Source: Promethearchaeota archaeon
GTDB lineage: Archaea; Asgardarchaeota; Lokiarchaeia; Sigyniarchaeales; SOKP01
DNA: 26,393 nucleotides
Assembly (NCBI GenBank): GCA_048939995.1
Contig: JBHLOY010000020.1
Coordinates: forward strand, 1 to 26,393
Direction of reading: 5' to 3'
Numbering within the stretch: position 1 is the first letter of the stretch; the number at the start of each line of letters is the position of its first letter. The position numbers and the translations under genes were made by a program. Under the pieces are notes generated by a model, which was given only the letters and a program-made list of their open reading frames with translations, was not told the origin of the DNA and made no database searches. Below, piece by piece: positions 1-26,393 of the stretch.

Positions 1-486
1 CCATACTATAATAGTTGTATTTAATGTATCCCCAAGTCTATCCATATCACCATCACTCGCAGTGAACACAAATTTATAACTCCCTAAATTGTTAGGTACC
101 TGATAAATTCCACTAGGATCTAAAGACAAACCCGAAAAATCTGAAGCATTAACTATAAGCTCTCCCGGATTTCCATCAGTATAATCTCCGGTATAAATAT
201 AAGAGATTTCTGGATGTAAAGTGTCATCATCAGTAATGTTAATCCATACTACAATAGTTGCATTTAATGTATCCCCAGGTCTGTCGATGTCAAGATCACT
301 TGCAGTGAACACAAATTTATGATTCCCTATGGTGTTAGGTACCTGATAAATTCCACTGGGATCTAAAGATAAACCCGAAAAATCTGAAGCACTAACTATG
401 AGTTCTCCTGGATTTCCATCAGTATAATCTCCGGAATATGTATAATAAATGTCTGGTGATTCATCATCATCATCAACAATATTAAA
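1..486 (-). repeat. Coding tandem repeat, 243-nt (81-aa) period, at least 2 copies
   Basis: CCATAC at 1 and 244; AGTGAACACAAATTTAT at 61 and 304; CCATCAGTATAATCTCCGG at 173 and 416. Unit consensus I.DDD...P.I.Y.Y.GDYTDGNPGELIV.ASDFSGLSLDPSGIYQVPN..G..KFVFTASD.D.DR.GDTLN.TI.VW. Confidence 0.95.
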
Positions 487-1275
487 AAATTCTAAAGTTT
501 CAACATAATCATCTAATAAAATATTAAGAAAATATTCTACTTTAGCTATTAAAGATACATTCTCTTCAATAGTGTTAGTATTAATTATTATTGGGCCAAC
601 AATATGGTTTTCAGCATTACCATCTATATTCATTGGATCAGATAACTCTAAATTGAGAAGATCATATACCTTAATATAATGATTTCCCGATTCATTATAC
701 CATTTTCCATTAGAATTTTCAGATTTTAAATATATTTCTAAATGATCTGCGACATACCACATAGATGGTGATGATTCAACCTCAACATTAACATATAACT
801 TTAATTGATTATCATCATGTTTAGAGAAAAAAATATCTCCAATATGAACAGTATTGTGAATTAATTGGCTTTTTAAGGCTGTAATATGTTCTTCACTTAA
901 GGAATTATTATATTTTCCCATTACGTAGGTAGTGAAGATATCAATATTATTCTCAAAAAGAGGATCATTTTTAATTGTATTATTTAAATTATCTTCGGTA
1001 TTATTATATATCTGTAAGATTATATAACTTCGCCAATCTAAATAGCTCCAATTAACAGCATCTTGGGCGTATACATCACTCCAAAATTTTTGGAACATTT
1101 GATAAGTTGAAAGGTTTCCAGAATCTTGAATTCCGCCACTCAAACAAATAGTTGAAACATTTTCGTTTGATTGATTGAAATCAGAATTAAAAAAATTATC
1201 TTGACTTATAAATACAGCTGCAAAAAGGCAAAAAAACAATGCTATCATTGACAATATTAGTATTTTAATTTTCAT
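1..1275 (-). CDS. Secreted/cell-surface protein with tandem Asp-rich Ig/cadherin-like repeats (3' end runs off the window)
   Basis: Translated by hand and not in the ORF track. ATG at 1275 with an in-frame TAA at 1296-1294 upstream; open to position 1. N-terminus MKIKILILSMIALFFCLFAAVFISQ looks like a signal peptide/anchor. Two copies of an 81-aa unit at the window edge. Confidence 0.85.
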   Translation of the reverse strand, partial: MKIKILILSMIALFFCLFAAVFISQDNFFNSDFNQSNENVSTICLSGGIQDSGNLSTYQMFQKFWSDVYAQDAVNWSYLDWRSYIILQIYNNTEDNLNNTIKNDPLFENNIDIFTTYVMGKYNNSLSEEHITALKSQLIHNTVHIGDIFFSKHDDNQLKLYVNVEVESSPSMWYVADHLEIYLKSENSNGKWYNESGNHYIKVYDLLNLELSDPMNIDGNAENHIVGPIIINTNTIEENVSLIAKVEYFLNILLDDYVETLEFFNIVDDDDESPDIYYTYSGDYTDGNPGELIVSASDFSGLSLDPSGIYQVPNTIGNHKFVFTASDLDIDRPGDTLNATIVVWINITDDDTLHPEISYIYTGDYTDGNPGELIVNASDFSGLSLDPSGIYQVPNNLGSYKFVFTASDGDMDRLGDTLNTTIIVW

Positions 1276-1624
1276 AAGTCGAAAGTGTATATATTAATTG
1301 AGAAAATATTGTCATACTATATCTATGGCAAATGATAAGATTATTGTTACATATTTAAATCTTAAGTAAATTAACCAAATTCCAGTTTTTCATATGATAG
1401 AAAAGAAAATTGAGAGATTTGGAAGAAAAATGGATATTTCTTAAAAGATGAGAGATTTTTTTTGTTAACTATTAACCAGCTAATACTTTTTTAGTGTATT
1501 GTTTTTTGTAATAGACTTTTTTGTCGGCGCTAAATTTAGATAAATTCAATTTATTCACATGAAAAAAAAGAAATATTAATATTTTTCACATGCTATTTTT
1601 GGTAGATTAAAAAAGATCAAAATA

Positions 1625-2287
1625 TCAACAAAATTTATTATAAAATTCATTATTTAGAAAATATAAAGCTTTATTTGTTAGAGACTTTTTAGAGAGAATC
1701 CCATTTTCATGAAGTTTATCGATATATTTAGCGACTGTAGTTGAATGCATCTTTAATTGTTCTGAAATTTGAGTTCTTGTTGTACCTTCTTGATGTTCTT
1801 TTAGAAAATTTATTATTTCTTTGCATTTATCTTTTGAAATTAGATATAATATCATCCTATCTTCAGATTTTATACTGACATCGAAATAGACTTCTTTATT
1901 CTCGATTTTCTCTTTAGAAATATACATAAATTTGATTAAAATATTTAAATGCCACTCCACTACAGGAATATTTAGATCTAAATTAGATACAATATTATAA
2001 AAGAAAACTCCGGGATTATTTTGAATATAATTATAAATTTTCTTTCTATTTGAATTTAAAAGAATTTCATTTCTGGTAAGCTTTGACCCTTCTACTATAA
2101 AATTTTTTTCTATAAGAGATTTTAAAATAGTTCTGATACCATTTATGTTAACATTTATACCAGATTTTGCAAATCTAGAACTTATAAACGGGATAATATC
2201 ATTTATACGGAAGAATTTATTCTCTTCTAAATATTCATTAATTATTTCTAAAACATTATCTTCAAAACTAGTAATATATTCTCCCAT
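1625..2287 (-). CDS. Winged helix-turn-helix transcriptional regulator with tandem wHTH domains (COG3398-like)
   Basis: NSNRKKIYNYIQNNPG...VVEWHLNIL and EIINFLKEHQEGTTRTQISEQLKMHSTTVAKYIDKLHENGIL are typical archaeal double-wHTH signatures. Confidence 0.8.
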   Translation of the reverse strand: MGEYITSFEDNVLEIINEYLEENKFFRINDIIPFISSRFAKSGINVNINGIRTILKSLIEKNFIVEGSKLTRNEILLNSNRKKIYNYIQNNPGVFFYNIVSNLDLNIPVVEWHLNILIKFMYISKEKIENKEVYFDVSIKSEDRMILYLISKDKCKEIINFLKEHQEGTTRTQISEQLKMHSTTVAKYIDKLHENGILSKKSLTNKALYFLNNEFYNKFC

Positions 2288-2321
2288 TTTATGATAACTT
2301 ACACAAGATTTTATTATTTAT

Positions 2322-5195
2322 TCAGTCTTTAGCTAATTTATCTAAAATACGATTTATAATTATATCTCTTTCTTTCGGAGTTAATGAAAGCATTTCTTTT
2401 ATGAATCCGATTTTCATATCTCCCTTAAATCCTAATGCATCAACCAAATTTAAAAATTTTTCTGAAAGAATTGTTAATTCTATTTTTTCTAATTGATTTC
2501 TCCTCTTCAATGTTATATTCTCATCAAAAATTTGTAGTAGTAAATCTTTATTAGTTAAATTTTTAAGAATATCTTTTGAGCTTTGATCTGAGCCTAAAAA
2601 TCGTCTTAATTTAATATTTTCAATTATTTCATTCCTTTCGGTCGGAGATAATGCAAGCATTTCCCTTAAGAATTCTTGTTTATTATATTCATCAAATCCT
2701 AACTCATCAATTTTCCTCAGAAATTCATTATTTACGGTTGTAAGAATAATTTTTTCTGTTTCGTCTTTATCAACAATAAGGTTATCTTTATCAAATTTAT
2801 TTAAAAGTAATTTTTTATTAGAAAAAGTATTCATAATTTCTTTAGCTGAAGATACATACCGGGATTGATAAACTTTCTCATCTTCTTCAAATAATGGAGT
2901 TATTTCTCTACTTTTTCTCATATTTCTTTTCTGATAATAATAATGTGAACTTCTTGTTACTACAACTACAGAAGCAATTGATAAAAAGAAGATGAAGATC
3001 GTTACAATGCCTTCTTCAAATTCAAGTTTTTTAATTATTGTAACATCTTCATAACTGGTATATCCCATCGTATCATTCGCATAGAATCTAATAGTTAAAG
3101 AACCTTGAGGTATATTATTCCATAATGTTTGGTTAATTTTTCCACTCAAATTTGTTATCGTTATATTATTTAATCCACCATCGAGCGTATACCATACTTT
3201 ATCTAAGTTAGGTTCAATAATCGAAAGATTATAGGAAGGAGCAATACTTCCAAAAGTATGATTAGCTTGAGGTGTTAAAATAGTGATTATTGGCTCAGAA
3301 TCATCAATTAAATAATTAAAATTATTGAGTCTTATTGTAAAATATTCTTTTCCGTTATTATATTCTGAATAAGTACTTAATAAACCAAATGATGTGTAAG
3401 TATACTCGAATTCAATGATATCACCCATTATAGATAGCCTCATTATAAACCCGTTTGAAATTGAGGTGATATCTGATCGAGTTAAATCAAGAGAAGCCCA
3501 ATTTACTTCTATTGGCAAAAAGTATCTATTTAGCAGAGTAAATCTAGTCAAATTTGGAGCTAAATAATATATTTCAGGATGCTTTTCTGCAGAAAAAGGA
3601 CTTATCGCCAATGCAGCCTTAGAATTATTAGTAATAATTAAAGAACGATTTAAATGTGAGTCAAAACCCCCAATAAAATCAATTTTTAAACTAAAGATGT
3701 CAGGCATTTTACTATAATTCCTAAAAGGTATTTGGGGAGCATTTCTTTCACTATAAAAAACACCATAAGTATAGATATCTGATTCATTTACACTTATAAA
3801 TGATGGTTTAGATGCTTCATAAAAATTATAGATGGTAAATATTGATTTTTTATCTGAATTTTCCCAAGACTGATTTACGTAATAAAAATCCATCCAATCT
3901 AATAAACCATATTTATTATAACGGGCGTTTCTTCCAAATTGGATGTTATGGCCTTCTATAATTGCTGAAAACATTACCGTATCTCCTAATTCTACATAAT
4001 CTCCAGCACTTCCAAAACTGCTTATTCGGGAATAAGATTCAGTAAGATTTGATCTGTTAAGATAATGAAAAATAGGATTTGGTATAATAAATGGAAAAAT
4101 ATTAGTTAAATTATGAGGGAAAGTATAATTTAATGGTTCCTTTCGAAATATTAATAGATCGTTTCCATCTGGTGTATTGCTAAAATTATCTTCTCTACTA
4201 GTCCAGTTCCATATGGAATAATTCATAGTCCAATGAGTTGAGTTTTCAGCAATATCAGTTATATTTATTTTGATTTTAGCGAGCTTTTCGGGTTCCGGAA
4301 AAAGACCATACATAGTTTCCCAATTCAATCCAAAAATCTTATTCATATTTATATTATCTATTTCCGATACAATCCAAGTATATTCATTATTAATTGCGGC
4401 ATCGAGAGAATAATTAATCTCAGCTAAGCTATTAAAACTAAATTCGATCGCTTTATTTATATAAGGTAAATTATTCTTATTAATATCAGAAAAAGAGTTG
4501 TAATTGGTTAGATCTCCATGATCTAATCCTACAATTGCATCATATTGCTCTAAATAATTGATATTTTGATATTGGAATTTAATCATTCCAGATTGATTAA
4601 AAATAACTTCAAAATTTCCAATATAATTATTGTCATTACTATAAATGTTGTGATATTCTATTACTAAATAATTGTTGGGTGCTATCCCACGAAATTCATA
4701 AAATATCTCTCCTCCATTAATAGGATTTAAATCAACACAGAGTAATGCTACACAGTCTATATTCTCATCACTTAAATTCGGAATTGATTCACATGTAGAA
4801 CTTGTGTCTCCTAAATTAGTAAAACTCATCCAGCCATTTGAGCTAACATAAACAGTCTCATATTGCGTTTCATAGTAAGTAAAATTCCAACCTTGACTGC
4901 TAAATGAAATGATTTCAAAATCATCATTTTTATCTGAAATATTCATAAGAATGCCTGATGTTGAGATCTCAATCCAGGAATAAGTTGTGGCCTCATTTGT
5001 AATATATCCTCCACCATTAGATGAAGAGATTCTTGGAATACCTTTTTTTCTTATCATATTTGATTCTTGATTAAATTTTATAAAATTTAAGCAAAATGGA
5101 GTAAACCATACTATTAATATAAATAGAACTAGTAAAGATCTCAGAAATCTTTCATTTTTTATATGATTACTTAAATTACAATCTCTTTTCCCCAA
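2322..5195 (-). CDS. Large membrane-anchored surface/receptor-like protein (nidogen-like N-domain, Ig-like domain, TM helix, duplicated cytoplasmic domain)
   Basis: N-terminal hydrophobic segment LLVLFILIVWFTPFCL; FTYY...VYVSSNGWMSF...FEVIF...IKFQY (nidogen/NIDO-like); DDSEPIITILTP...VWYTLDGG...IRFYANDTMG (archaeal Ig-like); TM IVTIFIFFLSIASVVVVT followed by basic residues; many N-x-S/T sequons. Confidence 0.75.
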   Translation of the reverse strand: MGKRDCNLSNHIKNERFLRSLLVLFILIVWFTPFCLNFIKFNQESNMIRKKGIPRISSSNGGGYITNEATTYSWIEISTSGILMNISDKNDDFEIISFSSQGWNFTYYETQYETVYVSSNGWMSFTNLGDTSSTCESIPNLSDENIDCVALLCVDLNPINGGEIFYEFRGIAPNNYLVIEYHNIYSNDNNYIGNFEVIFNQSGMIKFQYQNINYLEQYDAIVGLDHGDLTNYNSFSDINKNNLPYINKAIEFSFNSLAEINYSLDAAINNEYTWIVSEIDNINMNKIFGLNWETMYGLFPEPEKLAKIKINITDIAENSTHWTMNYSIWNWTSREDNFSNTPDGNDLLIFRKEPLNYTFPHNLTNIFPFIIPNPIFHYLNRSNLTESYSRISSFGSAGDYVELGDTVMFSAIIEGHNIQFGRNARYNKYGLLDWMDFYYVNQSWENSDKKSIFTIYNFYEASKPSFISVNESDIYTYGVFYSERNAPQIPFRNYSKMPDIFSLKIDFIGGFDSHLNRSLIITNNSKAALAISPFSAEKHPEIYYLAPNLTRFTLLNRYFLPIEVNWASLDLTRSDITSISNGFIMRLSIMGDIIEFEYTYTSFGLLSTYSEYNNGKEYFTIRLNNFNYLIDDSEPIITILTPQANHTFGSIAPSYNLSIIEPNLDKVWYTLDGGLNNITITNLSGKINQTLWNNIPQGSLTIRFYANDTMGYTSYEDVTIIKKLEFEEGIVTIFIFFLSIASVVVVTRSSHYYYQKRNMRKSREITPLFEEDEKVYQSRYVSSAKEIMNTFSNKKLLLNKFDKDNLIVDKDETEKIILTTVNNEFLRKIDELGFDEYNKQEFLREMLALSPTERNEIIENIKLRRFLGSDQSSKDILKNLTNKDLLLQIFDENITLKRRNQLEKIELTILSEKFLNLVDALGFKGDMKIGFIKEMLSLTPKERDIIINRILDKLAKD
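2325..2850 (-). repeat. Internal duplication of an ~89-aa cytoplasmic helical domain
   Basis: SAKEIMNTFSNKKLLL..FD...LTTVNNEFLRKIDELGFD..NKQEFLREMLALSPTERNEII versus SSKDILKNLTNKDLLL..FD...LTILSEKFLNLVDALGFK..MKIGFIKEMLSLTPKERDIII. The EML Met codons at 2660 and 2393 are 267 nt apart. Confidence 0.85.
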
Positions 5196-5510
5196 ATCCT
5201 TAACTCTTTTTATATATAAATTATCTTAAAATAAAATCTCAGAGATTTCATTTGTAAAAATATTATTATTAATGTTTTTTTCATTTGACCTAAAAAACTT
5301 TTTATAGGGTATTGCTACTTTTTTAAGCTGTATCCTTAATTCATGAATTTCATTCCAATATGATATTTTTTCCAACCAAGACAGACTCTCTAATTTTTAT
5401 TTATAATCAAATTATTTAGTAACCAAATCATTTTATGTGGTTAGTTTTTGTTTTAGAAATGGATTGTTAGAGTATATACAGGAAGTTAAAACTCTGCACA
5501 CTTATGATAA

Positions 5511-6074
5511 TTATACCGGCACTTTGGAACTCAAAATTATTTTTGCTAACTGATTAAATGCTTCATCAATTTCAAAATTATGTCCAGAGGAAACCTCTAG
5601 ATAAACACATCCTTCATTTTCCGCAAATTGTTTGGCATCAATTGAGTATGTTAAAATATCATCTTTCTCCAGAAAGCAAGGCTTTTTTCCTATTAATACA
5701 TATGGAAATTCTTGCAAATTGAATTCTCGAATCTTTGAGAGATATTTGCTTAATTGGTTATAAGTTTTTAATTTTGTAAGATCAAAAACAATAAATGCTA
5801 TCCCCTCTTCTTTACGATATAAATCTTTAATTACTTCAAATATATTTATTCCACTTATATCCCATATTGAGAGAGTGATATTTTGCTCCTTGTCAAACTT
5901 TATGTCCTTTTTCAAAATATCTATCCCAACTGACAATTTGTAGTTGATACCAAATTTCTTTTTAATGTCTTTTTGAAGAAATTCATTTCTGCCTAAATCT
6001 GCGAGAATAATTTTAATATTAATATCTGTTAATACTTCCGTAAATCCGAAACTATTTTTATTATATAGTGAAAT
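5511..6074 (-). CDS. Degenerate Rab-like small GTPase (pseudo-GTPase); start uncertain (ATT 6074 proposed, first canonical start TTG 5936)
   Basis: The frame is open upstream to the TAG at 6092-6090 and encodes INIKIILADLGRNEFLQK..KFGINYKLSVGIDIL (beta1 plus eroded P-loop). Then ITLSIWDISG (G3), IVFDLT, VLIGKKP (eroded G4), YLEVSSG (eroded G5), IDEAFNQLAKII. Confidence 0.7.
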   Translation of the reverse strand: MSLYNKNSFGFTEVLTDINIKIILADLGRNEFLQKDIKKKFGINYKLSVGIDILKKDIKFDKEQNITLSIWDISGINIFEVIKDLYRKEEGIAFIVFDLTKLKTYNQLSKYLSKIREFNLQEFPYVLIGKKPCFLEKDDILTYSIDAKQFAENEGCVYLEVSSGHNFEIDEAFNQLAKIILSSKVPV

Positions 6075-6541
6075 ATATGAACACCTTAACTATGTTATTT
6101 TAAATAAAACTTCTAGGAGCATATTTAAATCCATCTATAAAAAATCTGAAATATCTATTTTTAAGAATTAATTTCTTGCTAAAATTCATAAAGCTGATTT
6201 TAAATTCTTTAAAAGATTTTAAATATTTTTCACTAAAGGTTAAACATTTTTATCAAAAACATTTCTAATCAAAATTGTCGTTCTGAATAAACAATTATAA
6301 CAAAATAAAATAAGGACTTTCAAAAAAAGACCCAGATTTAAAAGAATTTCTACAAAAATCTCGACTAAATGGATTTATTAGAATCCTTAAAAAGAATTTT
6401 ATTAGGGGGAGTAAGAAAAAGATTATATAAGAAAAATAGGTTAAGAAGGGAATACTAGCATAAATTGATTTTAATAAATCTTTATCTAATACCTAAAATA
6501 ATAAACAATAAGATTTTACTTTCTAATTACAAAGGTTAAAT

Positions 6542-7981
6542 ATGATGGATTTAGAAAAACTTTTCAAACCAAATTCAATGGCAGTTGTAGGAATATCAAA
6601 AAAGAACCCTTTAAGTCCTGGAAGAATCGTATTAGTAAAAAATGAGTTTGAAATGAATGTGAAAGTTTATGGTATATATCCAAATGGAGGTGAGATAGAA
6701 GGCATACATTTGTATGAGCGCTTAGATAAATTACCAGAAATTCCTGACCTTCTAGTAATAGCACTGGGTCCAGATGATACTCTAGGATATATTCAAGACT
6801 GTGCTGATTTGAAAATCCCCGCAAGTGTTATAATTGGGAGTGGTTTTGCGGAAGTTGGCATTGAAGGTAGAAAAAGACAGGATAAATTAGAAAAAATTGC
6901 TTTTGAAAATGATATTGCAGTTTTAGGCCCTAATTGTCTTGGAGTTTATGCTCCTCCTTTATTAGATACAATTTTTATGCCAACAGAACGCATTTCCCGT
7001 CCTTCAAAAGGCTCGGTTGCTCTTATAAGTCAAAGCGGGGGCGTTTTGGTAGATCAATTTTTTCACAAATTTTTTGAACGACATGTAGGGGTATCTACAG
7101 CAGTATCGATAGGCAATAGAGCAGTAGTTGATGAAGTTATGTTATTGGAATACTTTAGCAAATATGATAAAGAGTCGACCAACATAGCTTTTTATTTGGA
7201 AGGATTTAAACAAGGAAGGGCTAGAGCCTTTTTAGAGTTGGCAAAAGAATCAGAAGATACAGTCATTACATTTTTTGGAGGTAAAACGAAAGAAGGGAAG
7301 GTGGCTACTCTATCTCATACTGCAAGCTTAGCAGTTAATTATAAAATCTTAGAAGATGCATTAAATCAGTTTCTAATTATAAATCCACATTCAGAAACCG
7401 AATTATTAACCTGTTTAAAAGTTTATGATGTACTTGCTCATCGTAAAAATCCTTTTGGAAAGAATGTTATAACTTACGGGGACGTCGTGATTGTATCGGT
7501 ATCAGGTGGACATGGAGTAATCGCAGCAGATATGTTAAATCGGTATGGTCTTAAACCCGTTATTTTTACTAAAGAAGAAAAAAGAGAAATGAAGGCATTA
7601 GTCAGCCCAGTGGTAAGAGAAATTGCATCATTTAATAATCCTATTGATCTAACAGGCTCTGTACTTGATCAAGATATTGAAAATGTAATAGGATATTTAT
7701 CGGATATCCCACGAATCGAATGTATTATTTTATTAATACTTCCCTATCCTCCAAACATATCACATCAAATTGGAAGAAGAATTGCAAATGTAGTAATGAG
7801 TAAAAACAAACCAGTTGTTTGTTTTATGCCTTTTATTTCCAAGTATGAGTTAATCATTGAATCTTTAGAATTAGCTTATATTCCTACTTTTCATTCTATA
7901 AAAGAAACTGTTCAAGCTGTCTCTGCTTTAAAACATCGAACGCGAATTGATAATCTTAAGAAGGGCATTTTCGATTTTTAA
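6542..7981 (+). CDS. ADP-forming acyl/acetate-CoA ligase alpha-subunit family (CoA-binding) protein
   Basis: LFKPNSMAVVG, GFAEVG, LGPNCLG, ISQSGG, SIGNRA, FYLEG, SHTASLA (phospho-His loop), NPIDLTG; no ATP-grasp domain fused. Confidence 0.85.
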   Translation: MMDLEKLFKPNSMAVVGISKKNPLSPGRIVLVKNEFEMNVKVYGIYPNGGEIEGIHLYERLDKLPEIPDLLVIALGPDDTLGYIQDCADLKIPASVIIGSGFAEVGIEGRKRQDKLEKIAFENDIAVLGPNCLGVYAPPLLDTIFMPTERISRPSKGSVALISQSGGVLVDQFFHKFFERHVGVSTAVSIGNRAVVDEVMLLEYFSKYDKESTNIAFYLEGFKQGRARAFLELAKESEDTVITFFGGKTKEGKVATLSHTASLAVNYKILEDALNQFLIINPHSETELLTCLKVYDVLAHRKNPFGKNVITYGDVVIVSVSGGHGVIAADMLNRYGLKPVIFTKEEKREMKALVSPVVREIASFNNPIDLTGSVLDQDIENVIGYLSDIPRIECIILLILPYPPNISHQIGRRIANVVMSKNKPVVCFMPFISKYELIIESLELAYIPTFHSIKETVQAVSALKHRTRIDNLKKGIFDF

Positions 7982-8032
7982 ATTATTTCAATTTTACAAT
8001 TTCTTAAATTAAATATAATAATTATTTTTAAT

Positions 8033-8932
8033 ATGGAGAATAAAAAAATGAAACAAAAAGTAGGATGGATTGGAACTGGTGTTATGGGAAAGTCTATGTG
8101 TCGCCATATTTTAAATGCTGGATATGAAGTTTCCATTTATAATCGTACTAAAAAAAAATCAGAAGATTTAGTTAAAATAGGGGCCATTTGGCGGCCAAAT
8201 GCAAAAGAAGTAGCTGAAAATAGTGATATAATTTTCACAATTGTAGGATACCCAAAGGATGTAGAGGAAATATTTTTTGGTGAACAGGGAATTATGGAGG
8301 GAATTAAACCAAATTCTATTATAGTGGATATGACCACTTCTGAGCCTACATTAGCTCAGAGAATTTATCAACAAATCCAAATGAAAGAATCTTTTTTTAT
8401 AGATGCACCAGTCTCGGGAGGAGATATTGGAGCCCGTGAGGGCACTCTTGCTATAATGGCAGGAGGAGATAAAGAAATCTATGAAAAAGTTTTACCGTTT
8501 TTCAATTTAATGGGGAAGAATGTTGCATATATGGGGAAAGCAGGAGCAGGACAACACACTAAGATGAGTAATCAAATTCTCATTGCTTCCACTATGATTG
8601 GAGTTGTGGAATCACTCTTGTATGCATATAAAGCTGGAAATGATTTGATTAAAGTGATTAACGTCATAGGTAAAGGAGCAGCTGGATGTTGGTCAATCAA
8701 TAATTTAGGCCCCAGAATTGTAAAAGAAAATTTTGATCCAGGATTCTTTATAAAGCATTTTGTAAAAGATATGGGTATCGCACTTCAAGAAGCAAAGCAA
8801 ATGAATTTAGCTCTTCCAGGATTAGCATTAGCTTACCAATTTTATGTCTCAGCAATAGCTATGGGTTTAGAGAATCTTGGGACCCAAGGGTTATATAAAG
8901 TGTTCGCAAAAATGAATGGAATAGAAACTTGA
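8033..8932 (+). CDS. 3-hydroxyisobutyrate dehydrogenase-family NAD(P)-dependent oxidoreductase
   Basis: VGWIGTGVMGKSM Rossmann motif, DAPVSGGDIGA, GAGQHTKMSNQ (catalytic Lys), FFIKHFVKDMGIAL. Confidence 0.92.
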   Translation: MENKKMKQKVGWIGTGVMGKSMCRHILNAGYEVSIYNRTKKKSEDLVKIGAIWRPNAKEVAENSDIIFTIVGYPKDVEEIFFGEQGIMEGIKPNSIIVDMTTSEPTLAQRIYQQIQMKESFFIDAPVSGGDIGAREGTLAIMAGGDKEIYEKVLPFFNLMGKNVAYMGKAGAGQHTKMSNQILIASTMIGVVESLLYAYKAGNDLIKVINVIGKGAAGCWSINNLGPRIVKENFDPGFFIKHFVKDMGIALQEAKQMNLALPGLALAYQFYVSAIAMGLENLGTQGLYKVFAKMNGIET

Positions 8933-8937
8933 TTTAC

Positions 8938-9756
8938 CTATAGAACATCAATGACTTTCTCAATCTTTTTTATCGATTTACTAACAAAATTCTTATTTGT
9001 TATAGTTAGTTTGATAGCTTTTTGAGGGCAAATTTCCACACAGCGTCCGCAACCCCTGCATTCCTCGCTGATTTTTGCATGCCCATTATTATCCAAGTAA
9101 ATTGCATCAACAAAACATACATTACCTAAACATGTGCCACACCCAATACATGCTTCAGTTACTTGTACTATAATTCCCGGCATTTTCTGTACTTTTGATC
9201 CAATTTTAGGAGCTAATACTGGTGAAACTCTCCATAAACAACAACACGGGTCACAATTACAAATTGATAGGAGTTTATGTCCTGGCTTTACCCCTAACCA
9301 TTGTTTATCTAATAAGTTTCGGCCAATCATATGAACTAAACCTGCCTCTTTACATTTTCTTATATGCCTTAAGGCTTCTTCTTTTGAAACCCTTCTTCCA
9401 AGTTGAGGATTAATCCCTAAAACTGCCTTTCCTAAGAAAAGACAGCCCAAAGACCGAGGATAATCATTGCATTGCATAGACTCTCTACAAATGCAGAAAT
9501 TCATAATCCAATGATATTTAGATTTGTTGATAAAATGCTCTAGAACCTTAGAGGGTAATACTATGTCAGGTTGTTTTTCAATCTCTTCATTTATTTCAAT
9601 AATTTTATCTAGGGGTAAATATATGATTTTATCCCCTTTAAATAATAAAAAATCAAAAATCTTGCCTAGAATAGGAACCCTAGTTAATTTTGCGATGAAT
9701 TTAACATTAGGAATAGCTTTCTTTAACAATTGAACAAACCATAGAGGGCGTGCCAT
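8938..9756 (-). CDS. 4Fe-4S binding (ferredoxin-domain) protein
   Basis: CICRESMQC, ICNCDPCCC, and C-terminal CIGCGTC...C / CRGCGRCVEICP clusters. Confidence 0.85.
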   Translation of the reverse strand: MARPLWFVQLLKKAIPNVKFIAKLTRVPILGKIFDFLLFKGDKIIYLPLDKIIEINEEIEKQPDIVLPSKVLEHFINKSKYHWIMNFCICRESMQCNDYPRSLGCLFLGKAVLGINPQLGRRVSKEEALRHIRKCKEAGLVHMIGRNLLDKQWLGVKPGHKLLSICNCDPCCCLWRVSPVLAPKIGSKVQKMPGIIVQVTEACIGCGTCLGNVCFVDAIYLDNNGHAKISEECRGCGRCVEICPQKAIKLTITNKNFVSKSIKKIEKVIDVL

Positions 9757-9923
9757 TGAACGTTACACCTAATAAATTAAGAAAAAATGCTTAGTGTAGT
9801 TATAATTTAAGGTTTTACTTCTAATATAATTTTATTTTTTAAATTTCAGTTATTTATATCAACTTTAAGATAATTTTATATAGTTTAGGGATGTAAGTTT
9901 TATTTATTTAAGGTGATTTAAAT

Positions 9924-10886
9924 ATGAATATTGATCTTAACCTTTTAAGGAATTTAGAGAAATCTATTGATACTGTACATCCAGAAAAGGGGAAGATTCC
10001 GATAAAAATATTAGGTTTTGGGGAAATTAGCTTAGTTTTTGAAATTTTAGATGATCCGAGGCACTTAGCTTATAAGAGAATTCCAATTTTTGACAATGAA
10101 CAACAAGTTAAACGCCATATATGGGCTTATAATAAATATAATCAATTACTTAAAGATAGGGTGGGATTGAATATTCCTGATTACGATGTCGCTTGGTTTA
10201 AAGACCACAAAGACACTATTCAGTTCTATTGTGTTCAGGAGAAAATTGATTCAAATTCAGTAGGAAATAGAGTGATTCATTTACTTAACAACGAGGATAT
10301 AAAAACCCTCGTCCTTCTAGTTATGAAAGAATTAAAAAAAGTATGGGAATTTAGTAGAAACCATAGAATTTTTGATTTAGGACTTGATGGGCAAATTTCT
10401 AATTTCGCAATTATTAATTATGATATAAACCATCCAAGAGTGAATAAAGATACAATACTATACTATTTAGATACAAGTACACCAATGTTCAGAATTAACG
10501 GGAAAGAGGCTATGCAAGCAGAACTTTTTCTGAAAAGTGCCCCCTCTTTTTTAAGATGGTTATTAAAAGCCCTTTTTCTTGAAGAAACGGTCGGTAGATA
10601 TTATGATTTAAGAAAAGTTTCTATAGATCTCATAGCCAATTTCTTCAAAGAGCAAAAAGCTGAATTAATTCCTGACCTCATTAAACTTATAAACAACTTT
10701 TTTAAAGAAGAGGCAAACCTATTTGACATTGAACCTATAACTCTTGAGGAGGTTCAAAAGTACTATAAAAGTGATAAAGATATGTGGGTAATTTTCCAAA
10801 GTGTGAGGAGATTCGATCGTTTCCTTAAAACAAAATTATTTAGAAAAACCTATGAATTTTATCTTCCCGAAAAAATTAAACGCTGA
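9924..10886 (+). CDS. DUF6206-like protein with probable protein-kinase-like fold
   Basis: ILGFGEISLVF, AYKRIP, GLDGQISNF and YLDTSTP recalled as DUF6206 motifs; AGGTGA RBS upstream. Confidence 0.6.
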   Translation: MNIDLNLLRNLEKSIDTVHPEKGKIPIKILGFGEISLVFEILDDPRHLAYKRIPIFDNEQQVKRHIWAYNKYNQLLKDRVGLNIPDYDVAWFKDHKDTIQFYCVQEKIDSNSVGNRVIHLLNNEDIKTLVLLVMKELKKVWEFSRNHRIFDLGLDGQISNFAIINYDINHPRVNKDTILYYLDTSTPMFRINGKEAMQAELFLKSAPSFLRWLLKALFLEETVGRYYDLRKVSIDLIANFFKEQKAELIPDLIKLINNFFKEEANLFDIEPITLEEVQKYYKSDKDMWVIFQSVRRFDRFLKTKLFRKTYEFYLPEKIKR

Positions 10887-10944
10887 TTTCTTTTCTATTT
10901 TTTCTTAAGTAAAATTCAAATTCTCACCAAAACTGGTTGTGATT

Positions 10945-12087
10945 ATGGCTATTACACCAAAAGTATATTTTTCCTCAAATGTCTTTTCTCCATCAGAGAT
11001 GGGTTCTAATAGTAAAATTGATCAAGACAGTAGGGAAAAAATTAAATCGCTTTGGAGAAGATTAAATGACTTAGCAGAAGTAAAAATGTTTGAAGGCAGA
11101 TTTCCTAAGAAGACTGAACTTCAGAAGAATATTCAAGAATTTAATCCTGATATAATAGGATGTCATTTAAGCCATAACATTTCTTCAGATATTCTAATGA
11201 ATTCAAACATCTTTGCAGTTTGCACTGCCACTGTCGGATATAATCATATACAAAAAACAGAAAAGGATGACATTATTATTACCCACACTCCAGGAGTACT
11301 TCACAAAACAGTTGCTGATTACACTATTGCATTAATTATGGCAAATTTAAGAAATATTATTGACCTTCATAACTATGTATGGAATGGCAAATGGTCATCA
11401 ATGGATAGATGGGACTTAGATCAAAATTTAACCTCAACTATTTCTAATAAAATCATTGGTATTGTAGGTTTAGGAGAGATTGGCAAGGAAGTAGCAAGAA
11501 GACTATACAATTGGAATTTAAGGATATTTTATTATGATATAAATCGTATGGATGAATTTGAAAAAAGTTATCCTAACATTGAATTTAAAGATAAATTAGA
11601 AGATCTATTTAGAGAAGCAGATATAATAACACTTCATATTCCATTAAATAAATACACAGAAAAGATTATAAATAAAAATTTATTAAAATTGATGAAAAGA
11701 GATGCCCTTTTAGTAAATACGTCTAGAGGCCAAGTACTAGATTTTAATGCATTATTAGACCTTTTAGAAGAAGGAGAAATTAAAGTTAATTTTTCTGTTG
11801 ATGTCTTTCCAATTGAACCAATTGAACCAGAAACTTTAAGCAGAATTAAAAATGTTAAAGAATTGCATCCCGAATTAAGAATTTTAGTTATGCCTCACAA
11901 TGCGAGTGCGGATGCTAAAACTCGAGCTAAAATGCTTATAATGTTCTTAGAAGATATTATTTCTATTCTTGAATCAAAAAGTATTAATGATTTTAAAAAG
12001 GTTCATTTAATTCCAGAACAAAAAAGTAAAATATCAAAGAAAGATTGGAGAATATATTCATATTGGAATAGAATGAGAGAGGATTGA
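10945..12087 (+). CDS. D-isomer-specific 2-hydroxyacid dehydrogenase (glyoxylate/D-glycerate reductase-like)
   Basis: VGYNHI, ITHTPGVL, IGIVGLGEIG, LHIPL, LVNTSRG (Arg), DVFPIEP (Glu), MPHNAS (His). Start is GTG 10939 or ATG 10945. Confidence 0.88.
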   Translation: MAITPKVYFSSNVFSPSEMGSNSKIDQDSREKIKSLWRRLNDLAEVKMFEGRFPKKTELQKNIQEFNPDIIGCHLSHNISSDILMNSNIFAVCTATVGYNHIQKTEKDDIIITHTPGVLHKTVADYTIALIMANLRNIIDLHNYVWNGKWSSMDRWDLDQNLTSTISNKIIGIVGLGEIGKEVARRLYNWNLRIFYYDINRMDEFEKSYPNIEFKDKLEDLFREADIITLHIPLNKYTEKIINKNLLKLMKRDALLVNTSRGQVLDFNALLDLLEEGEIKVNFSVDVFPIEPIEPETLSRIKNVKELHPELRILVMPHNASADAKTRAKMLIMFLEDIISILESKSINDFKKVHLIPEQKSKISKKDWRIYSYWNRMRED

Positions 12088-12093
12088 AAGATT

Positions 12094-12666
12094 ATGATTC
12101 GAACGTTTATAGCAATAGAGTTAAAAGATGAAACAACTATTCAAAAAATTCTATCATTTAATGAAAGGTTAAAACAAAACCAACCGAAAATTAAGTTCGT
12201 TGAACCGAAAAATTTACATATTACAGTAAAATTCTTAGGAAATATTCCTGAATCATTAGCTCCAAAAATTTATGCCATTTTAAAAGAGGAAATAAATGCA
12301 CCTTTCTTTAAAGGAAAAATCGTTGAATATAAACTGAAAGGTATTGGTCAATTTAATCGCTATTCAGTATTATGGATCAAACTCATAGGTGATATTAAGT
12401 TTTTACAAGATATTAAAGATAACATTGAGGATTTACTAAACCAGAAATTAAATATCGCACGAGATAGACGAAAACAATTTACTGCACATTTGACTATTGG
12501 GAGGTTAAAGTCCAATCATATTAATTATAAGAATTTTGATACATTTAAGAGAATAATACATGAAAACAAAAATCTCGAATTTGGTATTTTTAATATAAAT
12601 GAATTAAAACTAAAAAAGTCAGAATTGACTCCTCAAGGGCCAATTTACTCGGATTTGGTTTATTAG
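12094..12666 (+). CDS. thpR: RNA 2',3'-cyclic phosphodiesterase (2H phosphoesterase, LigT-like)
   Basis: MIRTFIAIE, LHITVKFLG and AHLTIGR (two HxT motifs), KSELTPQGPIY. Confidence 0.92.
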   Translation: MIRTFIAIELKDETTIQKILSFNERLKQNQPKIKFVEPKNLHITVKFLGNIPESLAPKIYAILKEEINAPFFKGKIVEYKLKGIGQFNRYSVLWIKLIGDIKFLQDIKDNIEDLLNQKLNIARDRRKQFTAHLTIGRLKSNHINYKNFDTFKRIIHENKNLEFGIFNINELKLKKSELTPQGPIYSDLVY

Positions 12667-13362
12667 ATGTCAAAAATACCTATTAAGGCAATAGTGTGGG
12701 ATTTGGATGGAACATTAATCCACTTTAAAATTGACTTTATAAAAGCACGAAAAGAAGCTATTAAAGTTTTCATTAAGTATGGAGTCCCTAAGAGACTGCT
12801 TAGTACAGAGTTTAAAGCCTTAGATAATGTTCAAATTGCTAAAGATTATTTTACATCAGAGAACTTATCTGAGTTTAAAGTGAAGAAAATAATGAGTGAG
12901 GCAAATATAGTTATAGCTAAAGTAGAATACGATGCTGCTATAAATGCTATTATGGTGAAAGGAATAGATAAGGTTTTAGAATTCGTTCAGAAATTCAATC
13001 TTAAACAAGCAATTTTTACGTATAATACAAAAGAAAATGCTGAGATCTCTCTTGAAAAAGTTAACCTCTTACACTATTTCGAGGTAATTATAGGCCGCGA
13101 TAATATAGATAACCCAAAACCACATCCAGATCATTTAAATCTTATCTGTAACAAACTTTCTGTAAAACCTTTAGAAATTGTTGTTATTGGTGATATGGGA
13201 AGAGATATTGAAGCAGCTTTAAATATAGGAGCCCATTCCATACTTATCTATACAAAATTATCAAATTACTTTGCTTCAAATCTTTATGACAAAGCAGATA
13301 TAATAATAAAACCTAATGAAATTCCTGTTAAATTAATTAAGGCAATTAAGAATTTAATGTAG
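12667..13362 (+). CDS. HAD-superfamily hydrolase (phosphoglycolate phosphatase-like)
   Basis: WDLDGTL, KPHPD, IGDMGRDI motifs; starts directly after the thpR stop codon. Confidence 0.88.
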   Translation: MSKIPIKAIVWDLDGTLIHFKIDFIKARKEAIKVFIKYGVPKRLLSTEFKALDNVQIAKDYFTSENLSEFKVKKIMSEANIVIAKVEYDAAINAIMVKGIDKVLEFVQKFNLKQAIFTYNTKENAEISLEKVNLLHYFEVIIGRDNIDNPKPHPDHLNLICNKLSVKPLEIVVIGDMGRDIEAALNIGAHSILIYTKLSNYFASNLYDKADIIIKPNEIPVKLIKAIKNLM

Positions 13363-13456
13363 AAATAAAAAAAATTATAAATAGAATTCAAACTATTAAT
13401 GACATAAATTTATTTTAAAATACAATTTTATTATAAAAAGGGTTTAAGTTTAAAAA

Positions 13457-13717
13457 ATGGGAAGAATAGAATTTGACCTTGATGTACTAAAGCCACATCA
13501 ACCAGATAATTTTGACTTAGCGAAAGCTCTGGAAGAAATTCCGGGTGTAAAATTTGTACAGATTAAAGTTGATGAGATTGATCAGAAGACAACCTCAGTT
13601 TTCATTACAGTAAAAGGAGATGATGAACTTTCGTTGGATACTCTCAAAGAGGCTTTAGAGGATATGAACTGCGCTTTACACAGTGTAGATAGAGTTCAAA
13701 TTGATAAAAGAACCTAA
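13457..13717 (+). CDS. DUF211 family protein
   Basis: LDVLKPHQP...GV..V.I.VDEID...ALHSVD signature. Confidence 0.8.
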   Translation: MGRIEFDLDVLKPHQPDNFDLAKALEEIPGVKFVQIKVDEIDQKTTSVFITVKGDDELSLDTLKEALEDMNCALHSVDRVQIDKRT

Positions 13718-13737
13718 TTTTTAGGAAGAAAATTATA

Positions 13738-14100
13738 ATGTCTCAACAATCATCTCCAAAAGTATTAAAAGTGTTAGAAGAAAAGGGGGAAATCCCTGAT
13801 GAATTAGATTACGCCCTAATGATTTATTTATTACAAAATCATGGTCCTGGTTATACAGCATGTCAACCTAAATTAGTAGAGTTAGAAAATGCTAAAAAAG
13901 CAATAAAAATGGCTATCGATCATACTTTCATCGATAAAGATAATAGACCAATGGGACTAGGTATCGTTGGAAACTTAATTATAGATTATGATACATTAGA
14001 AGTCATATATTGTACACCAACTGAAGAATTGGAGAGCAATATTCAAAAATTAAAGCAATCAGGAACTCAACCGCAACCTCGACCAAAAGGAAAGTACTAA
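13738..14100 (+). CDS. Hypothetical protein
   Basis: 120-aa ORF in an operon-like run with normal composition; no motif recognised. Confidence 0.7.
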   Translation: MSQQSSPKVLKVLEEKGEIPDELDYALMIYLLQNHGPGYTACQPKLVELENAKKAIKMAIDHTFIDKDNRPMGLGIVGNLIIDYDTLEVIYCTPTEELESNIQKLKQSGTQPQPRPKGKY

Positions 14101-14182
14101 GCAAAAATTTAATTTAAGATGATTGCGGTTTTTATTTTGAAAAAAATTTATTTTTAATGTCATTCTAAAAATATCAAAGAAG

Positions 14183-14713
14183 ATGGCAGTTGAAGAAAGT
14201 AAAATTAAATATTTAATCCGGGAATATTTATTAGAAGAAGGTTTATTAAGACAAAATTTACCCGATAGCGAACAAAAACTAGAATTTGGGTTTCGATTTG
14301 TATTTCCTCCTACTCCCATTGGACAGAAAATGATTGCTTTAAAACCAAAAAATAAAAATCTAATTGTAATATCCAATCCAATCCAAATATCTCCTGAACA
14401 TGTCACAGCTTTAAATGCTTTGAAAACCAATAAAAAAATGCGTTTCTTTATGGATTTGAGAAAATTTTTCCTCGTAAAGGATGTTTTCTTTAGAATTGAT
14501 ATCCAAAATTATCGTTATGAGATTAGCGATCAAATATTTCTTAATGATGATAATTTAATTTCAAAAAATGATTTTTTTAAAAGTATACGTAAAGTATTCA
14601 CTTGCTCAGCATATTCTAATATGATCCTGAATGAATATTGTTCCTCAACAATGAAACCAGAAGATTTCCCCAAATCTAAGGATTTTAACTCAAATTTTTC
14701 ATTATATTCCTAA
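14183..14713 (+). CDS. DUF2299-like hypothetical protein
   Basis: I.EYLLEEG start, F.F.FP, ISPEH..AL, F..DL and IF.D pattern resembling archaeal DUF2299. Confidence 0.55.
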   Translation: MAVEESKIKYLIREYLLEEGLLRQNLPDSEQKLEFGFRFVFPPTPIGQKMIALKPKNKNLIVISNPIQISPEHVTALNALKTNKKMRFFMDLRKFFLVKDVFFRIDIQNYRYEISDQIFLNDDNLISKNDFFKSIRKVFTCSAYSNMILNEYCSSTMKPEDFPKSKDFNSNFSLYS

Positions 14714-14726
14714 TGGGTGAGTCATA

Positions 14727-15245
14727 ATTTTTAAAAAATGGCTACGTGCTCTAGGAAAACTTGAATATATCCAAGGAAAAAATAGACCAAATGTGGAGTG
14801 TATCCTTTGCTCTGTAAGAGATAATGAGGAGAGTGTGAGGTCATTAAAAATTTATCACGATAATATTCTTTTCATATCTTTAAATCTTTATCCATATAAT
14901 CCAGGTCATCTGATGATCGTTCCAAATAAACATATTACTCAATTCACAGAGTTATCAAAAGAAGAAATAATCCATTTAATGAGAACAGTTCAAGGCACTC
15001 AAATGCTTTTGGATCATATTTATATTCCAAAAGGCTATAATATCGGAATTAACCAAGGAAATATAGCTGGAGGGAGTATAGAACATTTACATGTTCATGT
15101 TGTGCCTCGTTATAGTTCGGAATTAGGTTATATAGATATTGTGGCTGAAACTAGGGTTGTTCCAGAAGGTTTAAATTCAGTAAAAGAAAAATTAGAGCAA
15201 AATATTAACAAATTTTTGAACCAAAAATTTTTTGAGAATTTTTAA
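14727..15245 (+). CDS. HIT family nucleotide hydrolase (Ap4A phosphorylase/FHIT-like); start probably ATT 14727 or ATA 14724, first canonical start GTG 14793
   Basis: CILC, LNLYPYNPGHLMIVP, GYNIGINQG..AGGSIEHLHVHVVPR. The in-frame upstream extension KKWLRALGKLEYIQGKNRP follows a GGTGA RBS at 14716-14720. Confidence 0.88.
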   Translation: MFKKWLRALGKLEYIQGKNRPNVECILCSVRDNEESVRSLKIYHDNILFISLNLYPYNPGHLMIVPNKHITQFTELSKEEIIHLMRTVQGTQMLLDHIYIPKGYNIGINQGNIAGGSIEHLHVHVVPRYSSELGYIDIVAETRVVPEGLNSVKEKLEQNINKFLNQKFFENF

Positions 15246-15256
15246 AAATTAAAAAT

Positions 15257-15264
15257 AAAAAAAA
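15257..15264 (-). terminator. Possible oligo-U terminator of the histone gene
   Basis: T8 tract on the minus strand about 30 nt past the histone stop, in the convergent HIT/histone gap. Confidence 0.35.
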
Positions 15265-15292
15265 TAGATCAGTAAAAATTAATTGCACTTAA

Positions 15293-15532
15293 TTATCGAG
15301 TAGCATTCCTTACATCAGCTGCAGTTACTCGCTTTCGTTTATCCTTTTTGCAAATTTCTAAAGCCATCTTAGTTGTTTCAGCAGCCTTTTTCTCGAGAAA
15401 TCCTATAAGTTTATCTAATGCTTCGGCGGCAACTAGATCTGCTCCTTCTTTTTTCATCAACCTTCTAATAGGCGCCTTTGCAATATAAGTCTCGCCCTTC
15501 TTAGCTTTTGGTGCAGCTTTCTTTTTAGCCAT
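15293..15532 (-). CDS. Archaeal histone with short Lys-rich N-terminal tail
   Basis: IAKAPIRRLMKKEGA..VAAEA...A.E.T..A......KRKRVTAADV histone fold; GGAGG RBS at 15546-15542. Confidence 0.92.
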   Translation of the reverse strand: MAKKKAAPKAKKGETYIAKAPIRRLMKKEGADLVAAEALDKLIGFLEKKAAETTKMALEICKKDKRKRVTAADVRNATR

Positions 15533-15612
15533 AATTTTATTCCTCCACTTACTTTTTTATTATATTCTTGTTTTTTTTTGATTGATAATTAATATTAACT
15601 ACTCATTTCTCT

Positions 15613-15620
15613 TATATAAA
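15613..15620 (-). promoter_or_regulatory. Putative TATA box of the histone gene
   Basis: TTTATATA on the minus strand about 80 nt upstream of the histone ATG. Confidence 0.45.
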
Positions 15621-16200
15621 TGTTATGTTTCGAAATAGTACTTTAAGCAAATTCTGTTAATTGGATTTTTTAGATCTAAAAGGTGCTAAATATATTTAGA
15701 CCGACAAAATAGCATCAATAAAATAAATTTTTAAATTTTATTAAATAGCAAATAAATTTTTACCGATTTCTTATATTTACTAGATATTAATTTCGACAAG
15801 ATCTACTAAATCTGTATTATAACAAATTATATAAGATAAAATTTTGAAGTTAATCAAAAATTTGAAAATTGCAATATTCTAAGATTTTGGAGATATTTTT
15901 ATTTCCAATAACTTAATCGAATAAATTACTATTTTAAATGGAATTTCGAAAGTAAATTAATATTAAAGGTACCTTTTCTGCTAAATCTTTATTTCAAACT
16001 TCAGATTATAAACAATTGAAAAATATGATCCCTAAATTTCCATTTTAGGTAATCTCTTCTACATTGATGAATATAATTTGAAATGTAATGATTCATACGT
16101 TTATTTGAAACTTTTTAGTTTTATTCTAGAAAATAAAATTAAAATATAAAATATTAGATATGTTATACAAGAGAAATAAATATGCAAAATAGGATGGATT

Positions 16201-17049
16201 TTGACCGATAGCCTAGAGAATCCTAATGAATCTGATATTGAAGATGCTTTGCAAACACTCGGATTTACTAAAAATGATTCTAAAGTGCTCATTACTCTTG
16301 CAAAATATAAAATTCTTAGCCCAGCAGATATTGCTAAGTATTCTGGAGTAGATAGGGCAAGAGTGTATGATAGTCTTAATAGGCTAATAGAAAAAGGTTA
16401 CATTCAAAAGGAACCTGTTAAACGTGGTGCAAATTATCAAATTATTCCCCTTGAGACTATATTTAGATCAATCCGAGAGGACTATAAAGAAAAAATTAAT
16501 GATACTATGATTATTGAAAAAGCGATTAGCGAATTAGAAATCGAAACAGATGAATCAGAACCGCGGGTATGGGCAATAAGCTCAAGAGAAAAAATCAGAA
16601 AGAAAATTAAGGAACTCATTGAAGCCGCAGAGGCACGTATCTACTTTATAATAACTCCTGACTTATTAATGGAAGAATTAGGAGGTTATGAATGGATCTT
16701 AAAGTTACTTTGGAACAAAAAGTTTTCCTCAAATATTCAAATGGTTATTGCATTAAAATATTTTGAAACTCTTAAGGAGGAGATTAAAAAATTACTGAAA
16801 ATATCGGTTACCATTCATTCAATAGAAGGCGATAGTGTAATTCCTTTTGGGTTACTAATCACAGATAATGATTTTCTGCTAACAACCTTAGATCAGGTGA
16901 CTGAAGCACCTGAATATACTACAGGTTTGTGGTTAGAAAATGGCCTTCAAAAACAAATAGTAGGTTATGAACACCTTTTCAAACATTTTATTAGCTCAGA
17001 ATGTAAAGAAATTAAATTAACAACTAAAAAAGTATCACCAACACCATAA
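16201..17049 (+). CDS. TrmB family transcriptional regulator
   Basis: LQTLGFTKNDSKVLITL...ADIAKYSGVDRARVYDSLNRLIEKGYI HTH followed by a TrmB-type effector domain. Confidence 0.9.
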   Translation: MTDSLENPNESDIEDALQTLGFTKNDSKVLITLAKYKILSPADIAKYSGVDRARVYDSLNRLIEKGYIQKEPVKRGANYQIIPLETIFRSIREDYKEKINDTMIIEKAISELEIETDESEPRVWAISSREKIRKKIKELIEAAEARIYFIITPDLLMEELGGYEWILKLLWNKKFSSNIQMVIALKYFETLKEEIKKLLKISVTIHSIEGDSVIPFGLLITDNDFLLTTLDQVTEAPEYTTGLWLENGLQKQIVGYEHLFKHFISSECKEIKLTTKKVSPTP

Positions 17050-17131
17050 AATTCCAAAAAAATATATATAACACAATTTTTAATTAATTACAAGATTTTG
17101 GCGGTTTTATAAAGAATCTGGGGTGCTTAGT

Positions 17132-17689
17132 ATGAGTTATAGGGGTAAAGCATTAATGGTTGGATCTCCTAATGTTGGAAAAACAAGTCTGTTAGCTCGA
17201 TATGTAGACAATAAATTTAGTGATGTATATCACCAAACAATAGGAGCGAATTTCCTGATTAAAGAAATTGATTTGACCAAAATAATTGATAATGTTAGGA
17301 TTGAAAACCCTGAACTACGGCGAGATATTAGCCAAAAAGGTTTTAAGCTATACTTTTGGGACGTTGGTGGTCAACAAGATAAATTATTTGCCAATGAATA
17401 TTACTTTGTACAAGCAGTCGGAGCTATGGTAGTTTTTAGTTTAAATTCTTATGAATCGTTCAAGGATCTTGACTTTTGGATATCAAAATTGAGGGAATTA
17501 AGTGGAGAGGTTCCATATATCCTTGTGGGTAATAAATCAGATTTAAGGCAAGAAGTTGACAGAGAAATGGTTGAGGATAAAGCTAAAAAGTTAAACATAG
17601 AATACTTTGAGACTTCAGCGAAATTAAATAAAAATGTAGATTTGGCATTTGAAAGCCTCTCAATTCAAATTTTAAATAATTTAAGGTAA
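17132..17689 (+). CDS. Rab-like small GTPase (Ras superfamily)
   Basis: G1 GSPNVGKTS, G2 QTIG, G3 WDVGGQ, G4 NKSD, G5 TSAK; GGGGTG RBS before ATG 17132; no C-terminal Cys prenylation motif. Confidence 0.93.
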   Translation: MSYRGKALMVGSPNVGKTSLLARYVDNKFSDVYHQTIGANFLIKEIDLTKIIDNVRIENPELRRDISQKGFKLYFWDVGGQQDKLFANEYYFVQAVGAMVVFSLNSYESFKDLDFWISKLRELSGEVPYILVGNKSDLRQEVDREMVEDKAKKLNIEYFETSAKLNKNVDLAFESLSIQILNNLR

Positions 17690-17760
17690 ATTCATTTAAT
17701 CGAATTTATAAACTAATTTTAATTTAACCTAATATTGAAATTTGAATAAGTCAGTTCATA

Positions 17761-18480
17761 ATGAGTTTCTTATTAGTTCCAATAGCACCTTTATCAAGAA
17801 CAAAATCTCGACTTCGAGATTGTTTTTCAAAGCAACAACTTAAAGAATTAACTATTGCCATGTTCAAAGATTTAGCTGTTAAACTAGAAAAAGTAGATTG
17901 TTTTGATCATAAAATTATCTATTGTAATAGCACTGAAATTCTAAATTTAGCCTCAGAATATGGGTTAATTTCTATTAAAGAGAAACTCACTAAGCCTAGA
18001 AAATCATTTGATAAGGTTATTGGCGATTTAAATCACATTGCTATTAAAGACTATAATGCAAAAAGGACAATTTTTACTTTTTTGGACATAATATTAATTT
18101 CTGTTGAAAATTTTTATGAAATCGATGAACTTGTTAAAAGAAATCAATTGGTTGTCTGTCCTGCTATCCATTCAGCTGGCATATCTTTATTAGGAAGAAA
18201 TCCTCCAGATATAATCCCTACTTATTTCTCAGAACCAGATATCCCTTCTTTAGTAGCTCTATTAAATAAAGCATATGAAAGTAAATTAAAAGTTGAAATT
18301 TATGATTCATTTAGAGCTGGTTTTGACATAGATATAAAGCAAGATTTAGCCCTTGCTTCCGAATATTTAAAAATTCTTAACTTAACTAATACTGAAACAT
18401 ATAAATTTCTAAAAAAGAATCTAAATCTTTCATTAAGAAAGAGGAATATAAAGAACAATAGAGATTTTGAATTAAAATAA
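17761..18480 (+). CDS. cofC: CofC-like 2-phospho-L-lactate/PEP guanylyltransferase (F420 biosynthesis)
   Basis: LLVPIAPLSRTKSRL...AMFKDL N-terminus, VVCPA..AG..LL, FDIDIKQDL. Confidence 0.78.
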   Translation: MSFLLVPIAPLSRTKSRLRDCFSKQQLKELTIAMFKDLAVKLEKVDCFDHKIIYCNSTEILNLASEYGLISIKEKLTKPRKSFDKVIGDLNHIAIKDYNAKRTIFTFLDIILISVENFYEIDELVKRNQLVVCPAIHSAGISLLGRNPPDIIPTYFSEPDIPSLVALLNKAYESKLKVEIYDSFRAGFDIDIKQDLALASEYLKILNLTNTETYKFLKKNLNLSLRKRNIKNNRDFELK

Positions 18481-18496
18481 CTCAAACAATGAACTA

Positions 18497-19729
18497 TTAA
18501 AAAGAAAAAGTTATATTTAACTTTAACTCTTCTTTTATCGTATCCTCTACTAAATTCTGGAATTCTTCTCTTTCATCTTTTAAGGAAGCTAAATATTTCA
18601 TGTAATCCTTATTTTTCCTATCCAAATCACTCTGAATATGCTCTAATTTAACAGTATTAGTGGAAATTTTATTTTTAATATCTTCAACTTCCTCAAATAA
18701 TCCTGCTGTTTTTATTTGATCTTCTAATGTTTTAATCTCTATTCTAAAATTTCTAAACTTCTCAATATCTTCATGAATTTTCTTATCATCGAATATTGTG
18801 TTGATCTGCTCGATAGTCTTTTCTTTAGTGTCGCTTTTTAAATTTAATTTATTTTCTTCCAATATATGACGCAATTGAACTAATAAATTCGTAAAATTTG
18901 GTAAATCTTTTCTTTCTTTACTTAAAATTTTTATCGGATCTTTAAGGAAGTTTTTCAAAAATTCAGTATCAAAATTTGATATGTGAAATGCTTCACTTTC
19001 TATTTCATGTTTAAGTTTTTTAAGAGCCTTTTTAAAACCTAACTGGTCGTTAATTTTAATCCTTAATTTAAATAGCTCATCTCGCTTTTCATCTAAATCT
19101 TTAAATAAATCATCTTTTTCTAGTAGCTTTAACTTTTCATTCAACTCTGATGCATAGCTTTGCTGAACCTGTAATTCTTTTTCAAATTGATCTAAATCTA
19201 ATTTTGCATGTTCAATATTCTCCCTTAGGCTAAATAGTTTAGGTAGTTTTTTTAACAAGTATTCCGCTTCCTTTAGATCCTCATATTTCTTTCTAAGGAA
19301 TTGATCTAGTACTGCTTGTTTCTTCTGTAATTTTCGGGTGATATAATTGAGTTCTTTTATTTCAGGTTGAACTTCTTTCTGAAATTTTGGTAAAGATTTT
19401 CGGGCAATCTCATTAATGTTAGTAAACAATTTCTTAATTGAATTTAATAAACTGAGTATATTATCGTAATTTAATTCCTGTTCTGGAATTTCTATCTCAT
19501 CAATTTCCTTCTTAATACGATCTGAGAAAAAGTGTAAGGATTTTAGTGCTTTCTCTTCTATCTTTCCTTGTCCTGCCTCAATAAAATGATCCATACAAAC
19601 CTTAATCTCTATTAAATTCTCCCTTATCTCAGATATAAGCTTTTGAACAGCTTTTTTAACTTTTGAAAATTGAGAGTTCAATCTATCTTTATAAAAACTT
19701 TCAAATTCTTCTAATACTATTTCTCTCAT
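18497..19729 (-). CDS. Hypothetical coiled-coil protein
   Basis: 410 aa, rich in E/K/L/I with heptad character; no Walker motif; 8 nt downstream of serS. Confidence 0.8.
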   Translation of the reverse strand: MREIVLEEFESFYKDRLNSQFSKVKKAVQKLISEIRENLIEIKVCMDHFIEAGQGKIEEKALKSLHFFSDRIKKEIDEIEIPEQELNYDNILSLLNSIKKLFTNINEIARKSLPKFQKEVQPEIKELNYITRKLQKKQAVLDQFLRKKYEDLKEAEYLLKKLPKLFSLRENIEHAKLDLDQFEKELQVQQSYASELNEKLKLLEKDDLFKDLDEKRDELFKLRIKINDQLGFKKALKKLKHEIESEAFHISNFDTEFLKNFLKDPIKILSKERKDLPNFTNLLVQLRHILEENKLNLKSDTKEKTIEQINTIFDDKKIHEDIEKFRNFRIEIKTLEDQIKTAGLFEEVEDIKNKISTNTVKLEHIQSDLDRKNKDYMKYLASLKDEREEFQNLVEDTIKEELKLNITFSF

Positions 19730-19737
19730 TTTAAATC

Positions 19738-21030
19738 TTAATTTTTTATAGATTCAATTATTTTTTTACCATTCATATATTTCTGTAAAACCTTAGGAAT
19801 TCTGATCGAATAATCTTCATTCTGATAGTTCTCTAATAGGCAACAAATTGTACGTGTCGTCGCAATTGCCGTTGAATTTAAGGTGTGGACTATTCTTTTC
19901 TCTTTTTGGCTACCGACTTTTCCCATCCTAATTTTTAGCTTACGTGCTTGGTAATCTAAGCAATTACTACAAGAAACTAATTCTCTATATGTTTGTGAGC
20001 CTGGAAACCACGCCTCAAGATCATACTTTTTAGCAGCATTATCATTTAATACACCTGAAGCTATATTTACCACTCTATAAGGAATTCCTAATTCTTTATA
20101 AAGTTCTTCTGAATTTAAAAGTAATTCTTCATGAAAATCCCATGATTCTTCAGGGTCACAAAAAATAAATTGCTCTATTTTTTCAAATTGGTGAACACGA
20201 AATATGCCTAAAGTATCTTTACCATGTGATCCTGCCTCACGTCTAAAGCATGAAGATACTCCAGCATATTTTAGGGGTAATCTTTCGGGGTCCAAAATTT
20301 CATTATAATGAAAAGCTGCTAACGTTTGTTCAGATGTAGCAATCATATATAGATCCTCATCTTGTATTTTATAAAGTTGTTCTTCGAAATCTGCCAATTC
20401 TGCTGCTGCTTTAATTACTTCATACTTTACAAAAAATGGTGTCCATAAAGGACTATACCCTTTTGAAATTAATTTTTCTAATGCGTATGTCATTAATGCA
20501 AGATTTAATGATACAATATCACCTTTTAAGTAATAAAATCTCGAACCTGCTATCTCAGCAGCCTTTATAGTGTTCACACCATCAATTCCTTCAATTAAAT
20601 CAACATGAGATAAAGGTTTAAAATTAAAATCGGGCGGTTTTCCCACTGTATGTATAATTTCATTATCCTCATCAGTTTCTCCAATTGGAACAGAACTATG
20701 CAATATATTTCCAACCAAATAACGATACTTATCGCGTTCCTCCTTAAAGTCTTTAACTTCCTTGTCCAAATTTTCTATTTGATCTTTTAACTGTTTAACT
20801 TCAAGCTTTAAATCGTTAGCTTCTGCGGTTTTTCCTTGATTCATCAGCTTTCCTATACGCGGAGATAACCTGTTTCTTTCTTGTTGTAATCTTTGAAGTT
20901 CGGTTTTTCTATTCCGCCATTTTTGATCTAATTCAAAAACTTTTTTAGCATTAGTAGGATCTTTAAACCTTAATTTCTCTGATTTAATAACTTCTTGTAA
21001 ATTTGTGCGAAATAATTCGAGATCTAGCAA
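19738..21030 (-). CDS. serS: Serine--tRNA ligase (standard type)
   Basis: N-terminal coiled-coil arm, GSRFYYL, IATSEQ, CFRREAGSHGKDTLGIFRVHQFEKIEQF, ELVSCSNCLDYQAR, HTLNST. Confidence 0.97.
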   Translation of the reverse strand: MLDLELFRTNLQEVIKSEKLRFKDPTNAKKVFELDQKWRNRKTELQRLQQERNRLSPRIGKLMNQGKTAEANDLKLEVKQLKDQIENLDKEVKDFKEERDKYRYLVGNILHSSVPIGETDEDNEIIHTVGKPPDFNFKPLSHVDLIEGIDGVNTIKAAEIAGSRFYYLKGDIVSLNLALMTYALEKLISKGYSPLWTPFFVKYEVIKAAAELADFEEQLYKIQDEDLYMIATSEQTLAAFHYNEILDPERLPLKYAGVSSCFRREAGSHGKDTLGIFRVHQFEKIEQFIFCDPEESWDFHEELLLNSEELYKELGIPYRVVNIASGVLNDNAAKKYDLEAWFPGSQTYRELVSCSNCLDYQARKLKIRMGKVGSQKEKRIVHTLNSTAIATTRTICCLLENYQNEDYSIRIPKVLQKYMNGKKIIESIKN

Positions 21031-21137
21031 TGGTTATAACACCAAATTCCCAATCATCTTACTCTTAATATTTTTATATTATTAATGATTAAAATTTTTT
21101 GAATTTCTAGCTGCTCTATATTAATATAAAAAAAACA

Positions 21138-21320
21138 CTAATCAGTAATTCTATCCATAATATTTGACTTTAAAAGCGCGGTTTTAATCTTTTTTTTATT
21201 ATAACCAACAATATCAATTAATCTCATGATTTTTATTCTTGTTGCCTTTCCTTTTATACCCTCTTCAACCATGAATTTTTTAGCAAACTCTTCTTTAAAA
21301 CTCTCCTTTGGTTCTTTCAT
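21138..21320 (-). CDS. Small basic hypothetical protein
   Basis: MKEPKESFKEEFAKKFMVEEGIKGK...; ATG 21320 preferred over TTG 21344, which adds a low-complexity leader. Confidence 0.55.
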   Translation of the reverse strand: MKEPKESFKEEFAKKFMVEEGIKGKATRIKIMRLIDIVGYNKKKIKTALLKSNIMDRITD

Positions 21321-21493
21321 ATTAAAATTAAATTTAAAATTCAATAAAAAGATTTTATAGGATATTTTTCAAGAATTAATTTTGTGTATTTTCCAGAAAA
21401 ATTATATTATCTCTAACATTCCTAAAGGCAGTAAATAATTCATTGAATTATAATAAGTACTCTTTTAGGTGGTATTAAGAAAGGGTGGATTTA

Positions 21494-23494
21494 TTGTCTG
21501 AAAAACAGACCATTGATGAAATAAGAATTGGAGTTTATATTTGTAGATGAGGAATCAATATTGGCGCATATATAGACTGTGATAAGATTAGAGATTTTGT
21601 AGCGCAAGTACCAAATGTAATTATAGCTAGAATCAATAACTTTACTTGTAGTGATCCAGGACAACAAATAATAAAGAACGATATCCTAGAATTAAACTTG
21701 AATCGTATTGTAGTAGGTGCTTGCACTCCTAAAATTCATGAACCTACTTATAGAGCCGTTTTAGCAGAAGCAGGCTTAAATCCCTACTATTTTGAGATGG
21801 TAAATTTAAGAGAACAATGTTCATTCGTCCATCAAGATGATATAGATAATGCTACTGAAAAAGCTAAGAGACTAATGCTTGCTGGTATAAATCGAGCAAG
21901 ATATTTAGAAGTTATACCCAGAAAAGAAATTCAAGTCACAAAAACCGCTTTAGTAATAGGTGCTGGAATAGCTGGAATGAATGCCGCCTTAGATTTAGCC
22001 AATCAAGGAATCCAAGTATATTTAATTGAAAAGGAACCCACAATTGGTGGAAAAATGGCTCAGTTGGATCGAATCTTCCCTACGGACGATTGTGGCATTT
22101 GAGTACTGGCTCCGATAATGGTTAATACTTCAAAACATCCTAACATAAATCTTCTAACATATAGCGAGGTCATAGAATTTGGAGGTATTAAGGGGAATTA
22201 TAAAGTCAAAATAAAAAAAAATCCCAGATATATTAATGAGAGTAAATGTACTGGATGCGGACTTTGCACTTTAAAATGCCCAATCAAAGTACCAAATGAA
22301 TTTGATCGTTATATTGGAGAAAGAGGAGCAATTTATATCCCCTTTCCTCAAGCAGTACCGAAATATGCGGTTATTGACGAAGAAATATGCATTAATTGCA
22401 AAAATTGTGAAAGAGAATGTCCGGCAGAAGCAATCAATTTTGAGCAAAAACCAAAAGTTATTGAACTTGATATTGGGGCTGTAATTCTAGCTACAGGTTG
22501 GGATGAGTACCCTATAATGGAAACAAACGAATACAAATATGGAATTTTCTCTGATATCATCACTCAAATAGAATTAGAAAGAATGCTAAGCCCTATTGGT
22601 CCTACTGAGGGTCATGTATATAGAATATCAGACGGAAGAGTACCTAGAAATATCGCTATGATTCAATGCGTCGGTTCAAGAAGTTTAAGAGGTAATCAGT
22701 ATTGTTCGGCTGTTTGTTGTAGTGTGGCATTAAAAAACGCTCAACTTTTAAAGCAGGAATACCCTGAAACTCAAACTACTATTTTTTATATTGATATTCG
22801 TACAACCGATAAAGGTAATGAAGAATACTTTAGAAAAATAAGAGAGCAGAACATTAATTTTATCAAAGGGAAACCAGGGGATATAAAACTTAATCCAGAT
22901 GGTACGATGAGACTATACTATGATAACTCGTTGCTAAATGATGTAGATTTCATGGATTTTGACTTAATAGTTTTATCCACTGGTATGGTTCCATCAAAGG
23001 GAACGCAAGAAATCATAAAAGTGATGGGTTTAACTAAGGATTCTAATGGCTTTCTTTCTGAAATACATGGTTGCTTAAAACCTCAAGAAACAAAGAATAT
23101 GGGAATATATATTTGTGGATGTGCTTCTGGGCCTAAAAATATACCCTATTCCGTCTCTACGGCATTAGCAGCTGCAAGTAAAGCAGCAACTTTACTTTCT
23201 CATGATACTATTAGTCAAGAATTAATTATCGCAGAAGTTAATGAAGCATTATGTATTGGTTGTCATCGATGCGAAAAACTTTGCGAATTTGATGCTATTA
23301 AAGTAAATGAAGCTAGCATTGCTGTTATTGACGAATTGCAATGTAAAGGATGTGGTGTATGCATTTCTTCTTGTCCAGCAAGAGCTTTAGATCTGAAATA
23401 TTATAGAGATAAGCAATTTGAAGAGAAAATAAAAGGAATAGTGATGGGTGAGACAAAAATTGCCAAAATAATTCCAACTTCTATGGAAGATTAA
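21494..23494 (+). CDS. hdrA: Heterodisulfide reductase subunit A, selenoprotein (Sec at UGA 21548-21550 and 22100-22102), 666 aa
   Basis: One continuous frame from TTG 21494 (GGTGG RBS at 21484-21488): RIGVYICR-U-GINIG (= CHCG motif), ACTP..HE, NLREQCSFVH, GAGIAG, FPTDDCGI-U-VLAPIM (= DCxxC/U), CVGSR, YCSAVCC, and ferredoxin motifs. It joins ORF-track pieces 21698-22102 and 22118-23494. Confidence 0.95.
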
Positions 23495-23514
23495 ATTTAA
23501 AGGTGATAAAATTT

Positions 23515-23940
23515 TTGAAAAATAAACAAGGACGAAGAATTATAGCTTTTGGTTGCGAAAAATGAGGTTATTCTGTAGCAGATCTAACAGGAACCACAAG
23601 AAAAACCTATTCTACTGATTTTCATATGATCAGAGTTAGATGCACAGGGAGGATTGGAATTCATTTGATTATGGAATGTTTTTTAAATGGGGCAGACGGA
23701 GTAGCCATTATATCCTGAAAAGAAGGAGAATGTGAATTTGGAAGAGGAAACCTTAATACTTATGAACATGTGAATTTTTTAAAGCGATTATTTAAACATA
23801 TTGGAATCTCAGAAGATCGAATTGAACAATATTTCTGTTCCGCAGCAGAAGTGGAGTATTTTCTTCAAGCGGTAAGAGATATAACCACTAAGATCAATGC
23901 ACTTCCTCCTCTACCTAAACTTAAATCCGAAATTGGATGA
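23515..23940 (+). CDS. vhuD: Hydrogenase iron-sulfur delta subunit MvhD/VhuD, selenoprotein (Sec at UGA 23563-23565 and 23716-23718), 141 aa
   Basis: AGGTGA RBS at 23501-23506, TTG at 23515. Translation: MKNKQGRRIIAFGCEK-U-GYSVADLTGTTRKTYSTDFHMIRVRCTGRIG...NGADGVAIIS-U-KEGECEFGRGN...IGISEDRIEQYFCSAAE...EIG*. Both UGA codons fall on conserved cluster-ligand Cys positions. Missing from the ORF track. Confidence 0.93.
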
Positions 23941-23996
23941 TCTTCCTAAATAAATTTTCGTTGGGGAGAGACAGACTCAAAGCATGAGCTTTCGGA
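23926..23996 (+). promoter_or_regulatory. Eukaryote-like SECIS element overlapping the vhuD stop codon
   Basis: AUGA at 23937-23940; UCUUCCUAA (23941-23949) pairs with UUGGGGAGA (23961-23969); unpaired AAA at 23952-23954, 11 nt after AUGA; GA at 23970-23971; lower helix UCCGAAA (23926-23932) with UUUCGGA (23990-23996). Confidence 0.85.
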
Positions 23997-24027
23997 ATCA
24001 AATATAAAATTAACAAAACATCTGAGA

Positions 24028-25512
24028 ATGGAATCTAAAGAATTGGATTCATGGGAATTTTTGAAAAATATTGCAGAAACTTTAGATTCATATAGGATTC
24101 GGGTGTTAATTGATGCTAAAAATGAAATTATAAACTCTAATGTTTATAATGAGGCCCAATATTATCAAATACTATTTGAAATGTTTGATAAAGAGAGAAT
24201 AAAATATTCTCTCTTGAATTATTTAAATAATAATAAATCTAACGATTTTGAATCACTAAAAAACTTTTCTAAGAAAAATTCAATTTCTAATAAACTAATT
24301 CTAAGTAATATAGATTTATTAAAAAATGAGGGATTAATAGAAATACAATACCCTCAAAATGATACAAATGAGGAAGGTAGAAATCAAAAGATAGAAGATT
24401 TGCTAATTAAAACTTTAAACAAAAGGCCATCAGAAGTTAAATCTATTTATGAGCCAGTAAGCGTCATTTTTAATTCTAATAATTGTTCTGGATGTGGTTT
24501 ATGCGCTGGAATCTGTCCAGTTAACTGTATAAACGTATACAATGGTTTCGGAAAAATTGAAGAAGAAAAATGTATAAAGTGTGGACTTTGCTATTACTTC
24601 TGTCCAAGGACCTATCTACCAGTAAAATTAATAAACGTGAACCAAAATGGAAATTCTAAAATCACTTTTTCCCCAAAAATTGGTTATTATCTTGAAATTT
24701 ATTCAGCAAAAACAAAAATAAAGGAAATATCTGCCATATGCCAAGACGGTGGAATTACAAGTACATGTCTTTATTTCTTATTGGATTCAAAACAGATTGA
24801 CATGGCATTAGGTGCAAAAATGAGCAAAACTCTTTGGCGTCCTGAACCAATGCTAATTAAAACAAAGGAGGATGTATTGAAGACTGCGGGGACTAAATAT
24901 GTTAATAACCCTACTCTTAGATTACTTAATGAATTGAATAAGCATCAGTCCAAAGTAGCAGTCATTGGAGTACCTTGTATGATGCAAGCATTATTGAAGT
25001 CTGAATTTTATAATGTCGCAATTCCCTCATTGTGTCAAATTATATATCGAATTGGAATTTTTTGTATGGAATCCTTTTCATATGAGTCATTATTAAAAAT
25101 TTCTCAATTATTAGATGTAAAGATTAACGATATAAAAAAGACTGATATTAATAAAGGCAAATTTTTTATCTATACGCAAGAAGGGGAACAATTATCAATC
25201 CCAGTTAAAGATATAACTCATTTAGCCAGGAAAGATTGTGAGGTATGTTATGATTTGACCTCAGAGTCTGCAGACATCTCAATTGGCTCTACTGGGGCTC
25301 CTGCAGGCTGGAATACTATAATAATTAGAACACTTAAAGGAAAACAATTATTTGATGGTTTAATAAAACAAAATCTGATAGAATATAAAAATATTAAAGA
25401 GGTTCAACCTGGATTACCCATGGTTGAGAAAATTGCTAATTCAAAAAGAAATAAATGCTTCAAACATATAAGTGAAAAATCGAAGGAAAATATACGTATC
25501 CCTAATTATTAA
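24028..25512 (+). CDS. Coenzyme F420 hydrogenase/dehydrogenase beta-subunit family (FrhB/FdhB) protein with N-terminal helical/wHTH-like and 2x[4Fe-4S] domains
   Basis: CSGCGLCAGICP, CIKCGLCYYFCP, QDGGIT, AGTKY, VIGVPC, IGIFCMESF, CEVCYDLTSESADISIGSTGAPAGWNTIIIRT. Confidence 0.9.
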   Translation: MESKELDSWEFLKNIAETLDSYRIRVLIDAKNEIINSNVYNEAQYYQILFEMFDKERIKYSLLNYLNNNKSNDFESLKNFSKKNSISNKLILSNIDLLKNEGLIEIQYPQNDTNEEGRNQKIEDLLIKTLNKRPSEVKSIYEPVSVIFNSNNCSGCGLCAGICPVNCINVYNGFGKIEEEKCIKCGLCYYFCPRTYLPVKLINVNQNGNSKITFSPKIGYYLEIYSAKTKIKEISAICQDGGITSTCLYFLLDSKQIDMALGAKMSKTLWRPEPMLIKTKEDVLKTAGTKYVNNPTLRLLNELNKHQSKVAVIGVPCMMQALLKSEFYNVAIPSLCQIIYRIGIFCMESFSYESLLKISQLLDVKINDIKKTDINKGKFFIYTQEGEQLSIPVKDITHLARKDCEVCYDLTSESADISIGSTGAPAGWNTIIIRTLKGKQLFDGLIKQNLIEYKNIKEVQPGLPMVEKIANSKRNKCFKHISEKSKENIRIPNY

Positions 25513-25626
25513 AGAAAAATACTAGTTAAAATTCACTTAAAAACTCCTTTCTACTATTCTAAACCAAAAAATTAATATTAAATTTCACATTAAAGACTAT
25601 ATCATAAATTGAGATTATAAAATAAA

Positions 25627-26115
25627 ATGAGTTCTATATCTCCAGTACGACCAAAAAATTTCCGTGAAAAAGTATTTTTCAGAAATTTAAGAGCCCAAGT
25701 AGATGGAAATGCAAAAGTTGAACATGGTTTGACTCAAATAAAGGGTGTAGGAAAGAGATTAGCCCAAGCCATAATAATGGTCACTGAAATCAACCCAGAA
25801 ATACGAATAGGAGCTCTTTCAGAAAAGGATATACTTAGACTTGAAGAAATTATATTAAATCCTATTGAGAATGGGATTCCTTCTTGGATGGTAAATCGAA
25901 AGAAAGATTTACGAACAGGCAAAGATATCCATCTCATTAGCAACAAACTAGAATTAGAAATCAAACGAGACATTGATAGAATGAAAAAGATGAAAAGCTA
26001 TAAGGGAGTACGACATCACTTAGGATTAAAAGTAAGAGGCCAAAGAACTAAAAGCACTGGAAGACATGGATTAGTAGTTGGTGTGCTACGTAAAAAACAA
26101 AAACTAAAAAAATAG
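25627..26115 (+). CDS. rps13: 30S ribosomal protein S13 (uS13, archaeal type)
   Basis: GLTQIKGVG, IPSWMVNRKKD..TGKD.HL, SYKGVRHHLGLKVRGQRTKSTGR. Confidence 0.97.
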   Translation: MSSISPVRPKNFREKVFFRNLRAQVDGNAKVEHGLTQIKGVGKRLAQAIIMVTEINPEIRIGALSEKDILRLEEIILNPIENGIPSWMVNRKKDLRTGKDIHLISNKLELEIKRDIDRMKKMKSYKGVRHHLGLKVRGQRTKSTGRHGLVVGVLRKKQKLKK

Positions 26116-26124
26116 GGTGATTTG

Positions 26125-26393
26125 ATGGGAGATCCACGACGCTTAAAGAAAAAGTTTAGAAAACCAAAACATCCTTACAATAAGGAACGAATCCTTGAAG
26201 AACTTGAATTTCTAGGAAAATTTGGACTCAGAAACAAAAGAGAATTCTGGAAAATGAGAACTATGCTTGGAAACTGGAGAAAAATTGCTCGAGAGACTAG
26301 AACTCTGTCAAAAGAACAAGCTGCTGAAGCACAAAAAGAATTAATTAAAAAATTGAATCGATTAGGTGTATTAGGTCCTGAAGCTGAATTCGA
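26125..26393 (+). CDS. rps4: 30S ribosomal protein S4 (uS4, archaeal type), 3' truncated by the window
   Basis: GGTGA RBS; MGDPRRLKKKFRKPKHPY...EE...GKFGLRNKREFWK...; follows rps13 as in the archaeal S13-S4-S11-RpoD operon. Confidence 0.95.
   Translation, partial: MGDPRRLKKKFRKPKHPYNKERILEELEFLGKFGLRNKREFWKMRTMLGNWRKIARETRTLSKEQAAEAQKELIKKLNRLGVLGPEAEF

Follow-up and report, generated by a model that had tools for sequence, protein, structure and literature searches.

A hdrA-vhuD gene pair with four UGA codons predicted to be read as selenocysteine and one common Loki-type SECIS in a Promethearchaeota archaeon

The window, i.e. the whole stretch of DNA that was analyzed, is 26,393 nt long and represents the entire contig JBHLOY010000020.1 of a Promethearchaeota archaeon (GCA_048939995.1). 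Toward one end of this contig, the forward strand carries an hdrA gene (21494–23494), a vhuD/mvhD gene (23515–23940), a Loki-type, eukaryote-like SECIS (23937–23971), and a gene for a FrhB/FdhB-like protein with a 2x[4Fe-4S] ferredoxin domain (24028–25512; FrhB_FdhB_C, 2.7e-39; FrhB_FdhB_N, 9.3e-18), and the divergent upstream neighbor of hdrA is a seryl-tRNA synthetase gene on the reverse strand (19738–21030). Based on the analyses described below, positions 21494–23971 are very likely a bicistronic selenoprotein unit, in which four UGA codons of hdrA and vhuD/mvhD are read as selenocysteine (Sec) with the help of one common lokiSECIS.

When TGA is read as Sec (U), the hdrA frame is open from a TTG at 21494, which sits 6–8 nt 3' of a GGGTGG Shine-Dalgarno-like run, to a TAA that ends at 23494; a GTG at 21485 is an alternative start, and the product has 666 amino acids from the TTG or 669 from the GTG. 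This product aligned with the solved chain 5odc_A over residues 11–652 (E = 1.7e-208), end to end across both TGA codons, and its homology to solved HdrA extends over the full length, i.e. the N-terminal cluster domain, the FAD/thioredoxin-reductase domain, and two ferredoxin domains. The Pfam domains found were an FAD/NAD-binding domain and four Fer4 stretches. The top NCBIfam model was HdrA2 (828.8 bits), whose cut-off of 1100 was not reached because this model contains a fused MvhD domain. From these results, we conclude that the hdrA product is a flavoprotein of the heterodisulfide-reductase subunit A type, with two predicted Sec residues. The first of them (codon 21548–21550; residue 22, counted from GTG 21485) belongs to a CxU motif in the N-terminal domain and aligns with Cys13 of 5odc_A. 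The second (codon 22100–22102; residue 206) is in a CxxU motif at the canonical HdrA Sec position, and it corresponds by alignment offsets to Cys197 of M. thermolithotrophicus, Cys205 of M. marburgensis, and Sec197 of M. maripaludis (PMC13518236, PMC13580544, PMC9012536).

The second gene lies 8–20 nt downstream on the same strand, depending on whether it starts at GTG 23503 or at TTG 23515, the likely start, which is ∼8 nt 3' of an AAGGTGA; its stop is a TGA (23938–23940). Its product, the HdrA-docking [2Fe-2S] delta subunit, matched Pfam FlpD over profile positions 1–122 of 123 (123.7 bits against a cut-off of 22.3, E = 5.5e-36), had the VhuD model as its top NCBIfam match, and could be aligned to the solved chains 9sfi_K, 9sw2_D, and 5odc_D. 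Five Cys or Sec positions are conserved (C14, U17, C43, U68, and C73, counted from TTG 23515). The predicted Sec at residue 17 (codon 23563–23565) is in a CxxU motif and aligns with Cys16 of M. marburgensis MvhD, and that at residue 68 (codon 23716–23718) aligns with Cys67 of the same protein. In 9sfi_K, which is a solved Sec-containing VhuD, an X stands at precisely both of these positions. We also considered whether HdrA's N-terminal domain is homologous to VhuD, which would have made their Sec positions equivalent, but this idea was dropped, as BLASTP found no homology between them (E = 5.5) and Pfam FlpD did not match HdrA.

An earlier note on this DNA had reported four in-frame UGA codons with intact homology on both sides and no frameshift, and the present analysis bears this out: the four TGA codons are the sole breaks in the two frames, and the alignments run through them. 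In the 810 codons of hdrA and vhuD there is no further stop or frameshift, whereas the other frames have ∼75 stops (the genome has 30% G+C). Standard ORF calling broke these genes up as the note had said, returning 21698–22102 and 22118–23494 for hdrA and a 56-amino acid stub for vhuD. The operon is thus hidden, as the note put it, for ORF callers only, since the arrangement is present in the literature (PMC4989117, PMC11227280). Fragments of this kind, found in a metagenome-type assembly with an estimated contamination of 5.3%, are what one would expect if the TGA codons had arisen through faulty sequencing or assembly or through recent nonsense mutations, and hdrA and vhuD were pseudogenes or ordinary Cys genes. 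We give practically no credence to this explanation, given the uninterrupted 810 codons, the presence of a dedicated SECIS and of Sec machinery in the genome, and, above all, the conservation of the TGA codons, which effectively refutes it.

This conservation was analyzed in ∼25 orthologues from other Promethearchaeota genomes and in three paralogous pairs of the same genome. HdrA 206 and VhuD 17 are TGA in every orthologue, as is HdrA 22, which is also TGA in the three paralogues and Cys in the Cys-type homologues. At VhuD 68, where TGA or Cys was found, four orthologues (L030, L031, L032, and L042) have a residue instead of TGA, which in L042 is Cys. The three paralogous hdrA-vhuD pairs, although diverged (37–50% identical), have TGA at the same positions, and distant homologues have Cys at all four. 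Because all four positions were TGA or Cys in every homologue examined, chance, sequencing error, and pseudogenization are excluded. The data support site-specific recoding of UGA as Sec in the hdrA-vhuD pair, a prediction made from sequence comparison.

The same comparison bears on which amino acid is inserted. It could be that the Sec machinery decodes these UGA codons but often or mostly inserts Cys, for instance under selenium scarcity, or that some of the sites terminate translation, so that the four-Sec protein is one of several products. Consistent with this, TGA and Cys alternate among close relatives at VhuD 68 and also at HdrA 308, which shows that Cys is functionally tolerated at these two positions, and the genome keeps about eight all-Cys hdrA-vhuD pairs beside its four Sec-type ones. 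However, the genome also retains a Sec-containing SelD and a full Sec pathway, and the strict use of TGA at HdrA 22, HdrA 206, and VhuD 17 argues for selection on Sec itself; we therefore regard such a mixture of products as improbable and favor Sec at all four codons.

Downstream of the four codons, the predicted SECIS consists of an AUGA (23937–23940), a 9-bp stem (23941–23949 paired with 23961–23969), an 11-nt apical loop (23950–23960) with A at four of its first five positions and G at its last, and a GA (23970–23971). The UGA of the AUGA core is the stop codon of vhuD, and the distances from Sec codons 1–4 to the element are 2389, 1837, 374, and 221 nt, respectively. Neither the SECIS nor the location of the vhuD stop within its core had been pointed out in the earlier note.

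The minimum-free-energy fold is precisely this hairpin, with a folding energy that is unexceptional by itself (z = −0.6); support for the SECIS comes from its motif, position, and covariation. The same element was present 3' of vhuD in 14 of 14 loci examined. As the pattern used to choose these loci requires base pairing, part of the paired percentage follows from the choice itself. Compensatory changes were found at eight of the nine stem pairs, compared with 2–4 in slid controls. These pair counts, as well as a covariance model, were derived from nine 43-nt copies of the element, as MAFFT misaligned copies with differing loop lengths or stems. The model scored the vhuD SECIS at 49.4 bits (E = 4e-8) and had its sole match in the window at 23933–23975. 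Across the 7.5-Mb genome it returned 8 sites (150 of the 5201 first-look candidates were scored), and all 8 are located directly 3' of an ORF with an in-frame TGA. An Rfam search with the element matched no family, even at E up to 10.

A genome search for Sec machinery, proposed as a check in the earlier note, recovered SepSecS, SelD, PSTK-like and SelB-like proteins, and a tRNA-Sec. SepSecS (481.9 bits) and SelD (195 bits) scored above their NCBIfam cut-offs of 224.85 and 125, respectively, and SelD has an in-frame TGA of its own and is thus predicted to contain Sec. The PSTK-like (161.8 bits) and SelB-like (237 bits) proteins scored under the strict NCBIfam cut-offs of 290.5 and 242.25, with the PSTK and SelB models as their respective top matches. 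The tRNA-Sec was not found in the raw genome by RF01852, ARAGORN, or a strict structural regular expression; a weak match from a permissive Rfam scan in the vicinity of SepSecS led to a gene split by two introns (C23:113475–113631), which ARAGORN calls as tRNA-SeC once the introns are removed. Congeners contain an intron-less tRNA-Sec whose length and fold are those of the spliced form and whose sequence is nearly the same.

Stop-codon reassignment is known from some uncultured archaea and bacteria, and in such an altered genetic code UGA would be a general sense codon, for example for Trp, Gly, or Cys. For this genome we consider that extremely improbable. TGA ends all five window genes for which the earlier note had called it a real stop (at 1625, 2322, 8932, 10886, and 12087), with the next gene following at once in each case, and it terminates 254 of 1552 long frames genome-wide (16%). 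In-frame TGA is confined to a handful of gene families, all with a SECIS, and within them to positions that align with Cys. These findings favor dedicated Sec recoding at the hdrA-vhuD codons.

HdrA and VhuD are known selenoproteins in Methanococcales and Lokiarchaeota, as the earlier note had stated (PMC4989117, PMC11227280; PDB 9sfi, PMC13518236), and papers of 2016 and 2024 have already described the hdrA-vhuD arrangement itself in Loki-type archaea (PMC4989117, PMC11227280). Mariotti et al. (2016) described a Lokiarchaeota HdrA-VhuD tandem that shares one lokiSECIS (PMC4989117), and Huang et al. (2024) widened this to 227 Asgard genomes (PMC11227280). The present locus resembles this tandem in several respects: hdrA lies 5' of vhuD on the same strand, and the spacer between them is very short; HdrA is multi-Sec and includes the canonical position near residue 200; VhuD has two Sec; and a single SECIS, after vhuD only, combines AUGA and a 9-bp stem with an A-rich 11-nt loop that ends in G, followed by GA. 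The element thus shows all hallmarks of a lokiSECIS, in which the stem is followed by GA or AA. The hdrA stop is not UGA in either case, and the TAA used here is what the published lokiSECIS model requires. A Sec-containing SelD and a T-loop intron in tRNA-Sec are also shared. The differences are that the vhuD stop here is the UGA of the AUGA core, that C rather than A precedes the final G of the loop, and that the D stem of tRNA-Sec holds a second intron. As for the first of these, a stop within the AUGA core was reported in 2016 for VhuU.1, and UGA stops for some vhuD genes (PMC4989117). Five Sec positions have been published for HdrA (PMC4989117, PMC11227280), and, HdrA position 22 aside, there is no essential difference between the two tandems. 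The locus therefore confirms a published arrangement and brings no new principle.

Methanococcales and Methanopyrus have homologous HdrA and VhuD proteins with Sec at HdrA 197 and at the same two places of VhuD, as well as hdrA-vhuD synteny, and the M. maripaludis Hdr-Vhu-Fwd assembly has been solved (PDB 9sfi, PMC13518236). In those organisms, each gene has its own archaeal GAA/A-bulge SECIS, HdrA has one Sec and VhuD two, and the enzyme acts in methanogenesis with HdrBC and the Vhu hydrogenase, whereas the unit described here has an extra predicted HdrA Sec at position 22, a SECIS of the kink-turn type, an Asgard host, and a FrhB-like neighbor. With eukaryotic type I SECIS elements, which are located in 3' UTRs, the Loki element shares the AUGA...GA core quartet, unpaired A residues in the apical loop, a predicted downstream action over kilobases, and a minimum distance that is thought to spare nearby UGA codons. 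It differs from them in its shorter upper stem (9 bp), in having no evident long lower helix, and in presumably serving two cistrons. Asgard archaea are not known to have SBP2 (PMC4989117). One eukaryote-like SECIS predicted to serve several UGA codons, in two cistrons and over 2.4 kb, bears on the origin of the eukaryotic Sec system, a point already raised in 2016 and taken up in a survey in 2024. In addition, because gene callers split or miss Sec-type hdrA-vhuD genes, the HdrA/MvhD content and energy metabolism of Asgard genomes are under-counted.

In the mechanism that we propose, hdrA would encode a flavin-based electron-bifurcating subunit and vhuD/mvhD its [2Fe-2S] adaptor, probably from one mRNA. 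The kink-turn-type lokiSECIS at the end of vhuD would direct SelB/EFSec with Sec-tRNA(Sec) to the four upstream UGA codons, reaching the hdrA codons over distances of 2.4 and 1.8 kb as well as the two in vhuD, so that four Sec residues would take the place of invariant cysteines. The fifth UGA would terminate vhuD because it lies inside the SECIS core, presumably too close for recoding. The FrhB/FdhB-like gene, which is downstream of vhuD in nine orthologous loci and follows the genome's own C26 pair, probably encodes an F420-type electron-input partner of HdrA-VhuD.

Each Sec had been placed by the earlier note at an Fe-S ligand cysteine. Judged from alignment and literature, the positions are indeed those of conserved cysteines, but for at least two of the four, recent structures have led to a description as extra redox cysteines near the FAD. 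The equivalent of HdrA U206 (Cys197/Cys205) has been reported both to ligate the N-terminal cluster of the partner (PMC9012536) and to make up one half of a dynamic Cys pair or Se-S bond beside the FAD (PMC13580544, PMC13518236). Cys16 of MvhD, the equivalent of VhuD U17, is not among the [2Fe-2S] ligands and has been called an "additional conserved cysteine" (PMC13580544), and VhuD U68 is probably a [2Fe-2S] ligand, by elimination. HdrA U22 is within the N-terminal cluster domain. As to which cysteines ligate cluster HA3 and the MvhD [2Fe-2S] cluster, the open papers gave partial information.

One further proposal is speculative, and we think it unlikely. HdrA U22, U206 of the partner protomer, whose equivalent reportedly reaches the N-terminal cluster in a crystal form (PMC9012536), and VhuD U17 might converge where the [2Fe-2S] cluster, the shuttle [4Fe-4S] cluster, and the bifurcating FAD are separated by a poorly understood gap, and there form a Se-S or Se-Se redox relay or a doubly Se-ligated cluster. 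If so, a selenium relay would act at a step that the 2026 cryo-EM papers left unexplained. As part of the same proposal, the divergent seryl-tRNA synthetase gene could link Ser-tRNA(Sec) supply with operon expression; it is found in the same arrangement upstream of hdrA in eight orthologous loci.

When translated with the standard genetic code, hdrA and vhuD appeared only as fragments, namely two pieces of hdrA (21698-22102 and 22118-23494) and a 56-amino acid stub of vhuD. When TGA was instead read as selenocysteine (Sec, U), the same DNA gave two clean frames on the forward strand: hdrA, from 21485 or 21494 to a TAA stop at 23494, with in-frame TGA codons at 21548 and 22100, and vhuD, from 23503 or 23515 to a TGA stop at 23938-23940, with in-frame TGA codons at 23563 and 23716. 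The predicted HdrA aligned over its full length, through both TGA codons, with HdrA chains of solved structure (5odc_A, E 1.7e-208; 8rvu_a, E 8e-208). The Pfam FlpD match to VhuD spanned the entire profile, and among the solved MvhD/VhuD chains that it matched, both X residues of the Sec-containing chain 9sfi_K lay opposite its two U residues. The earlier note, a reading of the sequence alone, had placed the four TGA codons at exactly these coordinates, in otherwise intact frames with homology on both sides, and had stated that ORF callers split hdrA and miss vhuD; each of these points was reproduced.

Numbered from GTG 21485 and TTG 23515, the predicted Sec residues are HdrA 22 and 206 and VhuD 17 and 68. 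By analysis of the same genome (contigs are given as C plus a number), we identified three further Sec-type hdrA-vhuD-SECIS units that share just 37-50% identity with this pair, at C26:42516-44932 (with a third HdrA Sec at position 80), C8:5437-7907 (with a SECIS loop of 13 nt), and C17:76253-73792. Each has in-frame stops at the same four aligned positions, and ∼8 more hdrA-vhuD paralogues have Cys at all of them. When 30 related genomes were searched in six frames, full-length orthologues (70-87% identity) were recovered within the genus, each with one to three in-frame TGA codons, mostly two or three. When codons were checked, HdrA 22, HdrA 206, and VhuD 17 were TGA in all 25 orthologous loci; VhuD 68 was TGA except in loci L030, L031, L032, and L042, which have a different residue there, Cys in L042, where it was read. 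An extra TGA was present at HdrA 308, in an inserted ferredoxin domain, in loci L032, L034, and L036, where the hdrA studied here encodes Cys. Sec and Cys are thus predicted to be exchanged among close relatives at HdrA 308 and VhuD 68. In distant homologues, from Thermoplasmatales and Bathyarchaeia, each of the four Sec positions is occupied by Cys. As the earlier note had claimed, UGA is a real stop elsewhere, since TGA terminates all five window genes that it listed and, genome-wide, 254 of 1552 long frames. The conservation of TGA or Cys at the same sites in orthologues and paralogues, together with this ordinary use of TGA as a stop, rules out sequencing error, pseudogenization, and an altered genetic code.

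The main reading of the earlier note, recoding of hdrA and vhuD, stood, but it had overlooked a SECIS element whose core doubles as the vhuD stop. On the forward strand, an AUGA core (23937-23940), the UGA of which is the vhuD stop codon, is followed by a 9-bp stem (23941-49 paired with 23961-69), an 11-nt apical loop with A at four of its first five bases and G as its last, and GA directly after the stem (23970-71). The RNAfold minimum-free-energy structure is exactly this hairpin. The AUGA, the 9-bp stem, the A-rich 11-nt loop ending in G, and the GA are the published hallmarks of the eukaryote-like lokiSECIS, and a stop UGA inside the AUGA core has been on record for VhuU.1 since 2016 (PMC4989117). 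No Rfam family matched the element in an Rfam search. In 14 of 14 loci (four in this genome and 10 orthologous), the lokiSECIS overlaps the vhuD stop or lies ≤25 nt from it; four of these loci use the core UGA as the stop, and the rest have a TAA or TAG up to 24 nt earlier. This arrangement indicates that the VhuD C terminus is nearly fixed and that the core UGA functions as a stop.

Among nine 43-nt copies of the element, the stem was 93.8% paired, compared with 35-54% when the partner strand was slid, a percentage that is partly by construction because copies were chosen by pairing pattern. The covariation is not so constructed: eight of the nine stem pairs had changed on both sides, and none of 500 shuffles reached any observed pairing or covariation value. 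A covariance model derived from the nine copies and applied to 150 of 5201 first-look candidates gave only eight sites genome-wide at E up to 1. Four were the hdrA-vhuD pairs of this genome, including the C8 pair, which was not in the seed, and one follows a Prx-like ORF with U in its redox motif. Two more (C16:9817-9859, forward strand; C11:426290-426332, reverse strand) lie 11-17 nt past the stop of paralogous ∼160-amino acid ORFs in which two in-frame TGA codons stand side by side (UU); PMC11227280 does not name this family among its seven Asgard selenoprotein families. The remaining site, at 30.8 bits (C36:9829-9871, forward strand), coincides with the 3' end of a small, hydrophobic ORF in which a single in-frame TGA follows a run of Gly; here too the stop UGA falls within the AUGA core.

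The search for Sec machinery that the earlier note had proposed found SepSecS (481.9 bits, cut-off 224.85), SelD (195 bits, cut-off 125), whose active-site motif itself includes an in-frame TGA, a PSTK-like protein (best model selen_PSTK, 161.8 bits, below the strict cut-off), a SelB-like GTPase (best model selB, 237 bits versus a cut-off of 242.25), and tRNA-Sec, so absence of the machinery, named there as an argument against recoding, does not apply to this genome. Standard tools did not detect tRNA-Sec in the genome; a weak Rfam match ∼220 nt 5' of the SepSecS gene led to a 157-nt gene on the forward strand (C23:113475-113631, equal to 15476-15632 of L021), ∼4.3 kb from the SelB-like gene. 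Two putative introns interrupt it: the D stem carries one of 34 nt in its 5' strand, and the T loop one of 30 nt. When both inserts were removed, the product was a 90-nt tRNA plus an encoded CCA, called tRNA-SeC(tca) by ARAGORN. Its fold is of the archaeal 9/4 type, its D arm has a 7-bp stem and a 4-nt loop, and position 73 is G. Similarity to related genomes stops exactly at the proposed splice boundaries, and seven congeners have an intron-less tRNA-Sec that agrees with the spliced product in both length and fold and is nearly identical to it in sequence, T loop included; these boundaries are therefore not merely fitted. The D-stem insert is common to two other congeneric genomes.

All the defining features of the pairs described by Mariotti et al. 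(2016; PMC4989117) were found in this locus and its genome: tandem hdrA and vhuD with a short spacer and an hdrA stop that is not UGA, an HdrA with several Sec residues, the canonical one among them, a VhuD with two Sec residues, one lokiSECIS located only after vhuD, a Sec-containing SPS, and an intron in the tRNA-Sec T loop. The Loki tRNA-Sec of 2016 has only this T-loop intron, whereas the one found here adds a putative D-stem intron. Huang et al. (2024; PMC11227280) reported HdrA selenoproteins in ∼58% and FrhD/VhuD selenoproteins in ∼57% of 227 Sec-using Asgard genomes, the two genes always being adjacent with an eSECIS-like element in common. We conclude that the finding is real, was mostly read correctly, and belongs to a well-described kind; its chief value is correct annotation and another well-supported example of one SECIS predicted to serve four UGA codons in two cistrons.

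By alignment offsets, HdrA U206 corresponds to Cys197 of M. thermolithotrophicus HdrA and Cys205 of M. marburgensis HdrA, and its position is that of the canonical Sec197 of M. maripaludis. The equivalent Cys has been described as a ligand from one HdrA to its partner's N-terminal [4Fe-4S] cluster (PMC9012536); in later cryo-EM work, the Cys202/Cys205 pair is described as dynamic and as binding, between FAD and the [2Fe-2S] cluster of MvhD, an unknown ligand (PMC13580544), and the M. maripaludis structure has Se-S bond density at U197 (PMC13518236). HdrA U22 lies opposite Cys13, in the N-terminal cluster domain. The first VhuD Sec aligned with MvhD Cys16, which is counted among "additional" conserved cysteines outside the cluster ligands (PMC13580544). 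The second aligned with Cys67, which by elimination is probably a [2Fe-2S] ligand; beside it, His68 and Asp71 are replaced in this VhuD by Lys and Glu, substitutions that are on record (PMC13580544). Placement of all four Sec residues at conserved Cys positions thus holds, but their description as Fe-S ligands was too strong, given the listing of Cys16 outside the cluster ligands and the alternative accounts of the U206 equivalent.

The genome has 3.75 Mb in 38 contigs (30.5% G+C, 98% complete), and the window is all of one contig, C21. The nearest loci with named records are from Promethearchaeota or Promethearchaeia MAGs, i.e. Loki-type Asgard archaea. The window also encodes, on the forward strand, a Ras-family small GTPase (17123-17689; Pfam Ras, 1.2e-37), one of the eukaryote-like signature proteins typical of Asgard archaea, adjoined by a CofC-like F420-biosynthesis gene (17761-18480). 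The gene order serS (divergent), hdrA, vhuD, SECIS, FrhB-like gene is kept in orthologous loci, and the divergent layout of the seryl-tRNA synthetase gene (serS; 19738-21030, reverse strand) and the selenoprotein pair is conserved in at least eight. Seryl-tRNA synthetase is the enzyme that puts serine on tRNA-Sec, and its proximity to hdrA-vhuD could reflect coincidence or co-regulation. The FrhB-like protein, which has both the N- and the C-terminal FrhB domain as well as two [4Fe-4S] motifs, is likely an electron-input partner. An AT-rich TATA-like box (24000-24027) lies ∼20-25 nt 5' of the ATG of its gene, which may have its own promoter and give its own leaderless transcript; if so, the SECIS would be in a true 3' UTR.

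Follow-up and report, generated by a model that had tools for sequence, protein, structure and literature searches.

Can one UGA codon end a gene and also belong to the signal that recodes other UGAs in the same gene? The question is raised by hdrA-vhuD, a gene pair of a Promethearchaeota archaeon in which four in-frame UGA codons are probably read as selenocysteine (Sec) and a fifth, which ends vhuD, lies in the AUGA of a SECIS element. This overlap was noticed in a sequence-only reading of the window (the whole stretch of DNA analyzed, 26,393 nucleotides), which proposed that the UGA does two jobs. We consider it quite likely that a single lokiSECIS, folded as a three-way junction, serves both genes, and that the core UGA is the last stop the element permits rather than a regulatory switch.

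Genes and Sec machinery of the locus

The features of the locus are as follows (window positions).

21485-23494, + strand: hdrA-family gene, given as the longest frame left open when TGA is Sec; its true start is perhaps slightly downstream
23515-23940, + strand: vhuD/mvhD (frhD); probable TTG start after a GGTGA ribosome-binding site, Sec UGAs at 23563 and 23716
23926-23932, + strand: 5' arm of the lower helix P1, pairing with 23990-23996; here inside the vhuD coding sequence (codons S-E-I)
23937-23940, + strand: AUGA of the SECIS core, its UGA being the vhuD stop; ATGA is invariant in the orthologue alignment
23941-23969, + strand: upper stem P2, 9 bp (23941-49 with 23961-69), and its 11-nt apical loop; from RNAfold and orthologue pair counts
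23947-23949, + strand: in-frame TAA ("backup stop") at the top of P2, read from the sequence
23970-23971, + strand: 3' GA of the non-Watson-Crick core; GA or AA in every orthologue
23976-23988, + strand: P3 hairpin (CUCA, AAGCA loop, UGAG), inserted in the 3' strand, which would give a three-way junction; G-C/G-U in the loop
23990-23996, + strand: 3' arm of P1, almost abutting P3
24028-25512, + strand: FrhB-family gene (ferredoxin and F420-binding domains) downstream of vhuD; no in-frame UGA

The hdrA and vhuD frames are both intact when TGA is read as Sec. The Sec UGAs of hdrA are at 21548 and 22100 and its stop codon is TAA; its match to the HdrA2 profile (E 4e-249) scores under the full-length cut-off because that model includes a fused MvhD. 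The vhuD product matches the VhuD profile (E 3.8e-36), and the gene closes with GAA ATT GGA TGA, the TGA (23938-40) being in frame. The four Sec UGAs sit 2390, 1838, 375 and 222 nt upstream of the SECIS element. In one vhuD subclade (L023, L028-L030) the second Sec site carries Cys (ISCH versus ISUK). The FrhB-family gene matches NF006807 at 271 bits, against a cut-off of 269.

The genome has the Sec machinery of a lokiSECIS host. It encodes SepSecS, a SelD that itself contains Sec, and a SelB/EFSec-like protein scoring just under the cut-off of the bacterial model. A tRNA-Sec gene with a UCA anticodon and a long variable arm (L194:75-231; G000:C23, about 113474-113630, + strand) lies just upstream of the SepSecS gene and near that of EFSec. 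It contains two introns of about 33 nt each, in the regions of the D-loop and the T-loop; in relatives the number is two, one or zero. ARAGORN and Rfam RF01852 both miss this intron-containing gene.

The SECIS element and its third helix

The text of Mariotti 2016 (PMC4989117) defines the lokiSECIS by an AUGA, a 9-bp stem, an 11-nt A-rich loop ending in G, and GA or AA. Positions 23937-23971 are a textbook case: the AUGA abuts a 9-bp stem, the 11-nt loop (23950-60) starts with the A-rich AUAAA and ends in G (23960), and GA follows the stem directly. The AAA of the loop (23952-54) lies 11 nt after the AUGA, and the penultimate loop base is C. A single such element is found near the 3' end of the hdrA-vhuD pair. 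RNAfold returns P1 and P2 with pair probabilities of 0.95-0.99 (0.69 for the top pair). The folding energy of the element is unremarkable by itself (z about -1), and we judged single-strand folding z-scores uninformative. All positions given in the sequence-only reading, from the AUGA, the 9-bp helix, the AAA and the GA to the lower helix and the TAA at 23947-49, are correct.

Several lines of evidence indicate that the element is more than chance. A strict lokiSECIS pattern has 11 matches in the 3.75-Mb genome, compared with 0-1 in five shuffles; 8 of the 11 lie behind UGA-containing open reading frames (ORFs), and the vhuD element is the only one in the window. When vhuD 3' ends were aligned across 29 orthologues, covariation was found in P1, P2 and P3: double-sided changes occur in 12 of 21 pairs, including compensatory changes in 7 of the 9 pairs of P2, and 88.8% of the cells are paired. 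None of 500 shuffles reached the covariation score, although this control is inflated by the relatedness of the orthologues; slid controls scored far lower. The CCGAA of P1 is kept in orthologues that read it in another frame (as N-P-K rather than S-E) and in those where it is untranslated, which indicates that the constraint acts on the RNA. Taken with the lokiSECIS features, this covariation bears out the description of the element as eukaryote-like, of the Loki type.

Searches with covariance models divided. An Rfam scan of the element gave no SECIS-family match at E values up to 10, whereas a model built from Asgard prxL elements alone ranked the vhuD element first in the window (27.8 bits, rough E 0.0015), as its sole match with E below 0.01. 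The core and P2, rather than P3, carry this match, which comes from an unfiltered search of the window; in the genome-wide search with the same model, the element was not among the candidates listed (150 of 4811 scored).

The sequence-only reading described a lower and an upper helix and omitted the hairpin at 23976-23988. RNAalifold, unprompted, predicted all three helices from the vhuD orthologue alignment, and 3 of the 5 pairs of P3 show double-sided change, one a complete rewrite from G-C to A-U. When cores were picked blind to the flank, 138 of the 144 Asgard elements, drawn from three gene families, had a hairpin of 4 bp or more within the 26 nt after the core, versus about 70 (at most 82) in dinucleotide shuffles and 15 in an interval 40 nt further on; once similar elements are removed, the count is 70 of 73. 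G-C or G-U is present in 68 of 72 P3 loops but in half of those from shuffles, and of 482 decoy cores in the genome, loosely defined, no more than 34 are followed by such a hairpin. P3 was found independently in vhuU and prxL alignments (RNAalifold on MAFFT), after selD and in other Asgard families. The vhuU and prxL alignments yielded P2 and P3 and not P1, because the spacing of P1 shifts, and their P3 stems show conservation or wobble pairs more than strong covariation. In the single-sequence ensemble of the window P3 has a pair probability of about 0.4, and our automatic picking of hairpins settled on a different pairing in this 3' flank.

A k-junction is a k-turn with a third helix in the non-bulged strand (PMC4005666); it has tandem G-A pairs at the base of its NC helix, coaxial T and C helices and the cross-strand hydrogen bonds of a k-turn. 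At the level of secondary structure P3 occupies the position of the third helix, and at the level of sequence alone GA (23939-40) lies opposite GA (23970-71), as the tandem pairs would require, the 3' side being AA in many orthologues. The full RNA is thus predicted to be a k-junction-like three-way junction of P1, P2 and P3.

Other elements of this kind were observed in the genome and its relatives. A small ORF of about 65 aa (L037:737-934; G000:C36:9636-9833, + strand) has a hydrophobic segment, a GGG-UGA and a lokiSECIS whose AUGA is the stop. It has no NCBIfam match and 16 homologues among 100 genomes of the family, 15 of them with one in-frame TGA; the five inspected have GG(G)-UGA and a SECIS-like element about 60 nt downstream. 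It is a candidate unlisted selenoprotein with a SelK-like layout, and would bear on the minimal distance for recoding. Two paralogous ORFs of about 160 aa (L031:441-932, - strand; L032:422-904, + strand) carry a tandem UGA-UGA (...GC-UU-E... and ...AD-UU-A...); three-armed lokiSECIS elements follow 120-135 nt downstream. A strong three-armed SECIS at G000:C17:215767-215853 (+ strand; 49 bits with the prxL model) has no obvious Sec ORF upstream; a short zinc-ribbon-like frame ends in TGA 42 nt before its core. Behind Sec-containing vhuD or vhuU at L044, L046, L047, L141 and L145, the canonical AUGA/GA core is seemingly absent and the hairpins are kept, so these elements are possibly degenerate SECIS variants. 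Finally, the variable arm of the tRNA-Sec is capped by a UGCGRA-type loop, loosely like the P3 loop (YGCRA), which may be a common stable-loop motif.

Stop codons at and before the SECIS core

The vhuD stop coincides with the core UGA in 5 of 30 orthologues. In 14 it is a TAG 5 nt upstream of the core and in 10 a TAA 22-23 nt upstream; in the remaining one (L024; G023:C2) the ORF passes the core in a different frame and ends within the apical loop (at -13). On the DNA tree the overlapping orthologues occupy three separate positions nested among relatives with the upstream TAG, which suggests that the overlap in vhuD arose at least three times independently. The clade of the window reads the vhuD tail in a shifted frame: the ancestral TAG is still present, out of frame, in the closest relative (L002) and has decayed to TTG in the window. 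A frame change in the A-rich tail would have displaced this TAG and left the core UGA as the next stop in frame for the ORF. The overlap in vhuD is lineage-specific, comes and goes among relatives, and is incidental here. It is not conserved across orthologues, and a special role for it in vhuD is unsupported: 24 of the 30 use a TAG or TAA 5-23 nt upstream, which is largely the situation in which the sequence-only reading would have called the overlap incidental.

A wider survey of vhuD orthologues, vhuD paralogues, vhuU and prxL across the phylum covered 145 elements. The stop is at the core in 67, upstream in 77 and beyond the core in 1, counts that overstate the evidence since related genomes are not independent. 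About 20 loci were left unparsed by the script, most of which by eye show the core and P3 too, and two doubtful distant parses were dropped. Overlap is the rule in vhuU (48 of 55 parsed elements, from several Asgard families and including this genome), and such deep conservation may mean that some genes gain from the overlap. In this genome four elements overlap a stop: those of the window vhuD, of vhuU on contig C17, of a vhuD paralogue on C8 and of the small ORF on C36. Judged from trees and tables, ORFs arrived at the overlap about nine times and ran through once, although two of the three frames would run through the core. This suggests that ORFs are tolerated up to the core and selected against when they cross P2; selection would permit extension to the core and almost never through the upper stem, and the core UGA would be the last tolerated stop.

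How the UGAs are read may depend on distance. A single Loki-type SECIS of the hdrA-vhuD bicistron would direct Sec insertion at four distant UGAs; a UGA too near the element would not be recoded, as a ribosome there would sit on the element or melt it, and the core UGA would by default mean stop. The hdrA frame, which closes about 440 nt from the SECIS, ends in TAA or TAG in 29 of 29 orthologues and never in TGA, the codon that ends 16% of long ORFs genome-wide. With other genes included, UGA stops near a SECIS occur 0, 7, 9 and 30 nt before the core. Among UGAs that are clearly recoded, the one nearest to its SECIS belongs to vhuU, at a distance of 84 nt; a small uncharacterised family perhaps comes down to about 60 nt. 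These stop and recoding distances fit the published minimal-distance rule. Because UGA also terminates at 7, 9 and 30 nt, proximity would explain termination without any overlap. The UGA at 23938-40 is thus terminator and part of the core, as proposed, and should not be read as Sec.

The sequence-only reading also saw in the overlap what would be a selected regulatory device: the terminating ribosome melts the SECIS and so transiently stops Sec insertion in hdrA-vhuD. Unfolding by the ribosome is plausible. With the core UGA in its A site, a ribosome must by its footprint cover the 5' strand of P2, which favors such a device, as do the recurrence of the overlap in about nine independent arrivals and its conservation in vhuU across Asgard families. 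However, termination 5 nt further upstream would melt the core to nearly the same extent, so melting is to be expected in the TAG orthologues too and does not make the overlap special. That the core UGA is the last in-frame stop to be tolerated accounts, in turn, for the recurrence. As 25 of 30 vhuD orthologues lack the overlap, a transient switch-off of upstream insertion finds no support, and we regard a device of this kind as unlikely.

Other readings of the terminal UGA fare worse. It is very unlikely that the UGA is itself recoded, with a third Sec in a C-terminal EIG-U-SS and the TAA as the true stop. The TAA is in frame three codons later, and nine overlapping vhuD paralogues share the 2-codon extension, but neither Cys nor Sec is conserved at the position of the terminal UGA, the two closest relatives would gain 32 and 19 unrelated residues, and the UGA cannot occupy the A site and the folded core simultaneously. 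Moreover, such stops are equally common where they are out of use: an in-frame TAA or TAG within four codons past the core is found in 13 of 24 non-overlapping orthologues and 6 of 20 vhuD paralogues of that kind, versus 2 of 5 overlapping orthologues and 2 of 48 overlapping vhuU elements. The backup TAA is absent from the two closest relatives, and hypothetical readthrough would add 2, 3, 19, 32 or 47 residues in the overlapping orthologues and 3-145 in vhuU. Being neither conserved nor tied to the overlap, the TAA at 23947-49 is not a backup stop, as had been suggested, but a by-product of the stem sequence. Readthrough of both stops into a VhuD-FrhB fusion has an almost negligible likelihood; the spacer in the window is otherwise open and in frame with 24028, but in L002 the readthrough frame ends after 32 codons and is out of frame with the next gene, and most orthologues terminate earlier at TAG or TAA. 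A terminator or processing hairpin in this place, between vhuD and the FrhB-like gene, would agree with the lack of an Rfam SECIS match and the modest folding z-score. This is extremely unlikely, however, given the invariant AUGA/RA core and loop adenines, the same motif after vhuU, prxL and selD, and the position of most strict genome matches behind UGA-containing ORFs. These three readings were rejected.

Comparison with known systems

The arrangement closely resembles that in the text of Mariotti 2016 (PMC4989117), where one element past vhuD, partly overlapping the coding sequence, serves both hdrA and vhuD, and hdrA never ends in UGA. Nor is a stop within the AUGA new: that text reports it for VhuU.1, and the text of Huang 2024 (PMC11227280) states that UGA stops in Lokiarchaeia "often overlap" the AUGA. 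The overlap therefore repeats the 2016 observation in another gene, and differs in being in vhuD and lineage-specific; the penultimate loop base is C, the usual one being A (PMC4989117, text). The same text proposes the minimal-distance model for Sec recoding, of which our orthologue survey is a natural test, with the stop 0, +5 or +23 nt away from the same SECIS.

The element likewise agrees with the type I eSECIS-like elements of Asgard archaea in the text of Huang 2024 (PMC11227280), which have a GA_[G/A]A core, an upper stem of 7-15 bp and a loop of 8-20 nt, and one of which is common to hdrA and frhD. Their model consists of core, upper stem and loop, and they found that neither the internal loop nor the lower stem has conserved nucleotides; here the internal-loop region holds a conserved third helix with a G-Y loop. 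Neither P3 nor a three-way junction is described in the main texts, as distinct from figures and supplements, of PMC4989117, PMC11227280 and a 2026 review, and a literature search for Asgard or Lokiarchaeal SECIS elements with a three-way junction or k-junction gave nothing beyond a reference-list entry in Huang 2024. Going by these texts, the conserved third hairpin is our sole addition to published work, and it is a refinement.

We give slightly less than an even chance to a broader proposal: that the functional Asgard SECIS is a three-way k-junction, an architecture absent from the literature, whose G-Y-loop third helix is needed for Sec insertion and may contact the SECIS-reading factor, and that eukaryotes lost this arm when SBP2 arose. 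A functional P3 would mean that an essential part is missing from present Asgard SECIS models and from reporter designs, and P3 would offer an RNA target for finding the SBP2 equivalent and for tracing the origin of the eukaryotic SECIS; going by the texts of PMC4989117 and PMC11227280, Asgard archaea have no SBP2.

The k-junction of the TPP riboswitch (Wang et al. 2014, PMC4005666) differs in that the bulged strand is longer here (about 5 nt before the UGA) and 3-4 unpaired nt separate the core from P3. The GAA_A bulge and three consecutive S-S pairs of the methanogen-type eaSECIS are absent from the predicted structure. The eukaryotic type I SECIS has two helices with a plain internal loop; in its place the element has a third helix, and it further differs in its shorter upper stem, its polycistronic action and the lack of an Rfam match, the failure of eukaryotic models on Asgard elements being already reported in the texts of PMC4989117 and PMC11227280. 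What it shares with the eukaryotic type is the AUGA/GA kink-turn-type core, the apical adenines, the 3' location and the distance requirement.
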